42,768 nucleotides of DNA, taken from the IMG/VR virus record IMGVR_UViG_2531839663_000008, positions 1-42,768 of that record. One strand, written 5' to 3'. Each line of letters begins with the position of its first letter. Positions within the stretch are counted from its first letter, which is position 1. Made by a program: the position numbers and the translations under genes. Positions 1-42,768 of this stretch are shown piece after piece. The notes beneath the pieces are model-generated. The model saw only the letters and a list, made by a program, of their open reading frames with translations. It did no database searches and had not been told where the DNA came from. The DNA is from a virus. Its lineage: Duplodnaviria > Heunggongvirae > Uroviricota > Caudoviricetes.

Positions 1-1194
1 ATGATCACCGACACAAAGCTCAGGAAGGCGCTCGGCAAGAAAAGAGATGATATCGAGATTATTTCTGATTCGCACGGGCTCAACGCCAGAATCAGCCAGG
101 CCGGAAAAATATCATTTTTCTATCGGTATCGCTGGGCCGGTAAAGCGGTAAAACTCAATGTTGGTGATTATCCTGCAATGAGTATCACCCAGGCAAGAGA
201 GCGTCGCCAACAATTCAGAAACTGGTTAACTGAGGGACTGGATCCGCGAGAGCAGGTGAAGCTGGATAAGCAGACCCGACAGGAAGCGATGTCCGTTGCC
301 GAAGCGTTCAATTACTGGATTGAAAGGCACTGTATCGCTAACGGGCTAGTTAAAGTCGATTACTATCGCCAGGTGTTTGAGAAACATATCGCCGAACCGA
401 TGAAGAATGTCAAAGTCGATAACACAGCGAAAATGCACTGGATCAACGTCTTCGATTCTATAGAAAGCAGGGTGATGGCTCATTACATGCTTTCGCTGTG
501 CAAACGGGCGTTTAGGTTCTGCGTTAACAGAAGTGTGATCGCCTCAAACCCACTCGAGGGATTACTGCCATCTGATGTCGGGCAAAAGCCTAAAAAGAGA
601 ACTCGCAGGATGGACGATGACGATCTGCGCAAAATCTATCAGTGGTTGAAAAGCCATATGTCGATAGAGTCCGTTTTCCTGGTGAAATTTATTATGCTTA
701 CCGGATGCCGTACGGCTGAGATTCGACTTAGTGAGAGATCATGGTTTCGATTGGATGATAATGAGTGGGTCGTGCCTGCGGGCAGTTATAAAACTCGGGT
801 ACATATTAGAAGGGGACTCTCAGACGCCGCCGTTAACCTGGTCAGAAATCACCTCAAGAAAATAAACACCAATCACCTGGTGACTTCACAACGTAAAATT
901 GATGGCGGGATCAAAGATTCGCCCGTTCATTCACCTGTGGCATCCAATTACGCCCGTTCTATTTGGAATGGAATAGGTATGGCAGAGTGGTCGCTTCATG
1001 ATATGAGGCGGACGATAGCCACAAATCTCTCTGAGTTAGGTTGCCCGCCGCACGTAATTGAAAAGCTGCTCGGGCATCAGATGGTGGGGGTTATGGCGCA
1101 TTACAACCTTCATGACTATATCGATGATCAGAAACACTGGCTCCGCGTTTGGCAGAGCCATCTTGAAGAGATCATCGGAGAGCCCTTCAGTTAA
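1..1194 (+). CDS. int: Tyrosine-type site-specific integrase
   Basis: 397-aa ORF; C-terminal region shows recombinase-type motifs (HDMRRT, LLGHQ, AHY); convergent AlpA/Xis-like gene immediately downstream. Confidence 0.85.
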
Positions 1195-1433
1195 TTTATC
1201 TTCTTTTTATCCTCCCACTCTTTGATTGACTCAGAGCGCCAGCGGTTAGGGTTGCCGGGCCAGTCAGGGGGTGGGAACGAGCATACGAAGCCCCGAGGCA
1301 TTGTGTCTGCACTTTGCCATGACCAAAGGGTTTTGCGTGAAATTTTGTAGCGACTGGTCAGGTCTGACGTTACCAAAATATCATCCATAGCTCTCTCCAG
1401 TTGCCCGTTCGGGCCATTCAAAATCTTTTTCAA
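1191..1433 (-). CDS. AlpA/Xis-like small DNA-binding protein (putative excisionase/regulator)
   Basis: 80 aa; ISRKTLWSW ... FPPP ... W ... IKEW pattern resembles AlpA-family HTH proteins; overlaps the int stop by 4 nt. Confidence 0.55.
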
Positions 1434-1675
1434 CCAACCTGCCCGGGCAGGGAGCGGAGACGGCGCATGCCGGTCATCGCTGTGGCCACGTAGCTCGCCT
1501 TTCGGTTCACCACCTCCACCCAGACTTTCACGCCTTCAACCTTCACCGTATAAGTCTCTTTCATCTTGCTTCGCCCATAGTCGCCATATGTTTGCAAGTG
1601 AGCCGCCAGCGCAACATCGCAAGCGCGGCGACCAATAGGTGATTGCTTACTGCGATTAATCAGCTTCATCATCAC
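1430..1675 (-). CDS. Hypothetical phage protein
   Basis: 81-aa ORF, 4-nt overlaps with both neighbours in a co-directional operon. Confidence 0.4.
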   Translation of the reverse strand: MMMKLINRSKQSPIGRRACDVALAAHLQTYGDYGRSKMKETYTVKVEGVKVWVEVVNRKASYVATAMTGMRRLRSLPGQVG

Positions 1676-2556
1676 TGCACTCCCAAAGTGGCTACGACAT
1701 CACTCGCTGTTTCGCGGGTACTGCCTTTGCTGGATATAGCCCGGCGAGCACTGACGCGGTGCAGCGTGAAGCCGTGCTGTTCGTAAAGTTCAATTACGCG
1801 CGGAGCGGTAGAATTGCTGATCACCACTTTTGCCCCCCGCTGGTGGGCTGCCACACAGCTTTCCGTAAGTTCTACCTGGCTATCCCATGAGAACCCACCA
1901 GCCGCATAGTTAGTGAAACCAGCGGTGCCGGGCAGCGGCTCATAAGGCGGATCGCAGTAAACGACGTCACCATCACCTGCCAGCGCGAGCGTGCGCCTGA
2001 AGCCTGCATTCATGAATACGCATGCGTGAGCCTTCCGCTTAAATGCCCTGATCTCTTCTTCCGGGAAATATGGCGCTTTATATTTCCCAAAGCCGACGTT
2101 AAAAAAACCGTCCAGGTTATAACGGATCAGCCCGTTGAAGCAGTGCCGGTTGAGGTAAAGGAACGCTGCTGCGCGCTCGACCGCATCCAGCCGCTGCGCG
2201 TTGAATGCTTCACGAATTACCGTGTAGTTTTCGGCATCATTCAGATGCCTGAATGCCTTCATTGCCTCATAGATCACCGAGTCGGGGACCACCGCCAGCA
2301 TCTGATACAGGTTAATCAGGTCAGCGTTGACGTCAGCCAGAAGAAAGCGTTCGTGCTTGTCTGAGTTAAGGAACACCGAGCCGCCACCCACAAAAGGCTC
2401 AATAAGGCGTTTACCTGCGGGGATCAAACGATCCAGTTCCGGCAGCAGCGAATATTTGCCGCCAGCCCATTTAAGGAACGGGCGCTGCCAGCTTCGCAGC
2501 GCCGGTTCTTCTATGGGCATCGCCGCAGCTCCACTGCAAACAGAGCCGTATCTCAT
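1672..2556 (-). CDS. dam: DNA adenine methyltransferase, Dam family (GATC-type N6-adenine MTase)
   Basis: 294 aa; N-terminal KWAGGK and central DPPY motif typical of Dam/alpha-class N6-adenine MTases. Confidence 0.8.
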   Translation of the reverse strand: MRYGSVCSGAAAMPIEEPALRSWQRPFLKWAGGKYSLLPELDRLIPAGKRLIEPFVGGGSVFLNSDKHERFLLADVNADLINLYQMLAVVPDSVIYEAMKAFRHLNDAENYTVIREAFNAQRLDAVERAAAFLYLNRHCFNGLIRYNLDGFFNVGFGKYKAPYFPEEEIRAFKRKAHACVFMNAGFRRTLALAGDGDVVYCDPPYEPLPGTAGFTNYAAGGFSWDSQVELTESCVAAHQRGAKVVISNSTAPRVIELYEQHGFTLHRVSARRAISSKGSTRETASDVVATLGVQ

Positions 2557-3617
2557 GCTGCGACCTCAAAGCTCTTTGCCGTAATAGCTTGGATTAGTCT
2601 CACCGAAGCAGCTTTTTGTGAAGCAACGCTGGCAATAACCGTCGCTCTATCTTTTTCAGTGCTGGCGCAGACACCGGACCAGGATGAAATGAGGAAGAAA
2701 TTCTCCAACTCACTCATAGTGGAATTATTTACTAACTCCTCAATCATCTGCACAATGATGTGTGCAGGGCGATGCCGTAGTAGTTCCTGCATTGCGTAGC
2801 CAAACGCATTGATCATCACCGCGTGGAACTGGATGTAATCCCGCTTATATTCAGCAGGCGTACAACCATGCCTAATTCCCTCGATGGCTGTTAGCTTGAG
2901 CCATGCCTCCCAAATGTCATAGATGTCACTAGTAGCAAGCTCATCCCCATTGACAGAGAATTTTGCAGTTGCATCACTCAGGGGTTTGAAGCTAATCCAG
3001 AGATCGCTTTTCGCCGGAACCACGTTGTGTTCAAAGTCTGTTATTTCTGAGAACACGGCATGGGATGACAAAAACGAAACCATATCTTGAGCAATTTTAT
3101 CCCTACCGTTATAGGCCATATTGATGGCCGCTGATGGCTTCGATACGTTGTTGTTGATGTCGGAAAAGAACTGCTGGCGCGTTTTGAGCGGCAGTTGGTG
3201 TGTCAGCATCATTGGGATGTGAATAGGCTCTCCGTAAGTGCGGCAGAACTCCGCAATGCCTGCGGCGCGATGCTGACCGTCAAACAGTTTAATCTCCGCA
3301 TCCATTGGGAATCGCGCAACACCCACATTCGTATTGCCAAACTCTTCGAACTCAATGAGTGAGTCGCAGTTTCCAACCAGCGGCGGGATGATGAACGGCT
3401 CTTTTTTCTCGTAAGCTGTTCGCAGATACTCATAAAACTTCTTCGCACGTGCTGGATTGAGTTCTCGCTGAGAACGCTCAAGCGTATTGCCGTGGTTATC
3501 TGATGCCAGAACGCGAGTTAGCGCGCGCGCTGGGACTGTCATCATCAACACAACCGTATTTCCCTGTAAGCCTCTTGATGCCGGGAATTCAAAGAAATAG
3601 TCACCAATTTTGCTCAT
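2553..3617 (-). CDS. DGQHR-motif protein (DndB-like, ParB/Srx superfamily)
   Basis: Literal FDGQHRAAG motif in the N-terminal third; start placed at second ATG, which has a GAGGA RBS about 9 nt upstream; stop overlaps the dam start by 4 nt. Confidence 0.6.
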   Translation of the reverse strand: MSKIGDYFFEFPASRGLQGNTVVLMMTVPARALTRVLASDNHGNTLERSQRELNPARAKKFYEYLRTAYEKKEPFIIPPLVGNCDSLIEFEEFGNTNVGVARFPMDAEIKLFDGQHRAAGIAEFCRTYGEPIHIPMMLTHQLPLKTRQQFFSDINNNVSKPSAAINMAYNGRDKIAQDMVSFLSSHAVFSEITDFEHNVVPAKSDLWISFKPLSDATAKFSVNGDELATSDIYDIWEAWLKLTAIEGIRHGCTPAEYKRDYIQFHAVMINAFGYAMQELLRHRPAHIIVQMIEELVNNSTMSELENFFLISSWSGVCASTEKDRATVIASVASQKAASVRLIQAITAKSFEVAA

Positions 3618-3694
3618 GCTTCCGTCCTCTAACATTTAATTCTTCAACATGGGATGGCGCACCGCGCCAACCCTGATGTCGTCGTGAGCGTGAG

Positions 3695-4123
3695 TCATAG
3701 GATGGACTCCATTTCGTCGATGTAGAGGCCCTGAGCAATCAGGCGGCTACGGCGGGCGGCACGGGCTATGCACTCCTGCCGTCTACCTTCCTGCGATTGC
3801 TCAATGGCGCGCCGGGTGAACAGGCGCGATTTGCCCTGCGGCGTCACAACCTTCGGCTTCGTGACCAGGTCGAAAGTCCGGTCGCAGATGCCGTCCCCGT
3901 TGATCCACTTTTCCGACTCAACGATCTGCGCTATCTGTCCGGAGCCGCGGGTAATACCGTTGGCTACCCGGTTAAACTCGATGAGCGTTACGCCAAACTT
4001 CTCAGCGATTTCGCTGCCGGTTACCGGGCGGCCGCGCGTCTGAATCATCCAGATAACGCGCTCACGAAGGCCGGAGAATTGCCCGGTGCGCCCTGGCCTG
4101 CGGTAAAATGGTGTGCGTTTCAT
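3695..4123 (-). CDS. Hypothetical phage protein (basic, possible HTH)
   Basis: 142-aa ORF in the leftward operon; 4-nt overlap with the downstream exonuclease gene. Confidence 0.45.
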   Translation of the reverse strand: MKRTPFYRRPGRTGQFSGLRERVIWMIQTRGRPVTGSEIAEKFGVTLIEFNRVANGITRGSGQIAQIVESEKWINGDGICDRTFDLVTKPKVVTPQGKSRLFTRRAIEQSQEGRRQECIARAARRSRLIAQGLYIDEMESIL

Positions 4124-4737
4124 GCTGCACGCTCTGTGATTTTCTGAATTTCCGATTCCAGATCTGCAAGGAAGCTCTTAACCTCAGATTCGATTTCGCG
4201 CGCCAGCTCTTCATCGAAATGAATCCGCTTCTTGAAATAGGCGAGGTCAGGCGGCAGGCGATCATCGAAACTAACGAAATCACACCATTTCCGCCCGGTG
4301 CACATCATCTGTGCATGCATTTGCAGCATGTACTGGCGCTTTGGCTCACCAGTTTTCAGCGTTTCAAGATGGGTCCAGGTGTTGGGGCATTTGATTTCGA
4401 TAAGCCCGTCGTCGTTGACAAGTCCGTCCGGGCTGGCTGCGAATCCGGGTATGGTTGGGTGATCGATGAGCCCAACTTCAGTGATTGCCGCATTGAACTC
4501 ATTCAGCGCGTACATTTCGCGTGCCACTGGCTCAAGTTCAGTGCCGCGCATCATCGCGGCATTCGAAAACCCTTCCTCCAGCTTCCCGGTCAGCCGTTGG
4601 CAAATCAGCTCGGCCATGTAGTTCTGGCGGCTGGTGGAGTAGCCCGACTTAGTCCGGGCCATGACATCAGCCAGGCGACTGGCTGTGACCTTGCCGCAGC
4701 GCGCAGCAAACCATTCAGGGGTGCGTTGCTCTATCAT
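4120..4737 (-). CDS. YqaJ-like viral recombination exonuclease
   Basis: 205 aa; N-terminal RTPEWFAAR and PD-(D/E)xK-type GLIEIKCP motif; adjacent to and overlapping recT. Confidence 0.8.
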   Translation of the reverse strand: MIEQRTPEWFAARCGKVTASRLADVMARTKSGYSTSRQNYMAELICQRLTGKLEEGFSNAAMMRGTELEPVAREMYALNEFNAAITEVGLIDHPTIPGFAASPDGLVNDDGLIEIKCPNTWTHLETLKTGEPKRQYMLQMHAQMMCTGRKWCDFVSFDDRLPPDLAYFKKRIHFDEELAREIESEVKSFLADLESEIQKITERAA

Positions 4738-5495
4738 TCAGCCTCCGTCTCTGCGACATTGACAGGTTCGGCGTTGTCGACAGCAAGACTCATGTCATAC
4801 ATGCGTCGTTTCTCAACTGCGCCGATCACCTGTTTCTCTTCGGCGCTCAGCGCCACCCAGAACTCCTGATACTTAACGGTTCCAAGGCGCGCGGCGGACT
4901 CACCTTTTGCGATCAGTTCCGGGCGGCGGCTATCTGATTCATGGCCCGCATGAACCTCTGCCGTTGTTCCTTCAATTACTCGCTCTGCCTCGTCCTGGTC
5001 GAAGATGCCAGCGAAACCAAAGGCCAGACGCGCGCACTGGATCAGCGTCTTGTGGCGAAGCATGCGGGTAGGGTGGGACTGCCATGGCTGAGTGTTGCGT
5101 TTGCACTCTCCCATGTACTCGGTGACGATGGTCGGGTGCTTACGGTCTTTGCGGTAAATCTTGCAGGTACACGCGCCTTCCTCCTTGTCGTAAGAGAACT
5201 CCATGCCGTCAAACTGAGGATGCTCGTTGATAATGCGAGCCCATCCATCAACGCCGACGACCGGGACAATCCCGCCTTTATCTGGGAATGCGTAAATCTC
5301 TTTGGTCCATGGGTTCAGGCCGTACTGGTTGGCGACGATCAACAGGGCTGTAAACTGCTCGTCCGTGACGTTGCCACTTTTGAACGCTGTATTCTTCAGC
5401 GTATTCATCAGGTCTGTACCGGCATCCATGCCGAGGCGTGCGGCCAGTTTCCCGGCCATGGTGGAAAGTGCAGTACTCATTGTTAAATCCCTCAA
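4734..5495 (-). CDS. recT: RecT-family single-strand annealing protein
   Basis: 253 aa; RecT-like sequence, paired with the YqaJ exonuclease as in Rac/lambdoid recombination modules. Confidence 0.8.
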   Translation of the reverse strand: MRDLTMSTALSTMAGKLAARLGMDAGTDLMNTLKNTAFKSGNVTDEQFTALLIVANQYGLNPWTKEIYAFPDKGGIVPVVGVDGWARIINEHPQFDGMEFSYDKEEGACTCKIYRKDRKHPTIVTEYMGECKRNTQPWQSHPTRMLRHKTLIQCARLAFGFAGIFDQDEAERVIEGTTAEVHAGHESDSRRPELIAKGESAARLGTVKYQEFWVALSAEEKQVIGAVEKRRMYDMSLAVDNAEPVNVAETEAE

Positions 5496-5498
5496 AAA

Positions 5499-5783
5499 TT
5501 AAAACGGGCAGCCGGTACGGTGTTCCCAGTCGTATTCCGCCTGGGCGTAAGCAACTACCGAAATGAAATCGTTGTAGGCCTCGCCAGCTTTATCGCTGCG
5601 AAGCCCTTCGTATGGGCTGGAGTCTATCGGGATCGTGAAGTGGAAGAGGCCGGACGGCTCTTTAGGCATCATGTCGATGATTTTCTGCGCCCGGTCGTCG
5701 ATCCACTTCTCTTTCTCGTCGGTGATCTGCTGCTCAGCCCAGCGCCGATCTTCGATGCGGTCGTAAGTGAGGTATGCGTTCAT
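5499..5783 (-). CDS. Hypothetical phage protein
   Basis: 94-aa ORF co-directional in the early-left operon. Confidence 0.45.
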   Translation of the reverse strand: MNAYLTYDRIEDRRWAEQQITDEKEKWIDDRAQKIIDMMPKEPSGLFHFTIPIDSSPYEGLRSDKAGEAYNDFISVVAYAQAEYDWEHRTGCPF

Positions 5784-5790
5784 GGTTGCC

Positions 5791-6762
5791 TCAGTAATGA
5801 ATTTTCGCGCAGGGGATCAGGTCATCTTTCAGAGCGGTAAGCACTTCGATAGCCTGCTCGCGGGTTAAGCTGGTTTGGCTGGTGAGCGCGTTAACGATGT
5901 TGGTGCCGACCGTCTTGCGGTGCTTAACGTCAGCTTCACGCTTTGCCTGCTCATCGGCGAGGCGCTTCTCTTCGGCCAGGCGGGCATCTTCGGCCTGTTT
6001 GGCCTTCAGGCGCTCGGCTTCAACCGCCGCGGCTTTTTCGCGTTCCGCCCGGGCTTCCGCTTCCTGCTTCTCGCGAGCTGCACGCTGTTCCGCTTCGACG
6101 CGCTGGCGCTCCGCCAGTTCAGCGCGGGCTTTCTCTTCGGCTTCACGGCGCGCTGCGGCTTCAATCTCCGCTTTGTGCTTCGCTTCGGCATCGCGGCGGG
6201 CTTGTTCTGCCGCTTCCTGTTTCAGCCGCTCATCACGTTCACGCTGAGCCTGTTCCGCCAGACGGCGCTGCTCTTCGCGGTCACGGTCAAAATCCTTGTT
6301 CATCAGTAGAGCCATTTCGTGGTCCGCTTCGAACTTGGCAGCCAGCTCCTGATCGAACCTGATGTTCATCTCCAGCGCTTCGGCGTGCATCGCGTTCATG
6401 GCTTCTTCAGCCTTAATGCGTTCCTGCTCGGCTTCCCATTCGGTGAGTGGGCGGCGGGTCGCATCGCGCAGCTCGTCGCAGGCATCAACGAATCGCTTAA
6501 TTTCGGCCTCAGCCGGACGCACAGCCTCTTTCAGGCGCTTCAGGTACTCACGGCCCGGCTTTTCGATTGCCGTCTTGCTGCGGGACACCTGCGCTGCCAG
6601 AGAGGCAACACGGTCACGGCCTTTCTTCGTGGACAGGTCCGACACTTCGTTTACAGCCTGGCGGATTTGCTCAAGGTACGCGTCAAGGCCGCCCGCTACG
6701 TAAAGCACTGGGGCCTGTTCCGGCTTGATTTCGATGACAGTTAAGTCCGTTACTTCGCTCAT
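5791..6762 (-). CDS. Coiled-coil protein with low-complexity A/E/R/K repeat region
   Basis: Start placed at internal ATG preceded by AGGAGA RBS; long run of EAxRxAEEK-type repeats gives shadow ORFs in other frames. Confidence 0.55.
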   Translation of the reverse strand: MSEVTDLTVIEIKPEQAPVLYVAGGLDAYLEQIRQAVNEVSDLSTKKGRDRVASLAAQVSRSKTAIEKPGREYLKRLKEAVRPAEAEIKRFVDACDELRDATRRPLTEWEAEQERIKAEEAMNAMHAEALEMNIRFDQELAAKFEADHEMALLMNKDFDRDREEQRRLAEQAQRERDERLKQEAAEQARRDAEAKHKAEIEAAARREAEEKARAELAERQRVEAEQRAAREKQEAEARAEREKAAAVEAERLKAKQAEDARLAEEKRLADEQAKREADVKHRKTVGTNIVNALTSQTSLTREQAIEVLTALKDDLIPCAKIHY

Positions 6763-6832
6763 GGTTTCTCCTGAAATTTGGATGTGCAGATCCCGCCCGC
6801 GTAATGCCAGGCCGAACGGTTGAATAGGGTGG

Positions 6833-7042
6833 TTAGTGCTGGATAGGGTTGCCGTGACCGTCAAGAAGGACGTCAATCACGCAGTCACTGAGTCGGATTA
6901 TTTCTGCGTCAGTGTGCAGGTATACCCATTTGCGCTCCTGAATGACTGCTGAGACGCGATATGTGCGGCCTTCATGCAATGCCATCATGCCGGGCGTGAC
7001 GCACTGGCGAATGAGCGGGGTGGTGCCGTAGTGGTTGATCAT
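6833..7042 (-). CDS. Hypothetical small protein
   Basis: 69-aa ORF; 4-nt overlap with the upstream gene. Confidence 0.4.
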   Translation of the reverse strand: MINHYGTTPLIRQCVTPGMMALHEGRTYRVSAVIQERKWVYLHTDAEIIRLSDCVIDVLLDGHGNPIQH

Positions 7043-7197
7043 GCCTTCACCTCAACCTGTTCCAGGAGGCCAGCGATATTCATCTGTTGGCGGTTCATCG
7101 TCAGCTTTTCACGCGGGTTAGATACCGACGTCAGCTGCCACTCGTTATCGTTGAGCTTTTTGGCGGTGTACTGCTTGCCGTTGTGGGTGACTGTCAT
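7039..7197 (-). CDS. Hypothetical small protein
   Basis: Start placed at internal ATG (MTVTHNGK...) with AAGGTGG RBS upstream; ORF-track start 7239 is probably an over-extension. Confidence 0.4.
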   Translation of the reverse strand: MTVTHNGKQYTAKKLNDNEWQLTSVSNPREKLTMNRQQMNIAGLLEQVEVKA

Positions 7198-7198
7198 C

Positions 7199-7408
7199 TC
7201 ACACCACCTTGAATAAGAACCAGCCCATACCGCACACAATCAGGCCCACAATGGTTATTGCGGAAGACATGCGTACATGGTCAATGGCTAGTTTTGAAAG
7301 TGGCTGGCGATGTTCTTTTTTCGTCAGCGAGTTGATTGCTATGCCGAGCAGAAACGTCCCGACAAACCATAATGCGTATATCTTTAAGCCCAACTCCAAA
7401 TCACTCAT
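7199..7408 (-). CDS. Small membrane protein (two predicted TM helices)
   Basis: 69 aa with two hydrophobic stretches (IYALWFVGTFLLGIAI and AITIVGLIVCGMGWFLF). Confidence 0.45.
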   Translation of the reverse strand: MSDLELGLKIYALWFVGTFLLGIAINSLTKKEHRQPLSKLAIDHVRMSSAITIVGLIVCGMGWFLFKVV

Positions 7409-7542
7409 AAATCCTCTTGGCCTTATCGCGGCGAACGGAACGGTTAATACAAGACTTCAACGCATTTATTCAGTGTTTCAATGGGCGGTGGATGGCCGCC
7501 GGTTTTCATAACTAAGCCGCCTCGGTGAAGCGACTGAGGTAT

Positions 7543-7564
7543 GAAAAAGCCCTCCGGAGAGGGC
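7543..7564 (-). terminator. Intrinsic terminator for leftward transcription
   Basis: GCCCTC-CGGA-GAGGGC hairpin; on the minus-strand RNA it is followed by a U-run (plus-strand AAAAA at 7544-7548). Confidence 0.5.
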
Positions 7565-7575
7565 TATGTGTTTCG

Positions 7576-7716
7576 CTTAATCATTGGGTAAGCCAGAGCA
7601 ATTACACCTGCCACTAATACCCCGTCAGCCAGCATCGACATCAACTTCCCGGTGAAATCGACAGCAATCACCAGGAAGAGGAGGACGCCGATAATCAACC
7701 AGCGCAATTTATCCAT
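7576..7716 (-). CDS. Possible micro-membrane peptide (about 46 aa), absent from ORF track
   Basis: ATG at 7716 abuts the TerB-like stop; translation begins MDKLRWLIIGVLLFLVIAVDF (hydrophobic helix); exact frame and stop not verified. Confidence 0.3.
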
Positions 7717-8141
7717 CAGATATAAGCGTCGAGTGATAACTGAAGAGCCTGAGCGATTTTCTTCAGCTGTTTTTCTTCGTCTTCGCCGATGCCGTCGTTA
7801 TCGGCTACGTCAAGGCACAGGCAGAGCACATCAACTGCGTCTGGAGTACCTGCCACATCTGCAAGTTCGCGCATTGCCTGGGCATTAGCAGAGCGAGGGG
7901 ACGCTTCGTACTGTGCGCGAATGTTGCTGCTCATGCTGGCGATCTCACCTGCGAAAGCAGAGAACGCTGGTTTTGCCTGAATGGTTTTCTCCAGCGTTGC
8001 AATTTCTGACGCATCACAAGTACCGTCTGCATAAGCGATCGAGTAACAGCCCCACACCGTTGCTTCAACTGCGTCGCGGTTTTCCATCTTCTTCACTTCG
8101 ACGATCGCCTTGCGTGCTTTTTTCTTAAACAGTCCGAACAT
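7716..8141 (-). CDS. TerB-like domain protein
   Basis: 141 aa with two YADG/DNDG ... DE.E.K-type repeats resembling TerB; first gene downstream of the leftward operator/promoter. Confidence 0.5.
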   Translation of the reverse strand: MFGLFKKKARKAIVEVKKMENRDAVEATVWGCYSIAYADGTCDASEIATLEKTIQAKPAFSAFAGEIASMSSNIRAQYEASPRSANAQAMRELADVAGTPDAVDVLCLCLDVADNDGIGEDEEKQLKKIAQALQLSLDAYI

Positions 8142-8365
8142 TTGACTACCCTCTTGGTTTAAGCCATCAACTTGATGGCGACATTTGACTTACCGTCAGC
8201 CCCTCGTAAAGAGCTGCTGGTAAATCGTGTTGCCATAATTGCCGCTCCTCCTGAGCCCGCCTATGGTCCGACGCATGGTTTACTGTCGCGCCGTTCGACT
8301 GACCGAATCTCCACTTCGCTGCTGGCTAACTTCGCTCAGCTGTCGATGTTTCGTTTCGATGGGTA

Positions 8366-8443
8366 AATTTAGCGTGATGCTAAATTATGCGCAATAGCAA
8401 AATGCTAAATTGTTGAATGGTTTTATTTAGCGTATTGATTAAT
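8366..8443. promoter_or_regulatory. Left operator array (OL-like) and leftward early promoter region
   Basis: Three sites: ATTTAGCGTGATGCTAAAT (8366-8384, perfect dyad), ATAGCAAAATGCTAAAT (8394-8410), ATTTAGCGTATTGATTAAT (8425-8443). Confidence 0.6.
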
Positions 8444-8525
8444 AAGCGATTAAAAATTTACAGCGAAGGAATTCGGGACGTAAAAAAGCCCGCGCGATGG
8501 CGGGCTTGAGGGGTTTTGCGTGAGG

Positions 8526-9203
8526 TTATGGGATGTTTAGTATTTTGGCATCAACCACAACGCCGATGATTTTGCAGTTTCCATTAATTTCTAGCATTGG
8601 ATATGCGGGGTTAAGGGGCTTTAGGAAGCGTCTGCCGGCATCGATTACAAGCTTCTTAAAGGTCGCTTCGTTATCGCCTTCTAGCTTCGCGACAACCAGC
8701 TTTCCGTTGCGCGGCTCGACTTCAGGATCAACAAGTATCGCTGCTCCCTCGGGTATGCTCAGTCCAGCCGGGGAGGTCATAGAATCCCCTTTAACGTCCA
8801 GCCAGAATGAATCTTCTGAGCAGTCAACAGTCGTGTCATACCAGCGATCTATCGCTCTTCGGTGATAAGGTTCTACAGCTTCCATCCATTGCCCCGCGCT
8901 TACCCAGCTGATTACAGGATAACTTCCTTTTGTCTCGTTCAGTCCTCGAAATGCAACGTTCGAAGGTTCTTCACTGGCGTGTAAAACATCCATCCAGCCA
9001 AAAGGCAGATCAAGCGCAGTTTCAATTTTGCGAGCCATCTTATCGCCGATATTGCGATGAGGGTTTGGTCCCAGTAGCTGGCTAAGCGCAGCCGGACTTG
9101 TCTCGATGAGCTCGGCAAACTGCGCTTTGGTCATTCCAGACTCGTGCTGACGCTTCTCGTACAGCGCTTCCAGGTTGGCTTTTCTGATTTCTTTATTTTC
9201 CAT
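8526..9203 (-). CDS. cI: CI-like prophage repressor (HTH domain plus S24 LexA-like peptidase domain)
   Basis: Start placed at MENKEIRK...; C-terminal half has S24-type layout with a GDSM motif; flanked by operator arrays and divergent from cro-like gene. Confidence 0.8.
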   Translation of the reverse strand: MENKEIRKANLEALYEKRQHESGMTKAQFAELIETSPAALSQLLGPNPHRNIGDKMARKIETALDLPFGWMDVLHASEEPSNVAFRGLNETKGSYPVISWVSAGQWMEAVEPYHRRAIDRWYDTTVDCSEDSFWLDVKGDSMTSPAGLSIPEGAAILVDPEVEPRNGKLVVAKLEGDNEATFKKLVIDAGRRFLKPLNPAYPMLEINGNCKIIGVVVDAKILNIP

Positions 9204-9220
9204 ACCTGCATTGTTACCGC

Positions 9221-9288
9221 TTTTAGCAAAATGATAAATGTGCAAATTGCTAAATGATGCTTGCGTAGTATTTAGCATAACGCTAAAC
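9221..9288. promoter_or_regulatory. Right operator array (OR-like) with divergent PR/PRM-type promoters
   Basis: TTTAGCAAAATGATAAA (9222-9238) and perfect dyad ATTTAGCATAACGCTAAA (9270-9287), same consensus as the left array; lies between cI and cro. Confidence 0.6.
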
Positions 9289-9319
9289 TCCAAATCAAAC
9301 GACTCACCCGGAGACACCA

Positions 9320-9553
9320 ATGAGCACTGAACTACACCGCTGGCGCAAGGCCGCCACTACCGACGAATGGGCGCAGCTCGCAAAGTTGGCTAACACGACG
9401 CCAGGTTACCTGGACCAGATCGCCTACGGAAATCGCCGGGCATCTCCAGAAATGGCATCTGCTATCGAGAAAGGCACGAAGAATTTTCACCGCCAGGCTC
9501 CGGTCCTAAAAGAAAGCCTGGTATTCGCATCGCCGCGTGATACTGCGGCCTAA
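9320..9553 (+). CDS. cro: Cro-like HTH regulator (Cro/YdaS-type)
   Basis: 77 aa; HTH segment TTPGYLDQIAYGNRRAS; GGAGA RBS upstream; divergent from cI across the operators. Confidence 0.6.
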   Translation: MSTELHRWRKAATTDEWAQLAKLANTTPGYLDQIAYGNRRASPEMASAIEKGTKNFHRQAPVLKESLVFASPRDTAA

Positions 9554-9570
9554 CCACGAAAGGGAAAGCA

Positions 9571-10116
9571 ATGCATTCACTTGCGTATCAACAAGGTAAC
9601 AAATTTTCGCCAACGGCGATGATTTACCAGAATCGCCGGGAGCCTGATTCCACGGCGTTAAACATCGATGGGATCCGCGCAGCTGTTCGCGCCTGGGCAG
9701 CTGATTGCCGAAGCCGTGAATTTGTCGCCGCGCTGATCGTGGAAGAGTGGCGGGCGTCCGGCGGAACCGGTCTGGATATCCCGACTGACTCGCACCGCCA
9801 GATGCAGAAAGTGTTTCGATGGATTGATGGCGATACCGAATACGCCGCCAACAACATTCGCCAGCTGGCCCCGGCAATCATGTCGGTCCTGCCGCTGGAG
9901 TACCGAAACCGTCTGGCGCCGCAGAACGACACGATGTCGCTGATCGCCTCTGCGATGAAAGAGTGTGCCGAGGCTAAACAGGCCGTGCTGCTGGACGCTC
10001 CAGAGCATCAGAAGCTCAAAGAGGTAAGCGAGGGTATAGCGTCGCTGTTCCGCCTCATGCCGGAGCAGGTAGGACCGCTGATGACGATGGTTACATCGAT
10101 GCTGGGGGTTATATGA
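9571..10116 (+). CDS. Phage regulatory protein at CII-like position (family uncertain, possibly YdaT-like)
   Basis: 181-aa ORF directly after cro-like gene and before the replication genes. Confidence 0.4.
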   Translation: MHSLAYQQGNKFSPTAMIYQNRREPDSTALNIDGIRAAVRAWAADCRSREFVAALIVEEWRASGGTGLDIPTDSHRQMQKVFRWIDGDTEYAANNIRQLAPAIMSVLPLEYRNRLAPQNDTMSLIASAMKECAEAKQAVLLDAPEHQKLKEVSEGIASLFRLMPEQVGPLMTMVTSMLGVI

Positions 10117-10201
10117 GAGGCACAAGAAAAGAAAAAGCCCTTGAAGCGGTAACTTCAAAGGCCCTTATCACACTGTGTTACGCCAAGTAACGGGAGTAAG
10201 T

Positions 10202-11110
10202 ATGTCAAACACCGCTGAAATAATCAATTTCCCAAATAAAACCGAACAACCGGGAGGTCGTATGGTCGACCTGTCGAACGGGTATACCAAGGTCGCTAAC
10301 GAGATCCAACAGCTTAAGCCTCGCCTGAGACTGTCAGGCCGGGAATGGCAATGTTTTGAGGCGGTGATCTGGCTTACCTACGGCTGGAACAAGAAACAGG
10401 ACCGCGTGACAAATACGGTTATTGCCGAGCTTACGGGCCTGAGCGATACGCATGTATCGGACGCGCTTAAGTCTCTCGCAGAACGCAAAATCATCTTTTC
10501 ACAGAAGCAGGGCATGATGAAAATCGTCGGTGTAAACACTGACCTTTCAGCATGGATTTTAGACAAACCGGAAACGGGAAGAAAATTCCCGAAAACGGGA
10601 AAATCCTTCCCGAAATCAGGAATAACCTTCCCGAAAACGGTAGACACCCAATACAAGAACAAGAACAGTATTAAAAGATCTTCGTCCGAGAATTCTGACG
10701 AATCCTCTGACGCACGTCTGAAGAAATTTTTATCAACTCATCCTGAAGCTGCGGTCTACACACCATCCGGTGCGAAGTGGGGCTCTGCTGAAGACCTCGA
10801 GACAGCTAAGTGGATTTCCTCCAGGGTGAAGCTGATTAACCCAACCTGCAAAGCCCCGGACATGACCTCCTGGTCTAACACTGTTCGCCTGATGCGCCAG
10901 ATAGACAACCGGTCGCACCAGGACATCTGCGCGCTGTATGACTGGGCTAGCAAACACCACTTCTGGCAGACCAACATCCTGAGTCCCGAAAGCCTGCGTA
11001 AGCAGTGGGACAAGCTGACAATGCAGCGTAACGCCGGAGGTGAGCAGCGCGCTGTCAAGCCAGATCTGGACTTCAACAACACTGACTGGGCCTATGGGGT
11101 GATCCGATGA
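10202..11110 (+). CDS. Replication initiation protein, lambda O-like
   Basis: Start at ATG preceded by GGGAG RBS; iteron array lies inside the gene and encodes FPKTG/FPKSG peptide repeats; immediately followed by P-like gene. Confidence 0.75.
   Translation: MSNTAEIINFPNKTEQPGGRMVDLSNGYTKVANEIQQLKPRLRLSGREWQCFEAVIWLTYGWNKKQDRVTNTVIAELTGLSDTHVSDALKSLAERKIIFSQKQGMMKIVGVNTDLSAWILDKPETGRKFPKTGKSFPKSGITFPKTVDTQYKNKNSIKRSSSENSDESSDARLKKFLSTHPEAAVYTPSGAKWGSAEDLETAKWISSRVKLINPTCKAPDMTSWSNTVRLMRQIDNRSHQDICALYDWASKHHFWQTNILSPESLRKQWDKLTMQRNAGGEQRAVKPDLDFNNTDWAYGVIR
10566..10700. repeat. Putative replication origin: four direct iterons plus AT-rich segment inside the O-like gene
   Basis: Repeats with core TCCCGAAAACGG(G), each with internal dyad symmetry (CCCGAAAACGGG), at about 10568-10645, followed by AT-rich DNA. 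Confidence 0.65.
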
Positions 11111-11796
11111 AATCTCTTGCAGAGCAGATGCGTAACCACGACCGCGAGCAGATGAGCCGCATGGCCCATAACCTGCCAGAGCAGTACCAGGAGTGCGCGC
11201 CGGTCGAGCAGGTGGCGCAGGTATTCAACAAGCTGTTCAACGAGCTGCGCGCCGCGTTCCCGGCCAGCATGGCGAACTTCCGCACCCAGGAAGACCTGAA
11301 CGAATTCCGCCGTCAGTGGCTGCTGGCGTTTCAGGAGAACGGGATCCACACCATGGCTCAGGTCGATGCCGGCATGCGCATTGCCCGCCGCCAGGAGCGC
11401 CCATTCCTGCCGTCGCCGGGCCAGTTCGTCGCCTGGTGCAAGCAGAGCGGCGGCGCGCTGGGCGTCAACGTTGACCAGGTGATCGCCGAATACTGGGACT
11501 GGCGTAACCGCTCGTTCGAATTCATCTCCAGCGAGCAATTTCCATGGTCGCAGCCGGTCATGTACCACATTTGCGTAGAATTGCGCCACCGCAGCACCGA
11601 GCGCCAGTTAACGCATGGTGAACTGGCACGCGAGGCAGGCGATCTGCTGGACATGTGGGAAAGGCGCGTCACCGAGGGTAAGCCAGTGCCGCCGGTACGC
11701 CGGGCTATTGCCGCACCAGCTGCCGAGCAAGGGCCGACGCCGATCCAGCTGCTGCTGGCCAAGTACAACCGCAACAAGTCGAACGGGATGGTGTGA
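11107..11796 (+). CDS. Replication protein P-like (helicase loader)
   Basis: 229 aa; start overlaps O-like stop by 4 nt; lambda-P-like position; family assignment by recollection only. Confidence 0.65.
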   Translation: MKSLAEQMRNHDREQMSRMAHNLPEQYQECAPVEQVAQVFNKLFNELRAAFPASMANFRTQEDLNEFRRQWLLAFQENGIHTMAQVDAGMRIARRQERPFLPSPGQFVAWCKQSGGALGVNVDQVIAEYWDWRNRSFEFISSEQFPWSQPVMYHICVELRHRSTERQLTHGELAREAGDLLDMWERRVTEGKPVPPVRRAIAAPAAEQGPTPIQLLLAKYNRNKSNGMV

Positions 11797-11797
11797 C

Positions 11798-12142
11798 ATG
11801 AACATAACAATCCGTGAGCAGGTGCTGGCAGCCCTGCGCAACAACCCAGGGTTGAACAACGCCAAACTGGCAGGGCTTATCGGCATGGACACCAAAAAGA
11901 TATCCGGAACGGTGAGCACGCTGCTGGCAGACGGCCTGATCCGCTGCGAAGGAAAATACGGCCAGCGCCTTTACAGCCTGACCAGCTACGGAATGCGCTT
12001 CGCCCCTGACACGATACTTGGCATGAAGCAGGGTAAGTCGAAGTTAATTCAGCGGACGGACACAAATGTGATCTGCCAGGAGTGCCGCAACAGCGCGGCG
12101 ATGAGAAGGGTATTGATGGTTTGGGGGAGGGTAGGGGTATGA
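11798..12142 (+). CDS. Hypothetical protein with winged-helix-like N-terminus
   Basis: Start at ATG one nt after P-like stop (MNITIREQVLAALRNNPGL...); ORF-track start 11615 is an over-extension into the P-like gene. Confidence 0.5.
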   Translation: MNITIREQVLAALRNNPGLNNAKLAGLIGMDTKKISGTVSTLLADGLIRCEGKYGQRLYSLTSYGMRFAPDTILGMKQGKSKLIQRTDTNVICQECRNSAAMRRVLMVWGRVGV

Positions 12143-12600
12143 CAAACGTAAGTGCAGTAGAAAAAATGGCTGAATTAATGCAGCAGATGGAAGAGAACTC
12201 GCCCCGAGTTGCTGCTCTCCAGTATTGCCTGACACAGGTTGCGGAAAAAGTCGAAGAAGCAGAAAAGCGCAATGCGGAGCTTGAAGCCAGATGCGCTGCG
12301 CTGAGTGCGGAGAATTCGGGACTGAAGTCAGCGATTGACGCAACTATCGGATGGCAGCAATCAACCGATCCGGAGAATGTCGAAAGCGTTCGAATGCTGG
12401 TCGACGTTAAAACCCCGGTAACCGACGCTTTCCTGGCTGAAGTTCTGGCGCATGGGGTGGAGATGGCGGCTTGCGCTCTTGATGACGTAAACCAGTTTAA
12501 TTACGCAAACATGCTTGACGATTTAGCGCAGAAACTTCGCAAGGACTCCAACACCGCAGACCCGTTAGCCGCTGGCATCATCACTGAGGTGGGGGATTAG
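12139..12600 (+). CDS. Hypothetical coiled-coil protein
   Basis: Start at MTNVSAVEK... overlapping the upstream stop by 4 nt. Confidence 0.45.
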   Translation: MTNVSAVEKMAELMQQMEENSPRVAALQYCLTQVAEKVEEAEKRNAELEARCAALSAENSGLKSAIDATIGWQQSTDPENVESVRMLVDVKTPVTDAFLAEVLAHGVEMAACALDDVNQFNYANMLDDLAQKLRKDSNTADPLAAGIITEVGD

Positions 12601-12603
12601 GGT

Positions 12604-12831
12604 ATGGCTAAGTCACAAATGAAATTGGCTAATCGCGCATGGCGTACAGAAACAAAGGCTTTGGGCTGGCATGAAGGGCGTGGGATGAATCGCAAGCAAT
12701 GGAAAACTTTCTGCCGGGAAAATGCCGCCACAACCGTAGAGTCGCAAAAATACAGCGATTGTCCTGTATTTGGCGATCAGCAAGAAGCCAGAGAAATCGT
12801 TGCCGAAGAACTTACCGAATGGACACTATAG
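12604..12831 (+). CDS. Hypothetical small protein
   Basis: 75-aa ORF, co-directional and tightly packed. Confidence 0.4.
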   Translation: MAKSQMKLANRAWRTETKALGWHEGRGMNRKQWKTFCRENAATTVESQKYSDCPVFGDQQEAREIVAEELTEWTL

Positions 12832-12840
12832 GGCTAACCC

Positions 12841-13512
12841 ATGACCAAACTAACCAAAGAACGCTTGGAAGAAATCGCAGAGCTTGCAAGAAAGGCGACG
12901 TACAAGCCATGTGCAATGCACATGACGAATTTATTGGTAGTATGCGATAGCGAAGTTATCGAGGAAATGGCCCGCCAGTTGCTTGCAAGCATGGAGCAGG
13001 AGCCTGTGTCGTACACCTGTAGTGACGCGTTAGATGATGTTTACTGTGGTAGCGCAGCCATGATGGGGCCCGCTGGCGCTGTGGGAGAAGTACCACTCTA
13101 CGCAGCACCACAGTTACCGCAGCCAGCGGTGTTATCAGTGTCTGAGGGCGTGCTTAAAAGCCTCTTACCCGATGTTGAGAAGTCCGAGTTCTGGTTTGAG
13201 CATAATGGGAAAATCTTTTTTGAAGGTGTGAGGTTTAACAATGCGGTATTTGAAGCCTGCCGCGCCGCCATGCTTCAGGGTGCCGAACTTGTAAGTAATC
13301 GTGATGAGTTGCCGGATGGTTGGGTGGCTTGCAGTGAGCGGATGCCGGAGAAAGCTGATGAAGTTTTGTGTGCCAAAGAATTCGATGGTCCAGGTGATTG
13401 GCGCCAAAAGGTTGGTTATTACTTAGCGGGGAAATGGACGGTGTATAGCGCATCATGGACGCCGACCCACTGGATGCCACTGCCAGCAGCACCGCGGCAG
13501 GAGCTGAAGTGA
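12841..13512 (+). CDS. DUF551-like phage protein
   Basis: C-terminal GWVACSERMPEK ... GKWTVYSASWTPTHWMPLP resembles the DUF551 signature. Confidence 0.55.
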   Translation: MTKLTKERLEEIAELARKATYKPCAMHMTNLLVVCDSEVIEEMARQLLASMEQEPVSYTCSDALDDVYCGSAAMMGPAGAVGEVPLYAAPQLPQPAVLSVSEGVLKSLLPDVEKSEFWFEHNGKIFFEGVRFNNAVFEACRAAMLQGAELVSNRDELPDGWVACSERMPEKADEVLCAKEFDGPGDWRQKVGYYLAGKWTVYSASWTPTHWMPLPAAPRQELK

Positions 13513-13548
13513 CGAACAAGATGACGAGAGTTACCATAGATATAAATC

Positions 13549-13572
13549 AAGGCCCTTAGGGGCCTTTTATTC
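13549..13572 (+). terminator. Intrinsic terminator
   Basis: GGCCC-TTAG-GGGCC hairpin followed by TTTTATT. Confidence 0.6.
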
Positions 13573-13587
13573 TATGATAAACGGACT

Positions 13588-13932
13588 TTGTTTGAGAGTG
13601 ACGCCATGAAGCCCAAGAAGCTAAATGCTGAGCAGCAATACAAATTAGACCTTGAATTGGTCAAGAAGAAGCCTGCGAACCGGACCGAGGCAAAAGCCCA
13701 TTTGGCCTCACAGTTACGGATCAGCAAGTACAAGACGCAGACCTCTTCCAAAATCCGCGTAGGCAGTTTTAAGGGGCGGAAGAAGGTACATTTCAGTAAG
13801 GCGGAACGAGCAGCCAGGGCAGCACTAAATAAAGCAAATGCCATTAGATTTTCCGAAGGGGAGGTCGAGTCCGTCGATACGGATAGAATCTCAGAAAGTA
13901 ACAAACGCTGGCGCGGGAGAACTGCTGACTAA
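13588..13932 (+). CDS. Hypothetical basic (K/R-rich) protein
   Basis: 114-aa ORF after the terminator; start could instead be the ATG at 13606. Confidence 0.4.
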
Positions 13933-14186
13933 TGTCTGACTGGAATATTGCTGCAAAGCCGCAGGAAGAACGCGACAAGGTCAACGTTGACCTGGCAGCC
14001 TCCGGCGTAGCCTACAAAGAGCGCCTGAACATGCCGGTTATCGCTGAGGTGGTGATGCGTGAGCAGCCCGAGCATTTGCGTGATTACTTCCTTGAGCGTC
14101 TGAAGTTTTATCGCGAGAAGTCGATAGATTTACCAAGGGCATCCGATCCGCGGTACATGGAAATGGCTGATTCTAATAAAAAATAA
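13932..14186 (+). CDS. Hypothetical small protein
   Basis: 84 aa; start overlaps the upstream stop (translational coupling). Confidence 0.4.
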
Positions 14187-14237
14187 GCCCTAACGTGTTG
14201 ATGACCTTATCAGACCTAAACAGGAGGTTTTTCTAAA

Positions 14238-14777
14238 GTGATTAATATCATTGTTGATTCCAATGCTTGGAATTTTTTACATGTGAGTGGGATCTCCTTA
14301 AGCAACGAGCTTCTTAGCGATTATAACTTTCAGATAACATTAGAGGTGTCTCGTGAATTGCAGGAGTTAGTGGGCAAGGAAGGGAAGGAAGCTCTTTATG
14401 AATTCTTTGTAAGTGAGACTCAGTCGCTTGAAGAGCCCTTATGCTATTTTGGTTTTTACAATGAGTCAGTGCCTGCTGATGAACAGCGGTTTGGTGGATT
14501 TGGTGTTGGCGGGTTCGCATCTGTTCATCAAGATGATTATTTTCAGAAAACATTCCGCCAAATAAAATCATCAAAGCGTGGTATTTATTATGGCAATGAA
14601 GCTGACATGCTGATCGGGTCAAGAGGAATTGGGAACACTTTCATACTAACAGAAGATAATAATAAGTCAGGCCCGATGAAAGAGGCTGAGAACACTATCT
14701 TTGTTTCAAGAAAATTTCCTATGACTGTGGAGCAGTTTAAGGAATATCTTGATCTTGAAACCTCAAAAACTCTTTAG
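14238..14777 (+). CDS. PIN-like domain protein (putative nuclease), AT-rich accessory gene
   Basis: GTG start; N-terminal IIVDSNAWNFL and C-terminal EADMLIGSRGIGNTFILTEDNN match PIN-domain strand/acidic-residue patterns; gene is visibly AT-rich versus flanks. Confidence 0.45.
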   Translation: MINIIVDSNAWNFLHVSGISLSNELLSDYNFQITLEVSRELQELVGKEGKEALYEFFVSETQSLEEPLCYFGFYNESVPADEQRFGGFGVGGFASVHQDDYFQKTFRQIKSSKRGIYYGNEADMLIGSRGIGNTFILTEDNNKSGPMKEAENTIFVSRKFPMTVEQFKEYLDLETSKTL

Positions 14778-14964
14778 TTACTGCGCTTTGATTTTTCATA
14801 ATCACTCCGCCATAATCATGTCATCGGAGCCTGAACAACTCCGGTGACTTCTTCGCATTTAAGGGGACTTAAATGCGACCACAATCTGAACTCATCGCCT
14901 TGTCACAGATGCAGACATGCACCTGCGATTTTCTGCATTCTGCGGTTTCCGTCAAGGAGGCCGT

Positions 14965-15420
14965 ATGATTATCTCCAAAGACGGCATCAAGCTACACCGT
15001 GGAAATCTTGGTGCTATCACTCAGCATCTGAAGCCACTTCTCGAAAACGGTGAGTGCTTCCGGCTCCAACTCAAAGACTGGCGCGAGAAGAGAAGCCTTT
15101 CACAAAATAGTCTGAGCCACGTTTGGTACAAGGAAATAAGCGACTACCTGATCAAGTCTGGGCGCACTGACGCAACGCCTGCATGGGTAAAGCGAAACCT
15201 CAAAAAAACTTATCTGGGTTATGAAGAGGTTGAGTACACCGATTTCGTCACCGGAATTAAGACGATTGAATTAGAACTCCGCCACACGTCCGATCTGGAC
15301 ACTGGCGACATGCACCATTTCATGTGCCAGGTGGAAGGCTGGTGCGCTCAGTTTGGCCTGGTGCTCACAATCCCTCAAAGCAGCGAATTTCAGGTGCTGC
15401 GCGATAAGCAGGAGGCCTGA
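14965..15420 (+). CDS. ninB: NinB-like recombination protein
   Basis: Start at MIISKDGIK with AAGGAGG RBS; central SLSQNSLSHVWYKEISD resembles the NinB conserved region. Confidence 0.65.
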   Translation: MIISKDGIKLHRGNLGAITQHLKPLLENGECFRLQLKDWREKRSLSQNSLSHVWYKEISDYLIKSGRTDATPAWVKRNLKKTYLGYEEVEYTDFVTGIKTIELELRHTSDLDTGDMHHFMCQVEGWCAQFGLVLTIPQSSEFQVLRDKQEA

Positions 15421-15590
15421 TGTCAACTCCACTTTCCCGCGTCATCACAAACGAAATCTTTCGCGTTCCAGCGCGCCGCAAGCCTAAGCCCGCGGTTAAG
15501 CCGTCCGATATCCCGACCCTGAAAGACTACACCGCCCGCCTGGTGGATCAGAAATGGCTGCGTCTCGCAGCGAGGAGAAAATCAGCATGA
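15420..15590 (+). CDS. Small basic protein, possibly NinE-like (56 aa), absent from ORF track
   Basis: ATG overlaps ninB stop; ends ...[12 protein letters not shown]; stop overlaps the phosphatase start (ATGA); similarity to NinE is from memory only. Confidence 0.35.
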
Positions 15591-16255
15591 GCATGTATCA
15601 ACGAATTAATGGCGCTGACTGGCGCAATATCTTCGTCGTCGGCGATCTGCATGGGTGCTACACGCTGCTGATGAATGAGCTCGAAAAGGTTTCGTTCGAC
15701 CCTGCGCGTGATTTGCTGATCTCGGTTGGTGACCTTGTTGACCGCGGCGCGGAAAACGTCGAGTGCCTGGATCTGATTACTATGCCGTGGTTCAGGGCAG
15801 TGCGCGGTAACCATGAGCAGATGATGGTTGATGGGCTTTCAGAGCATGGAAACGTCAATCACTGGCTGGTAAACGGTGGCGGTTGGTTCTTCAATCTCGA
15901 CTATGACAAAGAGGTGCTGGCTAAGGCTCTGGTTCACAAGGCAGCTGAGTTACCACTCATCATCGAGCTGGTTACCTCCGATCGGAAAATCGTAATTTGC
16001 CACGCTGACTACCCGCATAACGAATATGCGTTCGACAAGCCGGTCCCGAAAGACATGGTCATCTGGAATCGTGAGCGGGTTAGCGACGCTCAGGGCGGCA
16101 TTGTCTCGCCGATAGCCGGTGCTGATCTGTTTATCTTCGGCCACACCCCTGCGCGCCAGCCCCTGAAGTATACCAACCAGATGTACATCGACACAGGAGC
16201 GGTGTTTTGCGGAAACCTCACGCTGGTTCAGGTGCAAGGTGGTGACCATGAGTAA
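15587..16255 (+). CDS. Serine/threonine protein phosphatase (lambda NinI-like metallophosphatase)
   Basis: GDLHG, GDLVDRG and GNHE metallophosphoesterase motifs in order. Confidence 0.85.
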
Positions 16256-16532
16256 AACCTACCGCAGCAAGAAGTGGCTCGCCGCAGTCGGCCAGATTGA
16301 GCAATGCGTCCTTTGCGGAGCGTGGGGCGTACAGGTAGCACACCGCAATGAAGGTAAGGGAATTGGCATGAAGACAGACGACTGCGCCACCGCCGCTATC
16401 TGTGTCACCTGCCATTCAGAGATTGATAACGGGAAGGGGCTTAGCCGTGACGAGCGCCGCCAGTTAATGGATCGCGCCATCGTCCTGACCATTATTCAGA
16501 TTGCCCGTCGTGGCTTGGTGGTGCCTGCATGA
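16239..16532 (+). CDS. DUF1364-like Cys-rich protein (YbcO-like)
   Basis: 97 aa with CVLCG ... CVTCH cysteine pairs; immediately upstream of rusA, as ybcO is in DLP12. Confidence 0.5.
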
Positions 16533-16888
16533 AAATCTACAACATCACACCAATCGGCAAGCCTCGCATGACCCGCGCGGATAAGTGGAAGCAGCGTCCA
16601 CCTGTAATGCGTTACCGCGCTTTTTGCGATGAGGTCCGCCTGCGCAAGTTGACCATGCCTGAATCCGGATCACATGTGACATTCGTCCTACCAATGCCAC
16701 CAAGCTGGAGTAAGAAGAAACGAGCGGAGTTCGCCGGGAAGCCCCACCAGGCCAAGCCAGACTGCGACAACATGCTGAAAGCCCTGATGGATGCGCTTTA
16801 TGAGGATGATGCTCACATCTGGGATTGCCGCATCACAAAGGTCTGGGGAGAGAAGGGGCAGATCATTATCGGGGAGTGCGCACCGTGA
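16529..16888 (+). CDS. rusA: RusA-family Holliday junction resolvase
   Basis: 119 aa; acidic KPDCDNMLKALMDAL motif typical of RusA; 4-nt overlap with upstream gene. Confidence 0.75.
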   Translation: MKIYNITPIGKPRMTRADKWKQRPPVMRYRAFCDEVRLRKLTMPESGSHVTFVLPMPPSWSKKKRAEFAGKPHQAKPDCDNMLKALMDALYEDDAHIWDCRITKVWGEKGQIIIGECAP

Positions 16889-16997
16889 CCAGAGACGAGA
16901 TAACCCGATATCAGGCCGAAAGCGTTAAGCGCGCCAACCTGCCGCCAATAGCAAAGCACAGCCAGACCAAAACCAACCAGCCACAGAAGGAAGCCGC

Positions 16998-17687
16998 ATG
17001 AACAGTCAGCAACTGGAATACGTACGTCAGCAGCTCATTGTGGCGACCGCAGACCTCAGCGGGGCGACGAAAGGGCAGCTGGTAGCTTTCGCCGAGAACG
17101 CGCAATTCACCGCGACGGCGCGGAGTCGGGGCCGGAAAAAGGTATTCGACAAGGATAAGCAGCGCATGGTCAATCCTGACGGCCAGCCGATGAGCGGCAA
17201 CCAGTCCCGCGCTAAGGGCTCGTCTATCGCGCTGGTGGGCCCGGTAGAGTACGGGACCGCATCGTGGCGCCGCGCTGTTCTGTCGCTTGAAGACCATCAG
17301 AAAGCGTGGCTGCTATGGAACTATAGCGAGAACGTGCGCTGGTGCTATCAGGTGGAAATCACTCAATGGGCGTGGGCAGAGTTCCGGGAGCAGCTCGGCG
17401 CGAAGAAGGTGGCCGGCAAAACGATGGAGCGCCTGAAGAAGCTTGTCTGGCTCGCGGCTCAGGACGTGAAAGCAGAGCTGGCAGGGCGTGAGACGTACGA
17501 ATATCAGGCGCTGGCGTCGCTGGTTGGCGTAACGCCAAAAAACTGGTCAGAGACCTTTACTGACCGCTGGGTTGAGATGCGCAGCATCTTCCTGCGACTG
17601 GATAGCGGGGCTTTATTGCAGGTTACGCGATCACGTTCACAACAAAAGGCGACAAATTTAGACTCAAGTCTTGCAAAACTGGATTGA
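16998..17687 (+). CDS. Late-gene antiterminator, Q-like (by position; family unverified)
   Basis: 229-aa ORF directly upstream of a strong sigma70-like promoter plus terminators and the lysis cassette. Confidence 0.5.
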   Translation: MNSQQLEYVRQQLIVATADLSGATKGQLVAFAENAQFTATARSRGRKKVFDKDKQRMVNPDGQPMSGNQSRAKGSSIALVGPVEYGTASWRRAVLSLEDHQKAWLLWNYSENVRWCYQVEITQWAWAEFREQLGAKKVAGKTMERLKKLVWLAAQDVKAELAGRETYEYQALASLVGVTPKNWSETFTDRWVEMRSIFLRLDSGALLQVTRSRSQQKATNLDSSLAKLD

Positions 17688-17699
17688 AACGCATATATT
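17671..17699 (+). promoter_or_regulatory. Late promoter (PR'-like)
   Basis: -35 TTGCAA (17671-17676), 17-bp spacer, -10 TATATT (17694-17699); overlaps the 3' end of the Q-like gene. Confidence 0.6.
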
Positions 17700-17752
17700 T
17701 CATGTAAATCTGATATCGTCGCCATAGCTTCGTAGGTCGACAAAGAATTAAG

Positions 17753-17784
17753 AGCCTCGCCATCGTGCGGGGCTTTTTTATTTG
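17753..17784 (+). terminator. Intrinsic terminator (tR'-like, first)
   Basis: GCCUCGC / GCGGGGC stem with one G-U pair, followed by TTTTTTATTTG. Confidence 0.6.
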
Positions 17785-17857
17785 CGGTACGCAGCACACA
17801 GAACCCACTACCTGGGACCCTTCGGCCAGAGAGCCGACATTGCCTTACCCTCACATT

Positions 17858-17884
17858 GCCAGCCTGTCGCTGGCTTTTTTATTT
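17858..17884 (+). terminator. Intrinsic terminator (second, tandem)
   Basis: GCCAGC-CTGTC-GCTGGC hairpin followed by TTTTTTATTTG. Confidence 0.6.
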
Positions 17885-17956
17885 GCGATGTCCGGTCGTT
17901 GTTTCCTGGCATCCTTCCACTCTACACAAACAGCACCCCGTTCTTTCGGAGGTGAT

Positions 17957-18274
17957 ATGGCAAAGCGTATGAATGACGACCATAAAATTGTAGGCCTGTC
18001 CTGGTTAGTCCTGCTCGGCATTGCATGCTGGGGCGGTTTAGTTCGCTACCTGATCGACGTAAAGCAGAATAAAGCGACATGGAGCTGGATAAACGCGCTG
18101 GCACAGATCGCTGTCTCCGGCTTTACCGGTTTGATTGGCGGGTTGATAAGCGTGGAGAGTGGGTTGAGTTTTCACATGATCCTTGTCACGTCCGGCATTA
18201 GCGGGGCGATGGGTTCAGTGGCTCTGACCTATTTCTGGGAACGCTTGACGGGGATGAAGAATGCAAACCAGTGA
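17957..18274 (+). CDS. Holin
   Basis: 105 aa starting MAKRMNDDHK; hydrophobic TM segments; overlaps the lysozyme start; first gene of the lysis cassette. Confidence 0.65.
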   Translation: MAKRMNDDHKIVGLSWLVLLGIACWGGLVRYLIDVKQNKATWSWINALAQIAVSGFTGLIGGLISVESGLSFHMILVTSGISGAMGSVALTYFWERLTGMKNANQ

Positions 18275-18701
18275 TAAAGGCATTGCCCTGATCAAAGAGT
18301 TCGAAGGTTGCAAGCTCACTGCCTATCAGGACAGCGTCGGCGTTTGGACGATCGGTTATGGCTGGACTCAGCCCGTCGACGGGAAACCAATCCGTGCCGG
18401 GATGACAATTAAGCAGGAAACGGCAGAACGCCTGCTGAAGACAGGAATGGTCAGTTACGAAAGTGACGTGTCACGACTGGTTAAAGTTGGCCTGACTCAG
18501 GGGCAATTCGATGCCCTGGTGTCGTTCACGTATAACCTCGGTGCGCGGTCATTGTCGACATCGACTCTCCTGCGAAAACTCAACGCCGGAGATTACGCTG
18601 GTGCAGCCGATGAGTTCCTGCGCTGGAATAAAGCTGGTGGGAAGGTGCTGAATGGGCTGACACGTCGGCGGGAGGCAGAGCGAGCTCTGTTCCTGTCATG
18701 A
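18261..18701 (+). CDS. Phage lysozyme (endolysin, T4-lysozyme-like fold)
   Basis: 146 aa; [10 protein letters not shown] ... TIGYGWT ... [15 protein letters not shown] pattern of phage lysozymes. Confidence 0.85.
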
Positions 18702-19168
18702 TTAGCGCACTGGTTAAGCGTTACTGGCTGCAGTTGCTGGTGCTGGCGTTAATCGGCGCACTGGCTTTCTTCGTGAACCACTACCGCGACAACGCCATCA
18801 CTTACAGAGACCAGCGCGATAAGGCCACTGAGAAACTCCTCCTGGCGACCGCCACCATTAAAGACATGCAGACCCGCCAGCGTGATGTCGCTGCACTGGA
18901 TGCCAAATACACCGGAGAACTGGCTGATGCCAAAGCCACTATCGATCAGCTTGAGCGTGATGTTGCTGCTGGCAAACGTCGGTTGCAGCTCAACGCAACC
19001 TGTCCCGCGAACGGAACGGCCAGCGCCACCGGCCTGGATGATGCAACCGGCCCCCGACTTACTGACGCCGCTGAACGGGATTATTTCACCCTCAGAGAGC
19101 GAATTGAAACCATCACCAGCCAACTGACAGGCCTGCAAGCGTATGTGCGTGAGCAGTGCATTAGATGA
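18698..19168 (+). CDS. Rz: Rz-like inner-membrane spanin
   Basis: 156 aa; N-terminal TM helix then coiled-coil; directly after the endolysin gene with 4-nt overlap. Confidence 0.75.
18927..19127 (+). CDS. Rz1: Rz1-like outer-membrane lipoprotein spanin, embedded in the +1 frame of Rz
   Basis: Signal/lipobox [10 protein letters not shown] followed by Pro-rich [26 protein letters not shown]; start codon uncertain (18927 or 18960). Confidence 0.65.
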
Positions 19169-19278
19169 TTGCTAAGCTTCAAATAACAACAATTTTCATG
19201 TGTACAATCAGGCGCTGATAGTTTAATTTTTAGTGATATTAAAACCATATCAATCAATAATTTAACTTAGGTGAATGA

Positions 19279-19629
19279 ATGTCCATGAAGCGTATTACCG
19301 TTTTGCTTTCTGCGCTCCTGCTTGCAGGATGCACTAACTATTCTGCACAGCAACCTTATCGCTCTCCCAATGGAGAGCAGATGCTCATTAGTGCCAATAT
19401 GCCAAACGGAATACTGAAGTTGTGGGTTAATGATGTCCTGGTTGTTGATGATTCATTCCTTAACCAGGATAAAAGTCTTTCGGCCGCTTTCGCCCAAAGC
19501 TACACGAACGTATACAACGGCGACTATAAGGGTAAAAAAGTTATGGCCCGCTGTAAGTTTTCCCGTGACGCAAAGGAATGTGATGTCTTCGTTGACGGCG
19601 AGTATGCAGCCAACCTCTTCCTGAGATAA
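19279..19629 (+). CDS. Lipoprotein of unknown function (moron)
   Basis: Signal peptide with lipobox LLAGC; preceded by a strongly AT-rich intergenic region; occupies the slot where lambda carries bor. Confidence 0.55.
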   Translation: MSMKRITVLLSALLLAGCTNYSAQQPYRSPNGEQMLISANMPNGILKLWVNDVLVVDDSFLNQDKSLSAAFAQSYTNVYNGDYKGKKVMARCKFSRDAKECDVFVDGEYAANLFLR

Positions 19630-19711
19630 ATAGCCAGGCATTACAGCAGGCATTCACTGAGTGCCTGTGATAATGCTAAAGTGATAACTCACACTAATGG
19701 TGGGGGTTTTC

Positions 19712-20008
19712 ATGAAGCACTTAATTCACTCTTTCATTTTGAAAACGGACGATGGGTCTACCATCAAGTACGAGATTTACTGTAAAAACCATGAGCTTGG
19801 TTACCACAAAAAAGTACCTGAAGGCTCCTGTCAGATCATTTCATCAAAGCTTGACCCTGATGATCGAGATTTTAAAGTGACTGACATCAACCTAAACATT
19901 GATGCCCTGTACAAAGCCAATCAGCCAGCCCCTAATACTTGGTACTCAGATGGACAGGATCGTGTAAGCCTGGATATGGTTATCAGCTATCTCGCTAAGT
20001 TGAAGTAA
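19712..20008 (+). CDS. Hypothetical small protein (moron)
   Basis: Start at MKHLIH with GGTGGGGG RBS; AT-rich; followed by terminator. Confidence 0.4.
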   Translation: MKHLIHSFILKTDDGSTIKYEIYCKNHELGYHKKVPEGSCQIISSKLDPDDRDFKVTDINLNIDALYKANQPAPNTWYSDGQDRVSLDMVISYLAKLK

Positions 20009-20029
20009 CTAATGTTCATCAGTGTCTTA

Positions 20030-20056
20030 AGCCTCGCTAATGCGGGGCTTTTTTAA
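20030..20056 (+). terminator. Intrinsic terminator; near-copy of the hairpin at 17753
   Basis: AGCCTCGC-TAAT-GCGGGGC hairpin followed by TTTTTTAA. Confidence 0.55.
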
Positions 20057-20082
20057 TGGAGCCAAACCTCAGGAAGATAACC

Positions 20083-20715
20083 ATGGCGAATGAAGATGAT
20101 CTCCGCCCGCTGCCATTATCCGCATTCGTCGGAGAGTTCGCTCCGTACATTCGGTTAGCTCCTGCTGATGGTGTATGGCAATGGGTGCAGGAGCAAATCA
20201 TCGCCGATTCCGGTCATCTGCATAACCCTGACCACGCACACCTCGCTGATGCTGATATAGCGTTCTTGTGGGCGGCAACCGCATTCACCAAAAAAGGGCG
20301 AGCCGTTCTCGGTCAGGCCGAAGAGGTAATGATGCGTGCTGGTGGATGGCAAAAAGCCCGGATGGAACAGCAGATGCATGAGTGGTTCGGACATAAACCG
20401 GACTTCATTATCACGCTGGCCGGTGACTTCTGCCTGCAATGCTCTGACCTGGAATTCTGCGCGCTGGTAGAGCATGAGCTTTACCACATAGCGCAGGAGA
20501 CCGATGAATTCGGCTCCCCGAAGTTCTACCGCGATTCCGGATTGCCAAAGCTATACCTACGCGGCCACGACGTTGAAGAGTTCGTTGGCGTGGTTCGGCG
20601 ATACGGAGCGAGTGCCGACGTGCAAGAGCTGGTGGACGCAGCAAATCAACCTGCAGAGGTGGCAAAACTTAACATCGCCAGAGCGTGCGGGACGTGCATG
20701 CTGAAACTGGCTTAA
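20083..20715 (+). CDS. HExxH-motif protein (putative zinc metallopeptidase-like), unknown function
   Basis: Start at MANEDDL with AGGAAG RBS; VEHELYHIAQ motif plus several Cys; lies between lysis genes and terminase. Confidence 0.45.
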   Translation: MANEDDLRPLPLSAFVGEFAPYIRLAPADGVWQWVQEQIIADSGHLHNPDHAHLADADIAFLWAATAFTKKGRAVLGQAEEVMMRAGGWQKARMEQQMHEWFGHKPDFIITLAGDFCLQCSDLEFCALVEHELYHIAQETDEFGSPKFYRDSGLPKLYLRGHDVEEFVGVVRRYGASADVQELVDAANQPAEVAKLNIARACGTCMLKLA

Positions 20716-20746
20716 ATACTGGACTGTATAAGACGAATGGTGATTT

Positions 20747-21226
20747 ATGGCTGCATTAAAACCTGATGTGAAAGCCTTCATCATTCAGTCGCTTGCGTGC
20801 TATGACACGCCATCGCAGGTGGTCGAGGCTGTCCAAAAAGAATTCGGGATCAAGATCACCCGCCAGCAGGCTGAATCTCACGACCCCACGAAGGCCAGCG
20901 GTAAGACGCTCGCAAAAAAGTGGGTCGAACTTTTCAACGCAACTCGCGAACGCTTCCAGAATGAAATTTCCGATATCCCGATCGCCAATAAAGCCTATCG
21001 GTTGCGTGTCCTGCAAAGGATGTCGATGACCGCTGAGAATATGAAAAATATCGGTATGACGGCCCAACTCCTCGAACAGGCCGCGAAAGAAGTTGGCGAG
21101 GCATATAGCAACAAGCAGAAGCTTGAACATTCAGGCCCGAATGGTGAGCCCATACAGCATAATCACACAGTAAGCGCGGAGGATCTGACTGATGAGCAGC
21201 TCGCCGCAATTATCGCTGGTAAGTAA
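20747..21226 (+). CDS. Terminase small subunit (putative)
   Basis: 159-aa ORF immediately upstream of and overlapping the terminase large subunit. Confidence 0.55.
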   Translation: MAALKPDVKAFIIQSLACYDTPSQVVEAVQKEFGIKITRQQAESHDPTKASGKTLAKKWVELFNATRERFQNEISDIPIANKAYRLRVLQRMSMTAENMKNIGMTAQLLEQAAKEVGEAYSNKQKLEHSGPNGEPIQHNHTVSAEDLTDEQLAAIIAGK

Positions 21227-22610
21227 GCAGGAAGCAGCGGCAGAGTTACTCAAGCGGCGCAACGCACGGGCCAGCCTTCACGATTTCATTCGATACATCA
21301 ACCCTGATTACATCGTCAGCGACTTTTCGCGAAAGGTCTGCTCAGAGCTGGACACCTTTCTGGAGGATATGGCCGCCGGAAAGAGGCCGATACTGATTCT
21401 CGGCGCGCCGCCGCAACACGGTAAATCGGATATCGTCTCGCGCTATCTGCCTGCGTATTTCTTCGGTAAATACCCGGAAATGCGCGTGGGCGCGCTTTCG
21501 TACTCTGCTGACCTGGCTGGAGATATGAACGCTGATGTGCAGCGGATTATGTCCACGCCGGAATACCGCAACATATTCCCCGGTGCCTGGCTGTGCAACA
21601 AGCCCGCTGATGGCGTGGCGGTGAAGCGCAACACTGATGAGTTCGGCATTGCCAACCACAAAGGGACGTATGTCTGTGCTGGCGTGGGTGGCCCACTGAC
21701 GGGTAAGAAAATAGATCTCGGTATCATCGATGACCCGATAAAGAACTCGAAAGAAGCGCTGTCGCCGACCACCAAAAAATCCATCTGGAACTGGTACGTC
21801 TCCACGTTCAAAACGCGTCTGTCGAAAAACAGCGGCGAAATCATCATGGCGACCCGCTGGGCGACGGATGACTTATCCGGGCGTGTGGTGGAAATCACGC
21901 CGCGCGCCAAGGTGCTGGCGTTCCCTGCTATCAATGAGCAGGGCGAAGCGCTGGTGCCTGAACTGCACCCGAAAGAAAAGCTGCTCGAAACCAAAATCAT
22001 CCTCGGGGATTACTTCTGGTCTGCGATGTATCAGCAGTCGCCAAAACAGGCCGGCGGCTCAATCTTCAAAGACGAGTGGATCAAGTACTACCTCCCGAAA
22101 GACTTGCCGACCAACTTCGACATCGTCGTCCATAGCTGGGATATGACCTTCAAAGACAGCGAGGGGACCGACTACGTTGTCGGCCAGGTATGGGGCAAAA
22201 AGGGCGCAAACGCCTACCTACTTCACCAGGTGCGCGCGCGCATGAGCTTCACCGCAACGCTGAAAGCCGTTAAACGCATGGCCGACGAATACCCCAAAGG
22301 CTTACGTAAGCTGGTGGAGGACAAAGCCAACGGCCCGGCGGTTATTGATTCACTGAAAAGCACCGTTGCGGGGCTCGTTCCCGTTGAACCGGACGGCAGC
22401 AAAGTAGCCCGCGCGCATGCGATCACCGCTGTATGGGAAGCGGGTAACGTTTTCCTTCCCCATAAAGACATCGCTCCGTGGATCACCGAGACGGTTGAGG
22501 AAATTACCACGTTCCCTGTTGGCGCGAACGATGACGTTGTCGATGCAATGACGCAGGGGTTACGCGATTTGTATCAGAGAAAAACACTCAGCCCACTGGA
22601 CATCATGTAA
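21192..22610 (+). CDS. Terminase large subunit
   Basis: 472 aa; Walker-A-like LGAPPQHGKS near N-terminus; followed by portal gene. Confidence 0.85.
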   Translation: MSSSPQLSLVSKQEAAAELLKRRNARASLHDFIRYINPDYIVSDFSRKVCSELDTFLEDMAAGKRPILILGAPPQHGKSDIVSRYLPAYFFGKYPEMRVGALSYSADLAGDMNADVQRIMSTPEYRNIFPGAWLCNKPADGVAVKRNTDEFGIANHKGTYVCAGVGGPLTGKKIDLGIIDDPIKNSKEALSPTTKKSIWNWYVSTFKTRLSKNSGEIIMATRWATDDLSGRVVEITPRAKVLAFPAINEQGEALVPELHPKEKLLETKIILGDYFWSAMYQQSPKQAGGSIFKDEWIKYYLPKDLPTNFDIVVHSWDMTFKDSEGTDYVVGQVWGKKGANAYLLHQVRARMSFTATLKAVKRMADEYPKGLRKLVEDKANGPAVIDSLKSTVAGLVPVEPDGSKVARAHAITAVWEAGNVFLPHKDIAPWITETVEEITTFPVGANDDVVDAMTQGLRDLYQRKTLSPLDIM

Positions 22611-23953
22611 TGACGAGAAAAAATATCGTTGGTCGTCTGAATGATGGCCTGGTTAGCTTAATGACCTCGCTCGGCGAGAAGATCGGAGCGGTACGGTACA
22701 GCAGCACAAGGCCAGATGTGCCGGATAAAGAACTTCTCGCGATGTATAAAAAATCGTGGGTGGTGAAAAAGTACATCAACAAAACCGCTGACGACATGCT
22801 GAAGTTGCCCCGTAAATTTTCGGGCGATGTCGATAGCTCCATAACCAAGCGCATCGCAGACGCTGAAAAAGAACTGAAATTAAACTCAGTCTTTCACAGC
22901 GCGCTGGGATGGGCCTCTCTGCTGGGTGACTCGCTAATCGTGGCTATCACTGATTGTGCCGATGATCAGATTGCCTTGCCGCTCAATTTGCAGAGCGAAG
23001 ATATCGTTAAATTCCTGGTGTTTCGAAAAGGTGAGTACACGCCGGACAGTAAAGTCATTACCGACATACGTTCGGACTGTTTTGGTGAGCCGCTGACGTA
23101 TCAACTTGATGTCGGGACAAAGCAACTCAGGTTTCACCACTCCCGCTGCTGCCGGACAAAACTGGGTAATCACAGTATTAAGGATCGCGCGAAGTTTGGC
23201 ACGTCAGACCTTCAGGCGCCCTACGAGCACATCAAAACGTTCGACACTGCAATCCTGAGCACCGGCGACACCATTCAGGAAGCGAATGTCGATGTTCTGT
23301 TTATCCCCGGCATGAATAACCAGATCGCAGCGGGTCAGGAAGGACAGGTGCGCGAGTACGCCAGGGTGATGAAGGACACCAAATCTTCAACCGGGATGTT
23401 ATTGATTGATGCTGGTGATACTCAGGCGCAGGGGCGCTATGAGCAAAAAAACGCGCAATTTACCGGACTGTCGGATGTGATCAGCAAAATGGCGATTGTA
23501 CTGGCCGGGGCGCTGGACAGACCGATAACGGTTCTGTTTGGTGAGTCGGCCAGCGGGTTCAGCAGCGGCGAGGAAGATAACAAATCCTATTACGAGACGA
23601 TTAACGGCCTGCAGGAGTCCCGTCTTCGCCCTATGCAGGATTTCGCCGATCAGTTCACGCTGGACAAACTCGCCATTACGGAAAGCCTTACCTACGAATA
23701 TCCGACAATCGACAGCATTAACGAAGCAGACGAAGCTAACCGGTTTAGCCAGTATGCGACGGGCTTCAATACGCTGGTAACGTCGTCAATTCTGACGGAA
23801 GAAGTCGCAATCAGAGAGATGATTAACCGCGGCGTGCTGAAGACGGTCACCGAAGAAGAAATTAAGGGGATCGTCAGCGCTGGCGGTGATTCTGGTTCAT
23901 GGGGGAGTTATGGAACTCAAACTGCTGCTGGAGCGCCAGCAGGGGCGGCGTAA
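22610..23953 (+). CDS. Portal protein
   Basis: 447-aa ORF between terminase and head-morphogenesis genes. Confidence 0.7.
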   Translation: MTRKNIVGRLNDGLVSLMTSLGEKIGAVRYSSTRPDVPDKELLAMYKKSWVVKKYINKTADDMLKLPRKFSGDVDSSITKRIADAEKELKLNSVFHSALGWASLLGDSLIVAITDCADDQIALPLNLQSEDIVKFLVFRKGEYTPDSKVITDIRSDCFGEPLTYQLDVGTKQLRFHHSRCCRTKLGNHSIKDRAKFGTSDLQAPYEHIKTFDTAILSTGDTIQEANVDVLFIPGMNNQIAAGQEGQVREYARVMKDTKSSTGMLLIDAGDTQAQGRYEQKNAQFTGLSDVISKMAIVLAGALDRPITVLFGESASGFSSGEEDNKSYYETINGLQESRLRPMQDFADQFTLDKLAITESLTYEYPTIDSINEADEANRFSQYATGFNTLVTSSILTEEVAIREMINRGVLKTVTEEEIKGIVSAGGDSGSWGSYGTQTAAGAPAGAA

Positions 23954-24761
23954 GCCTCGCCGCCGGAGGATGCGCCCCCCAACACCGAGTAAGCGCGCAG
24001 AGGTCTGGTACCGGGACAGGCTGACGGATTTCATCGACAGCATGGTCCTGACGTTTGTTAACGAGCTGGGCAAGCCTGCGCTCACCGATGCTCCTGATAG
24101 CACACCTCTCTCGATTACGACGCGTCTTGCCGCTGTCATGCAGCGTCTGGCGAGCATTTCAATTCAGGAGGTCGCCGCCCGACTCTCTGCCGGATTCGTT
24201 ACGCGGGCAAACCTGCAGAACAAAGAGCAGACGCAGCGCACTTTCTCTCAGGCTTTTGGGATTGATCTGACCGGGATGCTCGGCGATGGCGCGATAAAGC
24301 CAGAAATGGAAAAGGCGGTTAATGACAACGTTGACCTGATCACCTCCATCCATACCGACTTTATCCACGATATCGGCGCGGCGGTTTTCGAGAACATGAA
24401 AGACGGTGGCCGACATGAAAACCTCATTGACCTGATTAAGGTGCGTGGGGAGGTCACCCGCAATCGTGCAAGGTTCATCGCTCGTGACCAGACATCAAAA
24501 CTGAACGCAGACCTGACTGAAGCTCGCAATGTGGCGCTTGGACTTGACCTGTATGAGTGGGGAGGTACTGGCGACGAACGTGAACGGGAAAACCATTTCG
24601 TTCTGAACGGCATGCTTTGCAAATATTCGGATCCGACAGTTTATTCAGACGACGGCGGTAAAACGTGGAAGAAACGTTCCGCCATCGGAGCATTTATCGG
24701 TAAGCCAGGAGAAGACTATCAATGCCGGTGCCTGGCTCTCCCTTACGTCTCATGGGATTAA
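23910..24761 (+). CDS. Head morphogenesis protein (Mu gpF / SPP1 gp7-like)
   Basis: About 283 aa; conserved packaging-module position after portal. Confidence 0.6.
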   Translation: MELKLLLERQQGRRKPRRRRMRPPTPSKRAEVWYRDRLTDFIDSMVLTFVNELGKPALTDAPDSTPLSITTRLAAVMQRLASISIQEVAARLSAGFVTRANLQNKEQTQRTFSQAFGIDLTGMLGDGAIKPEMEKAVNDNVDLITSIHTDFIHDIGAAVFENMKDGGRHENLIDLIKVRGEVTRNRARFIARDQTSKLNADLTEARNVALGLDLYEWGGTGDERERENHFVLNGMLCKYSDPTVYSDDGGKTWKKRSAIGAFIGKPGEDYQCRCLALPYVSWD

Positions 24762-24764
24762 TCA

Positions 24765-25910
24765 ATGAAATGGAAACGAACACCGCAGGGGTATGTGATT
24801 ACCACTGCGACGATCACCCGCTCCGGACCGATTGAATATTACGGTCACGAGCTGGGGCTCACTGGCAGCGATGCCAACAAAAAAATCACTGTTGTCCGCA
24901 CTCTCGACGAATTATCAAAACCTGAAACACTCGCTTCATTCAATGGCCTCCCGTTCACCATAACGCACCCCGACGACGGGGAAGTCACCGCCACTGACCA
25001 CAAAGACAAAGCATCCGGGCATATAGCCAATACCCGTATCGAGGGCGGCGAGGTGGTCTGCGACGTTTATCTGACGGATGCCGTTGCAATTAAGACGCTG
25101 GAAGAAACGGGGATACGTGAAGTATCCGTTGGATATGAACCTGCTGAACTCGAGGAAAGAGGCGGGAAGTTTTACCACATCAACATTCGCGGCAATCACG
25201 TCGCGGGCGTGGCAGAGGGGCGCTACGGGCCTCAGTGTAAGTTAAACGATAAAAAAGGTAAGCCGATGTTCAAAACATTAACTGACGCCCTGAGTTTCCT
25301 GAAGGGCAAAAAACTGAAGGATGCGGACGGTGCAGCGCTAACTCCTGACGAACTGGTCGGCATGATCGCCGCGCTGGAAAAAGCACTGGAAGAACTCCAG
25401 GGGCAAGGGACTGACGAGGCGACGGCAAAGGCTCAGGAAGTGTTGGCGCAGCTCGCAGACCTGAAAAAGCAACTGGAAGGCATGACGGGGGCACCATCGC
25501 CGAACGATGAAGATCCTGCCGCTGGTGGTGACGACAAGGATGCGAAAATCACTGCGCTGGAAACCGAAAACGCCGATCTGAAAGCGAAAATTAAAACGCT
25601 GGAAGAAGAACTGGAACAGCTGAAATCCGGCAATGAAACCAGCACCACGCTGGCAGACGCGAAAGCCCGTTTCCCTAAAGTCAGCTTCAATGATGCCAAA
25701 TCAGCGCGTGACGTGCGCGCCGCCGTACTGGTGAGCACTAAAGCATTTAACGATGCTGAGGTCAAAGTAATGACTGACAGCGAAGTCCGCGCGGCTTATG
25801 CAGCCATTCAGGCCACCTCGAAGCCACGCAGTGAAATCGGTGCTCATCTGTTTAACGACTCCGCGAATAAAAGCACTAAAACCGCAACTCAACGCCTTGG
25901 GGGTAAATAA
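24765..25910 (+). CDS. Putative head scaffolding/maturation protein
   Basis: 381 aa with Glu/Lys-rich coiled-coil centre typical of scaffold proteins; precedes capsid genes. Confidence 0.5.
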   Translation: MKWKRTPQGYVITTATITRSGPIEYYGHELGLTGSDANKKITVVRTLDELSKPETLASFNGLPFTITHPDDGEVTATDHKDKASGHIANTRIEGGEVVCDVYLTDAVAIKTLEETGIREVSVGYEPAELEERGGKFYHINIRGNHVAGVAEGRYGPQCKLNDKKGKPMFKTLTDALSFLKGKKLKDADGAALTPDELVGMIAALEKALEELQGQGTDEATAKAQEVLAQLADLKKQLEGMTGAPSPNDEDPAAGGDDKDAKITALETENADLKAKIKTLEEELEQLKSGNETSTTLADAKARFPKVSFNDAKSARDVRAAVLVSTKAFNDAEVKVMTDSEVRAAYAAIQATSKPRSEIGAHLFNDSANKSTKTATQRLGGK

Positions 25911-25912
25911 CT

Positions 25913-26404
25913 ATGACTTTCGGATTCACTGACTGGGATGGTGCCGACGGCACTATTAAACCAGGTTCAATCAAACGCGCTTCCAGCTCGAACGACAAAG
26001 TGTGGGGCGAAGAGAATCTGACCGAAACAAAGTTGCCCTACGGCACGTTCGTAGCGGTCAACCCTGACGGCGGCGTGATGCCACTCGCAGCTGGCAAACG
26101 CATTCATGGGATTGTGGTGCGTGATATCTACGGTGATGGTGCACCGCACAATAAGCAGGTCAACGTCGGGCATTTTTCCCACGGCGATTGTGTTGGCGCG
26201 CTGACAGTCGATGACGCTGATTTTACTCGTGGCGCGGCGGCTTACATCGTGGCGACGGGTGCCGATGCCGGAAAGGTGACGACAGAAGCAGCCGGAAATA
26301 TTGATTTGGGTTACTGGGTGGAAGATGTGAGCGCGGGTAATAACTGCGTGGCTATCACCCTGGGCTACGTACAACAGGCAGTTCAGCAGACGGAAGGAGC
26401 ATAA
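25913..26404 (+). CDS. Putative head decoration/structural protein
   Basis: 163 aa, Gly/Ala-rich, directly upstream of the major capsid gene. Confidence 0.45.
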   Translation: MTFGFTDWDGADGTIKPGSIKRASSSNDKVWGEENLTETKLPYGTFVAVNPDGGVMPLAAGKRIHGIVVRDIYGDGAPHNKQVNVGHFSHGDCVGALTVDDADFTRGAAAYIVATGADAGKVTTEAAGNIDLGYWVEDVSAGNNCVAITLGYVQQAVQQTEGA

Positions 26405-26407
26405 CCA

Positions 26408-27376
26408 ATGCCTATGGAATCAGCAGATTTCGAAGAAGTGCTGCAGGAAGCGCTAACTGAGCGTGATATGCAGTTGCAAGAAAAAGAACTTCCAGAGATC
26501 AACATCGGTGAAGCCCTCCCGGTTAAAGACGGCCTGGATTTTTCTCTGGAATATGTGGATTTCGGCGTGTCAGAAGTGGTCGGGTCGGTTAAAGACGGCA
26601 TCATTGGTAACAAAACCAACAGCCTGAAAACCATTGATAGTGAAATCGAATGGCTGAAAGCGCCTGTTGGCCAGTGGGCTAAAGCTGCAACCTGGACTCA
26701 GCAGGAACTGGAGAAGATCGCACGTCTGAACATCAACCTGCAGACCAAAAAGCAGGATGATCTGTATGCCAACGCCCTCGCTACCATTCAGTATGCCGGT
26801 TACGTCGGCCATCGCGGCGTTAAAGGTCAGGAAGGGTTGCTGACAGGGACGAAAGTACAGCTTATCACCGACACGTCAGGCAAAACCATTGCCGAAATGA
26901 CCTCTGATGGGTTCGTGAAACTTGTGCTGGATGCTTATAACGCGGCATGGCGCAAATCCGGCTATCGTATCCAGCCAACGCATATCGCCATGGACGCCAG
27001 CGACTTTATGCTCGCCATGCAGAAATTCGACCCGAATCCGATTGTTGTGGGTACTGACCTGCTCCCGATTGCGGCGATGGATCGCATTATGGCGGCGCTG
27101 CGTAAGGCTTCTGGTAATGAGTCTTTCAACATTACTTTCGTGAAAGTCCCGAGCAATTACGCGGTAGGTATCAAATCGGGTAAAACCCGCCTGGCAATCT
27201 ACACCTACGAAGCCGATTACATCGAAATGGAAGTGCATATGCCAGAACTGCTGGCAGCACGACAGCGTGATCTGCTGACCTATGAGTGTGGTTATCGCTC
27301 TGCCTTCGGTGGCGCGATGTGGAAACAGCCGCAGTCCGCGGTGTATGTGGATTACAAATCCTCTCCGGCAGAGTAA
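26408..27376 (+). CDS. Major capsid protein
   Basis: 322-aa ORF after scaffold/decoration genes. Confidence 0.65.
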   Translation: MPMESADFEEVLQEALTERDMQLQEKELPEINIGEALPVKDGLDFSLEYVDFGVSEVVGSVKDGIIGNKTNSLKTIDSEIEWLKAPVGQWAKAATWTQQELEKIARLNINLQTKKQDDLYANALATIQYAGYVGHRGVKGQEGLLTGTKVQLITDTSGKTIAEMTSDGFVKLVLDAYNAAWRKSGYRIQPTHIAMDASDFMLAMQKFDPNPIVVGTDLLPIAAMDRIMAALRKASGNESFNITFVKVPSNYAVGIKSGKTRLAIYTYEADYIEMEVHMPELLAARQRDLLTYECGYRSAFGGAMWKQPQSAVYVDYKSSPAE

Positions 27377-27390
27377 TCACAGGGGGTAGC

Positions 27391-27753
27391 ATGGATTTCA
27401 CCGTTCGTTACCCCGAGTTCGCCAGTGTTGCCCCTGCTCGAATAGAAGGGGCGCTACAGGATGCAGCAAACCAGATGAGCCGCAAAGTATGGAACAAGCT
27501 CTATGAGCAAGGGCTTCATGCTTTAGCGGCACATCTTCTTTATGCCTCAGGTGCGTTAACCCCTTCCGGAAATTCCAGCGGCAAAACTGCCCAGTCAATA
27601 ACCAGTCGTTCAGTGGCTGGATTGTCTTTAGGGTATTCCGCCCCGGATGCCGGGTTTGGTCCAAATCACGATGGTTATGCCTCCAGTTCTTACGGCCAGG
27701 AATACATCAGGTTACGTAAGCTGGTGGGCGTCCACGTGCTGGCGATTCGTTAG
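27391..27753 (+). CDS. Head completion / head-tail connector protein (putative)
   Basis: 120 aa starting MDFTVRYPEF; positional. Confidence 0.45.
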   Translation: MDFTVRYPEFASVAPARIEGALQDAANQMSRKVWNKLYEQGLHALAAHLLYASGALTPSGNSSGKTAQSITSRSVAGLSLGYSAPDAGFGPNHDGYASSSYGQEYIRLRKLVGVHVLAIR

Positions 27754-27768
27754 GGCGGAGTGTTTCTC

Positions 27769-28341
27769 ATGACGCCAGAAGAAACCTTAAGACTAACCAC
27801 GGAATATCTGAAGAACCTTCAGGCGATGAAAACCCATTACGTCGCCGTAGGTTTGCCAGCGGGCAAGGTGGGAAATAAAACCCACGATGACGGAACATCG
27901 ATAATTGAGATCGGGGCGGTTCACGAGTTCGGTGCTGAAATCGATCACCCTGGCGGGACGGGGTATATGGCAACCGGTGGAAAAGCTACGTTTACCCGCA
28001 AGACCTTCATGGGTCCGGTTAGCGGATTTACAGCGGCTCACAAGATAACGATTCCTGAACGATCCTTTCTTCGCGCTCCTTTCACCCTCAAAAAGTCGGA
28101 AATTAACCGGGCAATCGAAAAGGCCTGTGAAGCCGTAGGCTCCGGGCGTATGGATGCTGACACCGCATTAAATTTGATAGGCGCGACGGCGCGAAATATC
28201 AGCGTGAAGGCCTTTGAGACTGCCGGGTATGGCACGTGGTCAGATATCACTGCTGCAACTAAAAAGGCTAAAGGATCGTCTGCGCCGTTAATTGATACAG
28301 GCGCCCTGCGTGGTGCCATAACGTGGGAGGTTCGTAAGTGA
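27769..28341 (+). CDS. Virion morphogenesis / neck protein (putative)
   Basis: Positional. Confidence 0.45.
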   Translation: MTPEETLRLTTEYLKNLQAMKTHYVAVGLPAGKVGNKTHDDGTSIIEIGAVHEFGAEIDHPGGTGYMATGGKATFTRKTFMGPVSGFTAAHKITIPERSFLRAPFTLKKSEINRAIEKACEAVGSGRMDADTALNLIGATARNISVKAFETAGYGTWSDITAATKKAKGSSAPLIDTGALRGAITWEVRK

Positions 28342-28694
28342 GCGACTTATCAGACCTTGATATGAGCGACGCGTTAATCGGCTGGGAACAGCCTGTAAAA
28401 CTCAAAACCCGCACTGAAACCACCATCGATTTTGAACCGGTCGTGACTGTTAACAGCCAGGACATTCTGGCGGTGGTGCAAAGTGCGAACAAAGAGAATC
28501 TGACGCTGGATAGCCTGGACTGGTCGAAAGAATATCTGCTGATTCATGCACGGCTGAAAATTGAAACCGGTCAGTTTATTGAGAAGGGAGGCAAGGACTA
28601 CAAAGTCGTGTCCCCGGCCGATTTTATGGATTACGGATTCTGCGCTGTCATCGCCGAGGAAACCCGGCTCCCGCTACTGGTGCCAACGCCATGA
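28338..28694 (+). CDS. Phage structural protein (putative tail completion)
   Basis: 118 aa, overlapping starts and stops in the structural operon. Confidence 0.4.
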   Translation: MSDLSDLDMSDALIGWEQPVKLKTRTETTIDFEPVVTVNSQDILAVVQSANKENLTLDSLDWSKEYLLIHARLKIETGQFIEKGGKDYKVVSPADFMDYGFCAVIAEETRLPLLVPTP

Positions 28695-29179
28695 CACAAC
28701 CCCATCTGAAAGCTGTCGCGCGTTTCGTACGTGACCTTCTGGACTACGACGAGCAGCTGATCAAGTTCGACCGTCGGAACGTGCAGGCGTCCGACTTTTC
28801 CACCAGTTATATCGTGGTAAACGGCTCACTACCGCAATCAGTGCTGGCCCGTGGCCAGCGCTTTAATGGTGACGCGGAAGTGATGACTTATAGCGCCTCA
28901 GTGAGCCACGCGATTGTCCTGGAGTTTTACGGGGATAAGGCTTACGTCAACGCTGAAAGCTTCATGATGCTGAGTGAAAGCCAGCACGCGAACGAACTGC
29001 GCCGCACGCATTCACTCACCATCATGGCCGTCTCAAACATCATCGATGTGGGGCAACTCCTGGGGCAGTCCCACGGTAATCGTGTTCACCTGAGTTTCAA
29101 TGTTCAGTATGCCCCTGCGCGGGACGTGCAGACACTGCGCATCGATACGCCGCAGTTTCAATTTTTAGAGGACAAGTAA
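28691..29179 (+). CDS. Phage structural protein (putative)
   Basis: 162 aa, positional. Confidence 0.4.
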   Translation: MTQPHLKAVARFVRDLLDYDEQLIKFDRRNVQASDFSTSYIVVNGSLPQSVLARGQRFNGDAEVMTYSASVSHAIVLEFYGDKAYVNAESFMMLSESQHANELRRTHSLTIMAVSNIIDVGQLLGQSHGNRVHLSFNVQYAPARDVQTLRIDTPQFQFLEDK

Positions 29180-30682
29180 ATGTCGGCATCAATTAATAAC
29201 GTCATTAATGTGACGCTTCTCGAAGAGGGACGGGCGGCGGCGCGAGATAACATCAACGTTTGCGCAATTCTGACCAGCCAGACGGGGGTATTGAGCACTG
29301 CTGAACGCTGGCGTTCATACAAAAGCGCATCTGCTGTCGAACAGGACTGGGGGGCTTCTTCAGTCACCGCAGCTTTTGCGAATGTGTTTTTCGGGACCAG
29401 TCCTAACCCGGTATCCGCGGGCGGCACGCTGATCGTCGGTTACTGGAACGCTGCCGGGGAAACGCTGCCTGCGACCAGCGGTGTACTGCGTGGCGGTGAG
29501 ATTTCTCAGGCAGTCGTACTGCCAGCGTTACGCGAGAAGTCTGACTGGTCATTCAGTATTGAGATTGACGGCACTAAGCACGATGTGACTGAAATTAATG
29601 GCATGACGGCGACGACACTGGCAGATGTCATCGCCCAAATCCAGGCGAAAATTACGCCAGATGTTGCATCGGTTGTTTTTGATGGCAGCCGTATAGCGAT
29701 TACCAACAAATCGACAGGGACTAACTCTGTTGTTGGTTATCCGACAGTGCTGGATGGTGGCTCTTTTATTGGCGATCTGCTGGCGGTTGCGGAGGGTTCC
29801 GGCGCTTCGCTGGTAAACGGTAGCGCATCAACTGAGATTTCACCGGAAACACAACTGGAATCTCTCAGCAAACTCAAAGCGCAGGTCAACGTAAAAGGCG
29901 CGGCCTTCATCGACAAAATTCTCGATGCGCAGGTGCCGTTGATCGCTTCATGGGCTAAAGCGAACGCGGTAATCGTGTATGAGACATTTACCGGTTCGGC
30001 AGCTCTGGAAGTTGATCCGACTAACCCGGCATGGGCGGTAACACTCGCCAGCCAGAGTAATTTCCGCATGCTCTACAGCAAAACAGGCAACCGGAAATTT
30101 GGTGTTAGCTATATGGCGCGCACGCATACCGTTAATTTCAACGGAGAACGCACTGCAATCACTTTGCACCTCAAAACGATGAACGTGCCGGCCGAAAGTT
30201 ATGAGCAGACGGAGATCGACAAAGCGAAGCGTGTAGGTCTCGACATCTACACCACGATTAAAGACGTTCCCTGCGTGCTGTCGAGCGGTGCTAATGATTT
30301 TGTCGACAACGTCTATAACCTGATGGCCTACGTTGACGCAGTGCAGACGGATTCCTTCAACCTCCTTAAAACTACGCCGACTAAAGTCCCACAAACCTAT
30401 TATGGCGTTGATCAGTTAGAGGACTGTGTAGAGAAAACCACGCATGGGTTTGTGAAGGCTGGGGTGTTCAATCCGGGTACCTGGACGCTGCCTGACTTCT
30501 TCGGGGATCGGGATATGTTTCTGCGAAATATCGAGCAAAACGGGTATTACGTGCTGGCCGGTGACCTGAAAGACCAGTCAACCGCAGACAGGCAGGAACG
30601 CAAATCCCCGGTTGTTCAGGTAGCAGTGAAGAATGCTGGTGCTGTTCACAGTGCCGATATCATCATCAATTTCAATAAATAA
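29180..30682 (+). CDS. Tail sheath protein (putative)
   Basis: 500 aa immediately before tube, chaperone and tape-measure genes. Confidence 0.6.
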   Translation: MSASINNVINVTLLEEGRAAARDNINVCAILTSQTGVLSTAERWRSYKSASAVEQDWGASSVTAAFANVFFGTSPNPVSAGGTLIVGYWNAAGETLPATSGVLRGGEISQAVVLPALREKSDWSFSIEIDGTKHDVTEINGMTATTLADVIAQIQAKITPDVASVVFDGSRIAITNKSTGTNSVVGYPTVLDGGSFIGDLLAVAEGSGASLVNGSASTEISPETQLESLSKLKAQVNVKGAAFIDKILDAQVPLIASWAKANAVIVYETFTGSAALEVDPTNPAWAVTLASQSNFRMLYSKTGNRKFGVSYMARTHTVNFNGERTAITLHLKTMNVPAESYEQTEIDKAKRVGLDIYTTIKDVPCVLSSGANDFVDNVYNLMAYVDAVQTDSFNLLKTTPTKVPQTYYGVDQLEDCVEKTTHGFVKAGVFNPGTWTLPDFFGDRDMFLRNIEQNGYYVLAGDLKDQSTADRQERKSPVVQVAVKNAGAVHSADIIINFNK

Positions 30683-30692
30683 GGAGCGGTAA

Positions 30693-31124
30693 ATGTCTCA
30701 GATTGTTATCAGTGCAGATACCGCGACCATCGTTCTGAATGGGCGAATCATCACGGATATCGCTGCGGGGGACTACGTCACGCTGACGCCATCCAATCCG
30801 CTTACAAGCCGCGCCAATAGTGCGAATAACGGCGTCACAATCTCGGGGCGTGTTGATGCCGGGGTGCATGTGATGGTGATACGTGTCCAGAAATTTTCTA
30901 ACGATGATATCTGGCTTAACCAGCAGCGTACCGCCGCGATCCCCGTTGTCTTTAACGGCTCAGTTAAAGAGTCGTTCGTGCGCGACGGCGCGGCACTGAA
31001 GGAAACCTACGATCTTCAGGCCGGTTCTATCACCACACAACCGACGCAAACCAAAAACAACCAGGACGTTAACGCACTGATGGAATACACCATTGAGTAC
31101 CGCAATGTCGTGCGTAATGTATAA
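30693..31124 (+). CDS. Tail tube protein (putative)
   Basis: 143 aa, between sheath and chaperone genes. Confidence 0.55.
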   Translation: MSQIVISADTATIVLNGRIITDIAAGDYVTLTPSNPLTSRANSANNGVTISGRVDAGVHVMVIRVQKFSNDDIWLNQQRTAAIPVVFNGSVKESFVRDGAALKETYDLQAGSITTQPTQTKNNQDVNALMEYTIEYRNVVRNV

Positions 31125-31132
31125 GGTCAGAT

Positions 31133-31546
31133 ATGTCTAAAGAACAGCAGAAAAAAGCACTCGAGATGATCAAGGCGGTCTACGATGACGGTTTTGCTGA
31201 AATCAACGGCAACCGCTACGACTTTGCTGCGATGACACACAAAAAACGCCGCAAGGTTTTTGCCTTCTTCACAGGCATTGCCTCTGAGTTATCGCGGCAG
31301 TCTCTTGAGTTTCTGGACTCAGAGCGATTTGAGGAAATTGAACGCCTGATGTTCGATTACGTTCTGTTTGACGGTGTGCAACTGTCTAAGCAGCCGGAAC
31401 ACTTCGAATCCTACCCTGGTGATTACGTCATGCTAATCACAACAGCGCTTCAGGTTATCAGCCTGCCTTTTATGGGCGGGAGCAATATGAACTCACGTTC
31501 AGAAGCTCCAGACGTTCAGAAATTTACGTTAAATCCTCGAACATAA
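31133..31546 (+). CDS. Tail assembly chaperone (putative); overlapping -1 frame ORF suggests a frameshift-extended isoform
   Basis: 137 aa directly upstream of tape measure; -1 frame is open from about 31390 to 31713. Confidence 0.5.
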   Translation: MSKEQQKKALEMIKAVYDDGFAEINGNRYDFAAMTHKKRRKVFAFFTGIASELSRQSLEFLDSERFEEIERLMFDYVLFDGVQLSKQPEHFESYPGDYVMLITTALQVISLPFMGGSNMNSRSEAPDVQKFTLNPRT

Positions 31547-31699
31547 GCGACGACATGAGCATGTATCTGGCGCTATCAAAGGCCGGATACGGCCCCTATC
31601 ACGAACTTGTTAAATTAGACACACCAGAGCTGTTTGACATGCTTGAGTTCGAGAATATCAGCGCAGACATTCAACACTACGAGATGGAGAAGGCGCGGA

Positions 31700-33496
31700 A
31701 TGGCGATAGTTAACGAGCTTATTACCAAATTCGGTTTTATCGGTAATCTGGCGCCGCAGGAAACCTTCAATGCAAATCTGAAAGCATCTATTGGTTTGCT
31801 TGCCGGGCTTGGAGCCGCTATCGCCGGTTCGGCTGCGGGGGTTGCTGGCTGGGTGACGTCTGTCAGTCAGTCTATTGATCCGCTGGTCCAGTTCTCCCGG
31901 GAAACGGGGGTGGCGATCGAGACCGTTCAGTCACTGGGTTACGCGGCGTCTGTAAATGGCTCAAGTGTTGATGCGTTGCAGGCTTCGCTAGGTGAGATGA
32001 CAAAAAGAGTGGGGGAGTTCGTTTCCACCGGTGAGGGGGAGGCGAAAGACGTTGCGGAAAGGCTGGGCCTTCAGTTCAAGGATATGAACGGGCAGGTAAA
32101 AAACTCCGATGTGATATTTCGTGAACTGGCCGACAAACTGCACGGCATGAGCCAGGCAGAGAAGTTTTCTGTTCTGGATAAGATGGGTATCGACCGTTCC
32201 ATGGTGCAGTTGCTATCCATGACGGGCGAAGAAATATCTTCGTTGCAGAACAAGGCCGAGGCGCTTGGTGTTGTCACGCAAGACCAGGCCGATCAGTTTG
32301 CAGCCTACAACGATTCTCTGACAACGCTGGGGAAAGGCTTTGATGGTATCAAATTTCAGGTTGCCGTCGGATTTGTGCCGGTACTGAAAGACCTGGTGGA
32401 TGGGTTTACGGACTTTCTCATTGCTAATAAGGATCTCATCAAAAACGGGCTGGCCCATCTTGGGGAAATTATCTTCTCCGTTATGGGTATGATCCGTCGC
32501 TTCCTGCCGATTATTGGTCTTATTACCACCGGATTTGTAGCCTGGAAAATTGCTGCTATAGGACTTAGAGCGGTGCTGGCAACCATATTCTCTCCTGTCG
32601 TACTGATCACTGCCGCCATTATCGCTGTCGTTCTTGTTATCGATGATTTGCTGACGGCTATGGAAGGTGGCCAAAGCGTTATTGCTGATTTCTTCAAAGA
32701 TAACTGGGGAATAGATATTGTTCCCGCACTGAAAGAGGCGAAAGCGTCGCTCATGGCTTTCATAAACTACGCTATTGGCGTGTTTAAACCGCTTGCTGAT
32801 GCGATTGCCTCCATGTTCAGGATGGTGTGGCATCTCATCACAGGTGCGTTTACGGGTGATTTTCAGGGTGCGATGAAGGATGCGCAGAATATCTTTGATT
32901 CTCTTATAGCGTTTATCACTGGTGCATTTGGTGTCGTTGGTGATGCGATTAAATACGTGTTTGGCGATGCCGGCGCGTTTGTCGTTGATGTATTCACTAC
33001 TGCCATCGAAAACACGAAGCTGATGTTCTCAGCACTATGGAAGTTAGTCACTGGCGATTTTGAAGGTGCATGGGGGGATGTGGTAAAAATCTTCGATAAC
33101 GGCGTCGAACTGATGAAAAAACCATTCACGGCTTTTATTGACTGGGCGAAAAACATCTTTGCTGGGCTGGGGGAATACATCAGCAATATTATCAGCAACG
33201 CTGCTTCAAATGCCTGGAATGCGACAAAGTCATTCTTCGGGGTCGGTGAGGATGAACAGCAGCAGGGAGTAACCGGCGGCGGTAACGGCGGCATGAGTCC
33301 TGGTGGTATTCCTTACGGCATGAATGCTGCGGTGGGACTCGGTGGTGGTGGCGTGACAAGCAATTCAAGCGTCAGCCAGCAGAACACGATTCACATCAAC
33401 ACATCCGATCCGGTTGTCGCCGGGAATACTGCGGCAGATAGCCTGCAACAAAACATGAAGGATGCCAACCGGTTGAGTGGCAGAGGAGGTCGGTAA
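31700..33496 (+). CDS. Tail tape measure protein
   Basis: Start at MAIVNELIT; Ala/Gly-rich with hydrophobic middle segment and Gly-rich C-terminus. Confidence 0.7.
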   Translation: MAIVNELITKFGFIGNLAPQETFNANLKASIGLLAGLGAAIAGSAAGVAGWVTSVSQSIDPLVQFSRETGVAIETVQSLGYAASVNGSSVDALQASLGEMTKRVGEFVSTGEGEAKDVAERLGLQFKDMNGQVKNSDVIFRELADKLHGMSQAEKFSVLDKMGIDRSMVQLLSMTGEEISSLQNKAEALGVVTQDQADQFAAYNDSLTTLGKGFDGIKFQVAVGFVPVLKDLVDGFTDFLIANKDLIKNGLAHLGEIIFSVMGMIRRFLPIIGLITTGFVAWKIAAIGLRAVLATIFSPVVLITAAIIAVVLVIDDLLTAMEGGQSVIADFFKDNWGIDIVPALKEAKASLMAFINYAIGVFKPLADAIASMFRMVWHLITGAFTGDFQGAMKDAQNIFDSLIAFITGAFGVVGDAIKYVFGDAGAFVVDVFTTAIENTKLMFSALWKLVTGDFEGAWGDVVKIFDNGVELMKKPFTAFIDWAKNIFAGLGEYISNIISNAASNAWNATKSFFGVGEDEQQQGVTGGGNGGMSPGGIPYGMNAAVGLGGGGVTSNSSVSQQNTIHINTSDPVVAGNTAADSLQQNMKDANRLSGRGGR

Positions 33497-34302
33497 TGGG
33501 GATTCTAGACGGCCTCATGCAGGCGCAATCTTCTGGCAAAGATACTGTTAAAAAGGTAGGGATCGGCGGGTTCTCAATGTTTGCCCGAGTGAGCGATGCT
33601 ACTGAATACCCGTCTCAGGTTCCTGTAGACGTGCTGGAGGATGGCAGTAACGCGTCAGACGACATTATCAATGGCCCGCTGACGATAAAAATCAGCGGTG
33701 TTGTTGCCGATATTTTTGTCGATGCGAAACCAAACTCTTCTTTTAGCCTGATGCCAGATTATTCGAAGTATGGTGAGGTGCTGGAGTACATCCCCGCAAA
33801 GACGCAGCAGCAGTTGCAAAAAATGAATGAGATTGCCGACCGCGCAGAGCAGGCCATCTTAAAGGCAAAACGCGTGGCTGATAAAGGAGCCGACCTGTTT
33901 GGGCTGGTGGGCAACCCGTCTACTGGTGGCGCTAAAGGTATACGCGAGCAATTTCTCGACTTCATTGAGGGGGTGTACTACGGCAAGCAGCTTATTTCCG
34001 TGGAGGTGGATTATCGCACCCATGAAAATATGGCGTTAAGCGGCCTGACCATCAGTACCGACAATCAAACGATGGAAACTAAGTTTGAAGCCAGTTTTAC
34101 AAAAATCACCTTCACGCAACTGACTACCGCACCGATTGAGCAGCACTTCAAATCCCCCTCGGCAGCTGCTAAATCAAAAACGGCGGGCGTTGCTAATAAG
34201 GGGGCGCAGACGCCCGCTGATAATTCTAAAAAAAGTAACGGGACCAGCCAGTCAAAATCAGTCATGACCTCGTTAAAAGGGGCGGCGAAATCTTTATTCT
34301 AA
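33496..34302 (+). CDS. Tail/baseplate-associated protein (putative)
   Basis: 268 aa, positional. Confidence 0.4.
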   Translation: MGILDGLMQAQSSGKDTVKKVGIGGFSMFARVSDATEYPSQVPVDVLEDGSNASDDIINGPLTIKISGVVADIFVDAKPNSSFSLMPDYSKYGEVLEYIPAKTQQQLQKMNEIADRAEQAILKAKRVADKGADLFGLVGNPSTGGAKGIREQFLDFIEGVYYGKQLISVEVDYRTHENMALSGLTISTDNQTMETKFEASFTKITFTQLTTAPIEQHFKSPSAAAKSKTAGVANKGAQTPADNSKKSNGTSQSKSVMTSLKGAAKSLF

Positions 34303-34314
34303 TGAGAGCAACGT

Positions 34315-34650
34315 ATGGATCCGATAACCAACATCACTGACGAACCTATCCAGCGGCATGTTCTGATTTTTGACCGTGGTGAGGCTGTGGTCACTATTCG
34401 TTATCTGCCTACGGTTGAAATGTGGAAAATGCGCGTGGAGTACAACGGTGATTACATCGACGGCGTGAAGCTGTCCCTCGGGACGCTACATTTTCGGCAC
34501 AAGAACTGGCCTTTCGACGTTGTGTTACTTTGCGCTGACAATTCCGGCATTGACCCATATCGGGCTGACGACTTCGCCAGTGGTCGCATCGAAATGTATC
34601 TGGTCACGCCGGAAGAGATGATTGATATTCGCGGGGGAGACGTGCCGTGA
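34315..34650 (+). CDS. Baseplate protein (putative)
   Basis: 111 aa, positional. Confidence 0.4.
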   Translation: MDPITNITDEPIQRHVLIFDRGEAVVTIRYLPTVEMWKMRVEYNGDYIDGVKLSLGTLHFRHKNWPFDVVLLCADNSGIDPYRADDFASGRIEMYLVTPEEMIDIRGGDVP

Positions 34651-35594
34651 TGGATACTTTTTACCGTGATTATCGGCTGACGGTGGGGATCGGCAATCAA
34701 GCAGTGATTATCGAGCCACCGATCACCGTGTCATTCAAGGCGCTGGAAACTGTGGACAAGAAGTCACTCGGCAAGCTGAGTGTGTCCATCAACGGGCTAA
34801 AGCCTTCCACGCGTCTGCAATTGCTCAAGTCCGAAGATGAAGAGAAGTATATCCCCGTTCGACTCGAGGTTGGTTACGACGGCAAGCTGCGCCAGGTATT
34901 TCAGGGTTCGGTTAAAAGCGGAGCAGTAAAGCGTGAGGGGGCGATCCACATCGTCAGCCTGGAATGTGAAGACGGTGGCCACGACTATATCAACGCTTTC
35001 ACATCGCGCACGGTACGCGGGAAAGATCAGGTCGTCGATTCTGTCTTGCAGGATATGCCAAACACGAAAAAAGGCTCTGTGACGAAGCAACAAGCACTCA
35101 TCAGGCCGAAGGTTCTGGTAGGTAGCTCCAGTAAAATTCTTACCGATACCCTTGCGTCCGACGAGTCATTTTTCATCAAAGATGAGCGCGTCCACATCCT
35201 CAAGGCTAATGAGGTTACATCGGGTAACATTCCAGTCGTGAATGCGCGTAGCGGTCTGCTAAATACGCCTCAGGCAACGAAGATTAGCGCACAGGATGAC
35301 GGGGGGAAGAAAGCCAAGATGCCAACCAATGAGCCTGATACGGATCCGGCAGGCAAAAAAGATACTGACTCGAGTACCTTAGCCAAATCCTCGAAAGGGC
35401 AGATCGTATTCGATACGAAACTGAATCCTATGCTGGTGATCGGTGGGCTTTGCGCTGTTGAAAGCGTGACGAACCCCGCGTTAAACGGGGTTTATAAGAT
35501 ATACCAGATTGAAACCAGCGGGCAGAACAACGGGGCAGCCTGGTATCAGAAGGTGGTATGCCAGCCTGCCGGAAATTACTCAGTTGTTAACTGA
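34647..35594 (+). CDS. Baseplate hub-like protein (putative)
   Basis: 315 aa, positional. Confidence 0.45.
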   Translation: MMDTFYRDYRLTVGIGNQAVIIEPPITVSFKALETVDKKSLGKLSVSINGLKPSTRLQLLKSEDEEKYIPVRLEVGYDGKLRQVFQGSVKSGAVKREGAIHIVSLECEDGGHDYINAFTSRTVRGKDQVVDSVLQDMPNTKKGSVTKQQALIRPKVLVGSSSKILTDTLASDESFFIKDERVHILKANEVTSGNIPVVNARSGLLNTPQATKISAQDDGGKKAKMPTNEPDTDPAGKKDTDSSTLAKSSKGQIVFDTKLNPMLVIGGLCAVESVTNPALNGVYKIYQIETSGQNNGAAWYQKVVCQPAGNYSVVN

Positions 35595-36113
35595 AGATTT
35601 TACTTCTTGCGTTACGCTGGAATTGGTTTTTTCTGGTGGGTGACGATCTGAAAGCCAGCCAAGAGCAAAAATAATGACTGTGAGAATAAAAATTTTCTCG
35701 CCTATTGAAAACTTCACCTTACCACCTGCATTTTTAAATGCCGTTTTCTCCTCGGTTGATAGTTTTCTAAATTGCTTATGGGTTAATACCATGACCAATG
35801 GGCGAGGTGGTTGAATATCTTCCTGACCATCCTCTAACAACGTTGAGTCCGAAAAGAAACCAAGCCGCTCAGGTGCTTGTTCCTCTACGTTCTCAGCGTG
35901 TTTACCGGTGGAGTTCTTTTGACCCGCGAGCAAGTTTCCACTCGTGTAAGACAAACCGGTACCGGGAATGCCTGCGGTTGCCTTTACCCCTTTTTTACCA
36001 ACGTTCAGGGTAGCACCAGCCTTACCAATTGATGCGCTAGTAATGCCTGTTTTACCTATGTTTATATGAATGCCTGGTGCAATTTTGATGCGCTGTCTGA
36101 ATTTGAATCCCAT
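35580..36113 (-). CDS. DUF4236-like protein with C-terminal TM helix, reverse-oriented moron in the baseplate cluster
   Basis: N-terminus MGFKFRQRIKIAPGIHINIGKTG...GIPGTGLSYTSG matches the DUF4236 signature; C-terminal KIFILTVIIFALGWL; AT-rich; only minus-strand gene in the structural operon. Confidence 0.5.
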   Translation of the reverse strand: MGFKFRQRIKIAPGIHINIGKTGITSASIGKAGATLNVGKKGVKATAGIPGTGLSYTSGNLLAGQKNSTGKHAENVEEQAPERLGFFSDSTLLEDGQEDIQPPRPLVMVLTHKQFRKLSTEEKTAFKNAGGKVKFSIGEKIFILTVIIFALGWLSDRHPPEKTNSSVTQEVKSSVNN

Positions 36114-36228
36114 GAGTGACTCTCCTTAGTATTAAACGCTGGCGCAGGTTCGCTCTACGGCGATTAGTATGAGTATTTATCTAGCCATCCATTGAACCCA
36201 CTCTGGCGGTTTTTTATGGGCTTAATTT

Positions 36229-36846
36229 ATGATCGAAGAACTTCACGACACTATCGGCCTGGGTGTTGAATTTGCTCTGGCCGATGTTCACACCATTGTT
36301 GTCGCAAAAATAACGTCTGTAAATGACAAAACAATCAGTTGCGTCCCCGTTATCAATCGGGTTGTGAAAGGGAGCAGCAAGCAACTCCCAGAGTTCATTG
36401 AAGTCCCCCCGGTAATTTTGCAAGGCGGTGATAGTTATATCGCCGAACCAATTGCGGCTGGTGACTATTGCCTCGTCCTTATCTCTGAGCGTTGTTATGA
36501 CGCTTGGTATGCGGGTAGCGACTTTGTTTCACCACTTGAAATGCGTATGCACGATTATTCAGATGGCTTCGCTCTGTGTGGGGTTAACCCACAGGCTACC
36601 GCGATCAATATCCCTAAGAAGAACAGGATGATGAAGGGGGATTCTGACCACGAGGGTGATTTAAACCTCACAGGAAATATTACCCAGAAAGATGGTAAGA
36701 CGACTCTGGAAGAATGCGATGTTCTGAATGTACTTCAATATTCCCAGGTAAAGACAGGCGGTAAGTCTGGGGTGTCTGGTTCATTTCGAAGCGATGACGG
36801 GAAAACAATCACAGTTACCAACGGTATTGTCACGGAGATCTCATGA
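36229..36846 (+). CDS. Baseplate assembly protein V-like (spike)
   Basis: 205 aa; gpV-like baseplate position. Confidence 0.6.
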   Translation: MIEELHDTIGLGVEFALADVHTIVVAKITSVNDKTISCVPVINRVVKGSSKQLPEFIEVPPVILQGGDSYIAEPIAAGDYCLVLISERCYDAWYAGSDFVSPLEMRMHDYSDGFALCGVNPQATAINIPKKNRMMKGDSDHEGDLNLTGNITQKDGKTTLEECDVLNVLQYSQVKTGGKSGVSGSFRSDDGKTITVTNGIVTEIS

Positions 36847-37223
36847 TTGTTTCAGCACTTGATAAAAATGACGACTGGGGATTTGGGCGCGGGAAGGCAA
36901 ACTATATAACTGGCGGTGCTGCTATCGCGCAGAAAGCCAAATGCCGGATCCGCTCGTTCAAAAACGATAATCCCCTCAACATGGATGACAACATCGACTG
37001 GCTTTACCTGTTATCAGAGAAAAACACCGAGCAGGAGATTCTGCGGGAGATAGAGCGCGTGACGCTGGCGACGGATGGGGTTATGCGCATTACCGCTCTG
37101 GCGATGGAGGTCAATAAGGCCACCCGGTCACAAAAAATCGAACTCAGCATTGAGACCGTCTATGACCAGCAGACGATCACCTTCCCGGTCAACGGAGCGT
37201 TGAAGAATGGCACTACAGTTTAG
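36843..37223 (+). CDS. Baseplate wedge protein (gpW/gp25-like)
   Basis: 126 aa, between V-like and J-like genes. Confidence 0.55.
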   Translation: MIVSALDKNDDWGFGRGKANYITGGAAIAQKAKCRIRSFKNDNPLNMDDNIDWLYLLSEKNTEQEILREIERVTLATDGVMRITALAMEVNKATRSQKIELSIETVYDQQTITFPVNGALKNGTTV

Positions 37224-38388
37224 CGACAACGGCCTTGAGACAAGCACTCTCCGGGAGTTATTTCAGGAACTGAGCGACGGATATAAGGGAATTTATGGTC
37301 AGGATATCGATTTAGACCAGGAATCTCCCGACGGTCAACGCGTGGCAATCGAAGCTCAGGCTCGGGCAGATATTGAAGCCGCGCTGCAATGGCTTTATTC
37401 CCAAATGGACCCCGATTTTAATACTGGTGATATGCAGCAGATTATCGCCAAACTTCACGGGCTTTTCCTTCGCCCCGGCTCCCGGTCTCAGCGTGACCTT
37501 AAAGTCACAACAGACAGGCCGGTGCTTCTCTATAGCGGGTACAAGATACGGGACCAGGCAAATCAGGTCTGGGCTATCCGACAGGACGTGACCGTTCCGG
37601 CGGGCGTCACAACAGCCACCTTTTTTGCTCAAAACTTTGGGAAAGTTACTGGGCTTGTGAACGACACCTTCACTCAACTCACACCAGAACCAGGGATTGT
37701 GAGCATTATCTCTGATTCCGCGGTTGTGGTCGGTCGGGATGAGGAAACGCCTGAAGAATTCAGGCAACGCCGGAACCGGTCGCTTGAGAACCCGGCAACA
37801 GGTAGCACTGGGGCGGTTTTCGCTAAAGTTGCTCAACTGACAGGTGTAATTGATCTGAATATCGGAGAGAACGACACAAAAATTGATAATCCGACGACGG
37901 GTATCCCGGCCAATTCAATATGGCTGGTCGTTGAGGGGGGAGCGATTTCAGAAATTGTGGAGGTGATGGTTAAACAGAAAGGCGGTGGAACGGGAACGAA
38001 AGGCAGCATAACCGGACGTTTTACCGAGACCCTGATTCGGCCTGACGGCACTTCATTTCTGATAGCCCATGAACTTCAGTTTGATCGGCCCATCTATAAG
38101 CCGCTTCATATCAGGCTTAATGCCCGCCGGAAGATTCAAAGCGAACCGATAGATATCGATACTCTCAAAAAATCTCTTGCATCACGCACCATGCATATTG
38201 GTGAGTCTGTGGATGCCAATGAATTTTATGAGAATGGGTATGGGGTAGGACGGGTAAATTTTGTGCTGACCAATCTGCAAATTAGCAGTAATGGGGCAGA
38301 TTACACCGATGCTGAGTTATCGCCAGGCTTTCAGGGAAAGTTCACGTTGAGTGTGGAAAATATAGACGTTAACGAGGTGGTCCAGTGA
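37207..38388 (+). CDS. Baseplate protein J-like
   Basis: 393 aa in gpJ position. Confidence 0.6.
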   Translation: MALQFSDNGLETSTLRELFQELSDGYKGIYGQDIDLDQESPDGQRVAIEAQARADIEAALQWLYSQMDPDFNTGDMQQIIAKLHGLFLRPGSRSQRDLKVTTDRPVLLYSGYKIRDQANQVWAIRQDVTVPAGVTTATFFAQNFGKVTGLVNDTFTQLTPEPGIVSIISDSAVVVGRDEETPEEFRQRRNRSLENPATGSTGAVFAKVAQLTGVIDLNIGENDTKIDNPTTGIPANSIWLVVEGGAISEIVEVMVKQKGGGTGTKGSITGRFTETLIRPDGTSFLIAHELQFDRPIYKPLHIRLNARRKIQSEPIDIDTLKKSLASRTMHIGESVDANEFYENGYGVGRVNFVLTNLQISSNGADYTDAELSPGFQGKFTLSVENIDVNEVVQ

Positions 38389-39107
38389 ATGACGACATCA
38401 TTAACCGCTACACGCTAATGCTCATCAAACAATATTGGGAAAAGAAAAAAGCAAGATCAGAGATACAGGCCATGCTCAGGCACTGGCAAATCATCGCCGA
38501 TTTTATTCGTAACCCAGATAACTTTGATCTCGACCGGGTTACCGGATACCGGCTTGATGTCATTGGCCGGATAGTCGGCCTTCACCGTAGTGTGCCTGCT
38601 GTTATTGCCCGTGTATTTTTCGGGTTTGACGGACATCTGAATACCGCAGGCTTCGACAGTAAATCTAATGCGGCGTATGTCGGCGCACCTTTCTACAGCA
38701 AGTTTTCGCCGGCATATGGTGACTATCAACTGGCTGACAATGAGTATCGCAGGTTCCTTCGGGTCAAAATTGCGCGAAACGCCGCAGGTGCAACGATAGC
38801 GTCAGACGATCGGGTCAGCCTGCAGGATGTTATACAGACGGCTTTCAACGGCGAAGCTTACGTGACCGACAGAAAAGACATGACGCTTGCTTTGAACGTT
38901 TCGCCGCGGGTATCAGTTGAAGAGTTACGCCTGATTGTGAAGCTTGGCCTGCTGCCGAAACCTGCGGGCGTTCGATACGATTATTTTTATCAGGTGACTC
39001 CTGGTCTGACATTCGGTTTCTCGCGAAACCCTTCGGCCAGAGGATTCGCCAGCAAGTTTAATACCGCCTACCAGGGCGGTTTTTTTTCGAGGAAAATCCA
39101 TGTCTAA
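38385..39107 (+). CDS. Tail protein (gpI-like baseplate component)
   Basis: 240 aa, positional. Confidence 0.5.
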   Translation: MNDDIINRYTLMLIKQYWEKKKARSEIQAMLRHWQIIADFIRNPDNFDLDRVTGYRLDVIGRIVGLHRSVPAVIARVFFGFDGHLNTAGFDSKSNAAYVGAPFYSKFSPAYGDYQLADNEYRRFLRVKIARNAAGATIASDDRVSLQDVIQTAFNGEAYVTDRKDMTLALNVSPRVSVEELRLIVKLGLLPKPAGVRYDYFYQVTPGLTFGFSRNPSARGFASKFNTAYQGGFFSRKIHV

Positions 39108-39996
39108 GATTGTACGATATCAGGGAGATGTTCGGGCTTTTGCCTCTGATGCACAGGGAATGGAAAGAACCGTGTTTGGTGGAACAAATCAGGCGGATGA
39201 CCTGACCTCGCAAATTACGGCATCTTTCCTTCGCGGATGGGGCATTGTTGGCGCTTCCGAACACCCCTCGCTTGAGGACTTCAATGCGGCAATGTATGCA
39301 ATGAGTCAGTTCATTGCGTATCAGCACCAAATGGGGGTTCCAGAGTGGCATGCAGAACAGGAATATCATATCGGTTCGATCTGCACACATAACGGTGAAT
39401 CTTATCAGTCCTTACAAAATGCAAATATTGGTAGCCAGCCGCCATCAGCAAAATGGACTCCTGTATTAACGTCAAAAAACGGTCTCGCAAACCTTCGTTT
39501 GGGAGCGGGTGCACCTGCCATCGGTATTCCGTTCTTCTGGCCATCCTCGGCGATGCCTAATACTGTTATGACAGAATGGGCCGATATGGTGTTTTTGAAG
39601 TTCAACGGGGCGACATTCTCAGCGGCTACTTACCCGAAACTGGCACTGGTAATCCCCAGCCTGACGCTACCAGATGCTCGCGGTGAGTTTCCGCGCATCT
39701 GGGATGACGGGCGAGGCGTTGATAGTGGGCGGGCGCTTTTATCTACTCAGGGTGATGCAGTGCAACGAATGACGGGTTCATTGTCGCAAATGGTGTATTC
39801 AATTGCTCAACAAGCATCCGATATAAATGGCGTATTTAGTGCGACATCAGGCACACCTAATATTGTGCAGGCGTACTCATCAGCTGGCGCATTACGCTAT
39901 ATGAATGTTAGCTTTGATACACAAAATGTCGTGAGAACATCAACAGAAACTCGCTCCCGCAATATCGCGTTTAACTTCCTCGTAAGGGCGAAATAA
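39100..39996 (+). CDS. Tail fibre protein, current variant (N-terminal constant part outside, C-terminal part inside the invertible segment)
   Basis: 298 aa; contains the left crossover-like site at 39457-39482; followed by tail fibre assembly gene. Confidence 0.6.
   Translation: MSKIVRYQGDVRAFASDAQGMERTVFGGTNQADDLTSQITASFLRGWGIVGASEHPSLEDFNAAMYAMSQFIAYQHQMGVPEWHAEQEYHIGSICTHNGESYQSLQNANIGSQPPSAKWTPVLTSKNGLANLRLGAGAPAIGIPFFWPSSAMPNTVMTEWADMVFLKFNGATFSAATYPKLALVIPSLTLPDARGEFPRIWDDGRGVDSGRALLSTQGDAVQRMTGSLSQMVYSIAQQASDINGVFSATSGTPNIVQAYSSAGALRYMNVSFDTQNVVRTSTETRSRNIAFNFLVRAK
39457..39482. repeat. Left inversion crossover site (candidate)
   Basis: ACTCCTGTATTAACGTCAAAAAACGG; shares the CTCCTGT core and flanking AAACGG with the right site in inverted orientation. 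Confidence 0.45.
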
Positions 39997-40589
39997 TGAA
40001 ACCTGTATTTGATGAAAATGGGCTGGCTAGAGTGCCGGGTGATATGCGTTGTTTTTATTATAATGCAGTAACGTATGAATATACCGGCTGGTCTGATGAA
40101 TATATTAATACTGGCGTAAGTATGCCCGCCTGTTCCACTGGTATTGACCCGGGCGAAAACATTCCGGGAAAAGTGGCAGTATTTACAGGTAAGGGATGGA
40201 GCCATGAAGAGGACCATCGCAATGAGACTGTTTACTCAATCGAAAATGGCGCAGCTGTTACAGTGGATTATATCGGTGACATCAAAAACGGTTATGTCAC
40301 GCTTTCACCGTTAACGCCATATGATAAATGGGATGGTGAGAAATGGGTGACAGATTCTGAGGCACAACACGGTGCCGCAGTAGAAGCAGCAGAAGCACAG
40401 CGCCAGTCGCTGATTGATACTGCAATGGCTTCCATCAGTCTGATTCAACTGAAATTGCAGGCCGGACGTAAACTGACGCAGGCAGAAACCACCCGACTTA
40501 ACGCTGTGCTGGATTACATTGACGCGGTGACGGCAACAGATACCAGCACCGCGCCGGATGTCATCTGGCCTGAACTGCCGGAGGCGTAG
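39996..40589 (+). CDS. Tail fibre assembly protein (variant 1)
   Basis: 197 aa; C-terminal TSTAPDVIWPELP shared with the convergent paralogue. Confidence 0.7.
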   Translation: MKPVFDENGLARVPGDMRCFYYNAVTYEYTGWSDEYINTGVSMPACSTGIDPGENIPGKVAVFTGKGWSHEEDHRNETVYSIENGAAVTVDYIGDIKNGYVTLSPLTPYDKWDGEKWVTDSEAQHGAAVEAAEAQRQSLIDTAMASISLIQLKLQAGRKLTQAETTRLNAVLDYIDAVTATDTSTAPDVIWPELPEA

Positions 40590-41013
40590 GCCATTCAATA
40601 TCTGGCGCACTGGAGGAATCAACCAGTTCCAGTGCGTCCAGATAATCCAGCCACAAATTATATTGCGCCAGTTCATCATCTTTCAGACGACCAATAGCGG
40701 CTTTACCGGGCCATTGCTTACTGTTCATGTATTCGTTGGCCTGGTTAATTAGTAACTGTCTTTCTGATTCAGTAATTTCAATAAGCTCTTCATGCGTGGG
40801 TGGAGGAATATCTGCCCACGCAGGCAGCCCATCATCTCCGGCAATACGGATTTTTCCTTGTGGCGGTTCAGCCATAAACTCACTGATAATATTCTGATTT
40901 ACTTCCTTAGCGTCTGATAAATCCCATCCCTCTGATTTATATTTATCAATCATATCCACAGGAAAAAAAGCATTATACCTTGCGCTATAAACATATTCGT
41001 TCATATAAATCAC
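40561..41013 (-). CDS. Tail fibre assembly protein (variant 2)
   Basis: 150 aa; C-terminal SSSAPDIEWPTPP; 3' ends of the two assembly genes overlap convergently. Confidence 0.7.
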   Translation of the reverse strand: MIYMNEYVYSARYNAFFPVDMIDKYKSEGWDLSDAKEVNQNIISEFMAEPPQGKIRIAGDDGLPAWADIPPPTHEELIEITESERQLLINQANEYMNSKQWPGKAAIGRLKDDELAQYNLWLDYLDALELVDSSSAPDIEWPTPPAVQAR

Positions 41014-41024
41014 CCTGAATAAAA

Positions 41025-41471
41025 TTACTCACCAACAGCCCACCAACTGTAATTCATCGATACCGTGTCGCTGGTTGATGACGTTCTGTAAGCAGAATTA
41101 AAACCGGTTAACGTTGGGCCTTCTGCCGTCATCACGAACCCTCGCCCAGCGCCTAAAGGCGCACCGCCATCACCAGAATGAGTAAGCATGGCGCAGTCCG
41201 CTTTTTTGGGGAAAGGGATGCTGAATGTAATTCTCATTGTTTGCGTCGATAATGTCGGCGTAACCGCACCACGACCATATTGCAGGATTTTCCCGTTGGG
41301 TAATTTCATCCATCCATCACCACTGGCAAAAGAGGCCATGTCCGGTATCTGATTTTCCCCTGTCCCAACATTTCGTTTTGCCGCTTCTCCCAAACCAACC
41401 TTTTTAAAACCCTCAAGTATCTGGCGATCTCTCGCCGTTTCTCCTGTTTTCACAACAGGAGAAATACCCAT
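41025..41471 (-). CDS. Alternative tail-fibre C-terminal segment, expressed only after inversion
   Basis: 148-aa ORF whose 5' end coincides with the right crossover site; the ATG in the ORF track is probably not a real start. Confidence 0.55.
   Translation of the reverse strand: MGISPVVKTGETARDRQILEGFKKVGLGEAAKRNVGTGENQIPDMASFASGDGWMKLPNGKILQYGRGAVTPTLSTQTMRITFSIPFPKKADCAMLTHSGDGGAPLGAGRGFVMTAEGPTLTGFNSAYRTSSTSDTVSMNYSWWAVGE
41435..41467. repeat. Right inversion crossover site (candidate)
   Basis: CCGTTTCTCCTGTTTTCACAACAGGAGAAATAC, internally palindromic (TTCTCCTGT / ACAGGAGAA), immediately upstream of the invertase ATG. Confidence 0.5.
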
Positions 41472-42021
41472 GATTTACGGCTATGCCCGAGTATCAACAA
41501 ACCACCAGGACACCGAACTTCAGCGAATCGCGCTCGAATCAGCAGGGTGCGAACACATAATGGAAGAGCATGCCAGCGGTAGAAAATCAAACCGCCCCGT
41601 ACTGAAGCGCCTAATTACGGCGATGCATACGGGAGATGAGTTGGTGGTCTGGAAGCTGGACAGGATTGGGCGTAACGTTTTACATGCGCTGCTGATGTTT
41701 CAGCAACTACAGGAGAAGGGCATTAACTTCCGAAGTATTACCGATGGTGTTGATCTCAAAACAGCCAGTGGTCGCTATAACTTTCGCAACATCCTCTCTG
41801 CGGCACAATACGAATCCGACCTTAATAGTGAGCGCACTTTGGCGGGTTTAGCTGTTGCCAGGGCAAAAGGTCGTGTTGGTGGCAGAAGACCAAAGTTTAC
41901 TGACGATCAGTGGAAGGAAATTGGTGAACTGATAGCTGCCGGAGAATCCAGACAGATTATTGCCAGCAGGTATAATGTTGGCATGTCCACGCTGTATAAG
42001 AAGTTTCCCGCTGGATGCTAG
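41470..42021 (+). CDS. Serine recombinase, DNA invertase (Hin/Gin/Cin/Pin family)
   Basis: 183 aa; N-terminal IYGYARVSTNHQDTELQ with catalytic Ser, central resolvase domain, C-terminal HTH. Confidence 0.9.
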   Translation: MIYGYARVSTNHQDTELQRIALESAGCEHIMEEHASGRKSNRPVLKRLITAMHTGDELVVWKLDRIGRNVLHALLMFQQLQEKGINFRSITDGVDLKTASGRYNFRNILSAAQYESDLNSERTLAGLAVARAKGRVGGRRPKFTDDQWKEIGELIAAGESRQIIASRYNVGMSTLYKKFPAGC

Positions 42022-42114
42022 ATAGTTGCTGTGGGCCGTGATTTTACGCCACGACCCACAGCTGTAGGCCAGGTGTTCATGCCGTGGCGCTGGCGCAAGT
42101 ATAGGGGGAATCAC

Positions 42115-42357
42115 TCATTCAGCAACAAGCCAGAACTCTGCTTCTTCAAACATTTCCTGAACCACACGGCTAATCTGCTCCTTCTCATGCTTGCTGGCGT
42201 CAGTATTGATCGCCGGCAACGTCATCATAGGTTTCACCCTCACATCAGCATCAGGGAAGATACGGTGAACCCTCCTGGTCAACTCGCCCAGAATGATATC
42301 TTTTGCACCGGGCAGACCATCAAAATTCCTTTTGTCATAAACGAGTTCCACGAACAT
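42115..42357 (-). CDS. dinI: DinI-like DNA-damage-inducible protein
   Basis: 80 aa; ELTRRVHRIFPDADVRV ... ISRVVQEMFEEAEFWLVAE closely parallels E. coli DinI (ELSRRIQYAFPD ... ISEILQETWESADDWFVSE, from memory). Confidence 0.8.
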   Translation of the reverse strand: MFVELVYDKRNFDGLPGAKDIILGELTRRVHRIFPDADVRVKPMMTLPAINTDASKHEKEQISRVVQEMFEEAEFWLVAE

Positions 42358-42372
42358 TGCTCATTGCTCCTT

Positions 42373-42416
42373 TACTGGATGGGTATACAGTATTTATACT
42401 GTGTTTTTATCCAGCA
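42373..42416. promoter_or_regulatory. Two LexA (SOS) boxes in the divergent dinI-like / umuD-like intergenic region
   Basis: TACTGGATGGGTATACAGTA (42373-42392, matches TACTG-N10-CAGTA) and TACTGTGTTTTTATCCAGCA (42397-42416, one half-site degenerate). Confidence 0.7.
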
Positions 42417-42435
42417 TTCAAGAGAGGGCGTAAAC

Positions 42436-42768
42436 ATGGGCTTTCCTTCACCATCTACCGACTATATAGAGCAGCGGGTTACGCCAGCCAGTGTCTGCAT
42501 GACTCCCGACAGTCGCATCCTCGAGACGTCGGCGGGTTATGCGATCATCGTCCCGGTCACGCGCCCACAGCAGGGTGATGCGCTGTTGATTCTGTCCGGA
42601 GGTCGGACGCAGTTTGCGAAGCTTAGGGGGAAAGCGTTAATCACGGATGACGGCGAAGCGATCGAAGGTGATGCAGCTGAAGAGGCTGAGGTTATGAGGC
42701 GGGTGACGCACTTTATCAACAGCACTGATGCTGCGATACCTCTTGAGGCGGCATTGGCGCAGTTTTGA
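42436..42768 (+). CDS. UmuD'-like protein (starts at the position equivalent to the UmuD cleavage product)
   Basis: Start ATG with AGAGAGGG RBS downstream of the LexA boxes; N-terminus MGFPSPSTDYIEQR parallels UmuD' GFPSPAADYVEQR; no SGDSM-type catalytic Ser motif seen by eye. Confidence 0.55.
   Translation: MGFPSPSTDYIEQRVTPASVCMTPDSRILETSAGYAIIVPVTRPQQGDALLILSGGRTQFAKLRGKALITDDGEAIEGDAAEEAEVMRRVTHFINSTDAAIPLEAALAQF

Follow-up and report, generated by a model that had tools for sequence, protein, structure and literature searches.

What is a lone leftward gene doing among the baseplate genes of a prophage, between hub and spike, and how might its product serve the phage that carries it? The question arises from the window, the whole 42,768-nucleotide stretch of Caudoviricetes DNA analysed here (IMG/VR record IMGVR_UViG_2531839663_000008). 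An earlier note, made from the sequence alone, had described a DUF4236-like, AT-rich, membrane-anchored gene among baseplate genes, the only one on the minus strand in a 16-kb structural run. The gene is real: it is a conserved, reverse-oriented accessory gene between the hub and spike of an E. coli prophage (Table 1), and its 3' end does overlap the stop region of the hub gene, as the note had stated. The minus-strand ORF encodes 177 residues beginning MGFKFRQRIKIAPGIHINIGKTG. The profile search proposed as a check matched all 55 positions of Pfam DUF4236 (PF14020; residues 3-57 aligned to model positions 1-55, E=4.9e-19), with 69 bits against a curated gathering threshold of 27 bits, and phrog_18347 was matched over the full length of the protein. 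In E. coli NADC1036, which carries a 100% identical prophage, RefSeq labels the same CDS 'DUF4236 domain-containing protein', and this is the only minus-strand CDS from terS to the tail-fibre assembly gene; the structural run itself measures about 19-20 kb and not 16 kb. No match was returned when the region was compared by megablast with 50,697 phage records. Full-length homologues with 53-92% identity are found at the same position in many prophages, and the whole-gene dN/dS is 0.12-0.26, so this is not a chance ORF. The Shine-Dalgarno sequence is kept upstream of the gene in three relatives (L003, L011 and L079).

Table 1. Features of the DUF4236 locus, in coordinates of the window
Feature	Position	Strand	Basis
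Baseplate hub gene (E217 gp41-like), left flank	34647..35594	+	Pfam PF22759; phrog_196 'baseplate hub'
Convergent overlap of the DUF4236 and hub gene stop regions, 15 bp, TCAGTTGTTAACTGA	35580..35594	.	Read from sequence
CDS of the 177-aa DUF4236 protein	35580..36113	-	Stop codon 35580-35582; ORF list, Pfam, RefSeq
Hydrophilic C-terminal tail, 22 residues, predicted periplasmic	35583..35648	-	
Exchangeable cargo cassette	35595..36209	.	Homology breakpoints against relatives with other cargo; slot lengths
Predicted single transmembrane helix (residues 141-155), N-in/C-out	35649..35693	-	Hydropathy; AF2
Conserved juxtamembrane motif MVLTHKQFRKLSTEEKTAFKNAGGKVKFSIGEK (residues 108-140)	35694..35792	-	Invariant columns
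Acidic, disordered, fast-evolving linker (residues 63-107)	35793..35927	-	pLDDT <50; net charge -5
DUF4236 domain (residues 3-57), basic six-strand beta-meander, predicted cytoplasmic	35943..36107	-	Pfam; AF2
5' leader, conserved with the mnt-DUF4236 intergenic region of Salmonella relative L011	36114..36170	-	blastn
Shine-Dalgarno AAGGAG	36122..36127	-	8 nt before ATG; read from sequence
Membrane-puncturing spike gene, right flank	36229..36846	+	Pfam PF18352 (phage spike N-terminal domain); RefSeq product name
Candidate resident slot promoter: best leftward sigma-70-like site, TTTACA-N17-AACAAT, inside spike codons 23-32	36295..36323	-	Tool scan; PWM

The product is predicted to be a single-pass inner-membrane protein with its N-terminus in the cytoplasm and its C-terminus outside. 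This is the usual layout of DUF4236 proteins, with an N-terminal domain, a linker and a transmembrane (TM) segment: in 75 of 89 homologues a TM or hydrophobic segment follows the domain, frequently right at the C-terminus. The AF2 model places the strands of the domain at residues 7-58 with a pLDDT of about 90, and residues 1-62 carry a net charge of +9. The domain is the most constrained part of the gene (dN=0 relative to L003). The dN/dS of the acidic linker reaches 0.31-0.35, and the linker is partly deleted in five homologues (P0015/16/18/21/23). The juxtamembrane motif holds the only invariant columns common to all three protein forms, and is also present in proteins of the c33 family, which have no DUF4236 domain. 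As for the TM segment, hydropathy peaks at 1.8-1.9, the AF2 helix extends over residues 137-157, and the net charge is +3 on the N-terminal flank and 0 on the C-terminal one. The membrane anchor proposed earlier is thus supported by hydropathy, the model and the homologues. The description of the product as ending with a hydrophobic helix needs amending, since the hydrophilic tail follows it. Paralogues of 248-252 aa have a cystatin/NTF2-like domain of about 95 aa in place of this 22-residue tail; the domain contains Cys, which fits a periplasmic location.

The window protein is a clear member of Pfam DUF4236 and PHROG 18347. Its C-terminal half, with the juxtamembrane motif and TM segment, is specific to a small group of enterobacterial prophages. 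A wider family for this C-terminal core was sought and dropped, as only 4 credible related clusters were found among 1.84 billion cluster representatives. A ribbon-helix-helix-like (RHH-like) reading of the strand-helix-helix arrangement in the juxtamembrane motif was also abandoned, as the helices are too short and Pfam gives no support. Foldseek against the PDB gave no match with E<0.19 and no informative structural neighbour; its top matches, chains of contractile-injection baseplates and spikes, have TM-scores <=0.2 and were therefore rejected as meaningful.

The position of the gene is best understood from its relatives. In 86 related tail modules the hub-spike interval ranges from 12 to 2464 bp: it is nearly empty in some (36 bp in L083, 12 bp in L090/91) and spans 387-2464 bp where other cargo is present. 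Six or more cargo families occupy it, including a signal-peptide protein (c1), a DUF7424 lipoprotein, a 2-TM bPH_2 protein, a secreted tRNA_anti-like protein, the c33 protein with its TM and periplasmic parts, and the DUF4236 protein. Every alternative cargo carries export or membrane signals, which together with the range of interval lengths identifies the slot as an accessory hotspot. One alternative cargo, c70, matches phrog_8545, 'superinfection exclusion Sie-like' (E=8e-14); PADLOC gave no match for the slot cargos other than DUF4236. A genome-contig search with the hub profile returned only 2 loci. Homology in blastn breaks off at about 35589-35600 to the left and 36210-36228 to the right, exactly at gene ends, and the synonymous divergence of the DUF4236 cargo differs from that of its flanks. 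The locus fits two published marks of morons (PMC3594210): extra DNA between genes that are adjacent in relatives, and a base composition unlike the surroundings (GC 43.6% and GC3 39%, as against 47-52% and 47-65% in the neighbouring genes and 51% GC in the structural region). The assignment made earlier is supported in that the gene is an accessory one of the moron type. Absence of the ORF from close relatives with an identical tail module had been named beforehand as a refutation, and such absence is what we found, with hubs 94-97% identical carrying different cargo. As this is what a swappable accessory gene looks like, it is no argument against one. The slot belongs to a lambdoid prophage whose contractile tail is E217-like, and the gene is one among several cargos that can be exchanged in it; as an element it is ordinary, of a familiar type of prophage add-on, and what it carries is an uncharacterised family.

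How such a gene would be transcribed is less straightforward. The earlier note held that the 115-bp spacer between the DUF4236 and spike ATGs (36114-36228) must carry a promoter of its own, which no scan supports: neither the tool scan nor the PWM revealed a convincing canonical sigma-70 promoter there, and the best PWM sites score 3.5-5 bits. The annotated P22 promoter PsieA is similar, at 3.1 bits. The best leftward site is embedded in the spike gene. It scores 9/12 in the tool scan and 9.98 bits with the PWM (99.993 percentile of the window), and its -10 element ends 181 nt upstream of the DUF4236 ATG; from the percentile, a site as good is expected by chance in about 7% of 217-nt stretches of the window. 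The site is present in nearly all relatives whatever their cargo and is broken in the near-empty slot of L083, and of the 31 three- or fourfold degenerate sites in spike codons 1-60 none is invariant except the third positions of Ile23 and Val31. Where c1 is the cargo, no more than about 21 bp remains before the spike ATG, which means that the promoter of c1 must be within the spike gene. Loci with plus-strand cargo keep the embedded site too, and it may thus serve another purpose or reflect other constraints. Our candidate promoter for the DUF4236 gene is this embedded site or, failing that, a weak site within the spacer. Past the stop codon, the tool scan found no canonical intrinsic terminator; a GC hairpin without a T-run is present at 35472-35492, inside the hub gene. 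An Rfam search of 35300-36500 returned nothing.

In some relatives the gene has other neighbours. In Salmonella (L011/12) and Yersinia (L013-15) relatives, it is found 63-69 nt downstream of the gene of a true homologue of P22 Mnt (42% identity, E=1e-14), and Arc and Ant homologues diverge from the mnt/DUF4236 pair. This recalls the order in P22, where rightward gene 16 is followed by leftward sieA, orf59a and mnt, and then by rightward arc, ant and 9. In these relatives the divergent promoters are strong (10-15 bits) and no terminator separates mnt from the DUF4236 gene. The window copy has no mnt, arc or ant, and has only the conserved leader in common with that arrangement (blastn, 52 nt at 86.5%; the homology to L011 spans 35689-36170). 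In the Firmicutes phages Roseburia Shimadzu and Ruminococcus RG-TP1, DUF4236 genes lie between the repressor and integrase genes. These contexts, namely an mnt/immI-like site, a repressor-integrase site and a Sie-like allelic cargo, favour expression from the prophage and an exclusion function.

Our preferred reading, which we advance as a serious but tentative possibility, is that the slot cargo studied here is a superinfection-exclusion factor of the inner membrane, made by the prophage from an independent leftward transcript. Its transcription would not depend on the Q-dependent late operon, to which it would run antisense, and would most likely start at the candidate promoter within the 5' part of the spike ORF, or otherwise at a weak promoter in the spacer. 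The protein would then be produced in the lysogen, act at the inner membrane and block genome entry of superinfecting phages, in a role like that of P22 SieA or HK97 gp15.

SieA is an inner-membrane blocker of DNA injection whose gene is always between genes 16 and 9 (PMC10883804). The Salmonella and Yersinia DUF4236 genes occupy the equivalent place, and both genes are patchily present among relatives; in each of the two proteins, moreover, the conserved motif is predicted to lie on the cytoplasmic side. The resemblance is not one of sequence: BLASTP gave only chance segments of 13-23 residues (best E=0.036), so homology to P22 SieA was rejected, and the motif FxRYPxEAxxFNK of SieA types A-C is absent from the DUF4236 protein. 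SieA is multi-pass, whereas the DUF4236 protein has one predicted TM segment and a large cytoplasmic beta domain; P22 is a podovirus and the window phage a myovirus with an E217-like baseplate; and exclusion is demonstrated for SieA but putative for the DUF4236 protein. HK97 gp15, a tail-operon moron expressed from the prophage, is a small inner-membrane Sie protein that blocks genome entry in a tail-dependent manner (PMC3594210). It resembles the DUF4236 product, as predicted, in being a small inner-membrane protein encoded by an insertion inside a tail operon, and in C. difficile phages the place of gp15, flanked by the tail chaperone and tape measure protein (TMP) genes, is taken by a DUF4236 gene. 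The analogy drawn is one of position and proposed function; the gp15 gene points the same way as the tail genes and brings a promoter and a terminator of its own, whereas the DUF4236 gene is reversed and has no recognisable terminator. Lastly, Ltp-type Sie lipoproteins such as that of TP-J34 are prophage-expressed envelope proteins that block DNA injection and are encoded in the lysogeny module (PMC3952083), like the Roseburia and Ruminococcus DUF4236 genes. They are extracytoplasmic lipoproteins that target the tape measure protein, in contrast with the predicted cytoplasmic DUF4236 domain, and are related to the DUF4236 protein in neither sequence nor fold.

Several observations weigh against an exclusion function. 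Most of the protein is predicted to lie in the cytoplasm, whereas an incoming tail makes its first contact elsewhere; for the best-conserved motif of SieA, however, a cytoplasmic location is likewise predicted. The protein has no similarity to SieA, PADLOC-DB 2.0 returned no defence family at E<=1 and NCBIfam no match for it, and no structural neighbour is informative. The window copy also has neither mnt, arc and ant nor a strong spacer promoter. Two features of the wider family count against the reading as well and are taken up below: its fusions in bacterial proteins, and its occurrence in phage settings not linked to lysogeny.

An unlikely alternative, though the strongest of its rivals, is that the protein modulates the envelope or physiology of the host by lysogenic conversion, altering a membrane process such as transport, stress response or division. 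All slot cargos are envelope proteins, most of them with no link to phage exclusion, and the silence of PADLOC agrees with such a role. In bacterial proteins outside phages, DUF4236 is fused to SH3_3, zinc-ribbon, TM2 or TPR domains, which points to a general-purpose module near the membrane more than to a domain devoted to anti-phage activity. Against this stand the sieA-like position next to mnt in relatives, the Sie-like allelic cargo, and the recurrence of DUF4236 genes in or beside tail genes, near the TMP, hub or spike, in five phage lineages inspected. In Klebsiella phage RCIP0034, for instance, a reverse-oriented DUF4236+TM gene lies immediately upstream of the spike gene, one 110-aa gene separates it from an E217_GP41-like hub gene, and a 12.9-bit promoter points at it.

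Some of these lineages raise a further, rather less likely alternative, a lytic-cycle role in which the protein bars secondary infection or re-adsorption of progeny, or tunes lysis or tail-tip handling, from a transcript made early or antisense at induction. DUF4236 genes have the same orientation as the late tail genes in phiCD146/phiCD38-2 and Ab11510-phi, those of the C. difficile phages encode no TM segment, and lytic Klebsiella phage FBKp34 has its DUF4236 gene among early genes; the family is thus not tied to lysogeny. The window spacer, too, shows no strong promoter of the lysogen type. Nevertheless, the gene is antisense to the Q-antiterminated late transcript, which would be expected to suppress it at late times; mnt, to which its relatives are linked, maintains lysogeny in P22; and a slot that is elsewhere almost empty (L083) or filled with unrelated cargo indicates that the gene is not needed for virion production.

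We regard as improbable that the protein is a membrane-acting abortive-infection or toxic effector, whose DUF4236 domain would sense an infection cue and whose TM segment would oligomerise, depolarise the membrane and kill the cell. A small tail-anchored protein with an amphipathic-looking beta-sheet domain could oligomerise, and a single-gene cassette in a prophage hotspot would suit such an effector. Yet no known Abi or defence model is matched, the cassette encodes neither a partner nor an antitoxin, a lone hydrophobic helix of 15 residues is ill suited to forming pores, and immI/sieA-type and lysogeny-module contexts are classical for entry blockers. Finally, it is very improbable that the gene is a decaying remnant of a 250-aa protein that has lost its periplasmic domain and function: the longer paralogues do have this extra, confidently modelled domain and c33 forms keep it without DUF4236, but the short form is the commonest (about 26 loci) and intact in all, its Shine-Dalgarno sequence is strong, and purifying selection acts on the whole gene and most strongly on the DUF4236 domain and the core+TM segment (dN/dS 0-0.12).

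It is tempting to extend the exclusion reading, although we think the extension unlikely to hold. The hub-spike interval might be a plug-and-play dock in which a leftward promoter embedded in the spike gene and a 3' hairpin embedded in the hub gene serve any envelope-acting cargo that recombines in; selection at synonymous sites may then hold the promoter in place. DUF4236 would supply the cytoplasmic part of tail-anchored phage proteins that form a large class not recognised so far. Such proteins would stop genome delivery on the inner side of the membrane and stay genetically linked to TMP, hub or spike genes across unrelated phages.

No function has been described for DUF4236 in the searchable literature, as the earlier note had also stated: 'DUF4236' returned one incidental mention, 'PF14020' only Plasmodium gene IDs, and the WP accession nothing. 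The family is widespread in phages and bacteria, and this locus, a single 534-bp gene, offers a compact entry point to it. Natural variants that have or lack the DUF4236 domain, or that have or lack the periplasmic one, are available, and the other cargos of the slot provide built-in controls. If the protein does not act in exclusion, the locus is one more uncharacterised prophage moron. If it does, DUF4236 would represent a new family of inner-membrane exclusion proteins, and this would help to explain why accessory genes cluster beside tail-tip genes.

The minus-strand DUF4236 ORF between the baseplate hub and spike genes is a real gene under selection, judging from sequence comparisons. The earlier note had placed such an ORF here and called it DUF4236-like. 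Both points were borne out, with residues 3-57 matching the PF14020 profile (E=4.9e-19, 69 bits against a Pfam cut-off of 27), and a Shine-Dalgarno-type AAGGAG lies 8 nt 5' of its ATG. Full-length homologues with 53-92% identity are found in Escherichia, Kluyvera, Salmonella, Yersinia and Pantoea. Against five diverged orthologues, the dN/dS values of the gene are 0.12-0.26 versus 0.03-0.06 for the hub gene, with tight constraint (0-0.12) on the DUF4236 domain and residues 108-155 and relaxed values (0.3-0.6) in the linker and the C-terminal tail. Its GC content is 43.6% (GC3 39%), in a structural region of 51% GC. It converges on the hub gene with a 15-bp overlap and is separated from the spike ATG by a 115-bp spacer; 3' of the spike gene lie those for the sheath initiator, baseplate J and wedge. 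The plus-strand structural operon, first put at 16 kb, is nearer 20 kb long. The overlap of the two stop regions is a near-palindrome, which gives the convergent proteins similar C-termini (…SVVN and …SVNN).

The prophage of E. coli NADC1036 is 100% identical over the region, with the same CDS in its RefSeq annotation; among 5426 complete E. coli genomes, just 5 have the exact region. That prophage has a lambdoid early half (integrase, RecET, repressor/Cro-like, O/P-type replication, NinG and Q antiterminator) and an E217-like contractile tail, and is inserted between kch and yciI/tonB. Its right end has what looks like a Gin/Cin-type invertible host-range segment, with tail-fibre and tail-fibre-assembly genes on both strands beside a serine recombinase.

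Features around the hub-spike slot, genes found in the slot of related tail-module loci (L numbers) and forms of the proteins that share the juxtamembrane core
Feature	Position or loci	Strand	Size	Remarks
Baseplate hub, E217 gp41-like	34647-35594	+		Pfam PF22759, phrog_196; left neighbour
Hairpin AACCCCG-N7-CGGGGTT	35472-35492			hub ORF, about 90 nt past DUF4236 stop; about -12.5 kcal/mol
Near-palindrome	35580-35594			TCAGTTGTTAACTGA
DUF4236 ORF	35580-36113	-	177 aa	N-terminus MGFKFRQRIKIAPGIHINIGKTG
Short weak hairpin, then T6 run	36196-36215	+		just 5' of spike ATG; CCACTCTGGCGGTTTTTTAT
Membrane-puncturing spike	36229-36846	+		right neighbour
Best leftward sigma-70-like site, TTTACA-N17-AACAAT	36323-36295	-		spike codons 23-32
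Tail-fibre and assembly genes	~40560-42020 (L001 25659-27341)	both
arc-mnt spacers	L013 4575-4710; L011 4560-4720
Degraded prophage, E. coli strain 1506	L002 7082-7980
NUMOD3-domain gene	L007 11486-12286; L014/L015 from 10295	reverse	266 aa	between sheath and tube genes
Empty slot	L083; L090/91		36 bp; 12 bp	L090/91 distant relatives
c1, signal-peptide protein	about 25 loci	-	about 120 aa
c33, TM + periplasmic domain	L064, L082, L087	-	147-157 aa
DUF4236 protein alone	about 26 loci, window among them	-	155-177 aa
DUF4236 + added periplasmic domain	L078	-	251 aa	sole cargo
c1 + DUF4236 in same slot	L020/61, L037-47	-
bPH_2 'membrane-flanked domain' protein	L031, L059, others	+	139-146 aa	2 TM
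DUF7424 lipoprotein	L052-54, L066, L073	+	about 231 aa
Secreted tRNA_anti-like protein	L057	+	245 aa
DUF4236 + mnt-arc-ant	L011-L015	- then +	167 or 252 aa (DUF4236 protein)	slot 2.1-2.5 kb
Window form			177 aa	DUF4236 + linker + core + TM + short tail
Long form			248-252 aa	window-form parts + C-terminal domain of about 95 aa
c33 form			140-157 aa	core + TM + C-terminal domain, without DUF4236

We collected 86 loci, each with a hub and a spike homologue, using a hub profile (A3) in IMG/VR (72 loci) and GTDB genomes (2 loci) and a search with the DUF4236 protein. ORFs in the hub-spike slot were called and clustered, and representatives were scanned. Over these loci, the interval between the end of the hub gene and the start of the spike gene ranges from 12 to 2464 bp and falls into discrete lengths. 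All cargo families have signals for export or for the membrane. One of them, the secreted tRNA_anti-like protein, has a further match to phrog_8545 ('superinfection exclusion Sie-like', E=8e-14). Hubs 94-97% identical to that of the window have c1 or bPH_2, not DUF4236, beside them. Relative to loci with other cargo, homology breaks at ~35589-35600 and 36210-36228, which are the two gene ends. Synonymous divergence from L003 is 0.18 for the DUF4236 gene versus 0.51 and 0.52 for hub and spike. The variable slot, the breakpoints and the differing synonymous divergence identify an exchangeable accessory gene rather than a part of the baseplate, in agreement with the 'moron' reading of the earlier note. 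The most fitting description is that of a prophage accessory gene open to swapping, which encodes a predicted single-pass inner-membrane DUF4236 protein.

Several further observations concern the slot and its surroundings. In the L037-47 group, a clearer hairpin (CGC-TTCG-GCG) followed by a T7-9 run corresponds to the weak one of the window, and the right-hand homology breakpoint of the cassette is at the start of the T-run. In the degraded prophage of strain 1506, IS1 removed the early region up to the slot, and a truncated c1 gene lies directly 5' of an intact spike gene. The NUMOD3-domain gene inserted in some relatives looks like a homing endonuclease, and its site is a second insertion point of the tail module.

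Four genes fill the slot in Salmonella (L011/12) and Yersinia (L013-15) prophages, whose hubs are 95% and 84% identical to that of the window. In late-strand orientation, the rightward hub gene is followed by leftward DUF4236 and RHH genes, then by rightward RHH, antirepressor and spike genes. The RHH protein encoded upstream of DUF4236 is homologous to Mnt (42% identity over 71 aa, E=1e-14), and the antirepressor to Ant (E=5e-36 in L011, 6e-40 in L013). The divergent RHH gene of L011 encodes a homologue of Arc (E=1.6e-9); for the small gene in its place in L013, no match to Arc was significant. The arc-mnt spacers contain strong divergent promoter-like sites (10-15 bits), which overlap in L011 and L013, with palindromic repeats GTATGTA…TACATAC in the latter, and they resemble the P22 Pant/Pmnt operator region. 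The DUF4236 gene lies 63-69 nt from mnt, and no terminator-like hairpin was found in this gap. The architecture is that of P22 immI, in which rightward gene 16 is followed by leftward sieA, orf59a and mnt, then by rightward arc, ant and gene 9. The DUF4236 gene occupies the position of sieA; its product has no homology to P22 SieA. Among P22-like phages, only some have sieA, and only between genes 16 and 9 (PMC10883804). The 5' leader in the window (36114-36170) shares homology with the spacer between mnt and the DUF4236 gene in L011, so that the window form and the immI form are related by gain or loss of mnt-arc-ant.

That the 115-bp spacer must carry a promoter was an inference only: a tool scan of 36114-36228 gave no sigma-70-like site, nor was a terminator found 3' of the DUF4236 gene. 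In a PWM scan, the best spacer sites score 3.5-5 bits, against only 3.1 bits for the annotated P22 PsieA, so that a weak spacer promoter could still exist. The best leftward site lies in the spike gene (10 bits, 99.993 percentile of the window). It is kept in nearly all relatives whatever their cargo, including loci with plus-strand cargo, where antisense RNA would result. In L083, whose slot is near-empty, the site is disrupted (-10 element AACAAC). In 58 unique spike 5' sequences, only Ile23 and Val31 have invariant third positions among the 31 three- or four-fold sites of codons 1-60. Both lie within the hexamers of this site, and the calculated chance of both invariant sites falling among the three hexamer sites is about 3/465. 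Since only about 21 bp separate the c1 cargo from the spike ATG, its promoter must be within the spike gene. A resident leftward promoter embedded in the spike ORF is a plausible reading of these patterns. The GC-rich hairpin in the hub ORF is kept in most relatives via conserved third-codon positions, and several loci whose slot is near-empty or has plus-strand cargo have lost it. The lack of a T-run sets it apart from canonical terminators; leftward transcripts could use it as a 3'-end or stability element.

Hydropathy reveals a sole hydrophobic segment, IFILTVIIFALGWLS (residues 141-155), flanked by net charges of +3 on its N-side and 0 on its C-side; residues 1-62 carry +9 and residues 63-107 carry -5. 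The AlphaFold2 model, built on a 64-sequence alignment, comprises a six-strand antiparallel meander (residues 7-58, pLDDT about 90), a disordered stretch (65-106), a short strand-helix-helix-strand element (109-134) and a TM helix (137-157). The hydrophobic helix that the earlier note had seen is there, not at the very end as claimed but followed by a 22-residue hydrophilic tail. Columns invariant in all three protein forms are found only in the juxtamembrane core, LTHKQFRKLSTEEKTAFKNAGGKVKFSIGEK in the window, and the GWL closing the TM segment is nearly invariant. The extra C-terminal domain has two conserved cysteines and is modelled as a four-strand sheet with a helix packed against it, cystatin/NTF2-like. 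Together with the positive-inside rule, the cysteines and this fold argue for an N-in/C-out topology, with a predicted cytoplasmic DUF4236 domain. In a search of 1.84 billion representatives, the core-TM module appeared nearly private to this phage group, with only four credible clusters. The periplasmic domain occurs in only eight protein clusters. The DUF4236 domain is widespread, and some homologues are fused to SH3_3, zinc-ribbon, TM2 or TPR domains; of 89 homologues, 75 have a TM segment after the DUF4236 domain, in many cases at the very C-terminal end. Fold comparison of the protein returned generic beta-meander matches only. The cargo proteins P0090, P0092 and P0093 (slots of L064, L082 and L087) are natural 'headless' forms without the DUF4236 domain, which keep the juxtamembrane motif, TM segment and periplasmic domain of the long DUF4236 proteins, and represent a ready-made domain-deletion series.

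DUF4236 genes also occur in other phage lineages, several times within or next to the tail genes. In Klebsiella phage RCIP0034, a 105-aa DUF4236+TM gene in reverse orientation lies directly 5' of the spike gene, with a 12.9-bit promoter-like site directed at it and a single 110-aa gene between it and an E217_GP41-like hub. In Pasteurella Pmp2 the DUF4236 gene adjoins the baseplate hub. In C. difficile phiCD146/phiCD38-2 it lies between the tail chaperone and tape measure genes, the position of the HK97 gp15 moron (PMC3594210), and in Acinetobacter Ab11510-phi two genes 5' of a putative tape measure gene (a 4.9-kb ORF annotated as hypothetical only). Two further phages, Shimadzu (Roseburia) and RG-TP1 (Ruminococcus), have it in the lysogeny module, between repressor and integrase genes and co-oriented with both. 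There are counter-examples, namely a lytic Klebsiella phage with a DUF4236 gene among its early genes and a C. difficile DUF4236 protein without a TM segment.

It is tempting to propose superinfection exclusion at the DNA-entry step, by a prophage-expressed protein, as the most likely role, although we would put its chances at somewhat less than even. Host-envelope modulation instead of exclusion might be served by the same membrane protein. A role in the lytic cycle has the lytic Klebsiella phage on its side and the linkage of relatives to mnt on the other; abortive infection is a further candidate. Decay, another alternative, is at odds with the constraint on the gene. We found no functional description of the DUF4236 family in the literature; the gene itself belongs to a familiar type of prophage element.

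Follow-up and report, generated by a model that had tools for sequence, protein, structure and literature searches.

A probable Pin-type invertible tail-fibre segment in a contractile-tailed lambdoid prophage

Invertible segments that exchange the receptor-binding ends of phage tail fibres have been described in several prophages and phages. One of them, the P segment of prophage e14 of Escherichia coli K-12 (stfP/tfaP/tfaE/stfE/pinE), is 1797 bp long (PMC12529663) and presents a fibre gene, a tail-fibre assembly gene (tfa), a second, convergent tfa, a silent fibre C-terminus and an external invertase gene. The same logic is found in the larger G segment of Mu (3.0 kb, with Gin) and C segment of P1 (4.2 kb, with Cin), where the fibre gene S contains the crossover site, between a constant Sc and the alternative Sv and Sv' parts, accompanied by the chaperones U and U', with the invertase encoded outside. 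In the siphoviruses phi80 (PinL), mEp237 and HK225, the invertase leader consists of a pix-like site (TTCTCCCAAACC AA CCTTT...), a palindrome and the ATG, with a single site and a pseudogene fragment and no invertible segment. PinQ (Qin) and PinR (Rac), in turn, are orphan serine invertases that act in trans on another prophage.

Here we describe a locus that belongs, with a probability of about 0.85, to this set, as a Pin-type (Din-family) invertible tail-fibre segment of a lambdoid prophage with a contractile tail. This reading is adopted because domain content, site sequences, inversion in silico and relatives in both orientations point to it. The locus lies in a stretch of 42,768 nucleotides (IMG/VR record IMGVR_UViG_2531839663_000008), hereafter the window, and its features are the following:

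39100-39996, plus strand: the whole tail-fibre gene, with a weak match to the phage tail Collar domain
39100-39495, plus strand: constant 5' part of the fibre gene (aa 1-132, ending in ...NGLANL); identity to relatives stops at 39495-39505
39482-39507, no strand assigned: left crossover site, pixL-like, 12+2+12 (GTCTCGCAAACC TT CGTTTGGGAGCG), from the Din consensus and comparison with pixL
39496-39996, plus strand: expressed variable fibre C-terminus of collar-domain type (aa 133-298; Pfam Collar)
39996-40589, plus strand: expressed-side tail-fibre assembly protein, 197 aa, TfaE-like (Caudo_TAP, 6.6e-28)
40561-41004, minus strand: silent tail-fibre assembly protein, 147 aa, TfaP/YfdK-like (Caudo_TAP, 1.2e-30)
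41025-41398, minus strand: silent alternative fibre C-terminus with a gp53-like C-terminal domain (Gp53-like_C, 1.3e-12)
41385-41410, no strand assigned: right crossover site, pixR-like (TTCTCCCAAACC AA CCTTTTTAAAAC), from the Din consensus and comparison with pixR
41439-41463, plus strand: leader palindrome TTCTCCTGTT-TTCAC-AACAGGAGAA (10+5+10), spanning the invertase Shine-Dalgarno sequence AGGAGA (41457-41462)
41470-42021, plus strand: phi80 PinL-type serine DNA invertase (183 aa), encoded outside the segment (Pfam Resolvase, 1.4e-37; HTH_7, 2e-11)

The gene order is that of e14. An earlier sequence-only reading had seen the invertase gene beside a segment of roughly 2 kb holding two convergent gene pairs, and the Pfam domains on both strands agree with it: the segment measures 1.9 kb and each pair consists of a fibre C-terminus and a tail-fibre assembly protein. 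The pix sites of e14 are almost the same as those of the window, with the inner half TTCTCCCAAACC, the AA core and a left-site codon phase in common (N-L-G/R-L-G), and the invertase ATG lies just outside the segment in both, 59 nt beyond the right site in the window and 54 nt in e14. Nevertheless, the right-site outer half CCTTTTTAAAAC and the leader palindrome are specific to the PinL type, and the constant fibre part and baseplate genes, of DUF2612 type in the window, are unrelated to those of e14 (YmfQ type). Furthermore, e14 is defective, whereas the prophage of the window appears complete, from integrase to tail genes. Its integrase shares 99% identity with the one encoded by the TUM9803 prophage, an occupant of the phi80-type kch-yciI integration site, and a DUF2612 baseplate-wedge gene (38385-39107) precedes the fibre gene. 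Mu and P1 differ from the window in their gix and cix half-sites (TTCCTGTAAACC and TTCTCTTAAACC), in the GA core of Mu, and in their fibre and chaperone families. With phi80, mEp237 and HK225 the window shares the arrangement of the leader but, unlike them, it possesses the two sites together with two full pairs of modules.

The two alternative C-termini belong to different Pfam domain families, which is consistent with different receptors. The Collar match of the expressed one (aa 157-198) scores 23.1 bits, below the cut-off of 24; the same collar-type module is expressed behind the same constant part in the IMG/VR contig L028, and a 64%-identical one occupies the silent position, adjoining a PinL-type invertase, in contig L030. 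The expressed-side assembly protein is 61% identical to e14 TfaE and the silent one 54% identical to TfaP, and both end in the (S/T)APD(V/I)(I/E)WP motif that had been noticed earlier, found here as TAPDVIWP and SAPDIEWP. Their genes overlap convergently by 29 bp at the 3' ends. For the silent tfa, the ATG at 41004 is the likely start, although the listed ORF begins at a GTG at 41013. Likewise, the silent C-terminus is listed as an ORF spanning 41025-41471 on the minus strand, whose frame upstream of the right site falls in the invertase leader; both silent ORFs are intact and full length. Independent expression of this C-terminus from an ATG at 41471 was considered and rejected: that stretch is the invertase leader, and the frame is broken in leaders of the NADC1036 and TUM9803 types. 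In NCBIfam, no family was found for the fibre or chaperone proteins, and all matches of the invertase were below threshold.

The limits of the segment are defined by two 26-bp sites. When the Din consensus TTCNNNNAAACNNANGTTTNNNNGAA was run over the whole window with up to three mismatches, just two fits were obtained, 39482-39507 on the minus strand and 41385-41410 on the plus strand. As for the strict half-site CTCNCAAACSWW, its three occurrences all fall within these two sites, against 0.18 expected, and none of 100 shuffles reached three. Read from the inner half outwards, both sites have AA as their core, and they stand in inverted orientation; the left core (TT, 39494-39495) forms bases 2-3 of the Leu132 codon and the right one is AA at 41397-41398. 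Compared with the published table of hix, gix, cix and pix sites, the 26-bp sites match pixL and pixR (PMC3241671). In that work, pixL reads TTCTCCCAAACC AA GGTTTTCGAGAG (table 3) and pixR TTCTCCCAAACC AA CGTTTATGAAAA (PMC3241671), and the reverse complement of the left site, CGCTCCCAAACG AA GGTTTGCGAGAC, is closely like pixL. Moreover, its reading frame is that of pixL in e14 stfP (E-N-L-G-L-G-E). Extra crossover sites, of the sort that a multi-inversion system like Min of p15B has, were absent from the window in both half-site and consensus scans.

These positions differ from those proposed at first sight, i.e., 39457-39482 and 41435-41467, with crossover at a CTCCTGT core and a ...T-P-V|V-K-T... 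fusion. The 7-mer is indeed there, at 39458-39464 and 41441-41447 on the plus strand and 41455-41461 on the minus strand, and its reported phase in both fibre frames (T-P-V and S-P-V) stands, as does an alternative ORF that is open up to 41471 in the window; its role as crossover site does not. The window contains eight copies of the 7-mer where 3.8 would be expected, and neither interval fits the Din consensus within three mismatches. Identity in the constant region runs 30-40 nt beyond the left candidate, to 39495-39505, and the right-hand homology breaks all fall at 41385-41409, to the left of the right candidate. Furthermore, the leaders of NADC1036 and TUM9803 do not preserve the upstream extension of the ORF, and the right candidate is in fact a palindrome, conserved and spanning the ribosome-binding site of the invertase, that is present as well in phi80 (as IR3), mEp237 and HK225, where there is no invertible segment. 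We give next to no credence to crossover at these cores: the sites lie some 25-50 bases away and the fusion junction is ...N-L|G-L-G-E....

Following what is established for Hin, Gin, Cin and Pin, the 183-aa invertase would bind as dimers to both 26-bp sites in their inverted orientation, the bound sites would synapse and both be cut at the central AA/TT dinucleotide through Ser9, and one pair of subunits would rotate by 180 degrees before religation of the ends, so that the 1903 bp between the cores would be flipped. In the present orientation, the constant 132 aa are followed by the collar-type C-terminus and then by its chaperone, on the plus strand, reading on from the upstream tail and baseplate genes. 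In the inverted one, the same N-terminus would continue in frame into the gp53-like C-terminus (junction ...NGLANL|GLGEAAKRNVGTGENQ...) and the other chaperone would follow. At the DNA level, the predicted inverted junctions are ...GCAAACCTT|GGTTTGGGAGAAGC... and ...GCTCCCAAACGAA|CCTTTTTAAAAC.... The predicted right junction, CGCTCCCAAACGAACCTTT, has no match in IMG/VR, and its three matches in metagenomes, devoid of other similarity to the window, are due to chance. Inversion in silico does produce an in-frame fibre ORF of 255 aa, whose residues 1-148 are identical to those of the fibre of E. coli NADC1036, with a single I/V difference at 149, and the silent tfa then follows the fibre gene by 20 nt. 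Altogether, domains, sites, inversion in silico and relatives support the architecture of the Mu G, P1 C and e14 P segments that had been recognized in the locus, with an in-frame alternative fusion and a co-switching chaperone.

Comparison with relatives places the breaks of homology at the sites. On the left, the constant fibre part is 99.7-99.9% identical in six E. coli genomes and 96.4-96.5% in three more; in all nine the match ends at 39495-39505, and the modules downstream differ among the genomes. The scan of contigs added a single locus, in Citrobacter murliniae, where the constant part is 93% identical up to 39500 and no invertase is present. On the right, homology within the segment ends at 41398 in phage pro483, a P2-related phage and Citrobacter phage Omnitron, and at 41409 in Sp1 of O157. 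Conversely, in the IMG/VR contig L060 homology starts at 41385, the right flank (41385-42768) being 99.86% identical and the DNA to the left of the site belonging to an unrelated phage.

Moreover, the modules occur in both polarities. Positions 41337-41398 of the window align in inverted orientation, at 92% identity, with the fibre that NADC1036 expresses, and the match stops exactly at 41398; the silent module type of the window is the expressed one in NADC1036, and its expressed type is silent in L030. Between TUM9803 and NADC1036 the flanks are 98-99.9% identical, and the interior, which aligns in the reverse sense, has its breakpoints at the sites; since the interiors are only 82-87% identical, this pair does not represent a simple recent flip. 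Furthermore, the NADC1036 segment recurs in KS-NP019 with its polarity reversed, at 99.2% identity, the match extending from one site to the other. Roughly one in two complete E. coli genomes of the collection contains matching cassette DNA.

Such boundaries could also be read in another way, namely that the 26-bp sites serve as joints for the exchange of receptor-binding modules between phages, inversion being secondary or absent. In this sense speak the homologies with many unrelated phages that start or stop exactly in the sites, the recurrence of the same segment, 99.2% identical, where both the preceding constant part and the type of the neighbouring invertase are different, and the cases of C. 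murliniae and E. coli 23AR0998, where the left site leads into other modules and an intact invertase is lacking. Nevertheless, exchange and inversion are compatible: the swapping of cassettes at crossover sites is the trace expected of an active invertase family, and the same modules are found in both polarities; as a substitute for the invertible switch, we hold it to be quite improbable.

A different question is whether the present copy still inverts. Three of the 12 bases of the left inner half-site, CGCTCCCAAACG, differ from the TTCTCCCAAACC of most relatives' inner half-sites, and the canonical GGTTTGGGAGAA is present in L028, the nearest relative that shares the module, so that the left half-site could be decaying. 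Moreover, many PinL-type invertases are single-site orphans (21 IMG/VR loci and phi80), and fossil segments are common in E. coli, with Sp1 of Sakai and truncated silent modules as examples. The locus might then be a frozen switch, with genes and sites inherited from an active ancestor and a fibre fixed in its collar-type form. However, both silent genes are complete, the invertase has an undamaged ORF that is identical to one in L060, and neither site has lost the AAAC(C/G) element or its matching AA core. All three substitutions are known from sites accepted as functional: the outer end of cixL is CA, and a C adjoins the core in pixR and in the mix sites (PMC3241671). A near-identical variant of the half-site, TGCTCCCAAACG, adjoins the invertase in L030. 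A frozen switch is unlikely in our opinion, if well worth bearing in mind; more probably, the invertase of this prophage is active and the segment inverts.

The gene of this enzyme is full length and its product aligns, over residues 1-181, with the Gin structures 3uj3 and 4m6f (E 7e-56, the best among solved structures), with Ser9 present. R7, S9, D64, R65, R68, E121, R122 and G138-R139 are invariant in the alignment of invertases. Identity amounts to 56% with PinE and 87% with phi80 PinL and E. coli relatives, in contrast to only 38% with PinQ and PinR.

Where the enzyme departs from its better known relatives is in the residues related to regulation. In Hin, Q151, R154, L155 and the basic residues 47, 48 and 51 make contacts with Fis or the enhancer and are conserved in enhancer-dependent invertases; Q151, R154 and K51 are among those that activation by Fis and the enhancer requires, or with which it is conserved (PMC3798978). 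At these positions the invertase of the window has E150, E153, L154, K46, R47 and T50, so that three of the six are kept and Q151, R154 and K51 are replaced by E, E and T. Gin and Cin keep the residues that are absent here, and PinQ and PinR also have E-R instead of the R154-L155 pair of Hin. Among 14 distinct PinL-type proteins of 182 or 183 aa from IMG/VR, E occupies position 150 in 13 and position 153 in 10, R position 154 in 9, A or T position 50 in 13, and R replaces Hin H107 in all 14. The PinL type has lost Hin Q151, R154 (often L155 too) and basic residue 51, and has R at the position of H107. The H107Y change makes Hin independent of Fis.

In Gin, Cin and Pin, the enhancer is a cis-acting element with two Fis sites at the 5' end of the invertase gene. 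The P1 record locates it at nt 19-90 of cin. In the window, the proximal Fis-like 15-mer GTATCAACAAACCAC is kept at nt 22-36 of the invertase gene, overlapping the catalytic RVSTN codons, and the position of the distal site reads CAGCAGGGTGCGAAC, without the 5' G. Diversity at third codon positions (synonymous) in 40 PinL-type genes presents no dip at codons 11-30, a test rendered powerless by the equal lack of a clear signal in the gin/cin/pin control with known enhancers. With the Fis-contact residues mostly absent, canonical Fis-dependent regulation would be less likely; this does not affect the assignment as a serine invertase acting on pix-like sites.

The leader palindrome adds a further element. 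In PinL-type invertases it is always found, 25 bp long and centred about 53 bp outside the crossover site, with arms that are invariant in eight leaders of this type; the exact pattern occurs in 89 IMG/VR stretches, and it is the annotated IR3 in phi80. A composite pattern of crossover site plus PinL start, which was too strict, had no match in IMG/VR. The outer hexamers of the palindrome, TTCTCC...GGAGAA, are those of the crossover site, placed 1 bp closer together. Seen as an accessory site lying over the ribosome-binding site of the invertase's own gene, it could loosely resemble the accessory sites of resolvase res. As RNA it folds with -12.4 kcal/mol, or -15.4 kcal/mol with flanks, and an mRNA hairpin that holds translation low would be the simpler alternative. 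Tentatively, and as a rather improbable proposition, the PinL-type invertases of the window, phi80 and dozens of IMG/VR loci may constitute a regulatory variant of the Din family that dispenses with canonical Fis contact, and in which the palindrome would possibly be an uncleaved accessory or autoregulatory invertase-binding site.

As regards the role of the switch, PinQ has been reported to invert the e14 P segment, whose inverted form yields a chimeric Stf protein that blocks T2 adsorption (PMC12529663). Inversion in the lysogen could likewise serve the host against other phages, as that report concerns a closely related segment type (PMC12529663) and the pix-like sites could be acted upon by other resident Pin-family invertases. 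Nonetheless, for a prophage that appears complete, a role in virion host range is the simpler reading, and we consider an anti-phage device very improbable here. As an invertible host-range switch, the segment would allow a population of lysogens to release phages with two receptor specificities.

The switch is of the e14, Mu and P1 kind, which is already well known, and the accepted picture of Din-family switches is unchanged by it. At the level of the family, the 26-bp sites act as sharp joints for the exchange of receptor-binding cassettes. For this prophage, the sites at 39482-39507 and 41385-41410 constitute precise targets for orientation assays and for mutations that lock the orientation, and the fibre is best annotated as two alternative proteins, of 298 aa and 255 aa, with residues 1-132 in common. 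Any prediction of its host range should therefore weigh both receptor-binding tips.

The window is essentially a single prophage, in which the integrase is followed by early, lysis, head and contractile-tail genes, baseplate J, a DUF2612 wedge gene and the switch region; in E. coli TUM9803, the kch-yciI interval is occupied by a syntenic prophage. The first base is that of the integrase ATG and the last (42768) ends a stop codon, so that the limits look gene-defined, not attachment-site-defined. All the gene calls made in the switch region by the sequence-only reading (fibre, two tfa chaperone genes, alternative fibre C-terminus, serine invertase) are supported by Pfam.

Features of the window discussed here
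1-1194: integrase
37207-38388: baseplate J gene
38385-39107: DUF2612 wedge gene
39100-39996, plus: fibre gene (weak Pfam Collar match)
39482-39507: left site, read as 12+2+12, GTCTCGCAAACC TT CGTTTGGGAGCG
39996-40589, plus: tfa (Caudo_TAP, 6.6e-28)
40561-41013, minus: second tfa, convergent (tfa'), likely ATG at 41004 (Caudo_TAP, 1.2e-30)
41025-41471, minus: fibre C-terminus ORF (Gp53-like_C, 1.3e-12)
41385-41410: right site, read as 12+2+12, TTCTCCCAAACC AA CCTTTTTAAAAC; start of the right flank
41470-42021, plus: invertase, 183 aa (Resolvase and HTH_7); right flank
42115-42357, minus: DinI-like gene; right flank
42436-42768: 110-aa ORF; right flank

Upstream of the switch, a DUF4236 gene (35580-36113, minus) runs counter to the tail/baseplate operon that surrounds it and is kept in E. 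coli relatives. Inside the DUF2612 gene, at its 3′ end and 20 nt ahead of the fibre ATG, is a terminator-like hairpin with 8 consecutive T (39063-39080), though it may mean nothing, such matches numbering 4 in the region vs 3.8 by chance.

That an inverted pair of crossover sites flanks the segment was confirmed, but not at the positions first proposed. An inverted-repeat search returned a 17-nt pair at 39489-39505 and 41387-41403 instead of the CTCCTGT-bearing candidates. Aligned with the published Din-family table, the sites at 39482-39507 and 41385-41410 are pix-like, pixL being TTCTCCCAAACC AA GGTTTTCGAGAG and pixR TTCTCCCAAACC AA CGTTTATGAAAA; the right site's unusual outer half is comparable to the ‘TTTTGG’ half of hixR (PMC3241671). 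The strict half-site CTCNCAAACSWW occurs 3 times in the 42.8-kb window, always inside these two sites, against 0.18 expected by chance (0/100 shuffles reached 3), and a window scan with the 26-bp consensus TTCNNNNAAACNNANGTTTNNNNGAA, allowing up to 3 mismatches, matched the left and right sites only, on opposite strands. Inversion requires identical cores in the two sites, and both read AA from inner to outer half. The left inner half-site differs at 3 positions from TTCTCCCAAACC, the form in most relatives; each of these changes is also found in sites accepted as functional (PMC3241671), and a near-identical variant adjoins the invertase in the IMG/VR locus L030 (TGCTCCCAAACG, 1 base different from CGCTCCCAAACG in the window).

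Crossover at the CTCCTGT cores of 39457-39482 and 41435-41467 is contradicted on both sides, by homology that breaks past the left candidate and by the nature of the right one. The core itself has 8 copies in the window vs 3.8 expected. The left candidate lies wholly within DNA common to the window and nine E. coli genomes, whose identity over the constant region is 99.7-99.9% in six and ~96% in the other three; all nine matches over the constant part of the fibre gene (39100-39495) extend to 39495-39505, the modules downstream being different, and in Citrobacter murliniae homology breaks at 39500. The right candidate corresponds to a perfect 10+5+10 palindrome (41439-41463, TTCTCCTGTT-TTCAC-AACAGGAGAA) that covers the invertase Shine-Dalgarno and is kept before the PinL-type invertase genes of phi80, mEp237 and HK225, each of which has a single pix-like site and lacks an invertible segment. 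The matching phase in which both cores encode T/S-P-V is real but incidental; the open frame past the right site is the invertase leader, interrupted in other leader types.

Between TUM9803 and NADC1036 the flanks are 98-99.9% identical and the interior aligns inverted, the alignments overlapping by 15 bp at each site. With the NADC1036 segment as query, the best foreign match was KS-NP019 (99.2% over query 8-1845, i.e., site to site), where the segment, in opposite polarity to NADC1036, belongs to an e14-like prophage whose invertase is of the PinE type, the collar-type module being expressed and the gp53-type module silent. In NADC1036, the expressed variable part of the fibre begins with a stretch that matches window 41337-41398 in inverted orientation (92%), and the match stops exactly at the core. 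Furthermore, L030 carries the window's expressed module type and chaperone in the silent position, beside a PinL-type invertase, and another IMG/VR locus (L028) has the window's constant part with the same module expressed and a canonical left site. Window 41385-42768 is 99.86% identical to positions 11489-12872 of a third (L060), the identity beginning at the right site's first base, to the left of which L060 is an unrelated phage that has an invertible segment of its own. The invertase apparently moves together with the right-flank cargo genes, among them the 110-aa ORF, which matches HumD/UmuD-like proteins over its first 29 aa. Phage pro483, a P2-related phage and Citrobacter phage Omnitron are homologous to the window up to 41398, and O157 Sp1 up to 41409. 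For the IMG/VR loci that have the PinL leader, 34 candidate partner sites were located at 1.46-3.2 kb from the invertase-proximal site, mostly at 1.8-1.9 kb as in the window; another 21 such loci have no candidate partner site. In C. murliniae (L003, 6383-6408) and E. coli 23AR0998 (L008, 5283-5308), the constant part and left outer half-site continue into different C-terminal modules, through GGTTTAAAAGAA and GGTATTAAAGAC, respectively. The former has no invertase and the latter only a truncated one; both are fixed fibre versions with a site relic.

Within the segment, a sharp mosaic joint at 40308 falls inside tfa. The stretch between this joint and 41398 has 92-96% identity to pro483, the P2-related phage, Omnitron and numerous E. 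coli prophages, and several Klebsiella phages have 40308-40749 in common (94%). The C-terminal half of tfa thus circulates in company with tfa' and the silent fibre tip. The 3′ ends of the two tfa genes overlap by 29 bp (40561-40589), and an 18-nt inverted repeat within both (40508-40525 / 40634-40651, 83% complementary) stems from a common LDYIDA / LDYLDA protein motif on opposite strands.

In-silico inversion of 39496-41396 (1903 bp from core centre to core centre) leaves the fibre ORF open, at 255 aa, with the junction ...TSKNGLANL|GLGEAAKRNVGTGENQIPDM... and a 147-aa chaperone gene 20 nt past the fibre stop. The predicted fibre equals the annotated NADC1036 fibre through residue 148 and diverges within the gp53-like domain (71% overall); the anticipated in-frame fusion of the constant N-terminus to the alternative C-terminus is thus borne out in silico. 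The mechanism of Hin, Gin, Cin and Pin is established and, by analogy, most likely applies to the switch: invertase dimers would occupy the left and right sites, cut both strands at the core of each with Ser9 joined to DNA, and religate after a 180-degree rotation of one subunit pair. Only the plus-strand pair, read on from the upstream tail/baseplate genes, would be coexpressed with the other tail genes, so that each flip would exchange the receptor-binding tip together with its chaperone.

Over its whole length the invertase can be aligned with the structures 3uj3 and 4m6f of Gin (E 7e-56), with Ser9 present, and is 56% identical to e14 PinE and 87% to phi80 PinL. In the PinL type, position 51 is not basic and R stands at the H107 position (window residues 46-50, 104-109 and 150-154 compared), to which the Fis-independent Hin mutation H107Y maps. 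Q151, R154 and L155 are Fis-contact residues in Hin, where R154D and substitutions of L155 leave almost no Fis-activated inversion (PMC3798978); the window invertase has E, E, L there, and most PinL-type proteins E, E, R. Judging from these residues, regulation may differ from the textbook Fis-dependent case. They are not evidence of inactivity, since PinQ, which like PinR has E-R at the R154-L155 positions, inverts the e14 P segment (PMC12529663). Of the two Fis-like motifs at the 5′ end of the invertase gene, the proximal is conserved and the distal imperfect. Synonymous-site diversity across 40 PinL-type genes is not reduced over codons 11-30, but gin, cin and pin, which have known enhancers, give no clear signal either, so that this measure lacks the power to reveal an embedded enhancer.

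The leader palindrome, annotated as IR3 in phi80, folds as RNA at -12 to -15 kcal/mol. Its exact pattern occurs in 89 IMG/VR stretches, and the palindrome is also present at L001 5484-5508, L005 7163-7187 and L002 4183-4209; across 80 IMG/VR loci the arms show no variation and the loop reads TTCAT, TTTAC or TTCAC. Its outer hexamers, TTCTCC/GGAGAA, are those of canonical inner half-sites, TTCTCCCAAACC, but 13 bp apart vs 14 bp in a fully symmetric 26-bp site, and its centre lies ~53 bp from that of the right site. It could be an mRNA hairpin limiting translation, or an invertase operator. Between the right site and the palindrome, a small G+C-rich hairpin (41422-41437, TGGCGATCTCTCGCCG, followed by TTTCTCCTGT) is terminator-like by consensus scan, and its stem persists, with G-U pairs, in the leaders of relatives; it could shield the invertase gene from transcription exiting the segment.

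The proposed likeness to the e14 P segment holds in segment design and pix-like sites, with TfaE/TfaP-like chaperones 61% and 54% identical. Moreover, e14 pixL lies inside stfP in the same codon phase as the left site (E-N-L-G-L-G-E in e14, A-N-L-R-L-G-A in the window), and the right site is 59 nt from the invertase ATG, against 54 nt from pixR to pinE. The window departs from e14 in its baseplate and fibre stem and in its invertase, which is of the phi80 PinL type and has the leader typical of that type. Of the 5,426 complete E. coli genomes in the collection, about half contain matches to such cassette DNA, and DUF2612, tail-fibre and tail-fibre-assembly genes are among the enriched targets or neighbours in a survey of programmed inversions (PMC9881135). 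The only mildly novel thread is the PinL subfamily's non-canonical Fis-contact surface together with the leader palindrome; the switch itself is an already known design, of the e14 P-segment kind.

Follow-up and report, generated by a model that had tools for sequence, protein, structure and literature searches.

What can a prophage do with a protein that begins exactly where the UmuD protein of its host is cleaved? In enterobacteria, Pol V (UmuD′2C) is chiefly responsible for SOS mutagenesis and for the antibiotic-resistance mutations that stress brings about, and its activity is set by the availability of UmuD′. The question is raised by the end of the DNA analysed here, a stretch of 42,768 nucleotides (the window), which is an E. 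coli lambdoid prophage. In its last 650 bases a dinI-like gene on the minus strand (42115-42357, 80 aa) and a mini-HumD or UmuD′-like gene on the plus strand (42436-42768, 110 aa; mini-UmuD′ in the following) lie divergently, 78 bp apart, and this pair is best read as an accessory ("moron") cassette that SOS would induce, placed at the tail-fibre/att end. The original prediction had described it as a divergent pair sharing LexA boxes, with which the coordinates, the sequences, the Pfam DinI match and the position weight matrix (PWM) scan agree. We find mini-UmuD′ to be an S24 protein from the UmuD′/HumD lineage that is reduced in size, has no protease function and starts exactly at the UmuD′ N-terminus.

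The 78-bp spacer holds two CTG-N10-CAG palindromes, box 1 at 42373-42392 (TACTGGATGGGTATACAGTA) and box 2 at 42397-42416 (TACTGTGTTTTTATCCAGCA), which score 21.4 and 22.0 bits with a PWM made from LexA boxes described for E. coli. They are the second-best and the best sites of the window; the third-best site of the 42.8 kb reaches 10.4 bits, and the best site in 50 shuffled windows 18.9 bits. Both boxes had been noted before, but the second one had been taken for a degenerate box, and it turned out to be as good as the first; it resembles the uvrB box. The heterology indices (6.1 for box 1 and 5.7 for box 2) lie inside the range of the training boxes (2.3-12.2), and the positions of the boxes, -63 and -39 from the start codon, are conserved in 10 related contigs.

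Both boxes lie over promoters. The mini-UmuD′ gene is preceded by a sigma-70-like promoter at 42371-42400 on the plus strand (TTTACT, 18 nt, TATACT; 9 of 12 matches in the promoter scan), whose spacer is filled by box 1, while box 2 begins within the -10 hexamer (42397-42400 are common to both) and extends downstream. A putative mirror-image dinI promoter was read by eye on the minus strand at 42393-42421, with TTGAAT (42421-42416), 17 nt and TATAAA (42398-42393); it goes unreported by the scan, which requires a T at position 6 of the -10 hexamer. Box 2 would make up the spacer of this promoter, overlapping each hexamer by 1 nt, and box 1 would lie 1 nt downstream of its -10. With boxes over both promoters and heterology indices in the functional range, SOS control of the gene pair is well supported in silico. 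LexA bound to the two adjacent boxes would cover the back-to-back promoters in vivo, and both genes would stay silent until DNA damage.

The minus-strand product matches Pfam PF06183 (DinI) with 67.2 bits (E 1.6e-18; cut-off 24.2 bits) and PHROG 189, "RecA filament binding protein DinI" (1.6e-20). With 41.8 bits it falls short of the 111 bits that NCBIfam requires of a DinI equivalog, so we regard the gene as a DinI-like paralogue, whose product would act as a DinI-like binder of the RecA filament. No ORF was found among the window ORFs between this gene and the convergent invertase gene. Between the stop codons of these two genes, an imperfect GC-rich hairpin (GCTGTGGGCCGTG ... CACGACCCACAGC, 42031-42065) may be a bidirectional terminator; it has no T-run and was not called by the terminator scan. 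The invertase (41470-42021; Hin/Gin/Cin type, Pfam Resolvase and HTH_7) adjoins an invertible tail-fibre segment (39489-41403), in which alternative fibre C-termini and tail-fibre-assembly genes lie between two inverted repeats (39489-39505 and 41387-41403). Near-identical prophages carry this segment in both orientations (our loci L004 and L005). At the other end of the window, in the early region, a 294-aa DPPY-motif protein, adenine methyltransferase-like by eye, adjoins a 360-aa ORF (together 1672-3635, minus strand).

The mini-UmuD′ gene starts with the ATG at 42436, 7 nt after a Shine-Dalgarno GAGGG read from the sequence at 42424-42428, and its TGA stop codon (42766-42768) makes up the last bases of the window. 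The protein begins MGFPSPSTDYIEQR. The cleavage product of UmuD starts at the Cys24/Gly25 junction. By BLASTP, residues 2-15 of mini-UmuD′ align with UmuD 25-38 at 71% identity, and by phmmer against the PDB residues 2-37 align with UmuD 25-61 (E 0.08); the protein therefore starts at the position of the cleavage product, as had been predicted. It has neither the N-terminal pro-segment nor a Cys/Ala-Gly cleavage site and starts with M-G-F-P-S-P. Since residue 2 is Gly, the initiator Met is expected to be removed, which would leave the same N-terminus as that of RecA-processed UmuD′. A longer protein from an in-frame ATG at 42379, which lies inside LexA box 1 in a frame open back to 42031, was considered and rejected: this ATG comes before the predicted -10 and has no Shine-Dalgarno sequence, the three nucleotide differences to the E. 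coli Nissle 1917 cassette (see below) in that stretch are all non-synonymous, and all family members begin with MGF, usually overlapping the stop of the preceding gene.

To which family does the protein belong? It matches PHROG 3469, "UmuD-like protein", at E 1.1e-40, with residues 1-98 on positions 1-99 of the 106 of the profile. With NCBIfam NF051876 (HumD family) it shares the pre-processed start M-GFPSP and scores 25.7 bits against a cut-off of 120 bits, over residues 1-29 only; Pfam PF00717 (Peptidase S24) gave no match even at E up to 1. Judged by these scores, mini-UmuD′ is a member of neither the HumD family nor S24 and belongs to a separate mini family, which is labelled "UmuD-like protein" in PHROGs and RefSeq. 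As for the HumD family itself, the NCBIfam model and most HumD sequences begin at MGFPSP, while database entries of 148-167 aa (P0123, P0130 and P0137) apparently have over-extended starts that read through LexA boxes.

Pairwise BLAST against UmuD picks up just 14-16 N-terminal residues, and the middle of the protein aligns at the profile level alone. With a shallow family alignment, hhalign aligned 18 N-terminal residues, which was improved by adding representatives of clusters at 50% identity. The diverse family alignment against an alignment of HumD and UmuD then gave 106 columns with a probability of 99.05% (E 2.1e-18), collinear from the arm to the C-terminal strand (VMRRVTHFIN vs VFGVITYIIN), at an identity of about 23% between mini-UmuD′ and HumD/UmuD. 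From the diverse alignment, AlphaFold2 gave an all-β model of moderate quality only (mean pLDDT 65.7, pTM 0.47; 70-80 in the core, below 50 in the arm and the tail), compared with a pLDDT of 57 from the shallow alignment. Foldseek ranks LexA, UmuD on RecA (8GMT) and UmuD′ at the top for this model, and mini-UmuD′ thereby shows the LexA/UmuD-type β fold.

Within this fold, the catalytic part has been lost. The hhalign alignment contains a single gap, of 10 residues, at UmuD Gly58-Ser67 (GDSMIDGGIS), the loop that bears the nucleophile Ser60, and MAFFT independently places the same gap, of 11-12 residues, in four members from E. coli, Erwinia and Cronobacter phages. In both alignments the column of UmuD Lys97 holds Ala61, which does not vary among the closer members of the family, although such residue-level assignments, like those of the RecA contacts below, could shift by 1-2 columns. 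The Ser-Lys dyad (UmuD Ser60 and Lys97) and the SGDSM motif are absent, which bears out the prediction of a non-catalytic protein; mini-UmuD′ therefore cannot be a protease and must act by binding. The original prediction had also named the outcomes that would speak against it, namely an intact dyad, a longer protein started upstream or a full umuDC operon downstream, and none of the three was found.

The elements kept from UmuD′ and HumD are the N-terminal arm GFPSPxxDYxE, the short helix after it and the C-terminal strand. These three build the UmuD′ dimer, in which the C-terminal strand is the dimer interface. Arm and C-terminal strand are among the best-conserved segments of the mini family (mean column identity 0.88 and 0.90), and the arm residues G2, F3, S5, P6 and D9 are near-invariant across it. 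It is different for the surface that faces RecA. Cryo-EM and mutagenesis place Y52, residue 54, F94, D91 and E93 of UmuD in the groove of the RecA filament (PMC9926225). Across UmuD and HumD, Y52 and E93 are invariant, F94 is aromatic (Phe or Tyr) and D91 is mostly acidic, whereas the columns for Y52, D91, E93 and F94 hold R27, G55, R57 and T58 in the mini family by hhalign, and the contact of residue 54 is lost as well. This weakens the earlier idea in the half that cast the protein as a modulator of RecA filaments.

Relatives of mini-UmuD′ are numerous. A collection of 5.8 billion proteins contains 652 of them, counted as clusters at 90% identity, all of 104-111 aa, all starting with MGF(P/V)SP and all named "hypothetical protein"; an exhaustive profile search gave 243 clusters at 50% identity. 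They come from Escherichia, Citrobacter, Leclercia, Enterobacter, Atlantibacter and related genera, and from Klebsiella, Cronobacter and Erwinia phages too. A codon comparison with 44 relatives gave dN/dS values of 0.08-0.27 with a median of 0.14, which indicates purifying selection and hence a working gene rather than debris. No study of this family was found in our literature searches.

Generally, the gene is found in a different setting from that of the window. In 78 of 80 related IMG/VR loci a LexA box scoring 14 bits or more precedes the gene, regardless of gene layout, but the dinI-divergent arrangement with two boxes occurs in only 10. In 68 of the 80, a single near-consensus box about 275 nt upstream is followed by a gene of 79 aa (PHROG 3893) and then by the mini gene, whose start overlaps or abuts the stop of the 79-aa gene, an arrangement of translational coupling. 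DinI, which had been proposed as the co-regulating partner, is thus not the usual neighbour, which in most contigs is the 79-aa gene, and the dinI layout itself is recombinant. The 79-aa gene is absent from the window; its product (p79) has no match in Pfam, NCBIfam or the PDB. The box lies about 35 nt before the 79-aa gene, which is present, for example, at 5762-6001 in locus L011, in L016-L018 and in 68 of the loci L029-L098. One phage record calls the gene "DNA polymerase V", with no visible basis. Characterised phages with the two-gene operon include mEp390, Flotzy, phiES15 and Midgardsormr38, each of which has it between the tail-fibre genes and attP/int. The true partner of mini-UmuD′ may be the 79-aa protein rather than a component of the host Pol V.

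How did the window come by its own layout? E. coli Nissle 1917 is one of many genomes in which this dinI gene and its LexA spacer stand opposite another protein, of 129 aa and starting MGFPSPAADYVETR, which is a "HumD family translesion DNA polymerase" by NCBI (NF051876, 222 bits) and has a Pfam S24 match. The window and Nissle are 91% identical in nucleotides from dinI through the spacer to nt 17 of the facing gene. In a three-way DNA alignment, the window follows the dinI-humD cassette of Nissle up to codon 6 and, from codon 7 on, the mini gene of locus L029, which belongs to a different cassette of the p79 type; the mosaic junction lies within 42330-42460 (compared with L002 and L029). Read from this alignment, the window cassette is a recombinant with its crossover in the conserved GFPSP codons, and these codons appear to be a recombination hotspot at which UmuD′-like gene bodies are swapped.

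The genomic surroundings were traced beyond the window as well. A near-identity DNA search of the phage collection gave no match to the window. Two complete E. coli genomes, MS 115-1 among them, carry the identical mini-UmuD′ gene (99.9%). It is followed in these by a hemerythrin-domain gene, then by another dinI gene with two boxes of its own and lastly by ssrA, and in 24 other contigs the same block adjoins the yciI/ompW region instead of ssrA. Because the block occurs at two insertion sites, it is part of the prophage, whose end lies some 1.3 kb past the window. In MS 115-1 (L001), the hemerythrin-domain gene (Pfam 6.5e-13) and the second DinI gene span 8961-9757, with the CTG-N10-CAG boxes of the latter at 9714-9733 and 9738-9757. 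As had been noted for the window, no umuC was found by tblastn in it, nor in 100 other loci (L001-L100) or in the 6-8 kb downstream in the genomes with the identical gene, so any link to Pol V must run via the UmuC of the host.

On this basis, we tentatively favour a reading to which we would give somewhat less than an even chance: mini-UmuD′ acts as an analogue of UmuD′, pairing with the UmuD/UmuD′ of the host or occupying its UmuC, and it would damp Pol V more readily than supply it. The protein would dimerise, form heterodimers with host UmuD or UmuD′ or take up UmuC, and so bring Pol V activity under phage control once SOS is induced. Since the RecA*-docking residues of UmuD have not been kept, we lean to a decoy over an activator, but whether the protein inhibits or activates is our guess. 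The opposite direction, in which the mini protein would replace UmuD′ in an active, Pol V-like complex with the UmuC of the host, so that translesion synthesis could begin at once and with no RecA-mediated cleavage, we consider unlikely. It has a precedent in P1 HumD, the gene shares locus and promoter with humD, the arm, the C-terminal strand and the acidic DDxPV tail are common with HumD, and engineered UmuD′ supports mutagenesis without need of the catalytic residues; yet the protein scores far below the HumD cut-off, matching over its first 29 residues at a low overall identity, has lost the loop together with residues invariant in UmuD and HumD, and usually has the 79-aa protein, not a polymerase, as its operon partner. 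A RecA* competitor, in which mini-UmuD′ would sit in the groove as a non-cleavable pseudo-substrate and, with DinI, slow the cleavage of UmuD, LexA or CI, seems improbable to us. All known S24 substrates and DinI bind this one groove (PMC9926225), the window gene is co-regulated with a DinI homologue, its product is acidic and carries a conserved DDGEAIEGDAAEEAE stretch, and F26 and P29 of the UmuD arm, which touch RecA in the UmuD complex, are kept as F3 and P6. Against it stand the loss of all five core contacts and the minority status of the dinI pairing.

Similarly improbable is a role in the prophage switch, where mini-UmuD′, alone or with the 79-aa partner, would act as a LexA-controlled module in the manner of an antirepressor, by binding the S24-like C-terminal domain of CI-type repressors; Gifsy GfoA/GftA, 186 Tum and N15 AntC are the models for this. 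The same prophage encodes a λ-CI-type repressor (8526-9203, minus strand; Pfam HTH_3 and Peptidase_S24, 1.8e-29), whose translation shows the KGDSM and FKKL motifs, a visible Ala-Gly site and an intact S24 protease domain; the CI repressors of the window phage and of mEp390 both keep the Ala-Gly site and the Ser/Lys residues, so that an antirepressor is not needed here. Besides, the mini protein and p79 match nothing in the right end of Gifsy-2, and no ORF lies downstream of dinI in the window. As for a decaying, non-functional humD remnant, the internal deletion, the lost catalytic residues and the missing Pfam match would fit, but the hundreds of clusters at either identity level, the length kept within 104-111 aa, the low dN/dS, the conserved LexA box and, in most relatives, the conserved translational coupling make it very hard to believe.

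If the decoy reading is extended from the window protein to the whole class of about 105 aa, its members, usually made along with the 79-aa protein and retaining of UmuD′ just the arm and the dimerisation elements on a reduced S24 scaffold, could be LexA-triggered effectors that serve as decoys for host UmuD, UmuD′ or UmuC, or for another S24 protein such as a repressor; we hold this broader statement to be doubtful. If it is true, such decoys would let prophages toggle the error-prone repair of the host, or the induction of a rival, during SOS. The family is widespread (652 clusters), with LexA-boxed prophage genes encoding a ready-made, uncleavable UmuD′ look-alike, and such products could shift the mutation rate of a lysogenic host up or down and affect prophage fitness following DNA damage. 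What's more, the P′ side of the UmuD site (GFPSPAxDY) is strongly conserved in proteins that are never cleaved, which points to a second function of the arm in UmuD′ itself.

The locus can be compared with several known systems. From E. coli UmuD′, the Pol V subunit (PDB 1UMU, 1AY9 and 8GMT), mini-UmuD′ differs in being made without cleavage, in having no Ser-Lys dyad and no umuC in its operon, and in an overall identity of about 20%. The Gifsy prophages have a LexA-controlled dinI-antirepressor-irsA operon (Lemire et al. 2011, PMC3121763), and with it, as with 186 Tum and N15 AntC, the window shares a direct link of the prophage to SOS and a dinI homologue with LexA boxes that lies at the end of the prophage and not in its immunity region. 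However, the Gifsy antirepressor follows dinI in one operon and the Gifsy repressors are uncleavable, whereas the second gene of the window is divergent and S24-like and its repressor is cleavable. Neither mini-UmuD′ nor the 79-aa protein shows similarity to the right end of Gifsy-2. The idea that irsA is a mini-HumD was also rejected, as tblastn of the mini protein against that region gave nothing significant. In Gifsy-2 (L101, 13402-14028, minus strand), a 208-aa ORF starting with MCGRF lies on the same strand as the LexA-controlled dinI, about 1.3 kb past its stop; it looks SRAP/YedK-type by eye and is probably irsA. The comparison suggests that SOS cassettes at prophage ends collect genes of DNA-damage tolerance.

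The closest known counterpart is HumD of phage P1, after which NF051876 is named and which, going by the title of McLenigan 1999 as cited in PMC11541004, is a functional homologue of UmuD′. A pre-processed phage UmuD′ is accordingly an established kind of protein, so the pre-truncated start that had been predicted is confirmed and yet, taken alone, is not novel. Like HumD, mini-UmuD′ starts with M-GFPSP, is borne by a phage or prophage, has no umuC adjacent and has the C-terminal strand and the acidic DDxPV tail, the latter not found in UmuD; with the Nissle HumD it also shares the dinI gene and double LexA box region, the first six codons and the slot. Unlike the Nissle protein, it is 19 residues shorter, has the Ser60 loop deleted (10-12 residues) and carries Ala in the Lys97 column, and the equivalents of Tyr52, Glu93 and Phe94 in HumD are replaced, with no Pfam S24 match. 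What is uncharacterised in the literature found is this LexA-controlled mini version, which has lost the catalytic loop, keeps the arm, is usually partnered by the 79-aa protein and never by umuC. The PHROG 3469 members mEp390 gp26, phiES15 gp52, the Flotzy protein and Midgardsormr38 gp34 are of the same family, with 48-53% identity; in those phages the gene follows the 79-aa PHROG 3893 gene, while the window copy uses the bidirectional promoter of a dinI-humD cassette.
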